From Octopus vulgaris (lineage: Eukaryota), in NCBI GenBank assembly GCA_951406725.2, contig OX597831.1, forward strand, positions 56,234,001-56,298,000: a stretch of DNA of 64,000 bases. Direction: 5' to 3'. The translations under genes and the position numbers were made by a program. This document shows positions 1 to 64,000 of this stretch, in pieces (position 1 is the first letter of the stretch; each line of letters starts with the position of its first letter). A model generated the notes under the pieces. The model saw only the letters and a list, made by a program, of their open reading frames with translations. It was not told the DNA's origin and searched no databases.

Positions 1-193
1 ATTCAGCAAAAAAAAAAAAAAATTACTAAAGGTGGTGCTCCAGAATGGCTGAAACAAATAAAAGTAAATAAAAAAAAAGTATACCCCAAATATAACAATA
101 TCTGTTGCAATACACAATTTCACATATATTTACATTATTAATTTTTATCTCAAAGTGTATATTTTAAAATAATATATAATATTTGTTTCTCAG

Positions 194-297
194 GTAACTT
201 TCTCTGTGATGCCAATAATCCTATGAAGTCAGCGACCAAAATCCGGGCCAAAGTTGTTGTGTTTAATATTGAAGTGCCAATTACTAGGGGTTATCCT
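194..297 (+). CDS. HBS1L: HBS1-like translational GTPase, internal exon (domain II/III junction)
   Basis: ttctcAG acceptor at 192-193, GTAAGT donor at 298. Translates (G)NFLCDANNPMKSATKIRAKVVVFNIEVPITRGYP, matching the HBS1L motif 'FRARILIFNIEIPITKGFP'. Upstream exons lie outside the window. Confidence 0.93.
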
Positions 298-931
298 GTA
301 AGTACTCTTATAATCATCATCATCATCATTATTATTAAGGCAGTGAACTGGCAGAATCTTAGTGGGATTTGAACTCGGAATATAAAGAGCTAGGACACAT
401 AGTGTCAGGTATTTTTGCCACTGCTTTAATGGTTCTTCCAGCTAGCCACCAGAATCATTAGCACACTGGACTAAATGCTTAGTAGCATTTTATCCGTCTT
501 TACATTCTGAGTTCAAATTCTGCCAAGCTCAACTTTGCCTTATATTCTTTCAAGGTTGGTGAAATAAGTGCCAGTTGAGCACTGTGATTATTGTAAACAA
601 CTAGCCCCTTCCCCCAAAATTGCAGGCCTTGTGTCTATAATAGAAAGGATTGTTGTTATTAAGACAGCAAGCTGGCACAATCATTACTATACCAGAGAGA
701 ATGCTTAACTGCATTTTTCCAGCTTTACATTCTGAGTTCAAACACTATCAAGGTTGACTTTGCCTTTCATCTTCTTGGGATCAGTAAATAAGTACCAGTG
801 AAGTACAGTTGGATTCTCAGCACCAGCTCAGACTATTTGGTCATATTGAGTGACTTGGGGAGGTCAATAAAATGAAATATAAAACATATACTGGGGTTGA
901 TTCAGTTGATTAAACCCTTCTACAAGTCTAA

Positions 932-1132
932 GAGGGGCTAAGAACTAAACCTTCTACACAAAATTTCTCACAGGACTTGTCAACTCTCATCTTGCTGATT
1001 GTGTTTCTGTATATGGCTTGCACAACTCAAAGTCAACCTTGATAATTAATCAAATTGTGAGAGTTGTGCAAGCCATATACAGAAACACAATCAGCAAGAT
1101 GAGAGTTGACAAGTCCTGTGAGAAATTTAGTG
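932..1132. repeat. Templated insertion forming a perfect 68-bp inverted repeat (arms 961-1028 and 1061-1128)
   Basis: The arms are exact reverse complements, and both are copies of the 3083-3185 segment. Confidence 0.9.
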
Positions 1133-1290
1133 GTCATGAATGTTGGCTAACGATCAAAAGAATAAAATCACAAATACAAGCAGCTGAAATGGAGTTTCTC
1201 TGAAGGATCTCCAGAATAATATTACTTGACAGGGTACATAACTTGGTGATCAGAGGGTCTCTCCAAATCGAGCCACTACTTCTCTACATC
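1130..1290 (+). mobile_element. RTE-like LINE ORF C-terminal relic
   Basis: GHECWLTIKRIKSQIQAAEMEFL*RISRIILLDRV resembles the post-RT 'YG.E.W...AAEM.FLR' segment of RTE elements. Confidence 0.7.
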
Positions 1291-2059
1291 TTACATGTAA
1301 TCAAATATAGTATTCTTCAAGTTCCACATCTTTCTTAATAGTGATAAAATAGAAGAAGGAGAGAAGCATAGCAGTTCTATATCTTAAAGTTCCTTATTAG
1401 ACGTATTATTTAACCTGCTATTTTTAATTCAGTTTTCTTGCCTGTCCTCATCTTTGGCCATGAATGTTGTACCAAATGAGTACAATTATGAACACAAGTG
1501 GCCAAAATGGAATTCTTCCAAAGAATCTCTGGAAAAACTGTGAAGAGAACAGCTACTTCTAATGTTCCATTAATCCACGTAGTGTTATCTTTCCCTGTAG
1601 AACCTTATTTTTATTCCTGAGCAGGAAAAACATTACCCATGGCCTGTAGGAATGTGTCACACATTGGTAAAAGAATATTTTTTTCTGTTCTTTTGCTGGT
1701 TTCCATCTTTAGGCAGTGGCCATGCTTTGAAGGTTTTTAGTTGATTATTTCGCCCCCAATTCTTAGTCTGGTGCTTATTTTATAGATCTCTCACACAGTT
1801 TCCATGTACCAAATTTCAATCACAAGGTTTTGGTCAACTTAAGGCTATGGTAGAAGATACTTGCCCAAGATGCCACACAGTTGAATTGAACCCTGGACCA
1901 AGTAGTTATGAAGCAAACTTCTTAATCACACAGCCATGCCTGCACTCATAAATGGGTGAGACTGTTGCATTTAATGTGAATCATGAAGTATTTGAGGTTA
2001 GCAATTTATTAAGAACGTATGGAAATGATATATATTATCATCTTGGCTAACATCCTCAT

Positions 2060-3250
2060 AATTTAATATCTGCTTTACCATCCTCGCATGAGACCGATAG
2101 GTCTTCTCTAGCACCATGTCTTGACCCTTTTTACAGTCCTTTATCATCCCCATTTGTGAGGTTCAACCTCTTAAGATCAGTTTTCACCACTTCTTCCCAT
2201 GTCTTCCTCAGTTTTCTTCTTCCACAGAGCTTTTCCATTCAAATTATTTGGCATTCCTTCACCCAAATGCAATCCTCCATATATTCATCATGTTCTAACA
2301 AGCTTGGTCTTTTCTTTTGCACACTACATCTGATTTTCCCCATACTCAATTTTTCTCTCAACCTATCTGTGTTCCATCATTCATTCACACTAACATTACA
2401 TATCCAGTAGAGCTTGCTTGCCTTATTTCTTTCTATCCTTTACATTCAAAACTTATGTTTTTGCTATCCTGCAACATCTCATTGTTTACACCAACATCGT
2501 ACAATCCACCTTTCATTTGGAGAGAGAATTCTTTGTTACCAACCGAAATAATACCTTTCCTGAACTTTCCCACTCCATCTGTATTCTGGCTACTATACTC
2601 ACAGAACACCCACCTTCATTGCTGATTAGGCCATTTAGGTAAGGGAAGCTATCAACTATTTGTTGGGAGCATTCTAGACATTTGAAGATATACATTTCAT
2701 GGGTGTTTTTACTGCTATTCCTGTGCACCTGCTGCTTACAAAACCTTCTCTGTCAGTCTGCCTGTGATCCCACTGTACATCTCATGCACTGATGGTTAAC
2801 ATTGAATACACCATGAAATTCCTCTACACTCTTTTTATGCTTATCAAACCTGACCACTTCTCAAAGGCAATAAAGTCTTGTCTCCTTTGCTGACCAAGAC
2901 TTTTGCTTGTATTTGGTTTACTTTTTGACCTCTCCATTTCAGGCTTTGCTTCTACATTTGGATTTTCCTCTCTAAATATTCAGCAGATTCAGGTATGAGA
3001 ACTAGGTCCTCAACATACAGAGTACCCCTTGACAGCTGGCTTCAAGGTCCTCTGTTATGACATTGAGAACTATATTAAACAGGAGGGGCTAAGAACTAAA
3101 CCTTCTACACTAAATTTCTCACAGGACTTGTCAACTCTCATCTTGCTGATTGTGTTTCTGTATATGGCTTGCACAACTCTCACAAACCATTCAATTTTGC
3201 CTTGTTTTCTTAGGAAGTACCAGACTACAGATAGAGCATGGTACTCTGTC
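2060..3250 (-). mobile_element. Degenerate RTE-like LINE (RT region and 3' part)
   Basis: WYFLRKQGKIEWFVRVVQAIYRNTISKMRV...VLSP resembles RT subdomains. Multiple stops and deletions; ends approximate. Confidence 0.7.
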
Positions 3251-3540
3251 AACAAATGCAAAGTATAGTAGCTTGTGCTTTGCTAAGAATTTCTCATGAA
3301 ATTGTTTCACTAGAAAGAGAGTACCAGTGGGACTTTGTCATAGCACAAACTCAAATAACACTCTGTCTAAACTAATTCTCTTCAGAATTAGTTCTACTCT
3401 TTATGTGACATTCATAATTTGGTCAATCAATTTGATGTCTCTATAATTGATTCTTTTTAAAGCATTCTTTTTCTTTCACAACAGTCCATGCTGATATCGC
3501 TATGTTAGTCATTGAGTATGATACTTCTCTATACTATCTT

Positions 3541-3910
3541 CTGGAAGCACTCCGTCGGTTACGACGACGAGGGTTCCGGTTGATCCGAATCAACGGAACA
3601 GCCTGCTCGTGAAATTAACGTGTAAGTGGCTGAGCACTCCACAGACACGTGTACCCTTAACATAGTTCTCGGGGATATTCAGCGTGACACAGGGAGTGAC
3701 AAGGCCGGCCCTTTAAAATACAGGTACAACAGAAACAGGAAGTAAGAGTGAGAGAAAGTTGTGGTGAAAGAGTACAGCAGGGATCACCACCATCCCTGCT
3801 GGAGCTTCGTGGAGCTTTAGGTGTTTTCGCTCAATAAACACTCACAATGCCCGGTCTGGGAATCGAAACCGCGAGTCCGCTGCCCTAACCACTGGGCCAT
3901 TGCGCCTCCA
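3541..3910 (-). mobile_element. tRNA-derived SINE, family B, full length
   Basis: Head GGAGGCGCAATGGCCCAGTGGTTAGG (A box) and GGTTTCGATTCCC (B box). Flanked by a duplicated ACTATCTT. Second copy at 18022. Confidence 0.88.
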
Positions 3911-4227
3911 CACTATCTTAATAACTAGCTGAACACTTTCATGATCCCAGTAAATACTGCTGACATCAACTTCAATAGCTGGTCCTTCTATTGGGTTAAG
4001 GGCTCTCTCTCTCTCTCTCTCTCATAAATAATCTTTTCATTTAGCAACCTCTTCTTATAAGATTTTCATTCCTCTTCTTTTTTGGCATCAACGAGGGCAA
4101 GTGTGCTTCTATAATTCCAAAATCCTTTTCCCCAACATCATTTTCTTTTACATTGAAGCACTACTTCAACAATAGTGGCTATTAAAATCTCATATACAAC
4201 TTCACCATACTGATTTTACTGTTTCAG

Positions 4228-4328
4228 AGTGTATTCCATTACCAGTCAACAACAGAACCTGTTCTTTGGAAACGATTAATTTGTCAAATTCATAAAAGTA
4301 CAGGAGAAATCATCAAGAACCGGCCTAA
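4228..4328 (+). CDS. HBS1L: HBS1-like protein, internal exon
   Basis: tttcAG acceptor, GTAAGT donor at 4329, phase-compatible with both neighbours. SVFHYQSTTEPVLWKRLICQIHKSTGEIIKNRP(K) matches '[34 protein letters not shown]'. Confidence 0.93.
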
Positions 4329-4596
4329 GTAAGTTGGATAATTTTTTTTCAAATCAATTTCTTTAATTGTTCAGAGTTATTTTTCTTTTATGTGTCAAAA
4401 AATTTCTTTAGTAACATGCTTACTTTCAACTCTAAATTGGATCAGTGGCTCTGTCACTTTACAACATCTGAGCTGTTAAACAATTATGAAACCACTTTTC
4501 TCGTTTCCATTTAATGGGTAGCAATGATAAATAAGAAATATAGAAGCTGAACAGTGTGCTAATTTTCTTGAATTCTTTTTATTTTTTTATATTTAA

Positions 4597-5393
4597 CCTT
4601 TTAGCATTTAAACTGGCCATATCCGGCTCAAATAGTCTACCTGCCATATCCAGCCTCTCACACCTAGTCTATAATGTCATTCTAACCTTTTAACATTTAA
4701 ACCAGCCATATCTGGCCCAAATATTTTACTTGTTTTATGTTTAAACTGACCAGATCTGGCCTCTTACACCTACCCTACAATATCATTTTTAAAATATACA
4801 ATTGCATCATCAAAATCTCAGAGCTTCAAGATACTCTTTTACTTGTTTAAGTCATTTGACTGTGGCCATGCTGGATCATCGCCTTTAGTCAACCCCGGGA
4901 CTTATTCTTTGTAAGCCTAGTACTTATTCTATCGCCCTCTTTTGCTGAACCGCTAAGTTACGGGGACATAAACACACCAGCATCGGTTGTCAAGCAATGT
5001 TGGGGGACAAACACAGACACACATACATATATACAACGGGCTTCTTTCAGTTCCTATCTACCAAATCCACTCACAAGGCTTTGGTTGGCCCGAGGCTATA
5101 GTAGAAGACACTTGCCCAAAGTGCCACGCAGTGGGACTGAACCTGGAACCATGTGATTGGTAAGCAAGCTACTTACCACACAGCCACTCCTATGCCTATA
5201 AAGATAAGGCATGATTAATACAAAACAATGTGAATAAATATGAATTCCCTTAACAGAGTAATCTGAATGCTTAAAGGGCTAAAAATAAATAATCACATCA
5301 CTGAAATCTTGAAGCTACAAGATAAATGCACGATTAATTGAAAACAATGTAACTAAGCATTATATTTGACAGAATTATCTGAATGCTAAAGGG
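4597..5393 (+). mobile_element. Nested composite: piggyBac-type MITE containing a second copy (4686-5278) that contains a SINE (4834-5200, minus)
   Basis: Outer TTAA duplication with CC(C/T)TTTAGCATT termini. Inner copy bounded by a CTAA duplication. SINE bounded by an AAGATA duplication. Confidence 0.88.
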
Positions 5394-5829
5394 TTAATTT
5401 GTCAATTTCTGAAAGGAGCTCATTATTTGATAATATAGTGTGAAGGTACATTTCATCAAATAATATGCTTAAAAACTCCATACTTGTTATAACTCAGGTA
5501 TCTCCATATGGTCATCAACCCACAAGAGATATCAACTAAATCCCTCCCAAATCACACCCTGTCATCTCAAAAAAAGAAACAGACATCATAACGCAATTCC
5601 AAGATCCAATATGTCTGAACAAAAAATGGGATGGTTGTGGCTGGAATGCTTTTGATAAGATATGTTTTTGATACTGGATCATAACTGATTTGGCACTAAA
5701 TTACAACACTTTATTGTTTGGTTAAACAAAGGAAAAGTTGTGTTCTCAACTCAACTTTATATGTAATTACATTCTCCTTTTATTCTTTCTTTTCTAAAAA
5801 TCTATATTTTCCATTGCCTATTCATACAG

Positions 5830-5974
5830 GTGTCTTGGTAAAAACAGCAGTGCTGTAGTAGAACTAGAATTTGAACGTCCATTATGTATTGAATTGTACA
5901 AAGAATTCAAGGAACTTGGGCGTTTCATGATACGCTATAGTGGACATACTATTGCAGCTGGTCTGGTTGAAGAG
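5830..5974 (+). CDS. HBS1L: HBS1-like protein, penultimate exon (domain III)
   Basis: tacAG acceptor, GTAAAC donor at 5975. [48 protein letters not shown] contains the eEF1A/eRF3/HBS1 C-terminal LGRFxxR...TIAAG motif. Confidence 0.95.
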
Positions 5975-7831
5975 GTAAACTAACTTTCTTAAGGTATTTC
6001 CTGTATAAACCCCCAAGATTTCATATTACTGATCTGTTGCAGGTACAATTATTTTCTATGATTCACATTGCCTAATTAAAAATTCATTTAATTTAAATGT
6101 TTTTGTAGAAACTACAAATTTATGTTACTTTTCAAAGCAATTGACTGTGACAACTTAAGTTCTCATTATATAGCCATATTGTAAATGACACTGCACCTGA
6201 TTAGCACCCACATTGTTTAGCCTTTATATTCTCAATACACACCTGTTTTCAATTAATGCCATATAGTAACATTTATGATGTACATTATAAAAAATGTCCA
6301 ACAGTTCCAGGTTTCAGCTATATATTTGTAACAGATATATGTTACTGATAGCAGATTATTTAAACTTTGCGGAACAGTGTGATAGCCACCAACTATATCA
6401 ACAGAAGGGAAAAAAAGTTATTTCTTACAGATTTTATTTTTTTGAGTTTGTTGTTAGGAACAGTACACCAAAGCTGTAACATTTTGCTGTTTTGAAGTGA
6501 TAGAGGATGCTAGTAATGACACAGCTTGCACACTTTTGGTAGTATTTGAGTCATTTGTAGAGGCTAAGAAGATATAGGCATGCTAGAAAGAGAATGACGT
6601 GACTAAAAGCAAAAACAAACTGCTCTGAAATTTTCAGAGAACATGCTCCCTCTGAAGAGGTACTGAATGAAAGAGAGGATGCACCTTTGGCAAAGATGCC
6701 AAGTGAAAGAAGAGGAGTTCTATATTTATACATGTTAGAAATCAGGATGTAAGTCAGAGAACAAAAGAAAGTGAATGAGCTTATCTCTGTTGAACAGAAT
6801 TTAACCTAAGATTTTAAGTTAAACAATAAGATTTATCTAAGTATGACAGTTGACTCTCTTAAATTTCTAAGCACTAAAGCCAAGAACAATAGAAAGGAGC
6901 TAACAGAAAAATCCAGGCTAAGGTTTCAATTCCTGACTAAGAATCCAGAAAACAACCTGCTTCATATTCATTAACCTCTTACTCATAACAATGCAACAAA
7001 GTAGAACAGTTTTATTTTGTGCACACTTTCTTGAGCAACACCATGCCCAAGAAAATTTCTTTCTCACACGAAACTGATCCAGGAATTGGCTGCAGTATTT
7101 GAGTATTTTCCTTGACCAAAATATAAAGTAAAAGTTTCATTGTGAAGAAAATAATATCAGAGCTGAAGGTTACTACTTGGATTGGTGCCCTATTCATAAG
7201 ACACAAGTTCATATCCTATTTATAGGTGCTGTATATTGTTACTTGAACCAAGTTACTTTTCTTTCTAAATAAATGTCATTGTAAGTTAAATCAAAATACT
7301 TCCACACTGTTTATTTGATATTCACTGTATTCCTATAGCCAACCTGCAGCCAATTATATTTTGTTTTCTTTTTTGGATGAGAGGGAAATACTCTGGTTCT
7401 TAGATAACACAATATTTCTGAAAACCTGCTCAACTTAGCACTTTGAAGACTCAAAAATAAGAGATAAGTTGGTTATGTGAATAAGTTCTTGGACTACTAG
7501 TTAAAAAATTGTGAGTTATTATCAGCTGCAGGAGTTTAATTGTTTATTTAATTCTACGATCCTCAATTCATGTAACTGTTGAAGATAACTACCATATCTT
7601 AGGAATTGTTAAGTACATTGAGGCTGCACCCAAAGGGGAGATTTAACATATCATCCATTACAAACTCCATATAGACCATGAACCACCCTTCTATTAAAAC
7701 AGTAATGTCAAGTAAATTAGAACCAATTCCCATTAATTAATTCCATTACCCTACTAACTACCTTATATTATTGTTTTTTGAATATATATTTTTTTTGTTT
7801 ATGCTGTTTTTTTCTTTCTTCTTTTTAACAG

Positions 7832-7852
7832 ATTCTCAATATGAAAACTTAG
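7832..7852 (+). CDS. HBS1L: HBS1-like protein, terminal coding exon ILNMKT*
   Basis: Long polypyrimidine tract (7806-7826) plus aacAG acceptor. Phase 0, stop TAG at 7850-7852. The short terminal exon parallels the vertebrate 'IKE*' ending. Confidence 0.75.
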   Translation: MLNMKT

Positions 7853-8650
7853 AACAACCTTGATACATGCAGATTTGAGATTATTACAGGATTCCAAACA
7901 GGATATCTTTCTGGCTACTGGACATGACCTGGGCAATACAACAGATTGTACTTTTCTTACAGTCTGTATACTTAACAAAGCATGTGTTGGATTTATTTCT
8001 AACATACTGATTACTTCTTTAATATAACTTTTTGTTAAATTCTAAATCAGAAAACTGGTATTCTGAAGCTTAACTTTGGTTTTGGTGCTCAGCTCTGAAC
8101 GCAGTCTCATCTCCCATTGTTGCCTCTTTATTATTATTTTTTTAAGCTATCTGTCTCCTGCGGTAACTTACACTTTCATAATTTTATCACAGATAGGGCT
8201 ATCAAAAACAATAATTTAGAAATTAAATTGAATTTGCTTTCTTCTTTATGTTCCTGAAGCTGCTATTTTTTAACTGAATGATGCACAAGCTTTTTCCGAA
8301 GGTGGTTCACAGAATTCATGAAATAAATATCATGGACCACCAGATATAAATTTCCTTTTAATTGCATCATGCTATACAGCTGGACGTAAAACTCACTGTG
8401 GACCACCAAGACTTTGGGTTGGACCACTTGTGGTTCCTTTGGACCATATTGTACATCGCTGTTCTAACTCATTAAAAAAAGACTGTGATATATAGAAACA
8501 TTATTTTATATAGATTTGGAATAAATTATATATGATTTATAATTTATATTAAAAATATCATTTTGAATTTGAATAAGGCTTAGAATAAATTAAATACACA
8601 TTGTACATCTTTTCTTTTAACTTTTTTTCTGAAATAGCTAAATAAAATTT
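7853..8650 (+). other. Putative HBS1L 3' UTR with AATAAA signals
   Basis: Follows the stop codon. AATAAA occurs at 8520, 8584 and 8641 in a very AT-rich stretch; the exact end is not determinable. Confidence 0.5.
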
Positions 8651-9124
8651 AAGCTGATAATCTTTAGTTATATTAAGTAATCTACTAAAGCTAACTAAAA
8701 CATTTCAAAATTAACTTTGTGCATTGGGATCAAGATAAGCATCATCACTATGGCTTCAATAAATCTAAAGTTGCAAGGTAATTCTTGTCTTTGTTTGTTT
8801 TTGTGTTATATCACATTCATTTCCATTGTTTGCTCTGAGCATATTTTTTCTTCTTTCTTTTGAGCATTAATTTTTACAGCTAATTATTCTTTCTATTTCT
8901 CAACTCTGAAATATAAGTGGAAACTGATGTTAGTAAATGACTTCCCCCTCTCTTCAGACATAAAAGGGAAATATGCTCTCCAAACACAATCAGAGAGAAG
9001 AGGGGATGAGATTAAACATTAAATCAGTGATGCAAAAACGTTTCATGCCTCTGAATGTAGATGATGTGCAAAGGTTGGAGAGAAATGAAACTAGCATCCA
9101 GTTTTGCTGGATGTGTAATGCTTC

Positions 9125-9400
9125 TTCTTCTTAATCCTTTTTACCCCTTATGGAGCACTGGGCCTCAACAGTTGTTTTCCACTTTTTGCGGTCATTGGCG
9201 TGTTTCTTGGCTGCTTCCCATGTCAAGCCAGTGTTCTTGAGCTCGTCCAAAATGCTCTGCTTCCATGTCTGCTTAGGACATCCTCGCTTCCTTTTCCCCT
9301 ACAGGTTCCAGTCAAGTGCTTGTCAGGGTCACATTTGAGGGCTCTTTCCGCAGTGTGTGTTCAAGCCATCTCCATTTCCTTCGTCTAATCTGAACATGTA
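9125..9400 (-). mobile_element. RTE-like LINE 3' end (second copy about 40613-40765)
   Basis: IRRRKWRWLEHTLRKEPSNVT...GKRKRG.PKQTW followed by a (GAA)n tail. A closely similar segment is at 40613. Confidence 0.78.
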
Positions 9401-10154
9401 TGGGCTCCTCATTGGCTAGTATTATTAAAATGTTATTTATAACATTTAAGTACAAAGAAATAGGAAGAAAAAAGAGATAAGAAATGGAAAGAAAGAAAAG
9501 AAAAAAGGGAGTGGGTAAAGCAGCAGAAGATGGAGTGTGTGGGGGGGGGGGGGTAATGGGCCACATACCCCAGAACAAATGGTATGCTCAACTGCACCTC
9601 GTGGTAATGACTGTAATGGCATTGCCACAGAAAATAGCCAGTAACACTCACTGCAGCAGCCACTTCACCATGCAGGGCTCATTTTTCCAACATGCTGCCA
9701 TTATCCCTATTTTGCAAAGGAAATCAGTGGCACGGAATCTGATAGTGGCCAGTCAGGCCCCTGTATTTATTGATTTTTCTCAGCTCCACATTGCACGGAT
9801 GATGCAGCACAGCTGAGCTGAAAGATAAACTGGATATAAGAAGAATAAGATGTAGTGTGTAAGAGAGAATTGATCAAATGGCATCTGATATGTAGCTATG
9901 GCTTACATCATGTACAGAGTATAGAATTCCTACAAACTCCTTCACTGCATGTTGAGTATGATTGCTTTCCAGAGGCCAGTAGATTTCTTATATTTGTTTC
10001 AGTCATTGGACTGCATCCGTGTTGTGGCACCACCATGAAAGGTCTAGTTGAGCAAATCAACTACAATACTTTTAACACCAGTTTTCAAGTAGTGATTGGG
10101 GACAAACACATACACACATTGATATATGCACATATATATATATATATATATATA

Positions 10155-10335
10155 AAGTTAATCCAAACAAGAAAACAACAACGCAAGGACGTGGAACAAA
10201 TAAAGTATTATTGGATGCTCAGGAAAGAAGGAGGGTTTGACGTTTCGAGCGGAGCTCTTCGTCGGAAACATAGAAGGAAAGATCCCGAGAAGGGAAGACG
10301 GGAAAAAAATCACTAGTGATACAGACGAGGTCACA
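10155..10335 (-). mobile_element. Penelope-like terminal repeat fragment between (TA)n tracts
   Basis: CpG-containing island between (TA)n runs that carries a minimal hammerhead motif of the kind found in Penelope-like termini. Confidence 0.6.
10235..10269 (-). ncRNA. Minimal type I hammerhead ribozyme motif
   Basis: GTTT-CCGACGA-A-GAGC-TCC-GCTC-GAAACGTC-AAAC: stem I GTTT/AAAC, stem II GAGC/GCTC, palindromic ACGT in place of stem III. Core has a U4C variant. Confidence 0.62.
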
Positions 10336-10379
10336 TATATATATATATATATATATGCATTTATGGACAAGGACAACTG

Positions 10380-10748
10380 CATAAAGAAGTGCTGATCTCT
10401 GTGGAGAGAACCTTTGGAAGAGGTAAACCCAGGAAGGCATGGGACAAGGTGGTAAAACATGATCTTCAGATGCTGAGTCTTGAGGAGGCAATGACAAGTG
10501 ATCGAGATCTTTGGCAATTTGCTGTGCTTGAGATGATATGTCAAGCCAAGTGAAATCATAGTTGTGACTAGCGCTGGTGACATGTAAAAGGCACCCACTA
10601 CACTCTTGGAGTGGTTAATGTTAGGAAGGGTATACAGTTGTAGAAACCAAGTTGAATCAGACTGCAGCCTGGTCTGACTCATCAGTTCCAATCAAACTGT
10701 CTAATTCATGCCAACATGGAAAACAGATGCTAAATGATCATGATGATG
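10380..10748 (+). mobile_element. RTE-like LINE 3' end
   Basis: C-terminal 'GRGKPRKAWDKVVKHDL' like coding, a 3' UTR shared with many local copies, and a (GAT)n tail. Confidence 0.7.
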
Positions 10749-11439
10749 TGTATAAATTATTTGAAGTGGTATACAGATTTTTATATATTGAGAAAACAAA
10801 AGGAGTCAGGATTTGGATAAAAGCTATTTATTTAGTGCTTTCATCCCTTCCAGGGATTTACCATGAATGATTTCTTATAGAAAATTCATACCTTTTATAT
10901 ATGTGTGAGTTAGCTGGAAAAAAAAAATCTAGAGTTGAATCTCTTTTCTTGAGTTTTGGAAAGAGGATGTTTTGGGAATGTATGAGCATGTGGGTAAGCA
11001 CCTGTGTGTTGAGTTTTTAAACAAAAGAAAGAAAGGAAGGGGTGTTTTTCTAGGATGGCTGAAATTGATGACAAGTCAAAGAGGTCAAATATTTTTTTTA
11101 TCAATTGCAATAAATTTCTTTTAGTTATTGTATGACTGACAAATTTTTTGGTCACTTGTCATGTTGCCTAGCTGTAGAAAATAGAATCTATGGAATCATT
11201 TGAGAAAGCTTTTAATGTGTGTGTGTGTATTTAAGCATATGCATATGACAGATTGTATTGTGTTGGTTGTTTAAGTGGATTTTTCCAGTTATTTTAGTAA
11301 CAGTAATGAGAACATAATTAATGATAATATCCCGTGGTAATATGTTTTAGTTTCATCTTTTAGAAAGAATTTTTCATTTTTTATAAATATATATTTTTAC
11401 AAGTTTGGTACAAATTTTTTTAAAGCCTCCTTTACAGAT

Positions 11440-11700
11440 TAAGAAATGGACTACTAATGTAACTCTGAAATTAAAGGCAATTTCTACAGATTATACAAGA
11501 TCCATAAAAGCTCAAAAATACAGAGAGCTGTAAGTGAACAGAAGAACCAGTATATAAAAATATTAAGACCCACTGATCTCAAATTGAGATCAAAAGTTGT
11601 GAGGCCACGACACAACTAAGTCATCTTTTAGATATACTCCTTAAACCCTTATGCCTATTAATACCCACCTACATGTGAGACAGCATAGATTTTCTCAATC
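11440..11700 (+). mobile_element. Penelope-like reverse transcriptase relic
   Basis: FYRLYKIHKS...RPTDLKLRSKV...LSHLLDILLKPL..IPTYM*DSIDFL resembles Penelope RT 'FYGLPKIHK...RPIV...SYIRD..DFL'. Interrupted by LINE 3' sequence at about 11700-12155. Confidence 0.72.
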
Positions 11701-12640
11701 GTCAAATCAAGTGAAATCGCAATCATGGCCAATGCCAGTGTTGTGTAACAGGCACTCATGCTGGTGGCATGTAAAAGACACCATTTGAATGTTGAATATG
11801 CTGTGCTTGAGAAGACCCGTCAAGCCAAGTGAAATCGTAGTTGTGGCTGATGCCAGTATCGCATACCTGGCTACCATGCCAATGGCATGTAAAAAGCACC
11901 CTTCAAACTTTGGGCCTCACAGAGGCAGTGACAAATGACTGAGACCTTTGACAATATACTGTGCTTGTAGAAGACCTGTCAAGCCAGGTGAGATCAGTCA
12001 TGGCCGATGCCAGTGTTTCGTAACTGACATGTAAAAAGCACTCATTATACTATTGGAGTGGTTGGCATTCAACTGTAGAAACCTGGTGCAGCTTACCAGT
12101 TTTCAGTCAAATCATCCAACCCATGCCAGCATGGAAAATAGACATAGAATGATGATAACATCAAACCTACTATCTCAGAAGGAACTATCTTGACTTGCCG
12201 GGTCTTCTCAATCACAGCATATCTCCAAAGGTCTCAGTCATTTGTCATTGCCTCTGTGAGGCCCAACATTCGAAGGTCATGCTTCACCACCTCATCCCAT
12301 GTCTTCCTGAGTCTACCTCTTCCACAAATTCCTTCCACTGTTAGAGTGTGACACTACTTCACACAGCTGTCCTCATCCATACGCAGCACATGACCATACC
12401 AGCACAGTCGTCTCTCTTGCACACCACATCTGATGCTTCTTATGTTCAACTTTTCTCTCAGGGCACTTACACTCTGTCGTATGTGCACACTGATATTACA
12501 CATCTAGTGGGCCACACTAGCTTCATTTCTTCCTGTCCTCAGCAGTCACAGCCCATGTTTCACTGCTATGTAGCATGGCTGTTCGCACACATGCATCATA
12601 CACTCTGAGTGAAAGGCCCTTTGTTACCAGCAGAGTACCA
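11700..12640. mobile_element. Two RTE-like LINE 3' fragments in opposite orientation (+ about 11700-12155, - about 12190-12640)
   Basis: Shared TGCTGTGCTTGAGAAGACC / TCACAGAGGCAATGACAAATGAC blocks appear forward and as reverse complement. Confidence 0.68.
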
Positions 12641-13334
12641 TTCCATTTCCATGTGTCACTTTTTTCCATTCACAAGTCTTGCTTGTACTTCACAAATAGT
12701 CTTAAGAAACACTCCTTTCCTATGTTATAAGTTTGGGAGCATCATCAGCTGTTCAATGCATCTAATTGAGTTTATAGTTAGAGTTTCCTACTTATATTGT
12801 AAAGTATATTGTGTGTTGGGAGAGATCTTAGTCTTAAAACATGTGATCCCTATTTTAAAGATAGTAGGCACATGCAGGGCTGTGTAGTTGTGGGTCCCAT
12901 CCCACTGCATTACATCCTTATAACTTCTACTACAACCTCAGGCTGCTTTGTGAATAGAATTTAGTGGTTATGTAGTTAAAAAATTCTCTTCACAAGCAAG
13001 AGATTTGAAGCTTGTGGCACTTCAGGAAAATGTATGTATGTGTTTGTGCTCACATTTTTGTGTTGACACTATTTGATGTTGTTTGTTTAGGTCCTACATA
13101 AACAATAGAACCCACAACTCAGCAGTCAGTTCAACATAGAGGATAATCGAATATAGTAACTTACATGTAAACAAGTAATTATTGGTGGTATCTAGCTGTA
13201 AAATACTGCTGTAAGAAATCTCATCCAAAACAAGCCAGTGAGGTAAAAGTAGATGTAAAAGCTATGACAATACATGTCCAGAAACAAACACTCATAAATA
13301 CGTTAGACTCAAAATCAAAATTATTTTCCATATC

Positions 13335-13340
13335 TTTATT
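13335..13340 (-). promoter_or_regulatory. Candidate KTI12 polyadenylation signal AATAAA
   Basis: AATAAA 40 nt downstream of the KTI12 stop codon. Distal sites cannot be excluded. Confidence 0.5.
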
Positions 13341-13379
13341 CAAAAAATAATAAATTTTAAAAATATAAATATATTATTG

Positions 13380-13523
13380 TCAACTAATATAACTATTAAG
13401 ATATGATACAAACATACAAGAAAGTTTCTTCGTATCTTCAACAGGATGCATTTTTGTGTAAGTAATAAACTGTCGTCTGTACCGCTGTAGTTCTGATAAT
13501 GGTAGGTGACGATTAAATACTAT
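13380..13523 (-). CDS. KTI12: KTI12 terminal exon (C-terminal tRNA-binding region)
   Basis: IVFNRHLPLSELQRYRRQFITYTKMHPVEDTKKLSCMFVSYLNSYIS* matches 'ELSRLRRQFISYTKMHP...MFLQYL'. Stop TGA at 13382-13380. Confidence 0.95.
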   Translation of the reverse strand: MVFNRHLPLSELQRYRRQFITYTKMHPVEDTKKLSCMFVSYLNSYIS

Positions 13524-14574
13524 CTGGATTGTTAAGGAATTTAATAATCACTATAATATTTAATCTTCAGTAAATAGCAATAACACACAGATCAAAAGAA
13601 TATGATAATTGCAAGAAAACAATCAAATTATGTAGAGAGAGAGAGACTAGGAAGTAAATAAATTCTGATTAATATGTTCCAGATAAAAATTTTAAAAAGG
13701 GACCAACTAAAGAATTCATCTCAGTGTAATTTAAGGCTCTTTTGAATATACTAGAGTGGTTTTCTATTACTTTGTCCAATCACGAGGAAAAATCGAAGCT
13801 CTGCAAGTCATCAATTATAAAATACTTCTGCATAAGGTGCTTATTTACAGATACATAAACTAGTCATGTCTTTTTGCAACACAGGTGATGGGAAGTGAAA
13901 CACTATATTTACGTAATAGTGTCTAAGATATACATCTTTTCTAAAATAATGTCTTCAAAAAAAAAAAAAAACACCCTGAGTCCCACAAATTAATTTTGTC
14001 CCCAACACTGGATATGTACAGCTGATATTGGGGTGCATCTTTTTTGCTTATGTATCTTTCATGTCATCAAATCTAATACTGACTTTTTAGCAACTGTAGT
14101 AGAGAAAGCACTATGAGGTTCAACAAAAGGAAGATTTTAGTCCAATAACATGATTTTTCAGAATAATCTTCAACACAAGTTGAAAACACATAAACATACA
14201 TCCCATCTTTATATAATTTACCTTCTAAATAGTCTGCAATGGTAAACAACTACACAATGTGTTCTTCCCATAGAGGATGCTGGTTCAGTCAGATTCCATT
14301 TTTTTACTAAAACAAATGGATGGATAAGTTTCTTCCCACAAATCCATCATGTACATGCATGTATGTGTGTGTGTGTGTGTGTGCACATGGTACAGGCATG
14401 GCTGTGTGGTATTGCAGTTCCCTTTATAACCATGTGGGTTCAAGTTCCATCCCACTGCATGGAACTTTGGCCATGTGTCAAGATTCTTCTAATGTAGCTT
14501 TAAGCCTACCAATGTCTTGTGAGTGAAACTGGTAAATAAAAAACAGTATAAAAGTCTATCAGATATATATATAT

Positions 14575-14975
14575 AGGCGCAGGAGTGGCTGTGTGGTAAG
14601 TAGCTTGCTTACCAACCACATGGTTCTGGGTTCAGTCCTGCTGCGTGGCATCTTGGGCAAGTGTCTTCTGCTATAGCCTCGGGCCGACCAATGCCTTGTG
14701 AGTGGATTTGGTAGACGGAAACTGAAAGAAGCCTGTCGTATATATGTATACATGTGTATGTATGTGTGTATATGTTTGTGTGTCTGTGTTTGTCCCCCTA
14801 GCATTGCTTGACAACCGATGCTGGTGTGTTTATGTCCCCGTCACTTAGCGGTTCGGCAAAAGAGACTGATAGAATAAGTACTGGGCTTACAAAGAATAAG
14901 TCCCGGGGTTGATTTGCTCGACTAAAGGCGGTGCTCCAGCATGGCCGCAGTCAAATGACTGAAACAAGAGAAAGA
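14575..14975 (+). mobile_element. tRNA-derived CORE-like SINE, family A, full length (inside the U12 intron)
   Basis: Head AGGCGCAGGAGTGGCTGTGTGGTAAG, B-box GGGTTCAGTCC, CORE-like CTTGGGCAAGTGTCTT, internal microsatellite and a GACTGAAACAAG tail. More than ten further copies in both orientations. Confidence 0.9.
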
Positions 14976-15169
14976 GAGAAAGAGATATGCACACACACAG
15001 ACACTGTGTGTACATGTCTTTGTCCATGGATGTGCTCACATGACTATTTCTGCATCTTCATACTGACACCTTGTAACAAGAATACTGGGTTTACGTTTCC
15101 AGTAAATGATACATTTTGTAGCTCAATGATTACAGCATAATGAAGTTCAGCAGAATAAAAATATTTTAA

Positions 15170-15388
15170 CCCTTTAGCATTCAGATTGCTTTATCAACTG
15201 TAATGCTTAATTAATCACATTGTTTTTAATTAATAATCTATTATCCCACAACTTTTTTTTGAAGATCTGGTTGTATATATTATTAGAATGATATTGTAGG
15301 ATAGGTGTGAGAGGCAGGATCTGGCCAGTTTGAACATAAAACAGGTAGAATTTTGGGGCCAGATATGGCCTGTTTAAATGCTAAAGGA
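15170..15388 (-). mobile_element. piggyBac-type MITE (about 220 bp)
   Basis: TTAA on both sides and CCCTTTAGCATT termini. Confidence 0.85.
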
Positions 15389-15852
15389 TTAAATAAATTG
15401 ATAATGGTTGTTGACAAGAACAGCTTGGTGTATATTATCTTGATAAGTCTCATCCAACACATGCCACTATGGAAAAAGCAGGCAAAAAACAACTATCATA
15501 TACATTTGTATATGCAAGTGTGTCTATACTAGCATAAACTCCTGGTATTTACTCCCTCCAAAGAGTGTATGTATGTATACTAGTAATGTGTATATAATGT
15601 ATATAGTGATGTGAATATACTTGTATAAACTCCTTGTGTTATTTAATCTTTAAAAGAAGGTAACTCTCTAAAAGAAAATAGCTCAATAAGTAAACACGGC
15701 CATTTAATAAACGAGTATCTAAGTACTGTGATCAATATTACCATGTGGCCATGCAGGCGCACAAACTTCAAAACTCTTGAGGTCATGCTCCAGCTTGGCC
15801 ACAGTTCACTGACTGAAACCAACAAAAAATGATTAAAACAGAAAAAGGATAC

Positions 15853-15921
15853 TTTCTCTTCCACTCCTGGAATAGTAAATTGATCTCCTGGGACACTCGA
15901 ACTCTGAGCTTGCATAATTGT
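15853..15921 (-). CDS. KTI12: KTI12 penultimate exon
   Basis: ttttttccatcAG acceptor, GTATCCTTT donor. TIMQAQSSSVPGDQFTIPGVEEK matches 'LMEAQKSAVPGDLLTLPG'. 69 nt. Confidence 0.92.
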
Positions 15922-16204
15922 CTGATGGAAAAAATAAAAAGAGAACTGCTTAGATTGAATGCAATGACATATACTACAATTAAAATGACATACATCACCA
16001 TTGTTTAACGTCCGTTTTCCATGCTGGCATGGGTTGGACAGTTTGACTGAGGTCTGGAGAGCCAGCGGCTGCACCCGGCTCCAATTTGATCTGGCAATGT
16101 TTCTACAGCTGCATGCTCTTCCTAACGCGAACCATCCTGAGAGTATAGTGGGTGCTTTTTACGTACCACCAGCACAGGAGCAAGTCAGGGAGTACCGGCA
16201 TCGG

Positions 16205-16830
16205 CAACATTCAGATGGTGCTCTTTTGTGCCACTGGCACGGGAGCTAGTTAGAGGGTACTGGCATTGGCCACGTTCAGATGGTGCTTTTTATGTGCCCT
16301 TGGCATGGGAGCTAGTTAGAGGGTACTGGCACTGGCCACGTTCAGATGGTGCTTTTTATGTGCCACTGGCACGGGAGCTAGTTAGAGGGTACTGGCATTG
16401 GCCACATTCAGATGGTGCTTTTTATGTGCCACTGGCACGGGAGCTAGTTAGAGGGTACTGGCATTGGCCACGTTCAGATGGTGCTTTTTATGTGCCACTG
16501 GCACGGGAGCTAGTTAGAGGGTACTGGCATTGGCCACATTCAGATGGTGCTTTTTATGTGCCACTGGCACGGGAGCTAGTTAGAGGGTACTGGCATTGGC
16601 CACGTTCAGATGGTGCTTTTTATGTGCCACTGGCACGGGAGCTAGTTAGAGGGTACTGGCATTGGCCCCGTTCAGATGGTGCTTTTTATGTGCCACCAGC
16701 ATGGGGGCCAGTCAGGCAGTCCTGGCACTAATCACATTTGGATAGTGCCTTTTATGTGACACCAGTATGGGAGCCAGTCAGTGAGTACTGGCATTGGCCA
16801 TGTTCGGTTGATGCTTTTTACGTGCCACCA
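16205..16830. repeat. 66-bp minisatellite inside a LINE 3' UTR fragment (about 15995-16835)
   Basis: The unit motif TCAGATGGTGC starts at 16211, 16276, 16342, 16408, 16474, 16540, 16606 and 16672, followed by diverged units. Confidence 0.95.
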
Positions 16831-16894
16831 GCACCACAAATAAAATTATATATACCACAAATTATGAACATTAAAAAGTAAAATTTCTACTTAC

Positions 16895-16957
16895 TTTTAT
16901 TGTAGTATTTGTCACACAATCAAGATCATAGAGAAAATTTGTTGATGACAAAGGTTG
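16895..16957 (-). CDS. KTI12: KTI12 exon
   Basis: tttcttttcAG acceptor, GTAAGT donor. QPLSSTNFLYDLDCVTNTTIK matches 'QPLASGSFLHQLDQVT'. 63 nt. Confidence 0.92.
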
Positions 16958-17211
16958 CTGAAAAGAAATGAAAAGTGACAATGAAAATATTAATAAACAA
17001 ACTGAGGGGAAAAAAGTATTTTTCACTATATAGAAATGGGAAGCAAAGATAGAAAAACTAATATTTATAACTGATATAATTAGTATAAAATATTTTCAGT
17101 AAATGAGAAATTTGATTTCAACATCAAAAATTCTTATTAGATCTAGACAGTATAACCACATTATTAGATTAAAAATTAACATACTTCAATAAGATCTTTA
17201 ATAAAAAAAAA

Positions 17212-17246
<35 letters not shown>

Positions 17247-17260
17247 TTAAAAAGAAAGAT

Positions 17261-17434
17261 TTAACTCTTTTGCTACCACATTTCTGTTGAAAATTATTAC
17301 CTTTGAAGAGGTTAGTAAAATAACTGTTATTATTAAGCTGGTGCTTGGACTATAAATTAACATAAAATTTCGATGGAAAGTGTACCTCATTCAAGCAAGA
17401 GCAGCATCAGGTCGTTTGGTAGCCGAAGAGTTAA
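17261..17434. mobile_element. Second TTAA-bounded MITE family (related copies about 41297-41462 and 55740-56830)
   Basis: TTAACTCTTTTGCTACC ... GGTAGCCGAAGAGTTAA inverted termini, and a shared internal TTATTAAGCTG block. Confidence 0.7.
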
Positions 17435-17660
17435 ATTAGTATGAGAAGAAGAACTAGTAGTAAATGGTGCAAATGTAAGGACACAGAATATGTAAAAGCT
17501 TATCATGATTGACTTATAACAGTCACATGTCTGTTGAGTTGAAATAAATAAACACAAAATACAACTACAGACAGGAAAATGCAGAACAAAACAAATTTAA
17601 TGCAATAGGTTTGGAACAAAGAAGAGGATTGAACAAATTCTTCAATGAATCAAGACTTAC

Positions 17661-17820
17661 TGATTGTGTTGACATATTTGGAGGTGGAGCCTTTCGAGAA
17701 AATAGAGCATCTGCAATTTTCTGCTTTGGTAATTCATCTCCTTTTTGAATCACAAATAAAGGACTATCCCATCGAGTCTGAGAACTGGGCATTTCCAAAC
17801 ATTGAGCAAGTTGTTCAAGT
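17661..17820 (-). CDS. KTI12: KTI12 exon (ExP...RWDSPLF motif)
   Basis: tttcAG acceptor, GTAAGT donor. LEQLAQCLEMPSSQTRWDSPLFVIQKGDELPKQKIADALFSRKAPPPNMSTQS. Confidence 0.95.
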
Positions 17821-18021
17821 CTGAAATTATGTTACATAAAAGATGTTGTATGTATATGTGTGTATATATAATTATTAACATTCTAACAGTAATATTTTCT
17901 GGATAATAGATTAGATGAGGAACTCTGCCATAGCTGGTCCCAAGCCTAGTTGAGAAAGGAAGAGAGTAATAGGAGTAAAGTTAACAGCCCTGCACTATCA
18001 ATATTCTACATCACTATTGCG

Positions 18022-18333
18022 TGGAGGCGCAATGGCCCAGTGGTTAGGGCAGTGAACTCGCAGTCGTACGATCATGGTTTCAATTCCCAGACCGGGCATT
18101 GTGAGTGTTTATTGAGCGAAAACACCTAAAGCTCCACGAGGCTCCAGCAGGGGGTGGTGGTGAACCCTGCTGTACTCTTTCAACACAACTTTCTCTCACT
18201 CTTTCTTCCTGTTTCTGTTGTACCTGTATTTCAAAGGGCCAGCCTTGCCACACTCTGTGTCACGCTGAATCTCCCCGAGAACTACATTAAGGGTACACGT
18301 GTCTGTGGAGTGCTCAGCCACTTGCACGTTAAT
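18022..18333 (+). mobile_element. tRNA-derived SINE family B, 3'-truncated
   Basis: Reverse complement of most of 3541-3910. Confidence 0.85.
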
Positions 18334-20109
18334 AAATGAGCTGCAACGTCACTGGTGCAAAACTGTATTGGGGAGGCTGGTATGCGTGGGCGACTGCTGG
18401 TCCTCCATAAACAACCTTGCCCAGACTTGTGCCTCGGAGGCTAACTCTCTAGGTGCAATGCCGTCACAACAACTATTGAAACATCAACAAAGAAGCCTGA
18501 GACTGGTCCTGGTAAGGGAGAGGTCTCAGAGACTGCATATGAAGCAACGAACTGAAAGTTGAAAGGGAGAAGCACTGGCAGATGGGAGCTCTTGTTGGCA
18601 CCCTATGAGAAGGAAGGGAGGTAGATTGATGTAAAGGTCTAAGAGTATTTAGTCATGTGCTTCTACATACAGAACACAAATAATGCAAGCATCGGTTTTG
18701 TTATTTATCCATCCAGGGTCTATAAAATAACACCATATATACTGCCATCAAGTCATCACTCCAACTACATATTAATTATTAGTTAATAAAAAGAATACAT
18801 ACAATCAAGATAATTATGTCCTGTAGCCAACAGGATCATTGTGAAATCAGTAAATATTATGTCTTCTATGAAGTGATTTCAGCGAGGATACAATGAAATA
18901 CCTTCTCAGGTCACTCAGATTACAAATAAAATATTAATCAAGTTAGTAGTTATCATATTAACTCCCACCAGAGAATTATACTGGCTCATCATATCTATTC
19001 CCAGGCAGATAAGCTGAGACTGAGAATCATGCTTTGCCAGTTCGACAGCAGAGACAGGACATGAGTGGATGAATTCAATAGGCTTCGTTGATATATATCA
19101 TCATTGACATTGGCACCATCATCATCACCACCACCATCATCATTGCTTTAATGGCCAGATGCCCCTCCTGTTGTCAACCGAGATTTAGTAGTAGCCCTCA
19201 GCAACTACAACTACTACATATCTTATTAACTTACATCAGTCACCACACTGTGAATAGTGCATTCATTTTGCCACAAGCACATAAACAGTAAACTATTTCT
19301 AGACATATATACACTATCTATGAAAATAATCAACATTTAGAGAAGCTTAGTCTGTGAACTATTTGTAAATCTATCTGAAACTTTAGCAGAATTGGAGAAG
19401 AAATTCCAGGTATGGAAGCAAAACCTGGAATCAAAAAGGCCTTAAGTTAACCTAACAAAGACCAAAGTTGTTGTTAGTAAGAAAGAAGATAAGACTCTCT
19501 TTCCATCAGATAAATGGCTATGCTCAATATGTAGGAAAGGAGTTGGAAGTAACTCCATTCGCTGCACCCAGTGTAAGCTATGGACACATAAGAGGTGCAG
19601 TGGAATCACAAGTAAATTAACAGATAAAGTCGTCTTCGTATGTGGAAGATGTGCAAGAACAATAAGCACTAAGAGCACATGGGACTTAGATTCTCTCAAA
19701 TCTTGAGGTTGTAGATAATTTCTGTTACCTACGTGACCAAATTAGCAATGGTGGACATCACAATAAATTGTTGTTGACAAAGAACCGCAGAAATTGTATT
19801 CACCTCAATAGATGTCATTGATTGGTCGAAATTGCCGAAATGCAAGAAATTTAACAAAAAATAGCTTACAAACTACAGAATTTTCTCAAGAAAGCCAAGA
19901 GAAAAAAATGTTTTATGTAACACATTTTACCAGTATATGAAGTTTAAAAGTGCTTAGTTACAAAGAAATTATTATAAAAATCTGCTGGTCAAAGTGAAAA
20001 GATTCCATAATTTATGATAGCAATTAACATTTGTGCCTTATCAACCATTAGGACATAATGCCAGTATATTTCTCAACAAATTACTAAGAATATTAATCGC
20101 ATCACTTAC

Positions 20110-20189
20110 ATGTCTTCAGAATACTGTTCCGATTCTAGCCTATTCTTGTTCCATTCACTGCACTGTTGCAGGTTAGCTGCACAGTACAC
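20110..20189 (-). CDS. KTI12: KTI12 exon
   Basis: ttttaatgtAG acceptor, GTAAGT donor. VYCAANLQQCSEWNKNRLESEQYSED(I) carries the family 'WN..R' motif. 80 nt, phases 0 and 2. Confidence 0.9.
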
Positions 20190-20647
20190 CTACATTAAAA
20201 AATATCAATAATTAAGAAATGAGTCCACAGTACAAATGGAAACTGTTAAATCAAACTAACAACCAGGAAATTTCATATTAGTCTTTAATCTCCTAATATA
20301 ATAATGACCATAGTGTTTATATATATATATATATTTGTCCAAATCACACAGTAGGAGTGACTGGTGAAGGGAGAGGAGAGAAAATAGTAATTCAGTGAAG
20401 GAAAAGTAGTGAGAGTAACAGCGATGACTGAAAGAGAGTGAGAGAAAGTAATAGCAATGGGAGAGAGGAAGTGGCAAAGAGAGCATCTACTATAATAATA
20501 CTCTTGTATATTTCTCCATCACAGCATATGAAAGAGAAAGGAAGGGGTGATCCACTGATGGAAGTGGGATGGTAAAAAGTCAACGGTGAAACAAAAATCA
20601 AACAGCACTTCAGCTCAGTGTGTGCATGTAAAAGGGAGAAATGTGAA

Positions 20648-20651
<4 letters not shown>

Positions 20652-20714
<63 letters not shown>
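20652..20714. repeat. (TG)n microsatellite, representative of many (TA)n, (CA)n, (GA)n and (AAT)n tracts
   Basis: Uninterrupted TG run of about 30 units. Confidence 0.95.
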
Positions 20715-20716
<2 letters not shown>

Positions 20717-20842
20717 ATTTGAGTAAAATATATTTATATATTTGAGTGAGTGTATATGTATTTGTGTATGTTTATTTAGAAAGAGACATAGAAAATAGAA
20801 TTACAGACACATGCACATTTACACATACATATATATATATAT

Positions 20843-21569
20843 ATTACATAGAAAAATGCAAACAAGAGAAATAATATCCTTAATATTATAAACCTGGAAA
20901 AGTACAAGACAAGTTATTACACTTGGTAAAGTTCAGGACAAGTTATTACATCTGGTAAAGTACACGAAGAAGAAAATTTTTACTTAAAATATTGCAGCTG
21001 AGGATAAAATTTTAAATTAAATATTTAGATTTAGAAAATATTAGCTTTTATTAAAGCTAAAAATTTTATTACAAGTTATTACTTTTATTTGTTATTACTT
21101 GTTACTTCTATTAAAAATTAAAAATAACTCAAAATATTTTTTGCACTTAATTTGCTTGAGTTATTGTCTAAGTTATTGCCAAGTCTTCACATTTTTAGTC
21201 TTGACCCAATGCTTATTTTTTACATAATGAATTTGCCTACCATATATACTATTCTACTTTGCATAAAACTTTAACCATATTGGTACTTCTGGCTCTCATT
21301 TTTTAAGTATATTAGTGTGTCAATATTTTAATAAAATGATGGTACCTTTTTTAATTACAATGTTACTTTGTTAATTTAAATCAAATCATTTTTAATATTC
21401 AAATTTCATCCTTAGCTGCAATATTTTAAGCAAAAGTTTTCTTGTTCTGTACATTACCAGATATAATAATTTGTCCTGAACTTTTCCAAGTGTAATAACT
21501 TTTCCTGTACTTTTCCAGATTTATAATCTTAAGAATATCATTTCTCTTGCTCACATTTTTCCATGTAAT
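20843..21569. mobile_element. Non-autonomous DNA element with about 180-bp terminal inverted repeats
   Basis: ATTACATAGAAAAATG... pairs with ...CATTTTTCCATGTAAT. Both arms carry about 28-bp subrepeats (GGACAAGTTATTACA.CTGGTAAAGT). Confidence 0.75.
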
Positions 21570-23154
21570 CCATGGTTTTTCTAGGCTATACTATAATGCT
21601 ACTTAATAATGTGTCAATTAATAATTTAAGATTTTACCTTATTGAAAATTGAATAATAAATTTAAACTGTGTGTGTGTGTGTGAGAGAGAGAGAACGAAA
21701 GAGAGAGAAGTAGAAAGAGAGAGAGAGAGGTGTGTGTGTTGTTGTTGTGTGTGCGTGTAAGAGGGAGAGAGTGACAGCATGCATTTTTTATTTATTTCTC
21801 CTCGCATCTTTTTTGAGTTAAGTGTGTGAGTGATTGACTGAGAGAGAGGTGTGTTGTCAGAGAGAGAGAAAGAGAAAGTGTGTTGCTCTGTGTGTGTGTG
21901 TGTGTGTGTGTGTGACAGATAGAGAAAGAAGAGAGAGAGAGAGAGTGATAGCATAAATTTTATTTACTTTTACTCATATGTTTTTTAGTACATGTTTGAC
22001 TGAGAGAGGTGCGTCTTGCTCTGTGTGTGAGAGTGAGAGTGAGAGTGTAAATTTTTTATTTATTCAATTTTTCTTGCATCTTTTTTTTAGATTGACTGAG
22101 AGAGAGAAAGAGAGGTGTTGTCATGTATGTGTAAAATGGCTAGGGTCAGTCACGTACACACACACACACACAAACACAAACACATACACATACGTACACC
22201 CATTATCTATCATATACACGTACATGCATAAATAGATATGCATACATGTTTTTATATGTGTGCATGTGAGGGAGAGAAAAAGTCAGTCACTGAGTGAAAG
22301 CGTGTGTTCTCATGGCAATTTTTTTTTGCATGTATGTATAAGTAGCTAAGTAAAGTTTATGCTATCTCTCTCTCTCTCTCTCTCTATCTTTCTCACAGAC
22401 CTTCTCTCTCTCTCTCTCAGTCAATCACTCTCACATTCACTGAAAAAAGATGTAAGAAAAAATAAACAAAAGATGTAAGCTGTCACTCTCTCTCACATAT
22501 AGACACTTTCTGTCTCACACCCCCAATCAACATATACACATATCCATTTCCTCTCTCTTTCACTTTATGCTGACTTCAAACAAAATGTAAATTTCCACTC
22601 ACAAAAATAAATAAATACAAATTTTTTACAGAATTTACCAAACGCCATAAGGTAACAGCTGAGCTGTGCACACACATCTTCAAGCTAAAACAAAAGATTG
22701 TCAAAATGGCTAGGCTATTGCCAAAATTTCTAAATATTTTTATTCTTTTTATTTTTATGATATAATTGCATTAATTAATTAATAATGATGACGTAATTAA
22801 ACTAATTGCAAATTAGCGGTGTCATTGATAATTTTTTCTTTACCTCAATGATGCCGGTGACATATATTAAAAGTCCTCTTATAGAACTATATTCATAAAA
22901 CAGTATAGAACTATATTAACACCACCAAACATTACCAGATCAGACTGGGCCTGGTGCAGCCTCCTGGCTTCCCAGACCCCAGTTGCACCATCCAACCCAT
23001 GCCAGCATGGAAAGCGGACGCTAAACGATGATGATGATGATGATGAAATATGAGAAACAAACACTGATAACTTTTTCTTTTAAAACTTCATTGCATGAGA
23101 TTGATACCATGAAATTCCTCAAACTAAGCTCTATCATTTAAGCTTAATTAAAAC

Positions 23155-23340
23155 ATCGGGCAAAAGGGACGCTGCTTGGCTGACCAGTTCGCGGAACACC
23201 TCCGAGACATTCGACTCGGCAATGACACCCCGGTCTCGCGCCATTTCTGCTCTACCTGTCTGTGTTCGGATTGTCCTTGCACAGGGGCCATCCAGACTCC
23301 CGTTTTCACCATGAACAGGGATTAATCTTCTCTCTTCGCT
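23155..23340 (+). mobile_element. Penelope-like GIY-YIG endonuclease fragment
   Basis: IGQKGRCLADQFAEHLRDIRLGNDTPVSRHF...VFGL...EQGLIFSL matches the 'YIGQT.R.L..RF.EH...PV..HF...EQ.LI..L' pattern. Confidence 0.8.
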
Positions 23341-26038
23341 CCCCTCCCCTCTCCTCTCACACCTACTTCCTCCCACCCACCTCTCCTCTCTTTCTCCAAC
23401 TCTTCAGTCCTACTTTCCTTCTCACTTCTCTTCACTCCTACCCACCTCCCTTAACCCTCTCCCTTCATTGTAACCCCTCCCTCATAACCCCACCCCTACC
23501 CAATCCAACCCAACTATTTGCCCAAGGTACCATGCACTGAAGCCTCAGGCAAGTGAATTCTATTACATAGACTGACTAATGCTTTGTGATAGAACTGGTA
23601 GATGCAAACTGCACAAAAGCCTATCATATACATACACATATAAGTAATGTGTGTGTGTGTGCATGCACACGTAACCCTTTTCACTGTTTACATGCTAAAT
23701 GCATAAACCAGCAACACTATATAGAGGGCATCAATGTTTATGACGGTGATAAAAATATGCCCAGCTATTGTAGGTTCATCTTGAAAAAAAAAAACACAAA
23801 GGGCTAGTGACAGGAAGAGCTTCAAACTACAGAAAACTGCCTCAACAAGTTTCATCTGACCCATACCAACATGGAAAAAGTATACATTAAAATCATAAGC
23901 ATAACACACGCATGCACATATCACAGGTTCAATGGCTACCATTAGATATGAATTATTCTGCTTATAAGGAAGATGACACTTTTGTCCCGACTGACAGGTA
24001 ATTATGAATATTATAAATTATAGAAATAGCCATCACCACCCCCACCCCCATTCATTAGCATTTTCATTCATGCTTGTTTTAACATGGTTTCATGAGCGAT
24101 GGGTATTGACCTGAACTAGATTCATCTGTCCTCATCCCAGGCACAGATACACAAATATGTAGTATCATTTCAGTACCAAATTACCAGTAAATAATACAAT
24201 ACTGTTGTTATCATTAGCTACAATCAGGTAAAAGTAAACCAATTTTCATTTGAGTTCAATGCAGGCAAGTGACAGCACATCTTAAGCTTTTCTATTTTTG
24301 GAATCGCAAATTACAATAAAGGAGTTGTATGGTTGAGCTCTGAGATGCAAAGCAATGGAGTTGATACTTGTAACGGATCCAAATTCACATCTTGCTGATA
24401 CTAAATGAATTAGTCTTTCATTTTAGGTCAATAAAATAAGTAACTATAGTAAACCTGAGTCAGTCAAACAGGTAATTTCATTACACATTGCATCAAATAG
24501 CAGCCTGGAGTTCAAAAGTATTTCATTGGTATATGGTAATTGAGCAAATGAAATGTAGTGTTGAGAAGGTAAAAAAAATGTACCTGCCTGAAAGAAATGG
24601 CTACTATATGAAACAATGGCTGGTATGATAGCAGAGAGGGTCCACTACATTGCTACATAACCTGCTGGAAATCAGGATTGCTAAATCTATTTTACAAAAA
24701 GTAACATAATTTTTTTAAAAAGCAACAGGCTGTGTTAGAAACTAGACAAAAATGAGTATTTTGCTTCTCTCTCTCTCTTCTCTCTGTATATATATATATA
24801 TATATATCCAAATTGAGGAAGTGAAACAGGTAAAACCCAGGCTACATATGTTTCTAAGCTAGCTGATTCTCTGATGTAATAATTACTCAACAAGGGGCAC
24901 TCAACTTATTATATAATGGTTATAGTGTCACTTGGATTTCCCAAATTAACTCACTGAAGTGTTCTGCAATACTGATGGAGTGAAGTGCATGAATTATACC
25001 TGCCTTGTTTGCTTTGTTTTAAAGGAAGTTAAGAACTCACTGTTCTTAAAAAAAAAAAAAAAAACTTTAACCCATTCCATTATCATTTATTACATTCTGT
25101 AATGTTCATTATTAACATTAAGCCACATGTTGCTGAATCTTTGCCATTTTTACAGAGTTTTTTTTTTGCAAAATGACCGCTAATAATTCTTAGAGTGACA
25201 GCGTGTTTGATGACTTAATTGATGAATTAATGGCAGATAAGGCTTTGGATATGATAATCAGAGTGGTTATCTATTTCTTATATGCACACAAGTGATCTGT
25301 TTGACTTTGATCAGTTCAAATTTTTCATCATTGTGAATTGGACAAAATACTATCCCAAGAGTGGTCAGACACTAAACCTTTTGCAGGTGTGATTGACCCC
25401 CCAAATACATTTAAGATTTGATGTGAAACCTGTTGAGTAATTTTTCAACTTTTTCCCTTGAGTTTTGATTGTTATAATCACTCAATAATCTAATTTGTAT
25501 GCAGAACAAAAGGGAGTAGTCAACTTTGTTCCTACATGTGTTAGATGAAATTTGTGCATAATTGGGTATATTGCTTTTGAAAGAAGTAACTCAGTTTACC
25601 AGTAAATTTCATAATAACTAAGCTGCAAAATAATCATAGAAACACATATATTTTACCTTATGATGTTTGTATGTCCATGTTTATCACTAATTGCCTTCAA
25701 TTTATTACCAACATCTTTCTTCCTATCATCTTTTTTTCTTGAGTGTATCTGTATTTTACTTATTGCTAATTGATTAATTAACAACTACACAGGCATGGTA
25801 TTTTTTTCACAGAATGTACTTTATGATGTAGTTATTAAAATACAGAGACAATAACTTACACTGAAGTGGTTCCAACAAGAAATTCTACTCTTAACATCCT
25901 GTACAACATGAATCCACAAATGACTAACTTACATTAAAATAACTAAATTTATTCTGCAATCCTTCCAATTATTACAATAATCTGACAACACCCATCAATT
26001 CTCTAGCATAAAGGAAAATAATAATTTAAAATACTCAC

Positions 26039-26094
26039 CACACAGTGAGGTGTGGAACTTGACTTAGCAACACAATACAGCTCATAGCGGAATC
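26039..26094 (-). CDS. KTI12: KTI12 exon
   Basis: cttttcatAG acceptor, GTGAGT donor. (G)FRYELYCVAKSSSTPHCV matches 'GFRYELYCLARAARTPLCL'. Confidence 0.95.
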
Positions 26095-26364
26095 CTATGA
26101 AAAGGAAAAAAATAACAGTTAGTATTAAAAAATTCTTTCTCTCTCTCTCTCTCTCTGTAAGAAAAATGACTTGTATTTAAATTTAACTGACATATAGCTC
26201 TCTCACACAACGTAAGAAATCCAACAGTGGTAGACTAGCATTTCTAAACAGATGTAGATGTTTGTCTCACATATATAACAATTAACCATGTATGTAACAA
26301 CAAAATAAATAGACCTCAGTATCATTGAAATAGAGGACTATATTTAATTATTATGCAAACACTC

Positions 26365-26578
26365 ATACAGTACTCAGAGTTTCCCCAACAAGCCACAGAT
26401 ATGAAGTTATCCAATTTCCAATCAATAATCAATGCACATGCTACTGTTCATCAGTTATTGTGTGAAGCCATTACAGTAAAATAACCAATTTCATGAATGG
26501 TGGCTTGTGCATTGATTACCAATCAGAAATCAGATAACATCATAGTTGTGACTTGCCAGGAAACTTCAAGTACTGTAT
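26365..26578. repeat. Diverged palindromic (hairpin) MITE-like element
   Basis: ATACAGTACT..AGTTTCC / GGAAACT..AGTACTGTAT outer arms and TAATCAATGCACA / TGTGCATTGATTA inner arms. Confidence 0.7.
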
Positions 26579-28070
26579 AAGACTGCTCCATGTTTATATA
26601 TAATATATTAAATATAAAAATATAGAATTTTCCTTCTTCTTCGGGTAGACAGAAATTAAAGTCCCCTTATCTTCTCTCATGACAGCTGATGAGCTGACAT
26701 ATACAGTGATCAGCTGCAAGACTTGATTGAGCACTTGCTTAAAAATTTTCCAAGCATATCGCTATTCTTGTCAGATAGCAAAAGCATGGTTCTTTTACCA
26801 GTGACAGGAGGCAGGATTTGAACTTAGAATGCACAAAGGTGAAATAGATACAAGGAATCTTGTTCGGCACTTTAGCTGTCTACCAATCCATCACAATGGG
26901 CCAGTACATTTTTTTATCAAATGCATTGGTCCACTGAAAGAAGGAAAAGCAAAGTTAACTTATGTAGAATTCAAATTCAGAGCACAGAGACCCAAAACAA
27001 ACATTGCAAGGCATTTTATCTGATGCTCTAATGGTTTTGCCAAATTGATACTCTATCTATCTTTATTTATTTATTATTTGTTTCAGCTATCAGACAACTG
27101 CATCCAAGCTGCCACTGCCTTAGGGTTTAGTCAAACAAATCAACTCCAGTACCTATTTTCATAAAGTTTGGTCTTTCTGGTCTCTTCAGCTAAGTTTCAG
27201 AGATATAAACAAATGAATGCCAGTTATCAAGCAATGAAAGGGGGGGGGACAAACACAAAGAGACACACATACATGCACATGTAATTTTTACAGCCTGATG
27301 CCCTTTCTGTTGCCAACCCTCACCTGGTAAGGTAGCTGTTCCCAGATATAGACAAACACACACACACACAGAATGGACTGTTGCATAGCTTCTATCAAAT
27401 TTCCTCCCAAGCATTAGTTGACCTACATCTGTAGTAGAAGACACTTGTCCAAGATGCTGACTGAACCCAAAAGCACATGGTTGCAAAATGAGCTTCTTAA
27501 CTACACGGCTATGCCTGCACCTATACACATACACACACACACACGTGTGCATAATTAATTTTCAGAGAATACTTTTAGAGTAAATGCAATCTCAGTGAAA
27601 GTCATATCATTTTTCATTATCCTAGTATCCTGACTATTTATAATCTCGATTTGAAACTCTTAAAACTTGTGTAAATTGACTGGTGGTCGTGAGTTGACTC
27701 TCACAGAACAATCATCGATTAATTTTATGAAATTATTACAAACAATATTTTTTTTTAATAATTTATATAGGTGTAGGATGGCCGTGTGGTAAGAAGCTTG
27801 CTTCTCAACCACATGGTTCTGAGTTCAGTCCCACTGAGTGACACCTTGGGGAAATGTCTTCTACTATAGTCTTGAACTGACCAAAACCTTGTGAGTGAAT
27901 TTGGGAGACAGAAACTGAAAGAAGCCCGCTGTGTGTGTGTGTCTTTGTGTCTCCCTCACTACTGCTCAACAACTGGTGCTGCTGTGTCTACATCCACATA
28001 ATTTAGTGGTCTGGCAAAAAAGACTCAATAGAATAAGTACCAGACTTCATTGAAACAAATAAAAGTTATA

Positions 28071-28978
28071 TATGAGGGGTACCCAAAAGTAAGTGGAAAC
28101 ATTCTCTGTGGGACAAGCTCGTTGTAGTTCAGGCTTCTGCTGCTAGAAGCCACTGGATGTGATTCTCAGGCATCAGTCTGCCAACTGGTGGTGTTGTGTT
28201 AGATCGTACTGCAATGTAGTGCATCTTTGTTTTGCAGTGCTTCTTGTTCATCAATTTTTGTGATGACTGAAATGAAGGAACAGCGTGCTTCTGTGAAATT
28301 GTTTTCTGCTGGGGAAAACGGCAGTCAAAACAGTTGCCATGCTTGCTTCAAACAGCTTACAAGGCTACTGCCATGAGCAAAACACAAGTTCACAAGTGGT
28401 TTTCATGCTTTAGGAATGGTCACTTGTCACTTGAGGACCAACCTCATTCAAGGTGACCATCGACCTCCCAAACGAATGAAAACATGAAAATACATGAACT
28501 AATCTAGGAGGACCATCACCGAACAATTAACGAACTTGTTGATATGACTGGTGTATCCTGGAGCTCCTGCCAATGAATTTTGAGCAAGGAATTGCAAATG
28601 AAAAGAGTTTCAGCAAAATTTGTGCCTTGCTTGCTCACAGAAGATCAAAAGCAGTCACGACTAAATGCATGTTGTGAACTGAAAGAACAGTTGGAAGTTG
28701 ATCCAGACCTTTCTCTGAAGGCCATCACTGGTAACGAAAGCTGGTGCTATGGAATTTGCAGATGTAGAAGAGGTGAAGAAAGAAACGACAGAGGTGTTAA
28801 AAGGCATAAATCCACAAGAGTTCCAGCACTGCTTCTAACAGTGGAAAACATGCCTGGACTGATCCATTGCTTCAAATGGAGAATACTTTGAAAGCAATTA
28901 AAGTGTAAACATGTAAAACTAAGTGAATAAAATAATATTGCATGCAAAATTCCAGTTTCTTTTGGGTACCCCCTCATA
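28071..28978 (+). mobile_element. Internally deleted, defective mariner transposon
   Basis: TIRs TATGAGGGGTACCCAAAAG, TA duplication. Decayed transposase with HTH region, RVSAKFVPCLL and ITGNESWCYG fused directly to the C-terminus (FADVEEVK...NGEYFE). Confidence 0.92.
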
Positions 28979-29960
28979 TAACAGACATAGCTTTATAAAC
29001 CACACAGTCCCACTCGCACTAATAAACAATCTATAATAATAAACACAAAATTCTGTCTGTCTGGGACCCCTGTATCTCAGTCTACATCTGCTGTACATAA
29101 ACATATTATATTTTTTTGGAATCAGGATGATACTGGGATTGAAAATCTGCCCTTCATTTGATTTTTGAACATCCAGCATTGGGATCTGATTTAAAAGCAT
29201 TTGGGTTGCTATTTCTAACAGGTAAAGCTTCGCTGATTCACGCCATCTTGGTTGGTGTTTGTCAGATGACATCAGAGATTGAGGAGGAGATAAATGACAT
29301 TTGCTTCATTAATTTTACGTCAAGATAAGAACTTTGGGACAAATTGGCCAACAGTTGGAATTCAACTTGGGACTGGAACAATAGAGTGATTGCATTACAG
29401 AATTAATTCTCATCTATTCTTAGCCTCTGATCAAACATCACTGGGGCATATAGTCATATTATAATCATGCTATTTAGCTCTGTTTAGTTTTGGGCCACCG
29501 ACCCAATCAGCCCTCAGCACAAACTAGCTTAAAAGTCTGTACTGAGTGTAGATTTTTAAACTAGTTTATTAATAAAGCCGGATCATTCAAACATAAACAT
29601 GTACATTTATAAGTAAACATCCAAGAATATATTCATGTTTATACCAATTATGAATGAAGATCATTATTCTAGTTTTAATCTGATTATAACAGCTTGCCTG
29701 TATAATTACACCAGTTTCTGCATTTTTAATTTCTGCTAGAAACAAAATCACCTGTACTTAGATAATGAAAAACAATCTGACAGTGTAGCATAGATTTTAT
29801 ACATTCCGAATTGCACAAGTAGGAAGATAGTAGAAATAACTAATGTAGCAGACAACTAAGTCAATTCAACTACCATATTCATTGCTCCCTACACATCCTG
29901 TCATAGTATGTTGGCAAAAAGAAACCCACAGAAATATAATTATTTTTAGATGGTGTCATA

Positions 29961-30476
29961 TCTATATATATAAAACTGTAGTTGTGTGAGTGTCTGTCCC
30001 CTTCGATTTAGATTCCTAACTACTCCCACATTTTGCGGTGCAGTTTAACCAAATTCAGGTATCTTATAGTCGTGATTCATATCGAGCCCTGTCTGAGTAT
30101 TAGCACGCGTCTACGATGAGTCTACGATTTTAAAAAATAATTTAACATCATTTTTTATTCCATTTTAATGCATAATTTTTCGTGTGTCGATGGCGGCGGA
30201 GTTGGCGTCCATGGTCACACCTGCACCTGTTTGCTTCTCCCCCTTCTTCCCTCCCTCGTGAAGCTGTGGGGAAGGGAGTGTAAGGAAATCAACGTCGTAA
30301 AGCGTTGTCAAGGAGACCAGCGTTCTTTTAGAACAACGACTTCATGGCTTGAAGACACCAAAACAGAAATGGACTAAGAAAGCCCAAATTGGCATCCATA
30401 AGGGAAGTAACTCTCTAAAAATGCTTATATAGTTATTTCCCTTACTAACCCGAGCAACGCCGGGCGATACTGCTAG
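29961..30476 (+). mobile_element. Non-autonomous Helitron
   Basis: Inserted between A and T. 5' TCTATATATATAAAA, subterminal hairpin CCCGAGCAACGCCGGG, 3' CTAG, no TSD. Confidence 0.9.
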
Positions 30477-31398
30477 TCTCATAATACAAATGAGACAATA
30501 ATTTTAAAACTCAGTACAGAGGTTAAGTAAGGAAAATCAGGACATATATACATTAGCAGATTCTATAATTTATTTGCGCAACAATATAACTTTTGGTTAA
30601 AATGAGATTATTAATATTTATCTTTTACTTATTTCAGTCTTTAGACTGCGGCCATGCTGGGGCACTGCCTCAAGGAATTTTAGCTGAACTAATCGACCCA
30701 AGTACTTATTATTTTCTTTTTAAGCCTAGTACTTATTCTCTTGGTCTCTTTTGACAAACCACTAAGTTACAGCGGCATTCATACACCAACACCGATTGTC
30801 AAGTGGTGGTGAGGGACAAAGACAAACACAAAGACACACACACACACAATGTGCTTCTTTCTGTTTCCACCTACCAAATCCACTCACAAGGGCTTAGTCA
30901 GCCTGAGGCTACAGTAGAAGGCACTTGTCCAAGGTGCCATGTGGTTGAGAGGTAAACTTCTTATCACACAGCCACACCTGTGCCTATTTTTATTCAGAAG
31001 TTTTATATAGCATACTTATTTTTCAATATGAGGGGAAAGAGACACAGACAAGCACCAGGAGTTACAAATATAATGCACACAACAAAACAGAGAGGAAAAA
31101 AAAATGTTTATTAGAGAGAGCTATTCAGCAATTTGTAATGCAAAAAAATAAATACTATACGTACAGTTGTTTTAAAGCCTTTAAGATGAATCTATTTTGC
31201 TATGCTATTACAATCAAAATCTAATAATCATTAGCAACATATTTTAGAGGTCTGGATTAAAAACTTTAAAAAGCCACACCTGAGTGTTTCAAACTACCAC
31301 TCAAAGTGGTCAACAGATCATATTACATCACACACACAGCACTGTCTTCATTATCAAAATACTTAATTCTCTTATTGAGCAAGTCCTCATAGCATTAA

Positions 31399-31619
31399 CC
31401 CTTTAGCATTAAGATTACTCTGTCAAATGTAGTGCTTTTTTATTCACATTGTTTTGAATTAACAATGCATTATTTCACACCTTTGTGGTTTCAATGATGT
31501 GACTAATTATTTTTTTAAATGACATTGTAGAGTAGGTATGAGAGGCTGGATCTGACTAGTTTGAACATAAAACAGGTAGAATATTTGAGCCAGATATGGC
31601 TGGTTTAAATGATAATGGG
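31399..31619 (-). mobile_element. piggyBac-type MITE
   Basis: TTAA flanks; same family as 15170. Confidence 0.85.
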
Positions 31620-32169
31620 TTAAATCAGTACAATGAACAGGCATAGCTAACTGCAGAATGATTTCTTGTAATAATCATAATTATGGTTTGTCAGTTGTCC
31701 CGGCAATAGCTAGATCTGGCCTGGTAAACTCAAATTACATCGCAGTCCATTTTAATCACAGAAAGTTTTTTGAGGGCCACTTGTATACTTTATGCACTAC
31801 TAATAGTCAAATAATCAAATTACAGAATCAAGAATTCTTCATACTTTTCCTTTGTTTAAATTATAAAATTGTAGGCAACTGCTTTATTGCCACTTATAAA
31901 TTTTAAATTTATTTTGAAACAAATGTTTTACACAAACAATTTTATTTTGAAATTAAACACAATACTTCAAGAAAGTATCAAGCAGGCCATAAGATAAAAG
32001 TCTATGGGCTGCATGCAGCCCATGGGCCTCAGACTGGCCAGCCCTGAGCTGGATACATTGTTGGTGTTTGTCTCCTGATTTCATTCAGTGTTTTGGGTCT
32101 TGCAACACATACTGTCAATCCAGGCAACCTTTGATCAATCAAGCCACAACTTGTGCTCATGTCAACTGA

Positions 32170-32460
32170 CCCTAATGGTCACCCACCTCTTTTTAGTCAG
32201 AAGCATCTAGGTAGTTTCTCTGCAGCTCCACATTGTTCTTGATGGCTCCTATAATACACAGGATTCCATAGGCCTTTGTAAGGTAACAATCTATGAACTC
32301 TTGACTGCCCACCTCCACTGGCAGCTCTCCACTTATTTCTGCAGCAGTCTTCAACCAACTCCTGTACTTTGCCGTCTTCTTCTGTTGCAACTCATCTACC
32401 CTCACCTCTCAAAGCACATTTAACTCATTTTATTGGAGCTTTCTAGAGGCTGCAGAAACC
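32170..32460 (-). mobile_element. Relic of a non-LTR element with restriction-like endonuclease
   Basis: RVDELQQKKTAKY...PVEVGSQEF resembles the REL 'K..KY...PVEVG.RGF' motif. Confidence 0.62.
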
Positions 32461-32680
32461 AAAAATAAACTTGGTCCTAATGGAGATGGATATGTGATGG
32501 AAATTTCAGCTGCCCCACCAAATCAACTCTCATTATCTAGTCATGTGTCAAGAGTTTTCTTTCCACAACTCAACAAAATCGTTGACTGTATTATTAACCC
32601 TACAAAAAATCAGATAAACTAAGAAACATGTAGAGAGCAAAAACTCAACATATTTCTTCTTTCAAATTATATCACATTAA

Positions 32681-33765
32681 CCCTTTTGTTACCAAACCGC
32701 CCAAAGCCGCCCGAAAAAAATTTTGGTTAATGTGACCAAACCGCCCAAACCTGCCCGTATTTACCTATTCATATTTAAATGAGAATATCAGAGCAAATCT
32801 CTTTTGTACATTTGTGAAAACACGTATTATACTTCGTAAACAGTTCAACTACAGTTTTGTACAACAATCAAAGTGTAATTTTAATTCCGTGAATTTTGGG
32901 AGATTTTTTTCTGAAATTTGTTCCTATTGTGTTTTTAAAATTTGTAATTCTGACAAAAAATGGATACAAATTTCATTATATCAAGCAGCGAGTCAGAATT
33001 CGAAGGATTTTCTACTGAAGACTTAATAAATCTAACTCTATGACTGAAAAAAAAAAGCATGTGGTATTTGATAATGAATCTGATGTTTCATTTTCCGAAA
33101 GTGAAAACAGTGAATCCGAGATCTCCGACAGCGATAAAGAAAATGAATTGGCACCTGAATGGAGTGAAAATTTTAAAACTGTTTCTTTCAGTGATTTTTC
33201 AGAAGAAACTGGACCAAGCCACAGACTTTCCCAGGAGAGTAAAGCCTTAGACTATTTCTTTTTACTTTTTCGAATGAGCCTATTTGAAATCATTATGGTG
33301 GAAACGAACCGTTACGCTAAATGTAAACAAAGCGAAAGAAAGGATAGTTAGTGGTTTCCCACAGCCTTAAATGAAATTAAGACTATTTTGCCATAAATAT
33401 TATTATGGGTATCAGAAAGTTACCCAGAATAACAAATTCTATCGTAAAATTTTGTTGTATACCCAATTGAATATTAGCTAATAACCCATTTTCTATAGCG
33501 ATGTTTGAACAAAATTTTAATAATTTTATATTTTGTTGAATTTACCTGTATCTACCTGCAATTAGAGTCACTTTGTGACAAAAATTATAGTATAGAATTG
33601 GTTGAGAACATTTCATTAAATTATCTTCCAAAAATCTCATTAATATATTGATAAATAAAAAAGTTATAGTTGTTTAATGAAACCAGACTAAATTTATGAT
33701 TATGTTAGAAATTAATTGAAACACGTAAGGGGTGTATTTTGGTCAGAAATATAGTAACGAAAGGG
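32681..33765 (+). mobile_element. Internally deleted piggyBac transposon
   Basis: TTAA duplication and TIR CCCTT(T/C)GTTAC-like ends. ORF 33040-33351 has an acidic N-terminus then ALDYFFLLF...IMVETNRYA...WFPT..NEIK, typical of piggyBac transposases. Catalytic core missing. Confidence 0.92.
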
Positions 33766-34070
33766 TTAAGTAGAAATTCCCTACCTTCATTTTTAAATAG
33801 TTTGTTGTGTGTTTTTTTTAATGTCAAACATACTGGATGTGATGATAAGGTGCTGCAATACCAGCCATAATGTTTATGAGTTCCAACTCTATTGTTACAG
33901 ATGTTTTCTTCCTATACAATCCCTACAAGGCACTTATTTCTGTTTACCTCAATCTTCCAGTTGACTGGTTTGCTGTAGGGAAAGTGCACAAGCAATAAAT
34001 AACAACAACGATAATGATAATAATGATAATAATAATAATATTAATATTAATAATAATAATAATAATAATA

Positions 34071-34311
34071 ATAGACAATACGAAGAGTGCAATGCAATTG
34101 CAATAGATATTTTATTGGTTTGAACAGTATTTCGACAGCCTGCCTGTCTTCATCGAGTTTAAAATGAAAAGTAATACACAGAAATTCAAAATTTGAATTT
34201 CTATGTATCACTTTTCATTTTGAACATGACAAAGACAAGCAAGCTGTCAAAATACTGTTCAAACCAATAAAATATTTATTGCAATCGCGTCGCGCTCTTC
34301 GTATTAACTAT
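34071..34311. repeat. 241-bp imperfect palindrome centred at 34191
   Basis: GAAATTCAAA-A-TTTGAATTTC centre, with arms pairing out to AATACGAAGAG / CTCTTCGTATT. Confidence 0.88.
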
Positions 34312-34358
34312 TTACCTTTGTGAGGAGTTATATCAATCCTTTTTCTAAAAATTTTTTT

Positions 34359-34403
<45 letters not shown>

Positions 34404-34604
34404 GGCCCCACCTGCAAGGTCATGTGCTGTTTATCTTGATATGAGATCACCATGTCGCGCACATATGGTTGTGATGCATGTGCCTGGTGTACCTTTATCA
34501 GACAGGTAGTCATGATGGGTATATTGGGCTTCGTATATTTTACCCCAGTGTCACTTTGATGGCATGAACTGCTCTCTCACTCAATAATAATAATAATAAT
34601 AATA

Positions 34605-35200
34605 CATGAGTTTCTCACAATGCACCACATGCATCACCAAAAGACTGATGTGAACAGACTAAACATCCCATGAAGGGATGGAGGATGTGGACTGATGCAG
34701 CTGCAACTGTCTTCAAAGACTGCAACTATAGGACTAGATTTATCTGAAGAACACTAATGACTGGATGCCTGAACTTGTCTGCAAAAATAACAGCACCAAG
34801 AAACTACACTCAATATCAGAAGGAGCAAAGAAATATGCAAAGGAACTTTTAAAAATCAGAGACTGGGGCATAACTGGATGAAACAGAAGAACCTACTGTG
34901 AAAGCAAAACAAATAAAAGCTCAAGCCAAACCAAATGGAATCTCAGAGCTGAGTAATAGACATTATATGCTTAATACCCAGCAAGAGCCAACAACTCTGA
35001 TGTTGGTACATATACAATCCATTGGTGGTTGTCTGCATTTGGACTTACATCAGAAACAGTAAGTTTCATTTTGCAGCTCAGAATCAGAGTGCACAAATTA
35101 AAACTTACCAGCATTCTCAAAGATGATGCTGATCCTTCCTGCTGCTTGTGTGATAGAACCAGAGATACAATTGACCACCTCATCTCTGGCTGCTCTATGT
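34605..35200 (+). mobile_element. R4/Dong-like non-LTR retrotransposon relic
   Basis: HHQKTDVNRLNIP*RDGGCGL and the zinc knuckle CCLCDRTRDTIDHLISGC, with many stops. Clade assignment is tentative. Confidence 0.65.
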
Positions 35201-36825
35201 AGGTATTAGTTAAGTATACTAATCACTGTAACTGACTTGGTCAATATTTGCACTGGATCATATGCCATCAGTATGCATGCATGCATACATGCATGCAAAC
35301 ATAGAGAGAAACAAAAGCTGAAAATATTTGTCATGTACAAGCATATTATATATTTACAGAACAGATTTACATGAAGTACAAAAGATACAGGAAACTCTCC
35401 ACTCTGAAGTTTGAGGTCGGATTTATGATGTTTGCATGCATCCACTACTGGTTGCATATTCTTGACTTTTTGCACACTCCATCTGACAACATTTCAACTA
35501 TTACATAATTCCAAGCCCCAAGGAAATCAAGATGCTGGTGCATGAGAAATAATGAGAGAAAAAAATACTGATGCAAAAAGTGGCAAGGTGAATAAAAACA
35601 GAAAGAGAAAAGAAAAGAAAAAAAGAGTTACATTCCCTTTGACTGGAAAAACCATAACTAAACTAGTTGTAGAATAATTCAAAGGAGAGGGATCCAAAAT
35701 CTTTGAGACAGCTACTCAATCCAGGGAGAGTGGTGTCTTACAGAAATTTGTCCATATGCTTGCATTTGCTGAAAATTTCAGATCTGTAATTAAGTAGTGC
35801 AGCAGAATTCTTAGATCTAACAATAATGTGCGATCTTTGAGTTATGCATAAGCTGCATTTCTTAGATCAATTTACACATGGCATGGATTTCTCTAAAATT
35901 CTCCACTTGATTGTATGTGGTGTGTCGTTGGTTTTCAAACCCCATACATGGCTAGTCAACTTAGTGACTTTACTTTTGTTGAGAGGTGCCAAAAAGAAGA
36001 TAGGAGGTTTGCATGTCTTTTGAAATTACCTTCACATAAACCAATGTAATCTTTCTTTTCAGTATGGTTATCTTGAAGTGTTGCTGTAACTACCTCATAG
36101 ACGATGGAGTTTATCATACATGCTTAGTCAAGTGGGCAAGCTTCAAGGTCTCAAATGTTACAACTGGGAGTGGCCTCTCTGTGATGCTTGCAAGTGATAA
36201 TGTTCTTCATATTGGGCCAGACATGTGATATTTCAATCAAACATCTGTCAAAAATCTTCCTGTATTTGTGGTTTACTAGGAAATGCTTATATAAAAGAGA
36301 CAATTTCTCACCTATGTTAGTTTGAACATTTAGGGAGAAAAAAAAAGGGGGGGGGGCAAACCATATCATTTTCCTAGGTGTATTTTTAAAACAGACCTAA
36401 GAAAATAATATGGTTCCCAACAGCATATCCAATCCATACCTCTACACACACACACACACTTCTACATGTCTTGCCTTCCCTTTCACCTTATACTTGCACC
36501 TGATGCCACTTCTTCATTTCTACACTTTCCTCATACACAATACACTTACACATGCACACCAACACCCCACTGTCTTATGCCACTACACTTACACACCTGC
36601 ATACCTCTACACACATACTGTTTTCGAACAAAAGAAATCCACATTCACACCTGCCACCTTATGTCTATTTTATTGCACAGGTACACTCCCACGCATGCAT
36701 CTCCTGCCCCTCTTTCTTTCTTAACCCTGCACTCTATAAAATTGCATTCCCACCTGGCCACTAACTCCTCACATCCCCCACCCATTCCTCCACCTTTAAC
36801 CACTTTTCCAAAACCTCTACACTTA

Positions 36826-36861
36826 TCTTCTGATGAAGGACTAGTGTCAAAAATGTCAAGA
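36826..36861 (+). ncRNA. Decayed minimal hammerhead motif
   Basis: TCTT-CTGATGA-A-GGAC-TAGT-GTCA-AAAATGTC-AAGA. Stem I is intact but GAAAC has mutated, so it is probably inactive. Confidence 0.45.
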
Positions 36862-37731
36862 CTCTCTTCTTTCCTTTTAAGCATTAAGCTAATACAATCT
36901 TTGTAAAAAGTTGTCCCACCATGCATTGTATTGTTTCTGTGTTCATGAACACTTTCTGTTACCCTCATTATCAAAACTGCACTAAACCAACAACAGACAC
37001 ATTAGAAACTTATAACCAGTAATAGCTTTGTTCATAAAAGCACAACAAAAAAAAAATAAATAAATAAAATAATATTGCTAAAGACTTACAAGGTTGGATT
37101 CTACCCCTCTCCAAAATAATAAATTTATGTAACTATTGACTTCTAGTGTTGAATGTATAGAAAAGAGAATGTTTGTCACTGTGACTAGCTGCAAATCATT
37201 TAATGAGGTTAACACATGTGCAAAGTGTTTATTGAGAGAATGTGGTTAATAGTAGAGTCTATGGCATGAATAGTCAGAATTTTCTAGCAATTTAATCAAA
37301 CAAAACCAAATCTATTTTTATTAGATATTATACTGGTGTAATTATAGTAATTTAAAAACAATTTCACATGATTTCATTCATGCCATCAAAATGGAGATAA
37401 ATGATAATAATAATGAAAAAATTAATTTAAAATGAGTACAAATTAAAATAAGCTACACCACACATAATGTGTTGACGTAATTTACAAGCCAACAAGAGCC
37501 TCTACACAGTCATTTGACCTCCTAGATATAGCCATCATCTCTCCCTCAGACCACATCCTACAATCTTTAACAAAAGATATACTATGACTGAATAATAGAC
37601 AGGATGATCAGTGACTAAACAACTTAGGTATGGCTGTGAGGTTTGCTACTACATAGTTTTCAGTTCAGTTACACTGCAGAACAACTTGGGATTAAGTTTC
37701 TGAAAACTATGTGGAAGCGTGTGAGTGTGTG

Positions 37732-37790
<59 letters not shown>

Positions 37791-37853
37791 TTTATTTCGT
37801 AATGAGATAAAAAACCAAGGCTATGTAGATTTTAGAACATTTATAGATGGAAG

Positions 37854-37901
37854 GTCTTACAGCTGTTTCCAGGATATTTATTATATCCCTTCATCGGAGA
37901 C
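37854..37901 (-). ncRNA. Minimal type I hammerhead ribozyme motif, sense to KTI12 pre-mRNA
   Basis: GTCT-CCGATGA-A-GGGATAT-AATAA-ATATCCT-G-GAAACAGCTGTA-AGAC: stem I, stem II, palindromic ACAGCTGT and a GTA cleavage triplet. Confidence 0.6.
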
Positions 37902-38373
37902 AGTGTGAGAGGATGGTCAAGAAACAGTTAATTTAGATAAGATATAAAATAGAGAGTGAGGTGGAGGAAATAAAAGAATATACTTTGATACTTTGATAGG
38001 TTTCGGCCATGTCTAACTTAATAGCACCACCTATAGATGTGAGATATGTAGGGATATTGCATATTTTCTTGCCTTTTGATTAAGATTATAAGGATTACAA
38101 ATAAAATAGTCATTTCCCCCTTTAAGAAAAAAATCAAGTTGAAAATGTCAGTCTGCAACAGTGACACTTCAAAGAGTCATCACAGCTACAGCTATCTGTC
38201 CTTTTTTCTTACTTTTTTTCCCTTTACTTAATCATTTATACAACTTTTTGGACTGAAAGATAGAAATTCTCTCTATATTTTTATGAGATAGTTTTTGAAT
38301 CATATATACTTGATCGTTTTTCTTTCTTTTTTTTTTTTTTTCTTAAAGGGGAAAATTACTATTTTATTTAAAA

Positions 38374-38886
38374 CTAGCAGTATCGCCCGGCATTGCTCGG
38401 GTTTGTAAGGGAAATAATTATATAAGCATTTTTAGAGAGTTACTTCCCTTATAGATGCCAATTCGGGCTTTCTTAGCCATTTCTGTTTTGGTGTCTTCAA
38501 GCCATGAAGTCGTTGTTCTAAAAGAACGCTGGTCTCCTTGACAACGCTTTACGACGTTGATTTCCTTACACTCCCTTCTCCACAGCTTCACGAGGGAGGG
38601 AAGAAGGGGGAGAAGCAAACAGGTGCAGGTGTGACCATGGACGCCAACTCCGCCGCCATCGACACACAAAAAATTATGCATTAAAATGGAATAAAAAATG
38701 ATGTTAAATTATTTTTAAAATCGTAGACTCATCGTAGACGCGCGCTAATACTCAGACAGGCTCGATATGAATCACGACTATAAGATACCCGATTTTGGTT
38801 AAACTGCACCGCAAAATGTGGGAGTAGTTAGGAATCTAAATCGAAGGGGACAGACACTCACACAACTACAGTTTTATATATATAGA
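38374..38886 (-). mobile_element. Non-autonomous Helitron, near-identical to 29961-30476
   Basis: Reverse complement of the first copy with only scattered substitutions. TC...CTAG ends at an A^T site. Confidence 0.9.
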
Positions 38887-38949
38887 TAAAACATTAATCT
38901 TTATCATCTTAATCAAAAGGTAGAAAAACAGACAGAGAGATTATCACTT

Positions 38950-39535
38950 TATAGACAATGATCAGTTGCAATGGGAGGAGTTGAATCTCATAAGAATGGA
39001 AAAACAAGCAGCAAATGGGTTGTAGCTCATAATGAAACTCTTTGAAGAGCATTCAAATGCCACTGCAACGTTGAAATCGTTGCCTCGGTGAGGTCAATTA
39101 AGTACATCATCAAGTACACACTGAAAGGTAATGACCAAGCTGCTAAACAAATAAACAATGATAACAAAATTAGTCAATATCTAATGGGTAGGTATATTGG
39201 ACCATCCAAAGCAGTTGCATCCATTTCAATTCATTTCAATTCATGAAAGAGCACCTGCAATAGTGAAACTGCAAGTTCCAGATGAACAAAGGATATTGCT
39301 CAGAAATAGTGAGGATATACAGAGCTGTCAATGAATGACATATGAGAACAACACTGACAGAATTCTTTTCATTGTGCACCAATGATGACTTTGCAAAAAC
39401 ATTACTTAATGCTGAAGTACCCATGTATTTCACTTGCAATAGTAACAAAGAATAGCAAAGAACAAAGCAAGGACAAAAAGTTGAAGGCCATTTGCATGTT
39501 TTCAAAGAATAAACACGTGGGCGTGTTTATGTTAT
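38950..39535 (+). mobile_element. Helitron Rep/helicase coding relic
   Basis: From 39016: WVVAHNETL*RAFKCHCNVEIVASVRSIKYIIKYTLKGNDQA...ISQYLMGRYIGP, then TTLTEFFSLCTNDDFAKTLL.EVPMYFT. Includes the Rep KYxxKY catalytic-tyrosine motif. Confidence 0.88.
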
Positions 39536-39707
39536 TGCACTAAAGACAGAACTATTATTTAAGAATTTTATAACATAATGTTCGAAATAGTATAATAGTA
39601 TTTTTTCATTTGCCACCACACATCGACATTTTGAACTTGGAGTGGTTGTGACCCAATGGGTCATGCGTACATCTAGTGTATATTCACATATATACTTGCA
39701 CATATAC

Positions 39708-39744
<37 letters not shown>

Positions 39745-40009
39745 CCTACATAAATATACATATATACATACATATATATAGGTGGTGCTATTAAGTTAGA
39801 CATGGCCTGGGCCAATAATGGCCGAAACCTATCAAAGTATCAAAGTATCAAAGTATATATATACACACACACATAAATATATATATATAAACACATACAC
39901 ATATACATACATATATACATATATATAAATACACAAATATACATATATCACCATCATTGTCATTTAGCATTGCTTTCCATGCTGGCATGGGTTTACACAC
40001 ACACACACA

Positions 40010-40505
40010 GAGAGGGTGCAGTGAATAAACTCTTGTCTAAATTATCAAAAATGAAAGTAACACTGACATATCATTTTAACGCATATATTTACCAAAATTA
40101 CATATAAATATCTTGAAATACTAAAGAGTAAATAAAATTGCCATTGACTTCAACCATGGCCTTCAGATGACTTCAGAATCTCCTGCAACTCTTCTGGATG
40201 GTCTCCTTGTTTAAGTTGGTGAATGCTGCCGTAATCCTTGCCTTCAGTTAATCTTTCATGTTACAAGGAGTTTTGTTGGTCTCTTGCTCAACTGTGCCCC
40301 ACACATAATAATCAAGGGGGTTGCAGTCTGGGGAATTAGGTGGCCAGATGTTAGGGATGATGTGGTCACAGAAATTGTTTGACAGCCATGACTGGGTTCT
40401 TCTGCTTCTGTGGCATAGTGCAGAGTCCTGTTGCTAGACAAAGGCTCTTAAGCAGACACCCACTTCACCCAGAGAGGTACTACCTCCTCCAGGCACTTGA
40501 TGTAG
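40010..40505 (-). mobile_element. Tc1/mariner superfamily DD37D (maT-type) transposase 3' fragment
   Basis: QQDSALCH...WPPNSPDCNPLDYYVWG with 37 residues between the second and third catalytic Asp. Contains stops. Confidence 0.85.
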
Positions 40506-40575
40506 ACATGGCCTGGGCCAATACTGACTGACACTTATCAAAGTATATAGATGTATATACATTTACATAATATAC

Positions 40576-40611
<36 letters not shown>

Positions 40612-41652
40612 CATTCTTCTTAATCCTTTTTGTACTTTGTGGAGCATAGGGCCTCAACAGTTGTTTTCCACTTTTTTTGGTCATTGGCGTGTTTCTTGGC
40701 TGCTTCCCATGTCAGGCCAGTGGTGCTGAGCTCGTCCAAAATGCTCCACTTTCATGTCTGCTACGGGCAATTTTTTGCCAACACAAACACATACTCACAA
40801 AAACACAAAACAGGCTAGGTTTTGTTTTCACCATTTGACTAGCACTCAAGGATAACCACTCTCAGTGTCTTCTCTGGCATATTCAGAGTTAACTTATCCA
40901 AAGAATGCAAGCATAGCTGTTTTGTTTTCTGATATATTTAGGACCAACTTATCCAGCAGGAATGTGCCATTAAGAAGTCTGTTTTTGCTTTGCAACTACA
41001 TGTTCTCAGGTTCAATCCCACTCATGGTATCTTGGGCAAGTGTTTTCTACAACATCATCAGTGTAACTAATACATTTTAAGTAAAATTGCAAGACAGAAA
41101 CTGCACAGAAACCCATTATATACATGTATAGAGTGTCTGTGTTTATGTGCTAAACTTAAAGGGTACAGCAATTGGACTTGAAAATAAGTACTGAGATACT
41201 ATGATTGACTAAAACTCTTAAAGGCAATATCCCTGCATGATTATAATCCAATAACTGAAACATGTAAAAGAAAAAGAATATATCCATCATCCATATTTAA
41301 CTCTATTTATACCAATCTCCTGAGACAATCAAAATGTCACATTAATTTGTTCCAAATATCAGCTTAATAATGACAGTCATTTCACTAAATTCTTCGTTAT
41401 TTTCAAATTAATTAAAACAATGGAAGTATATTTCAACAGAAATATGGTAATAAATAGGTTAAGAGAGTAAGGTGAATTTTGAAGATCTGACTGCTCTTCA
41501 CAGAGACCTTTAATTTGCAATGTTAAGTTCAAAATAAACAATAGATAGCTGTTCCTATTCAGCACAACTTCCGTACTAAGCAGAATACAACTTAGAGGCA
41601 GGGATATATATGATACACTAGTTGGCTATTTTTCTCTGATCAATATATAGTG

Positions 41653-42408
41653 GAATTCTGGTTTAAGCACTCCATATAACCCTGCCATAGCTTTATTATT
41701 TTTTGAAATTTTCAAAATTTTTTTGTCGAATTTATATTCTACAGACAGGAATCCATGATTATGCAAAAAAAAAAAATATTTTGTGTGTGTGCATGTGATT
41801 TAGGGGCAATTTAGCTGTCATTTTTAGCACATCTCATGACCACCTGATACTTTCCTCATTTCTTTGTTACTCTGACATGTATTAATGTTTTTCAAAATTT
41901 TTCTCCCCATAAACACATTTAGTGTAACAATAATGCACCCGAGGGTGGTCCATTGCTGGGATTTAAGCAAAAAGTTCAGACTCTGCATTTTAAACTGATT
42001 TATAAAAAAAAATTTCAAGAGTGGAATTTATGGAAGTGGATGTTAGAAAGTACAAAAAATTTTTTTTTTTCCATAACAATATGAATTCCTGTGAGTAAAA
42101 CATAAATTCACAAAATTTTCTGAAAATTCCAAATAATAGAAAAGTTACAAGGGGTTATATGGGGTGCTTAACCCTTTAGCATTCAGATTACTCTGCCAAA
42201 TATAATGCTTATTTCTTCATATTACTTTGAATTAACCATACATTATCTTGTAGCTTCGAGATTTCAATGGTGTGTTTGCTTAGTTTTAGAATGACATTGT
42301 AGGGTAAGGTGTAAGGAGCTGGATTTTGCCAGTTTGAACATAAAACAGTTGGAATATTAAGCCAGATATAGCCAGTTTAATAAACACTAAAAAGTTAAAC
42401 CAGAATTC
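41653..42408. mobile_element. Long-TIR non-autonomous element with a piggyBac-type MITE (42172-42394) inserted in its right TIR
   Basis: GAATTCTGGTTTAAGCAC.CCATATAACCC is mirrored at the right end, where the TTAA is duplicated around the MITE. Confidence 0.82.
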
Positions 42409-42613
42409 TGACCAATATATATATATATATATATATACCCCACTTTGATCTCAAGTGGAAAAATCTGATGTAGAATATCTTACTGAAATAGTTACCTTCA
42501 ACACTTACTCACATTATGGAAATCAATATACAACTCAGATTTTTTCCCCATCTCAGCTGATTCACATGAATGAATGTTGCCAGTAATAATTATATTAATT
42601 ATATTATGTAATA

Positions 42614-42916
42614 CAGAGATTCCCAACATGGGGCATAAGCCCCACTGGCAGAGCCCACGAAAATTGAGGTGGAGTGTAGTGCCATGCAGTCACCAAGTGC
42701 AAGGTTCTCATTAAAGTGATTCACTTTTTCGTTAGTCAATAGTGTACTTTTTTTGTACTCAGTATTTAATAAAAGAGTTACTGGTAGATTCTTTTGTATT
42801 AAATAATTGTGATAAAATATTTAAAATAAAGTTGTTTTTTCCCAAACACCAGTGGGGCTTACATTTTTCTGGAAAGTTATAGTGGGGTCTAGAGGAAAAT
42901 ATGTTGGGAAACACTG
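42614..42916 (+). mobile_element. hAT (Buster/Charlie-like) short deletion derivative
   Basis: CAGAGATTCCCAACAT...ATGTTGGGAAACACTG TIRs, 8-bp near-TSD ATGTAATA/ATCTAATG, retains HQVQGSH*. Shares its 3' part with 47379-47922. Confidence 0.8.
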
Positions 42917-43958
42917 ATCTAATGGAACTCTTTTTACAGGTTTGGATTAAGATTCTGGAATCAGATTAATCGACAAGGTGCACAGCTTGGAATTTCCAGG
43001 TTGAGCCACTGCTTCTCTGCACTGAAAGGTCACAGTTCCAGTACTATAGACATGTGATTAGAATGTCACAGGAAAGAATCGCGAGATGGATTCTTCAAGC
43101 TGAGCTAACTGGCAGGAAACCTAAGGGTAGACCAAGAATGAGATGGTTGGATAATATCCATAGTCTCAGTTGATCACACTCGAGAATCCAGCCAGAAATG
43201 ACAGTTGCTTCTGATAGGACCCCATGGAGGACATGCCTGAAGATTCTACCGCCATGACCCCTCATAGAAATAGTGAACAGAGAAGATGAATGGATAGTCT
43301 AATATTGATGCAATCTACCTGAAGTCCTTATTTCCTGATAAGGTAATTCAAATGAGCCAAAGAGAGAGCCTCTTTTCAATCATTCTCTACTTGCTAAAAA
43401 TAGCAGTCAGATCTCCCTACTATTATAAAGAAAAAGAGCTAATTGAATAATGTTGTCTAAAATACAATGTGGCTGATGATAGGTGAGCATGATTAAACCT
43501 GACCTGGAGTTAAACAAGTAATTTAAATGTTATGATATTTCTTATGCTTGTATCTGTTGCACTGCACTGTCTGTACAGTAAAAAACTTTTACTTTCTTTT
43601 TTATGTCAAACAACAAAATTTATTTTCCAATTAGTTCAGCAATTGGAGAGATTACAATTACCAACAGCTTAGTTTTTAGCTATTTAGTTCAACCTACAAA
43701 CTGATTTCTTTTGATCAGGCATATGGTTAGTCTTTAGTGGAAAAGTTATAGTCAATTTACTCAAATAAAGTATATTATTGTTGGTTCACATTTTATTAAG
43801 TCTAGAGTGATAAAGAGGAAATTAACTCCAGCAATATCTGATCTTAGAAAGATGAAATACAGAGATATAATGATGTAAAGCATTCAGTCCAACTAACATA
43901 CCACTAACCCAGTCAACTCAATTGTTCTCCAAGCCATAAAAGTCAACTTTTAAGTTAA

Positions 43959-44169
43959 CCCTTTAGCATTTAAACCAGCTAATTCTGGCCCAAATATTCT
44001 ACTTGTTTTATGTTTAAACTAGCCAGATCTGGCCTCTCACACAATGTCATTCTCAAAATAAACAATCACACTATCAAAATCTTGAAACTGCGAGATAGTA
44101 CATGATCAATTGAAAACAATCTAGATAAATATGTATTATATTTTACAGTGTAATCTGAATGCTAAAGAG
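43959..44169 (+). mobile_element. piggyBac-type MITE
   Basis: TTAACCCTTTAGCATTTAAA start and family-typical body. Confidence 0.82.
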
Positions 44170-45259
44170 TATTTTTTCCACAAGAGCTGCTATTTTCTTT
44201 AACTAAAATCATCATTGTCATCACAATCATCACAACCACTGCCACCACTATCATTACCATCACCATCATTACTTTTACATCTACTTTTCCCATACTGATA
44301 TTGACTGGGCAAGACTCAATTGTGACAGTATTCAATGGCCAGATGCCTTTCCTGATACTAACTCTTGCCTTTCAAGTAAGGTATTTTATTTCATGATATC
44401 AAACGAACTGCCAAATGAGTTGTCAGACTTATTATCAGGCATAAACATTATTGCAGCTAGCTGAATGATGTCAATGCTAAGAGACAGATATAAGCACATA
44501 GAAACACATGCATATTACCAAAGGCCTCCATACAGTTGCCATCAGCCCAAATTTCACAGAGAAGAATGCTCAACGCAAGGCTATAATAGATGATACATGC
44601 ACAAAATGTCACATTTTTCATGATATAATAGCTTACTTGAAAACAGGTATGGGTAGGCAACAGGAAGGGCATCCAGTTGTAAAATGCTGCCTCAAAACTC
44701 TCATCCATCCCATACTAGCATGGAAAAACAGATGTGAAATACTATTAAAAAGTAAATGTTCTGTGTTTGAGCTCACTGCACAGCACTATAGACAAGTGTC
44801 TTCTAGGCCAACCAATGCCTTATGAGTGAATTTGATAGACAGAAACTTTGTGAAAGACCATCATATGAGTGTGTGTCTTTTCATCTCTGTTTGAGTCTAC
44901 CCACCCCACTTCACAACTGATACTGGTTTGTTTACATCCTTGTAAGCTAATGATTCAGCAAAAGAGACCGACAGAATAAGTACCAGGCTTAGAAATAAGT
45001 ACTGGGGTCAATTTACTCATCTATAAACCCTTCAATGAGGTGCTTCAGCATGGCCACAGTGACTGAAACTAAAGATATTGACAACTTATTACTGGGATAT
45101 ATGTATTTTTTCCAGTTTCAAAAACTTGTTTGATTGAAGCAATCCGCATCTTTGTTCTTGCTATTAATTTTTTTACATGGAACCACAAAAATTAAAATTT
45201 GTACTTTAAGTGAACTATTTTGCTAACCAACAGGAGTTAAAAAGAAATACACTACTCAC

Positions 45260-45312
45260 CTTTAGTGTAGTTCATAGCATCAAGTATGGTAACATATTCC
45301 TTAGAAATAGAT
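45260..45312 (-). CDS. KTI12: KTI12 exon (Walker-B-like DxxNYxKG)
   Basis: tatttAG acceptor, GTGAGT donor. SISKEYVTILDAMNYTK(G) versus conserved 'LSRHDVVILDSLNYIKG'. Phase-compatible. Confidence 0.92.
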
Positions 45313-45382
45313 CTAAATAAAAATATAAAAATAAGAGCAATTTTAGTTCAGGACAATAAGAAAGGGTTACAGAAAAATGTTA

Positions 45383-46667
45383 TCAGGTCATTAAGAATGA
45401 AATGTCTGATTTTCTTATGCACCAAGTTTGACAGTTGTTAACTCTAATGTTTTATCCCGATAATTCTTTGTCTTGCAACATTGAAAGGTTACATCATCAC
45501 TTTTTGAAATGCAATTCATGGTGTCTGATTATAGTGTGAGTTTTCTCTTGTAAATCAATTTTTGTGAACCGATAGATTGATCAAAAATTCACATTGTCTA
45601 TGAATATAAGTTCTGTCATGGAACCAATATATCCCAGACAGCTCAAAACATCAATGAGGTGTTTGACGATGATGTGGTGAATGAGTGCACTGTATGTTGA
45701 TGGTTCGAGAAGTTCCGGTCTGGTGACTTTACACTCTTGAAAATCAGCCCTGTGGTAGACCTGAGACTAAGGTGGATAATGATGAGCTGGAAACTCACCA
45801 TTATCTCATATATGTCTCAAACTAGGTATGAGTTAGCAGCAAGGGTTGATGTTTCCATTCCAACTGTATTGGACCATCTGAAACAAATCGGCAAGGTAAA
45901 GAAGCTGGATAAGTGGGTACCAAACAAACTGAATGAGCATCAAATGACATGTCATCTTGAAACTTGCTGTTCTTTGCTGTCACGGCATAAAAGCAAACCA
46001 TTTTTGCATCGTATTGTTGTGTGTGGTGAAAAATGGATTCTTTTCAACAATAGCAAGTGTTCTGCACAGTGGTTGGATAGAGATGAAATGCCAAAACACA
46101 ATCTAAAAAAGAATATTCATCAAAAAAAGCTAAGGGTGTGTTTGGTGATCCAGCACTGGTATCATCCGCTACAGCTTCATGAAACCTGATAAGCCAACTA
46201 CAACGGATGTATATATCAATCAATTGGATGAAATGATAAGTGAACTTGCAATTAAACAACTGAGATTGGTCAATAGAGACAGGCCAATTCTCTTGCAAGA
46301 CAATGCTTGACCACATGTTGCACAAAGAACGCTACTCAAGTTACAGGAAGTGGACTTGGAAGTACTCTGTCATTCACCATATTCATCAGACCTTGTACCA
46401 ACTGACTGTCATGATTTCCAGTCATTAGTCAACTTTGTGCAAGGAAAAAACTTCAAATCTGAAGAAGATGCAAAAACAGCCTTTTGTAATTTGATTACCT
46501 CTTGCTCTCCAGAATTTCTTGCTGCCAGCATAAATAAGCTACCGATAAAATGGCAAAACTGTGTTGTTTAATTTAAGTGCATACTTTGATTAACTTTTGC
46601 TTTTTGTTGAGATAAAGTAAAATAAACTTTCTGTTCAAAATCGGACATTTCATTTTTAATGACCTGA
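45383..46667 (+). mobile_element. Full-length defective mariner (Hsmar1/cecropia-like), 1285 bp
   Basis: TIR TCAGGTCATTAA.AATGAAATGTC, TA duplication. Frameshifted transposase with KVKKLDKWVPNKL, IVVCGEKWILF, LQDNA and HSPYSSDLVPTDCH. Confidence 0.95.
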
Positions 46668-47378
46668 TAGAAACAGAAACAAATAAAAAATAGTGATATT
46701 TCAGCTAATAATTTTGCAACTACTCAGAATAATTATTTCATGATTCAGTAAAATATATCAAAATAGCAATTTTAATCTTTTTATCTTTTATTATTTAAAT
46801 GTTTCTGTCACTGGACTGCAGCTATGCTGGGGTGCAACTTTGAAAGCTTTAGTAAAACAAATTGACCCTAGTACTTTTTTTTTTTTTTAAAGTCTGGTAC
46901 TATATTCTGTTAGTGTCTTTTGCTAACCACTAAGCCACAGGAATGTAAACAACCAAGACCAGTTGTTAAGTGGTGAGGAACAAATTTAAAATACACACAC
47001 ACACATATGGGCCCCCACATAGTTTCCAATCTACCAAATTCAACCAAAGCTATAGTAGCAGACACTAACCTAAGGTGCAGAACAGTGGGACAACTTGAAA
47101 CCATGTGCTTGCAAATTAAACTTCTTAATCACATAGCCATACCTGTCCCTATTTATACAAAATCAAAAGGACTTTTAAATCAATAAAAAAAAATGTCTTG
47201 TTTCTCAGTGATAAACCAGCAAATGAAATAGCATTATGCCAAAAGTCTGAAAACTGCTAACTTTTATTGTTGTAGTAATTATCCAAAGAATAAAGGTAGT
47301 TATTAAAAAAAAAAATAAAGGATTTCACATCTATAGAGTCATGCAAAGTAATGCTTAGCTACACTGTAGTGTCTTGTA

Positions 47379-47922
47379 CAATGTTTCCCAACCTATTTTC
47401 CCCTAGGTCCCACTATAGCATTCCAGAAAAAATGAATGCCCCACCATAGTTGGAAAAAACAAATTTATTTTTAATACTTTATCACAATTATTTAATACAA
47501 AAGAATATACTGCTAACTCTTTTATAAAGTACTGAATAAAAAAAAAAGTACATTATTGACCTTGTGCCTGGTGACTACTGTTGTAGTCACCAGGCACAAG
47601 GTCAATTTCCTTGATTTGAGGAGACAATTTTGTTAGCTTCAGCTGTAAATCACCATGTTTTGTAATTTCAAGACTGCTTCTCTTGGCTTCAAGCAAATTG
47701 TCATCAGCATTAAAGACACACTCAACCAAATAAGGCATAGGGAAATGATTCAAAATATCCTTTGCTGAAATGGCAGTACTAGGGTATTTCCTTTCAACCT
47801 CACTACATAGCCACATCTTAGTACCTTTTATTTTAAACAAAATATTCGCTAATTTTTTTGTATTAAATAATGGATCCTATGCTCCACCACAATTTTCCCA
47901 AGCCCCGCGTTGGAAATCAATG
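47379..47922 (-). mobile_element. hAT (Buster/Charlie-like) deletion derivative
   Basis: TIR CAATGTTTCCCAAC, 8-bp TSD GTCTTGTA/GTCTAGTA. Encodes a dimerisation-domain relic FPMPYLVECVF...GDLQLKLTKLSPQI...HQAQG. Confidence 0.88.
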
Positions 47923-48415
47923 GTCTAGTAGGTGACAGGTCACAGTCTTGAAAAGGGAGGAACACACAGGATAATGTAGTTTTAGATAGGATAATACAAC
48001 CTCTACATATGCACTAGAGAAAGTATAGCCTTGGCTAAGATACTTTTCGTAATAGATCTACCCAGTCAGTGCTGACTAGACTCTAAATGACAACAATAAC
48101 AAATAAATATGGTGATAGTAGGACAAGCCTGCTAGTTATTCTATCAACCTTTATTGAATGACTGAGATCATTTATGGAGTTTAGGGAGTTACTACCAGAA
48201 GAAATTTGCTTTGGTTAATATCAAGCACAAATACTGACAATATGAAGCAGAAACAATCACACACACACATGCCTGTGTGGTTAGGGAGTTTGCTTCACAA
48301 TACATGGTTTAATCCTGCAGGGTTCCACCTTGGGCAAATGTCTCCTACTACAGATTCACATTGAAGAATGCATTCAAATTTGCTATAAGAAACTGTACAG
48401 AAGACAGAGAGAGAG

Positions 48416-48449
<34 letters not shown>

Positions 48450-49624
48450 TCTCTCTCTCTCTCTCTCTCTCCCCATCCCAATACCTTCATCAGTTTTTGC
48501 TTTGACACTGGTAGCAGTGGTATTGTTCATGCCCTACATAAGCAAAAGAAATTCACGAGCTTCTCAGCAGTTCATGTGAAGTTGTGGAATAAAGTACAAG
48601 AATCCCACGTCTTATGGAAGTAGTGCATTCCTGAAAATGTTGCCATAATGCAAAATCCAATATCAAGAAATTTTCTCCCAGATTTTCATGTTGTAAAGAC
48701 TTTTTGCAGAAAGAAAAGAAGAAGCAATTTGGTTGCTTTTATGCATAACAATAACAATTTTTAGACACACAATATAGTTTGTATACACAAGGCATTTGAA
48801 GAGAAATGCATTAGGAAATAAATATGATTCGCAATATTGTAATAGAATAAGCTCTAACTACAAAAGACATTGGCTATCATGTAAGGGGTGGGGTATGAGA
48901 GTTACTGGGAAGATGAGGAATTAGTCATTATCCTCATCTATAAGTTAGTCGTTAGTCATTATTGTCTTCTATAAGCACCAACCCTTTAGCAATATTGTTT
49001 GCAGTCAAATTAAACAGAGTTGGTAGAGTTTTCATATATTCATCTATTTTCAGCTTGCTCTTGTTCCTACAGTATTTGCTCATCATTAGATAATTTTTTT
49101 ATTTTATGAGACACAAGCAATACCACCACATCATCCTCTATGACTTTAACCCCAACATCATTTACAATCATCAACATAACCCTTCTGAATCTGATGCAGA
49201 CTTTCTGCTATGAAACATATGGTAATTCCACCAACTCCACTTAAATTGACTGCAAAACATATTGCAAAAGGGTTCACACTTATGAAGGAAGGTCTGCAAT
49301 TTTTTGCTAGCAACCCCTAATCATGAATGTAATATAAAAATCACAAGGAGTTAGCAATGAGTTTAGTTCTTACTCTGAGCTATACAAAAAGAAATGATGT
49401 GCCACAAATATTAAACAATTTTGGATCAGTTCTGCGTCCCTCAAGTAGGTATTGATGATGAGGAACTCTAAAATAGAAGGCAGTGTCCTTCATTCTTGTA
49501 ATACTCTTAATTCCACCACTACCACACCTCACAGAGTAGTTAGCATCTTATGTGGTAAGAACATACTATATTGCAGTATTATTATTCTCTTTTATTCCTT
49601 ATTTCTTTACAAATGTTTTATGTA

Positions 49625-49846
49625 TACAAGGGGCAGCTGAAAAGTTCCTGGCTTTAAGGGTAGTGCAAAAGGCATGGTTGGAGGCCCAACCTTCCGAGTT
49701 CATTCACAGAGTTTAGAAAAACTGAAAGACTGCTGCAGTAAGTGTGTGAATCTGAGAGTGGAATATGTTGAATAAAATCATAATTAATTGATCCTCCAGT
49801 ATTTTCTTTTATCAAAAGCCAGGAACTTTTCAGCACCCCACTCATA
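49625..49846 (+). mobile_element. Mariner-derived MITE
   Basis: TIR core GCTGAAAAGTTCCTGGCTTT and its reverse complement. Retains the transposase C-terminus LEKLKDCCSKCVNLRVEYVE*. Confidence 0.82.
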
Positions 49847-49933
49847 CATATTGTACTGGGTAAATTTCAAAGTTGCTATTTTCAAACATAAAAAGTAGTC
49901 ATGTTGATTGTTTTTATGAGATATTTTTTTTAA

Positions 49934-50154
49934 CCCTTTAGCATTTAAACCGGCCATATCCGGCCAAAAGTATTCTGCCTGTTTTATGTTCAAACTGGCC
50001 AGATCTGGTCTCTCACACCAACCCTACAATATCGTTTTAAAAATTAACAGCTACCTCATTAAAATCTAATAGCTACAAGATAATGCAGGATTAGTTCAAA
50101 ACAATGCAGATAAAGAAGCATTAATTTTGGCAGAATAATGTGAACACTAAAGGG
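49934..50154 (+). mobile_element. piggyBac-type MITE
   Basis: TTAA flanks, CCCTTTAG termini. Confidence 0.9.
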
Positions 50155-51362
50155 TTAATCCATCAGAACACATAATCACTTTGTAACATGAAAATCAAAA
50201 GGAAAATTAATTTTATGTTACCTCAAGTTTTTCAGTAACACATTAGTTCTCTAAAGTGGGGTATTCCTGTATGACCCTGATGCCTAGACTTACTGACCTA
50301 ATGCCAACCTCCATCTTAACACATTCAATATATGAAACCAATCATACCCTCTAGAAATAGTTACCAAATCTTCAAATCATGCTCTTTACTATCTTAATAA
50401 TAGAGCACATTGAATAATATTGTGTGAGGAAAATTGATTAATAATCACAACTGTAAAACATTTAATCATAGTTCTGCTTGCAATGTGGGTCTGTTTGATC
50501 TCTGAGCTGATCTCAGCTTAAACATGGGGCTACTAAATCAAGGCTGAACTGGGATGGCACAACAATTCATTCAATGTTTATATCTCATCTTCTCTTGCCA
50601 TTGCAACAGTGTCTAATTTCAAATTTCTCCATTCCTGCTACAGCAAATCATTAAAATATAAAAGAAAGGCTTTTTCAATTCACTTCACCCAATTTTTGCT
50701 TCCTAGAATTATCTTTTACTTGCTTTAGTCATTGGAATGTAACCATGCTAGGGAACTAACTTGGAGGAATTCAACCCCAGGAGTTTTTGTTTTTTTTAAA
50801 GTCTGATACTTATTCTATCAGTCTCTTTTACAGAACCATTAAGTAGCAAGGATGTAAACAAAACAACACAAAGACATATACACATATATACACACATGTG
50901 CAACAGGCTTCCACTGAATTTCCATCAACCAAATTTACTCACAAAGCATTGGTTGTCCCAGAACTATAGTAGATAACACTTGCCCAAGGCGCCATGCAAG
51001 CTTCTTAACCACACAGCCGTCTTCTTGATTTCCCACACACTCCATTTAATATACAACTGTTCCAACTGAACATTTGGAACAAAAGAGAATATAGTTACGG
51101 AAGGCAGAAGTGAGTAATGTAATATGATTTTTTTTTTCTTGTTTGCTAGGTGCAGACATGGCTATGGTGCTAAGAAGCTTGCTTTCTAAGCATGTGGTCT
51201 TGGATTCAGTTCCAGTGTGCTGCACATTGGACAAATGTCTTCTATTATAGTCTTGGGCTGACCAAGGTCTTGTAAGTGGAATCAGCAGAAGGAAACTGAA
51301 AGAAGCCCGTCATGTGTGTTTATATGTGTGCATATATACACACACACACACACACACATATA

Positions 51363-51398
<36 letters not shown>

Positions 51399-52480
51399 GA
51401 TATATATATATATACATATATTATATATATAAAGAATAAAGGTCCTTCCCTAGTCATATAGACTCAAAGAGGCGACTTCCTGGTTTCCATGGCATATATA
51501 GTCCATCACAGGATTATTCACTTTCGCCAGCTGAATGGACTGGAGGAAAATGAAATGAAGTGTTTTGCTCAAGAACACAAAGCGTCACCCGGTCCAGGAA
51601 TCGAAGCCACAATCCTACAATCATGAGTCCAATGCCCTACCCACTAAACCACACATCAACATATAATATCACCTTGCTTTGAAGTAGGTAAAGGGTGTTA
51701 ACAGGAAGGGCATCCAGTTGTAGAAAATCTACCTCAATAAAATTCCATTTGACCTATACAAGCATGGAAAAGTGGACAGTTAAATGATGATGATGCTTAA
51801 TCACAAGGAGGGAGGGTATCATCCGTAATTCTTATTTGGGCCTCAGAGATTCGCAAGCAAGAATGAATGAATTCATAGACCAGAGATTTAATTCAAATGC
51901 TTGCAACAGAGTGAGCTCTACTAAGGAAACTCAAAGACCAGGAGATGGTGATTAAATCTAAAAGTAAAGGTAAGGGCTTGCAAAGAGGATGGGGAACAAC
52001 AAAAGTGAAATGAGAAGAAATTGGTAAATCAAATGCATTCAGATAGAGCAATATATAGACTGAAGCTAGAAAATTCAGAGAAGTACATGTAATATATCTA
52101 AGATAGAGTGAGAGCACTGTTTGGCTTTGGAAGTGGGCCAAAGGTTACAGCATTGGTGAATGGGGTAGGTTTACTTACAAGATGGCCTGTTTGGATGGAG
52201 TCCAGAATGTATGTGCATGATGAATGAACCATCCTAATATCTATACACAGTACTCTAGCATGGAGTGTATTCTAGTTTTGTTTTTAAAACTAGCAGCTGT
52301 TCAAGGATGAAACATTTCTCTCGTTGTTAGAGAACCCCAGTTTCATGTGATGCAACCTTAGTTACATGAAAATTATTCAGTGTTCATCACAAAAGATTAT
52401 CAGCAATTTTAGAGCTAGCAGCATTTGTTAAGGCTATATATCATTCATTAATAATGATGATTCGGTGTTGTAGGTTTGCC

Positions 52481-52892
52481 GGATCTTTTCGGTTTGAACG
52501 GCAGTTTTTAACATAATTTCTAGGTAACTAAAAAATTTTAAACTTCGTATACTGGTAGAATGTGTTTATAAAACATCTTTTTCTCTTGGCTTTATTGAGA
52601 AAATTCTATGGTTTGTAAGATATTTGTTGGTTTTTTTCTTCAATTTCTGCAATTTCAACCAATCAATGACGTCTATTGAGGTAAACAACATTCTGTGCTG
52701 TATGAATATGGCCCTCGTTTAAGAAACAGATTGGGTTTATTTACATTTGTGAAGAAAAAAAGATACCCTTCACCCCTAACCCTAACCCTAAAACAGATTG
52801 AAATGCAATAGATTGATACTAGGGTCATAATTATGGGTGACAATTTCATATGACACTGCTAGAAAAAACTCCCGTTCAAACCGAAAAGATCC
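52481..52892. mobile_element. Non-autonomous DNA transposon with GG termini and 8-bp TSD (Merlin-like)
   Basis: TIR GGATCTTTTCGGTTTGAACGG, exact TSD GGTTTGCC on both sides. Older fragments at about 19790-20006 (reverse) and 58707-58880. Confidence 0.82.
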
Positions 52893-53560
52893 GGTTTGCC
52901 TTCTATGAATTGCTTGCATGTCAGTGCTTTTGAACAAAAAGGTTCAACGATAAAAGAAAATGTGGTCATTTCTTTTACCTTTCACTTGTCTCAGTCATTG
53001 AACTGCGACCAGACTGGGACACCACTCTGAAGGGTTTAATTGAACAAACTGACCACAGGACTTATTTGTTTCAAGTTTGGTACATATTCTATCAGTCTCC
53101 TTTGGCCAAACAGCAAAGTTATGGGAATGAAAGCAAATCAATACCAGTTGTCAAGTGGTGGTGGTGGTGGAGGGAGAGATGAACACGTGCACACACACAC
53201 GCACACACAAACGCCAGGCTTCCACACAGTTTCTGTCTACCAAATTCACTCTAAGTATTGGTCAATCTGAGGCTGTAGTAGTGGGACTGAACTAAAAAAT
53301 CACATAGTAGCAAAGCAAGCTTCTTAACCACACAGCCATGTCTGCAACAAATTTTTGTATTATATATTTACATAATTTAAACCTATTACAATTTCATAAA
53401 GAAGTGTTTAAGCTCTTTAATAAGCTCTTTATATTTGCCCATATATTTTACAAGAGTAAACTATATGAGTGAGCAAGTGAATGAAAAAAGAGTTCAAAAT
53501 AGAAGCCCTGCAATTAAAATAAAGGTAACCAAAAAATTAACTTGATAAAAGGAATATTAC

Positions 53561-53612
53561 CTTTGGACAGCAGATTTGAGTAAACCTCTGGCTTCTCTTT
53601 CTTTCATGGAAT
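53561..53612 (-). CDS. KTI12: KTI12 (Elongator-associated P-loop ATPase), most 5' exon found
   Basis: ttttatAG acceptor, GTAATA donor. (D)SMKEREARGLLKSAVQ(R) matches the KTI12 'DS..EK..RG.L.S.V.R' segment. 52 nt, phases 1 and 2. Confidence 0.88.
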
Positions 53613-54987
53613 CTATAAAATAAAATAAATAAATATTAGCAAAAATATATAGTCTAGTGTTTGTATATTTGTTTATAATTATGTTTATAGAAGTGTGACA
53701 TTCCATGGTAGCAAAACATGACACTGAATCATCATCATCATCGTTGTTTAATGTTCGCTTTCCATGCTGGCATAGGTTGGATGGTTTGACTAAGGACTGA
53801 CAAGCCGGAAGGCTGTACCAGGCTCCAATCTGATCAGGCAAGGTTTCTACAGCTGGATGCCCTTCCTAACACCAACCACTCTGAAAGTGTAGTGGGTGCT
53901 TTTTACATGCCACCAGCATGAGGGCCAGTCAAGCAGCACTACCATCGATCACACTTGAATGGTGCTCTTTATGTGCTACCGGCACGGGAGCCAGTCAGGA
54001 TATATGAAGGCTAGAAAGAAATGAGACAAGCACACTGTAATAAATGCATAATTCATTATTTTTTAACGCCCTCTTTTCCATGCTTACATAGGTCAGACAG
54101 TATTAGTTGAGGCAGATTTTCTCTGGCCAGATGCCCTTCCTATCACCAACCCTCACCTGTTTCCAAGTAAAGTAATATTCCCCATGAACAGACATACTTT
54201 CACAGAAGACTGGAAACAAAGGATATGATGGTGACATTTATTTACAACTATCACATGAAGTCAAGAAAAGGAGACAGTAATACACACACACACACACACA
54301 CACACACACGTATACATATAAGAGGCTCCTTTCAGTGTCCGTCTACTAAATCCACTCACAAGATTTTGGTCAGTCTAGGGCTATAGCAGAAGACACCTAA
54401 GGTACTATGGAGTGAGACTGAACCCAAGACCATGTGATTGGGAAACAAATTTCTTACCACAGTCACACCTACACCTAAAATGTGAGAATAAAAAAATGGT
54501 GCACAAATGAAATGAGAGAGAAGCTGAGTATAAGAGGAATCAGCTGTATTGTGCAAGAGAGAAGACTGCACTGGCACAGATGTGATATCTATGAAAGTAG
54601 AGTTTTTATAAAGAAGTACCAAGAAATCCATGTGAAAGGAACCCGAAGAAGACATGGAAAGCAGTAAAAGGCTTAAACCTCATGAAAGAGATGACTGCAA
54701 CAAGTGGTGAGATTATCAGTATCATGAGTAAACATACAATAAAAGCACGTATTCTTGTATTTTACTAATTTAGACATTTTTTAACGTTTTAACCAAACAG
54801 TAACTGAAGTTATTTAAGAAAGATTAATTTTTCTGTAATTAAGTCCACTGTTTGCCTTTTTAAAAATTCTAAACTACTTGCAGCAAGCCACATGACTGAC
54901 TGTTGAAAACCAGTCAATTCACTTCCAGTGGCATGACTTGTAGAAAATTCCATGCTATAAACTAATTTTATTCTACATCAAGTTTAA

Positions 54988-55208
54988 CCCTTTAGTGTTC
55001 GCATTATTCTGACAAAATTAGTGCTTCTTCATCCACATTGTCTTGAACTAATCATGCATTATCTTGTAGCTATGAGATTTTAATGAGGTAGCTGTTAATT
55101 TTTAAAATGATATTGTAGGGTTAGTGTGAGAGACCAGATCTGGCCAGTATGAACATAAAACAGGTAGAATACTTTTGGCTGGATATGGCCGGTTTAAATG
55201 CTAAAGGG
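54988..55208 (-). mobile_element. piggyBac-type MITE
   Basis: TTAA flanks; close reverse complement of 49934-50154. Confidence 0.9.
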
Positions 55209-55800
55209 TTAAATGTTTTGAGTACATAATTATATTTAAAACGCATGTTTTTATATAGAAAATTATTTAGTTAAGCTTTCCCTAACACACTACATGTAGC
55301 ATTCCACCACACATTAAGCAATCCCACAAGCCAAATTTCCCTCAAACCACATCCTATGCCTAAAAATAGGATGCATGCATAGGAATACTGTAGTCCTAAA
55401 TACCTATGACTGAATGAACCTGGGAACATCATCTAACATCTAAATGAAGAATGAGCCAAGGTTAACTTCTAATTGGTTACTTAACCCACTGGAAATAACA
55501 CCCAAATTTTCTAATCACAACCCATTATCTTAAAAGGAAAGATACACCTAGATGCACACGGCTGATAATATGCCAGAATAGTACAGCCTGAAGTCCTTTC
55601 ATCATAGATCTCTTCAATCATTGCTGGTCAGATGATCAGAGAGCTAAACAGTCGTCATTTCCATTATCATCATCATCCTCCATTAATAACTTGTACGCAT
55701 TGAGCACAACCACAAACATTCCAACATTTTAGTGCCTTGACTTTTTCTATATCATATTTCTGATTAAACACACTACTTCTGCTTCAATTAATTTTGAAGA

Positions 55801-56668
55801 ATTTACTCTTTACTCTTTTAATTGTTTCAGTCATTTGACTGTGGCCATGCTGAGGCACTGCCTTTAATCGAGCAAATCGACCCCGGTACTTATTCTTTTG
55901 TAAGCCCAGTACTTATTCTATCGGTCTCTTTTGCCAAACTGCTAAGTAACGGGGACATAAACACACCAGCATCAGTTGTCAAGCAATGCTAGGGGGACAA
56001 ACACACATATATATATATACATATATATGACGGGCTTCTTTCAGTTTCCGTCTACCAAATCCACTCACAAGGCATTGGTCGGCCCGAGGCTACAGTAGAA
56101 GACACTTGCCCAAGGTGCCATGCAGTGGGACTGAACCCGGAACCATGTGGTTGGTAAACAAGCTACTTACCACACAGCCACTCCTGCGCCTTGACTTTTT
56201 CTATATCATATTTCTGATTAAACACACTACTTCTGTTTCAATAAATTTTGAAGAATTTACTCTTTACTCTTTTAATTGTTTCAGTCATTTTTTACTGTGG
56301 CCATGCTGGGGCACTGCCTTTAGTTGAGAAAATCGACCCCAGGATTTATTCTTTATAAGCCTAGTACTTATTCTATTGGTCTCTTTTGCCGAACCTCTAA
56401 GTTACAGGAACGTAAACACACCAGCATCGGTTGTCAAGCGATGTTGGGGGGGGGGGGGGGGTCAAATACAGACACACAAACATACACATATATATACATA
56501 TACACGACAGGCTTCTTTCAGTTTCCGTCTATCAAATCCACTCACAAGGCTTTGGTCGGCCCGAGGCCATAGTAGAAGAAAATTGCTCAAGGTGCCACGC
56601 AGTGGGACTGAACCCGGAACCATGTGGTTGGCAAGCAAACTATTTACCAAACAGCCACTCCTACGCCT
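55801..56668 (-). mobile_element. Two tandem family A SINEs (about 55801-56190 and 56256-56668)
   Basis: Each is a full reverse complement of the 14575 element. They are separated by duplicated flank. Confidence 0.88.
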
Positions 56669-57243
56669 ATTTAGTAAAAGAACTATAATTATTAAGCTGG
56701 TGTTTGGAAGATCCATAAATTAGCATGAAATCTTAATGGAAGACCTTAATTTAGATTACTTTAGAACAAGAAGTTTGTATTACAGATATAGGGCGGTCTC
56801 AGGCATGTTGATATCAAAAGGAAGATGGTTTAAACTGTCAAGCATTGCCTAAGACACCCAGAGCTGCTCATTAGCTAAGCCATCACCTGGGAACTGACAC
56901 ATAAGAGAATCAATGGTGTGCAAAACCATAGACAATACCTTGATGGAGGACATCAACAGTAGTAATACTGCTGGCCTTGAACTGGAATCAGAAGCAATTA
57001 TTATTATTGGAAAGGCAGCAAGCTAGCAGAATTGTTAGTGAAGTGATGGTAGCCAGTTCTGAGGTCGCCTAGAGGTTATCATTGAGGCCACAGGCAGGTT
57101 CATCATGTGAGATCGACAGAACATGTCATGAAGACAAACTGACCCCAAAAATATGTGTGTGTGTGTGTACACACACACACACATATATATACAAATATAC
57201 AGATACATGTGAGTGTGTGTGTATATATATATATATGTATGTA

Positions 57244-57483
57244 TGTCAAACTGTCCAACCTATGCCAGCATGGAACATGGATATTAAATGATGATGATAT
57301 GTATATATATATATATAATATATACATATATGTATAATATGTATGTGTATACACACACACCATACACATTCATCTATATACATATGTTTGTGTATGTGTG
57401 TATGTATATATATATATATATATACACATACACAAACATATGTATATAGATGAATGTGTATACACATACATATTATACATATA

Positions 57484-57524
<41 letters not shown>

Positions 57525-57582
57525 CATATCATCATCATTTAATATCCATGTTCCATGCTGGCATAGGCTGGACAGTTTGACA
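57244..57582. repeat. About 340-bp fold-back palindrome of a LINE tail plus microsatellite
   Basis: TGTCAAACTGTCCA.CCTATGCCAGCATGGAACATGGATATTAAATGATGATGATATG is mirrored at 57525-57582, with the centre in (TA)n near 57413. Confidence 0.9.
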
Positions 57583-60500
57583 GGCTGAGTCAGGCCTGAA
57601 GATTGCATTGTGTATCAATTTCTGCTTTGGCATAGTTTCTGGTGTTGGATGTCCTTTCAAATGCTAACTACTTGGGTGCTTTTTCATGTTACTAATGCTA
57701 GTGAGGTCAGAGAGGGAAGTGACTCTATGCTATGTGCCGAAGGGTTAAAGGGAGAGAGGAAGGGCCAGAACACAATATGTTTCTTGCTGTAGGGAAGCTA
57801 CACAGCTGCATATATTATAGAACAAAGTCAGGAGTGGTTGGGGTGAAACTGGAAAGAGAGAAAGATGGTGGTGATGGGTGTCATGATGGATCCTCAAGGC
57901 GAAGTGTGTAGAAGTTGAGTAGGGCATGGGAACAAACAAAATGTGTGGGTGAGTAGAGATTGAAGAGTGTATAGGAAAGTGAGAAATAGGAAATGGGTGT
58001 GAGTGAATATTATCAAGAACATGAATTGAGTGATAAGTAGATGGAGGTGGGGAAGAGTGAAGTGTAACTGACAACTGAAGAAATTAGGTAGAGTTGAGGG
58101 GGTAAGGAGGAGGAATGAGAAAAGAGAGTAGAGAATGATACTACTACTAATAATAATAATAGAGTAGACAAAGGAAGAAAGAGATGGGTGGCTAGGAGAG
58201 AGGGAAACATTTGATTAGGTAAATCATAGGGGGGAGGGGGCAGATATAGTGAATAGGGGAGGGTGATCAATGTAAAATGTGGGTGAAGACCATGTCATAA
58301 AATGACAGATAACAGTGAAATGCTAAAATGTGCAGTTCTGATAATATTTGATTACAGTATTAAAGCAATGATGGTAGTGGGAATATCTTGAAGAGGAATT
58401 CAAGAGTAAGAGAAACTTCTCTTAAACATATGTAACAACACATTTTCAGCTGTGAATGGCATCACTGGATTGTACAATGCATGTGTTTCTGTGTCTTTTT
58501 GCTTCACCAGCTACAAATTTTCTCTTAGTACTATTTCCATAGCAGCAGGCCTTCTCAAGTCCAAATGCACTTGAATTATGTTAAATAAGATTTTATATGA
58601 ACATATTCTATTCAATGTTGCTTTGTGAAGCATAATTTAATTCTAGCTTAACCAAGCTTTATGCACATCAACAAACTTATAGTGTGCTGTTTTAATAAGA
58701 ATATTTGGATCTTTTCCTTTTGAATGGCACATGTCAACACAATTTCTAGTTAACTAAACACTTTAAAACTTCGTATACTGGTAGAATGTGTCAAAATAAA
58801 ACATTTTTTTCTCTTGGCTTTCTTGAGAAAATTGCAATTTGTTTGTTTAACGTAGTTTAATTTTTCGAATTTTAACCAATGAATTGCCTCACCTGTTTCC
58901 ATGTAAGTTAATATTTTCCCATGTTCTCACAGAGTACTGGAAACAAGTGACACAGCTTGTCTAGCAATGACAATTATTTTAAAACTATCATGCAATGTCA
59001 AGACAAAGTGACATAATCAAGCACACAAACAAGTGTGATCACCATTTAACGTCCATTTTCCATGCTAGCATGGACTGCACAGTTTGACAGGAGCTGGCAA
59101 GGCCAGGAGACATACCGGGTTCCATTGTCTGTTTTGGCATGGTTTCTACTTGCTGGATGTGCTTCTTAATGCCAACCACCATCAGTGCTTTTTATATGGC
59201 ACCAGCACCAGTACTGACAGAGTCATCAGGGACCTTGCAAGACAAAACGCCTTGACTACGAATGAGGAGTAGTATTTAGTGGGTGTGGGTTTGTGCCAGT
59301 TGAGTTAAGGTATAGAGGGGGTAAATATAAGTGTCTTGCTGTGGAGTAGAAAGGAGAGTAAGATACAGAGAGTGATAGTGAGAGAGATGATGGTGGAGAT
59401 GTGTTGGAATATGCCCACAAGGGACATTGGGAGTGGTGAGAATTGGTGAAGTGATAGAGAGGCTTGGGTTGGATGAGTGAGCAGGATGAGGTAGCAAACG
59501 TTGGAGAGAAATGTAGGAGAGGTTCAGGGGTGGGGATTGCAGTAGATATGTGATGGCACTGAGGATGATAGCAGGTAAGTGGATAGTTGATGATGGAGTG
59601 CAGCACAGGGAGGAGAGAAAAGATGCAGAAAGGAAGTGATTGGTAGAGACAGTAGGTAGGGGAAGAAAGGTAACTAAGAAAGCAAGGGGTGTAGTATGTA
59701 GCTATTCTGCTCTCAGGTAATAGAGGAAGTGATGGGTGTTAGGGGAGGAAATGCGAGTTGGGGAATAGGTTGACAGGGCAGAGCCCCTCATGGACATGCA
59801 TTACCAAGGTGCTTTTAGGATATCAATTATGCTGTAGTGGGCAGGTCTCCATGAATATAGAAAGTTGCCTGGTATCTCAGTCTTTTGTGAGTATTAGTGT
59901 TTTGAGATCAGCCTTGATCCTATGTCTTCTTGGGTCTCCCTCTTCCACAAGTTCCATCCACTTTAAGTGATCAGCACTTCTTTATGTATGCAAGTATATA
60001 TATTTATGTATACACACACATATATATATATATATATTTATATTTATACATAGTCACCTTCCTTCGTTGCACTTCCCCTCTCAGCTTGTAAGCTACACTA
60101 CTCAACAACACCACTGAGCTGGTGACACATAAAAAGCACCCAGTACATTCTGTAAAGTGGTTGTCGTTAGGAAGGGCATGAAAAACAACCAATTGGAGGC
60201 TGGTACAGCTCTCCAGTTCCTGACAAACCATCCAACCCATGCCATAATGGAAAACAAACGTTAAATAATATATATATATTGTGCTGCAATTGTTTTTGTT
60301 CCAGCACACGATCTCAGATCAAGTCACTCGCTATGCAAGTACATCTCCGAAATATATATATATATATATATATATAATACCTTTTTTTTCCGCCACTTTA
60401 ATTTTCTCTGCCATTCATACTTTGTGCAATAACATTACACAGAGTACAAAACTATATATAATTATACATGTAAATTAATCATCTGAAAGTTTCCACTTCT

Positions 60501-60638
60501 TGTTTTCTCTCATTTTGTATGTATACATATGTACATATTTTGTATTTGATGTATTTAATATATTTAATATCTAATTTGTTTATCCCCATAATTGCTTATA
60601 TATATATATATATTTCAATATCTTGGGAAGGTCATAAC

Positions 60639-60874
60639 GCCAATAATAGACACACACACTGGTTCAATATCACTTCATTAATGTTAGTGAATTGGTTACT
60701 TATCTAACCAACTAATTAATCAATCATTTGTTTAATGTGTAGTTTAAACAATCAATCGGTTTTTTTTTAACCAACACATTAGACAAATGATCAATTAGTT
60801 AACCGGTTAGATATTTAACCAATTGACTAAACAATAAAGTGATATTGAACCAGTGTGTGATTATTATTGTTGGC
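60639..60874. repeat. Palindromic MITE-like element
   Basis: CACACACTGGTTCAATATCACTT / AAGTGATATTGAACCAGTGTGTG arms with further internal complementarity. Confidence 0.8.
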
Positions 60875-63800
60875 ACACAATTTCACAAGAATCTTGCAAA
60901 CCAAATACAAAAATGAAGTGTGTATATATATATATATGTATGCTTTCAGTTTCCATCTACCAAATCCACTCATAAAGCTTTGGTCAGCCCAGGACTATAA
61001 TGAGAGACACTTGATGATGCTATGCAGTTGGACTGAACCCAAAACCATGTGATTGGGAAGCAAACTTAGTTCTGGGATTGAAACCCACTGCATGAACCCA
61101 GAACCATGTTTGTTTCCTAATCACATAGTTCTGGTTTCAATCCCACTACACGGCACCTATCCCTCTCCATCCCATACACAACCAAAAGCTCATCGCTCTA
61201 AATCATCCAAGAAGTTCACTCACCATAACCTTGCTGTAGCAGTTAAAAGAGCTTGGTCAACAACATTTAGGGAAAAAATAATTTAACACACTGCTACTAA
61301 CCTGGACAACTTTTACCCAGTACAAGTCCCACAAAACTATTATGTACAATGCAAAAGACACCTCAGTACATCCACTAATTTTCCAAACTCCCAAACTACA
61401 GTTGACTCTTTAGGTCCCTTGTCAAGAAAATGTAATAATTTCACAGAATGCTCCTTCCTTTCACTTCTCTACCACAATGGTTCCAGTAAGCAGCATTCCC
61501 ACAGAGAAAGCTTTCTCATTTACTGCTTCCTTTGTATCCAACTTCATCCTGTAGACACTAGGTAAGTTCCCTATCCATTCTACCAACCTTACCCCAAGTA
61601 CCTCTAGTCAGTTCAAACCAAGATCATTTTTTGGATCAACAGCTTTCCTAAAAGATAACATCATCATGGCATGTACTGGTTGAGCTCTCTCTGACCCATA
61701 TGATATCAACTCTGGTGTGCCTTAAGTCCAGTTTTGTCCCTAAACTTTTATATATCAACAACCTACTTGCTTCTCCATCTAGCAATGCCCAGTCCTACTC
61801 AAATGAAGCCACTCTTCATTCCTCCTTAATCTTCCAAACCCAAACATTATCCAGATGCAACAGAGAAGACTTATGCAAACCTTATCTCCTCCAAAAGCAG
61901 ATACAATCACTACACATCAGGGAAAAAGTATCACCCCTGCCTTCCTTTAAACATGAATAACACACTACTAGAACCCACACATCCTCAACACCACAAAGGC
62001 CAGTCTTCTTTTCAGGATCAGAAAATACTTCAGTTCTTAATTACTTATCCTTTATAAAACTTAGATGAGACCCACAAAGGAGTATTGCTCCAAAATTGGA
62101 GATAGTGCTGCTGCTACACATGCAGACATCTTAGACTCAATCACCATCATCATTTGACATCCACTTTTCCATGTTTGCATTGGTCAGACAGAATTTGCTG
62201 AGACATATTTTCTATGGTCAGATGCAATTCCTGATGCCAATCCTTACCTGTTTCCCAGCAAGATAATATTTCTCCTTGACTAGACATAGTTTTCATTTAC
62301 AATTATCACATGATGTCAAGACAAGGATATACATACACACACATACATATATATCTACAGCAGGCTTCTTTCACTTTCCATCTACCAAATCCAAAGGCCA
62401 CTCGAGACCAATTGCATAGGGTCACTCTCCAACATACACACCAACCTCTGCCACACAGACATGCTGTCTCCTCTTTCTACCTTTTGTATGACAACTGAAG
62501 TAGACTCTGCTCCATAGAAATGGCTGATCTTATATGACTTTCATTGTGTCCACCACATCCAATCAGTAATCTCCAGAATGTCAACTCTCTTAAATTCCTT
62601 CCCTGCAGCTATTGACTTGCAACTATTCAAGAGAAGAATTACTCACATTGATCTGTGAAAGCCATAGTCAAACAAAAAAATATTTTTAAAAATCATAAGA
62701 AGCTAGAAATTATTACTTAAATCAAAGGCAAAAAAATACTCCTTCACTTTTGTAACATACTAATTAAAACTTTTAATGATCTACTTGTACAGTCATAAAA
62801 TATGTATAATTTAATCCACTTTCTCAGAATAAATTCCCTGAAATTAATGTCTTTCTATCCATTAATCTCCACACTACACCTAAGCCTCTATACTCAACAT
62901 ATTAAAACTCACCCTCAATATACGTCAGCAACTCACACACAAATTGTATTATTCTGACTGGATTCTGAGTGGTTGGATACAGTTAGGATGTCTGATATTA
63001 TTGATAAGTTCACAGCAAGAATGACAGTCACTACTGTAATTTCTCTAAATGAATTAGGGTCCCAAAATTGCATTCATTTTCTGACTACAATCACATTTAA
63101 CCATATTAAATGTTTTCTAAGTGTTTGTGTTGATGGAAAGCATACTCAAGTCACACTTGTCCTGCAACTGTAGTCTTCCAATTAATCCATTTTACAGTTC
63201 TAGTTCACCATGCCATATTTTCCAGTATACAAGTTAAATTTTTCATTGCAAAATTTACAACCAAAAACAACAGAGGTCAACCAAGACATTGGCGGACCAA
63301 AACAAAACTTCCATGCAAAATGCAACAGGATTTGGAAAGACAGTAACAATGTTTGAATGTTTATAATACATGTTTACACTATATACTACAGTGACTTGTA
63401 TGCTGGAAAATACAGTACCTCCCACACAGATTCAGGCTTCTTTCAGGAGACACAAAGAATAACACTGCATGACATAGTAAAAAGTTATATAACGCAGACA
63501 TAGTCTACCAAGTTGTGAAATGGATATTGAGTTAACACTCTGCTATATAAAAATATTTCTTACAACGAAATCATCATCAAAGTGCAAAATAAACCAGCCT
63601 GTCTTGAGTAAGGTAGACTTAACCTGATGCCCAGTTTATACCTGGTCTTGGATACCTTTAGATGAAGTCCACTCAGTTGAAAGCTTTCATGTCAAGTTTC
63701 CAGTTTCTTGATAAATTACTTCCTTCTCACCAGTCTTGGACATCCACAAGTGTCTTCCGGAAAAAAATACAGGACAGGACTTGGAATGAGATATAGAAAG

Positions 63801-64000
63801 TTGTAATTGTGGATATGCTAAGATACTTGTGTTTCATTGACATACTATTACATCATCTGTTTGTTGAGGTTGTGATTATGTAGCTAAGATGTTTGCTTTC
63901 CAACATGGTTCCAGGTACCTTGGGCAAATGTTTTCTACTACAGCCCTAAGCCAACCAAAGCCTTGAGTGGATTTGGTAAGCAGGAAACTAAAAGAAGCCT

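What the first reader, a model, noticed from the sequence alone, without database searches (positions are those of the whole stretch)
13524..15852. KTI12 carries a canonical U12-type minor intron just before its C-terminal exon
Seen: donor GTATCCTTTTT, branch TTCCTTAAC with the branch adenosines 9-10 nt from the AG, no polypyrimidine tract, and an in-frame join (EEK|IVF). The other six KTI12 introns here have ordinary U2 donors. Known: RTATCCTTT and TCCTTAAC are the U11/U12 recognition signals, minor introns are rare and often rate-limiting, and human KTI12 has an intronless coding sequence, so it would be absent from human-based minor-intron lists. Inference: output of this Elongator cofactor (tRNA wobble U34 modification) may be gated by the minor spliceosome in this lineage.
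Basis: partly seen in the sequence, partly recalled or inferred. Interest (0 to 1): 0.72.

Follow-up and report, generated by a model that had tools for sequence, protein, structure and literature searches.

The report
Ancient minor intron in octopus KTI12
The last intron of the octopus tRNA-modification helper gene KTI12 carries the signals of the rare "minor" splicing machinery and is cut out exactly there; corals and fish have a minor intron at the same spot and humans lack it, so it is likely an old inherited intron rather than an octopus-specific control switch.

Summary
Observation confirmed. Intron 8 of 8 of the single KTI12 gene (15852-13524, minus strand, phase 0) has the only GTATCCTT in the window and a TTCCTTAAC branch site. 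One transcript-type contig joins 15853 to 13523 (1 of 4 runs laid anything), and U11, U12, U4atac and U6atac genes are present. It is not lineage-specific. Among 46 related loci, the same position holds an AT-AC U12 intron in coral-like, cnidarian-like and fish-like DNA (7), a U12 branch with AG (2), a U2-type intron (16) or no intron (20); 1 was uninformative. Human KTI12 is a published orphan retrogene. So the octopus intron likely switched from AT-AC to GT-AG. New detail: the branch-to-AG spacing (9-10 nt) is the shortest among orthologues, and an AG 4 nt downstream is used in an Octopus bimaculoides RefSeq isoform. That isoform replaces the predicted tRNA-binding helices with a frameshifted tail. 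This is probably splicing noise. "Gating" of KTI12 output is untested, and repeated loss argues against need. No paper searched names this intron, but public intron catalogues could not be checked.

The parts
13524..15852 (-). KTI12 intron 8 (last), 2329 nt, GT-AG subtype U12-type intron, phase 0 after residue 227
15842..15852 (-). U12-type 5' splice site GTATCCTTTTT; pairs with the 5' end of the genome's own U11 and with the U6atac AAGGAGA box
   Evidence: donor:U11 duplex -9.6 kcal/mol against -0.2 to -5.3 for the seven other donors
13531..13539 (-). U12-type branch site TTCCTTAAC, adenosines at 13533 and 13532
   Evidence: complementary to the GUAAGGAA stretch of the genome's U12
13524..13526 (-). 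main acceptor CAG, 9-10 nt from the branch adenosines; gives the normal C-terminus
   Evidence: contig junction; EEK|IVF proteins
13520..13522 (-). competing acceptor TAG 4 nt downstream, 13-14 nt from the branch adenosines; shifts the frame into a 59-codon tail
   Evidence: tail 54 of 59 identical to the tail of O. bimaculoides isoform X1, P0005; not seen in contigs of this genome's runs
13380..13523 (-). exon 9 coding part, 47 residues plus stop; predicted helices 236-252 and 258-272 with R241, R243, R244, K251
15853..15921 (-). exon 8
16895..16957 (-). exon 7
17661..17820 (-). exon 6
20110..20189 (-). exon 5
26039..26094 (-). exon 4
45260..45312 (-). exon 3
53561..53612 (-). exon 2 (exon 1 lies beyond the window at G000:C18:56300786-56300933)

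Best explanation
This is a GT-AG intron with U12-type signals, cut out exactly at 15853/13523, likely by the minor spliceosome, and likely inherited from an AT-AC minor intron that already sat here in the common ancestor of corals and bilaterians. U11 and U6atac would read the GTATCCTTTTT donor and U12 the TTCCTTAAC branch (sequence match shown; splicing by that machine inferred). KTI12 is single-copy here, and the last exon encodes the two final predicted helices with the basic residues that likely bind tRNA, so every functional KTI12 message needs this splice (inferred). On the line to octopus the ends likely switched from AT-AC to GT-AG. The short branch-to-AG gap likely lets a second AG 4 nt further on be chosen in some transcripts, giving a frameshifted, probably inactive protein. 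That leak is most likely a by-product, not a regulated switch. The intron itself appears dispensable, since other animals converted it to U2 type, deleted it, or replaced the gene with a retrocopy.
For: Signals and chance. Junction. All four minor snRNA genes over Rfam cut-off: U12, U11 (22), U6atac (23), U4atac (94). Single copy: all 7 matches of the protein search lie at this locus. Same-position intron in DNA: ATATCCT donor, CCTTRAC branch and AC end in 7 of 46 loci (5 distinct: three coral-like, one cnidarian-like, one fish-like); U12 branch plus CAG with the donor off the contig in 2; U2-type ends in 16 (13 with both ends seen); no intron at the site in 20, of which at least 7 have introns elsewhere; 1 uninformative. 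Seven public gene models read K|ISF (ATATCCTTT) at this junction: amphioxus P0047 and P0297 (both inserts end in Y, fitting TAC), coral P0132, fishes P0078, P0114, P0177, P0231. Human KTI12 is an orphan retrogene (PMC3548309, PMC5408686). Subtype switch, conversion, loss and retroposition are known fates (PMC2831892). Optimum spacing is 11-13 nt and U12 3' site choice is error-prone (PMC3584512). Orthologue spacings are 11-17 and 26-27 nt against 9-10 here. Yeast Kti12 R281, K283, R284, K291 together are needed for tRNA binding and U34 modification (PMC11995267); the octopus residues have the same spacing.
Against: No lariat, knockdown or raw-read data; dependence on the minor spliceosome rests on sequence. 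Only 1 of 4 runs gave a contig, and its RNA nature is a guess of the tool. The +4 acceptor is known only from predicted RefSeq models of a sister species; it did not appear, and no longer protein with that tail was found. The branch:U12 duplex energy did not separate intron 8 from U2 introns (intron 3 scored stronger). ISF alone is not proof: intronless locus L018 encodes K-ISFL naturally. The U2-type group and loci L031 and L036 could not be placed in a taxon (nearest named tails 68% or less), so the order and timing of switch and conversion are parsimony guesses. The yeast-to-octopus residue match is by spacing, not by alignment.
Confidence: 0.8

Rival explanations
1. The intron is a regulated gate: slow minor splicing of the last intron limits KTI12 output and hence Elongator-dependent U34 tRNA modification.
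For: Single-copy gene. Retention would give 69 foreign residues and a stop in place of the 47-residue last exon. The U12 type has been kept in cnidarian-like, fish-like and octopus DNA. The rate-limiting model is described in PMC3584512.
Against: No retention data. U2-type or absent in 36 of 46 related loci (some of these are transcripts or duplicates). Replaced by a retrogene in humans. A survey of over 3000 genomes finds mostly neutral evolution of minor introns (PMC10639083 passages).
Confidence: 0.15
2. The tandem acceptor is a functional octopod switch: choice between the AG at 9-10 nt and the AG at 13-14 nt sets the ratio of active KTI12 to a tail-swapped form that escapes junction-dependent decay.
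For: The distal AG sits nearer the reported 11-13 nt optimum than the proximal one. Four RefSeq accessions of O. bimaculoides use it against one for the normal junction. The 59-codon frame has the same length in both species, 54 of 59 identical.
Against: Not conserved: the two unnamed cephalopod-like proteins begin exon 9 with IC, which cannot hold this AG, and the fish, coral, L031 and L036 exons lack an AG at +4. The tail is 76% hydrophobic in its last 25 residues, typical of translated AT-rich UTR. The only contig laid uses the proximal AG. Similar tails in two close species follow from shared DNA.
Confidence: 0.12
3. The intron is now spliced by the major spliceosome, and the U12 signals are relics or chance.
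For: GT-AG ends are compatible with U2 splicing, and orthologous introns did convert in another invertebrate group.
Against: The donor has C at +5 and +6 and a full U12 consensus, and the branch is a perfect match. Chance is about 6e-7 for the gene. Converted orthologues have lost both signals. The scan of exon 8 and the first 350 intron bases found one U2-like GT, 110 nt into the intron.
Confidence: 0.03

Closest known systems
GT-AG subtype U12-type (minor) introns (PMC3584512)
   Same: RTATCCTTT donor, TTCCTTRAC branch near the 3' end, weak pyrimidine tract, one minor intron among major ones, minor snRNA genes present.
   Different: Branch-to-AG gap of 9-10 nt is below the reported 11-13 nt optimum; phase 0, which minor introns tend to avoid (PMC10639083).
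U12 intron clusters with subtype switch and conversion (PMC2831892: 36 clusters with both subtypes, 8 with both subtypes plus a U2 orthologue, of nearly 1000)
   Same: AT-AC U12, GT-AG U12 and GT-AG U2 forms at one codon position and phase.
   Different: KTI12 is not named in that paper's text or its one supplement; here loss and retrogene replacement are seen too.
CCDC16/ZNF830, a U12 intron lost from humans by retroposition (PMC2831892)
   Same: Minor intron absent from human lists because the human gene is an intronless retrocopy; AT-AC in other animals.
   Different: Different gene; there the minor intron is the only intron of the fly gene, here it is the last of eight.
KTI12/DRL1 family (Pfam PF08433; PDB 6QP0; archaeal PSTK 3ADB)
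   Same: PF08433 covers residues 1-270, E 1e-89; best fold matches are Chaetomium Kti12 and PSTK.
   Different: Nothing unusual in the normal protein; the +4 isoform loses the Pfam match beyond profile position 227.

Membership tests
U12-type intron | 5' splice site RTATCCTTT | tested here: met
   GTATCCTTTTT at 15852; only GTATCCTT in the window
U12-type intron | branch site TTCCTTRAC close to the 3' end | tested here: met
   TTCCTTAAC at 13539-13531; none in the last 50 nt of the other seven introns
U12-type intron | branch-to-3' distance near 11-13 nt | tested here: inconclusive
   9-10 nt inclusive, short of the optimum in PMC3584512; the counting convention could not be checked because the primary papers are not held
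U12-type intron | no distinct polypyrimidine tract | tested here: met
   pyrimidine share 0.59, but U2 intron 4 has the same value
U12-type intron | removed at the predicted ends in transcripts | tested here: met
   contig from run X9 joins 15853 to 13523 (1 of 4 runs)
U12-type intron | U11, U12, U4atac and U6atac present in the genome | tested here: met
U12-type intron | splicing depends on the minor snRNPs | not testable with these tools
   needs knockdown or lariat mapping
U12-type intron | classified as minor by intronIC or a trained PWM | not testable with these tools
   no classifier or annotated training set on hand; consensus match and a Markov estimate used instead
KTI12 (PF08433) | full-length Pfam match with N-terminal P-loop domain and C-terminal helical domain | tested here: met
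KTI12 (PF08433) | tRNA binding and Elongator interaction through basic C-terminal residues | not testable with these tools
   R241, R243, R244, K251 present with the yeast spacing; activity not measured
Rate-limiting (regulatory) minor intron | elevated or condition-dependent retention that limits protein output | not testable with these tools
   only assembled contigs were available; they cannot give levels

The most novel reading that the evidence does not exclude
After the AT-AC to GT-AG switch, octopods gained a tandem acceptor at this minor intron. The working AG sits closer to the branch than the minor spliceosome prefers, and the better-spaced AG swaps the tRNA-binding helices for a hydrophobic tail without triggering junction-dependent decay. 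Its use would vary by tissue and act as a minor-spliceosome dial on Elongator tRNA modification.
Probability: 0.1. Interest if true: 0.65.

Novelty: new member of a known kind. Interest (0 to 1): 0.36.

Why it matters
A single U12 intron in an octopus is ordinary: 401 are catalogued for O. bimaculoides. What gives this one modest value is its history. One codon position shows AT-AC U12, GT-AG U12, U2 type, deletion and retrogene replacement. The three-type combination was seen in only 8 of nearly 1000 clusters in PMC2831892. It is a minor-spliceosome target that human-based lists cannot show, yet fish appear to have it, so zebrafish minor-splicing mutants could have a KTI12 defect that human patients lack (inference). 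It also explains wrong C-termini in at least seven public KTI12 models. The natural 9-10 versus 13-14 nt acceptor pair is a ready test of the spacing rule for minor-intron 3' ends.

Tried and rejected
RNA evidence: no listed holder is on record as RNA. Three of four runs laid nothing on the 211 bases around the acceptor, which says nothing about expression. Only the acceptor side was laid, so retention and donor use were not read directly. A search for longer proteins with the frameshifted tail found none among 20 candidates (weak evidence). The branch:U12 duplex energy was rejected as a discriminator. A GTATCCATT-like string in exon 1 is coding sequence, not a donor. The first exon table had two one-base errors, corrected. 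The 43 U6atac matches were considered as a new repeat family and dropped: 45 copies are already listed for O. bimaculoides. I could not place the U2-type loci or L031 and L036 in a taxon; no tree was built. Print searches: KTI12 with 'minor intron' gave 0 papers; none of the 20 of 475 or 25 of 431 listed papers holds 'kti12'; none of the 12 of 458 listed links Elongator to minor introns by title or abstract start. Supplement searches for kti12 were blank in PMC10639083, PMC11347168, PMC2831892, PMC13216214 and PMC9992838; such tables may use gene IDs. The supplement of PMC9501576 could not be read, and introns.info and other online catalogues were out of reach, so the intron may already be listed there. 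Three primary papers on U12 3' site choice are not held.

Full report
Observation. On the minus strand the intron runs from 15852 to 13524 (2329 nt). It starts GTATCCTTTTT and ends TTCCTTAAC-AATCCAG. GTATCCTT occurs once on both strands of the window, and a Markov estimate for donor plus branch is about 6e-7 over the gene's eight introns. The branch-motif adenosines lie 10 and 9 nt from the end, counted inclusively. The pyrimidine share before the AG is 0.59, the lowest in the gene but tied with U2 intron 4.

Gene. Nine exons, the first just outside the window, give an open 274-aa frame with intron 8 in phase 0 after residue 227. A 274-aa protein labelled Octopus vulgaris and O. sinensis has the same exon peptides (P0128). 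It matches Pfam KTI12 over residues 1-270, and its model matches Chaetomium Kti12 and archaeal PSTK best. All 7 matches of a protein search in the genome lie at this locus, so no second copy was seen (counts from this tool are lower bounds). Introns 1-7 have U2-like donors.

Splicing evidence. Four coded runs from four studies, all guessed to be RNA, were laid on 211 bases around the acceptor. One gave a contig: 832 nt, matching 13432-13523 and continuing into the end of exon 8. That fixes the junction at 15853/13523. The other three laid nothing. The genome holds U12, U11, U6atac and U4atac genes above Rfam's cut-offs. The donor pairs with the genome's U11 at -9.6 kcal/mol against -0.2 to -5.3 for the other seven donors, and with U6atac at -7.8 against -0.1 to -6.8. 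The same test for branch and U12 did not discriminate. Dependence on the minor spliceosome is therefore inferred from sequence, not shown.

History. A metagenome scan with the C-terminal alignment gave 46 loci, all of which were read at the junction. Seven have an AT-AC U12 intron at exactly this position and phase: five coral-like (three distinct exon sequences), one 81% like Porites in the last exon, and one 100% like a fish. Two more have a U12 branch and CAG, with the donor off the contig. Sixteen have U2-type ends and no U12 branch. Fifteen of these form one unnamed invertebrate group (11 distinct sequences) and one is sea-star-like; 13 show both ends. Twenty are continuous across the site, at least seven of them genomic with introns elsewhere, others probably transcripts. 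One starts inside the exon. Independently, 6 of 266 aligned proteins read K|ISF, the translation of ATATCCTTT, right at the junction: amphioxus, Porites lobata and four fishes. A seventh, from a second amphioxus, came. Both amphioxus inserts end in Y, fitting a TAC end, and are absent from correct models of the same genus. ISF is not proof alone, since intronless L018 encodes it. With cnidarians and chordates both AT-AC, parsimony makes the octopus GT-AG form derived; when it switched is open. Human KTI12 is listed as an orphan retrogene (PMC3548309, passages) nested in TXNDC12 (PMC5408686, passage). Four distant proteins, one from the fungus Smittium and three unnamed, also break off at this junction, a weak hint that the position predates animals.

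Competing acceptor. The O. bimaculoides RefSeq isoform X1 (P0005, four accessions) reads EEK|YLIVTY, while X2 (one accession) reads EEK|IVF. This equals use of the AG 4 nt downstream. In the window that frame runs 59 codons, 54 of 59 identical to the P0005 tail. The distal AG is 13-14 nt from the branch adenosines. The orthologous U12 introns have 11-17 nt (one has 26-27), so the octopus main acceptor is the closest of all. A review gives 11-13 nt as optimal and calls U12 3' site choice error-prone (PMC3584512, passages); cryptic sites are the commonest alternative event at minor introns in mouse and human (PMC6717393, passages). Against a function: the AG is not conserved outside octopods as far as seen, it rests on predicted models, it was not seen, and the tail is 76% hydrophobic at its end. 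That such tails are usually degraded is recalled, not from a call.

What the last exon does. In the model (pLDDT 85) the intron falls in a small hairpin between helix 189-209 and helices 236-252 and 258-272. Exon 9 carries R241, R243, R244 and K251, spaced like yeast R281, K283, R284 and K291, in the helix whose combined substitution abolishes tRNA binding and U34 modification (PMC11995267, passages). The match is by spacing only. Retention would add 69 foreign residues and stop. So both failure modes likely give inactive protein. This makes the splice necessary, but not shown to be limiting.

Comparison with what is known. The intron meets every U12 feature that could be tested, apart from the short spacing. 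Subtype switch, conversion, deletion and retroposition are all described (PMC2831892, passages; PMC1557818, passages). That paper counts 8 of nearly 1000 clusters with both U12 subtypes and a U2 form, and gives CCDC16/ZNF830 as a U12 intron lost from humans by retroposition. O. bimaculoides has 401 catalogued minor introns (PMC11347168, supplement rows). A broad survey favours mostly neutral evolution (PMC10639083, passages). No searched paper or supplement names a KTI12 minor intron, but online catalogues and one zebrafish supplement could not be seen. The scan's own notes hold nothing on KTI12.

Verdict. Real U12-type intron, new member of a known kind, with an unusually full evolutionary series and a leaky tandem acceptor. 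The gating idea remains possible but unsupported. Interest 0.36.

Noticed in passing
G000, e.g. L007:1501-1616 and L008:1501-1617: 43 dispersed U6atac matches among 46 scored candidates; L008 looks like a retrocopy inside a common repeat. 45 copies are already listed for O. bimaculoides.
   Followed up: partly
proteins P0047, P0297, P0078, P0114, P0132, P0177, P0231: Public KTI12 models of amphioxus, a coral and four fishes read into the AT-AC intron (K|ISF) and have inserts or wrong C-termini.
   Followed up: yes
proteins P0003, P0004, P0005: O. bimaculoides RefSeq models lack the true 5' exons (135 and 147 aa, or 269 aa with a foreign N-terminus).
   Followed up: no
L016:5386-6207: Intronless full-length KTI12 on an 80.5-kb contig of an unnamed animal-like source; possibly an independent retrogene replacement.
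   Followed up: no
proteins P0257/P0287, P0263/P0289, P0283, P0286: Distant KTI12 proteins (33-40% identical to octopus), one from the fungus Smittium, diverge or stop right after the same junction; the intron position may predate animals.
   Followed up: partly
L022:1071-1934: AT-AC U12 intron with a long branch-to-end distance of 26-27 nt.
   Followed up: no
window 16200-16830: Tandem array of about 60-bp units inside KTI12 intron 7, read by eye.
   Followed up: no
window about 30030-30470 and 38380-38830: Two near-identical copies of a roughly 430-bp element in opposite orientation, 8 kb apart in intron 3.
   Followed up: no
window about 55730-56680: Direct duplication of a roughly 450-bp repeat-containing unit in intron 1.
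   Followed up: no
G000:C2:87560708-87571165: Three weak exon-like matches to PF08433 in order; may be the related PSTK gene (guess).
   Followed up: no
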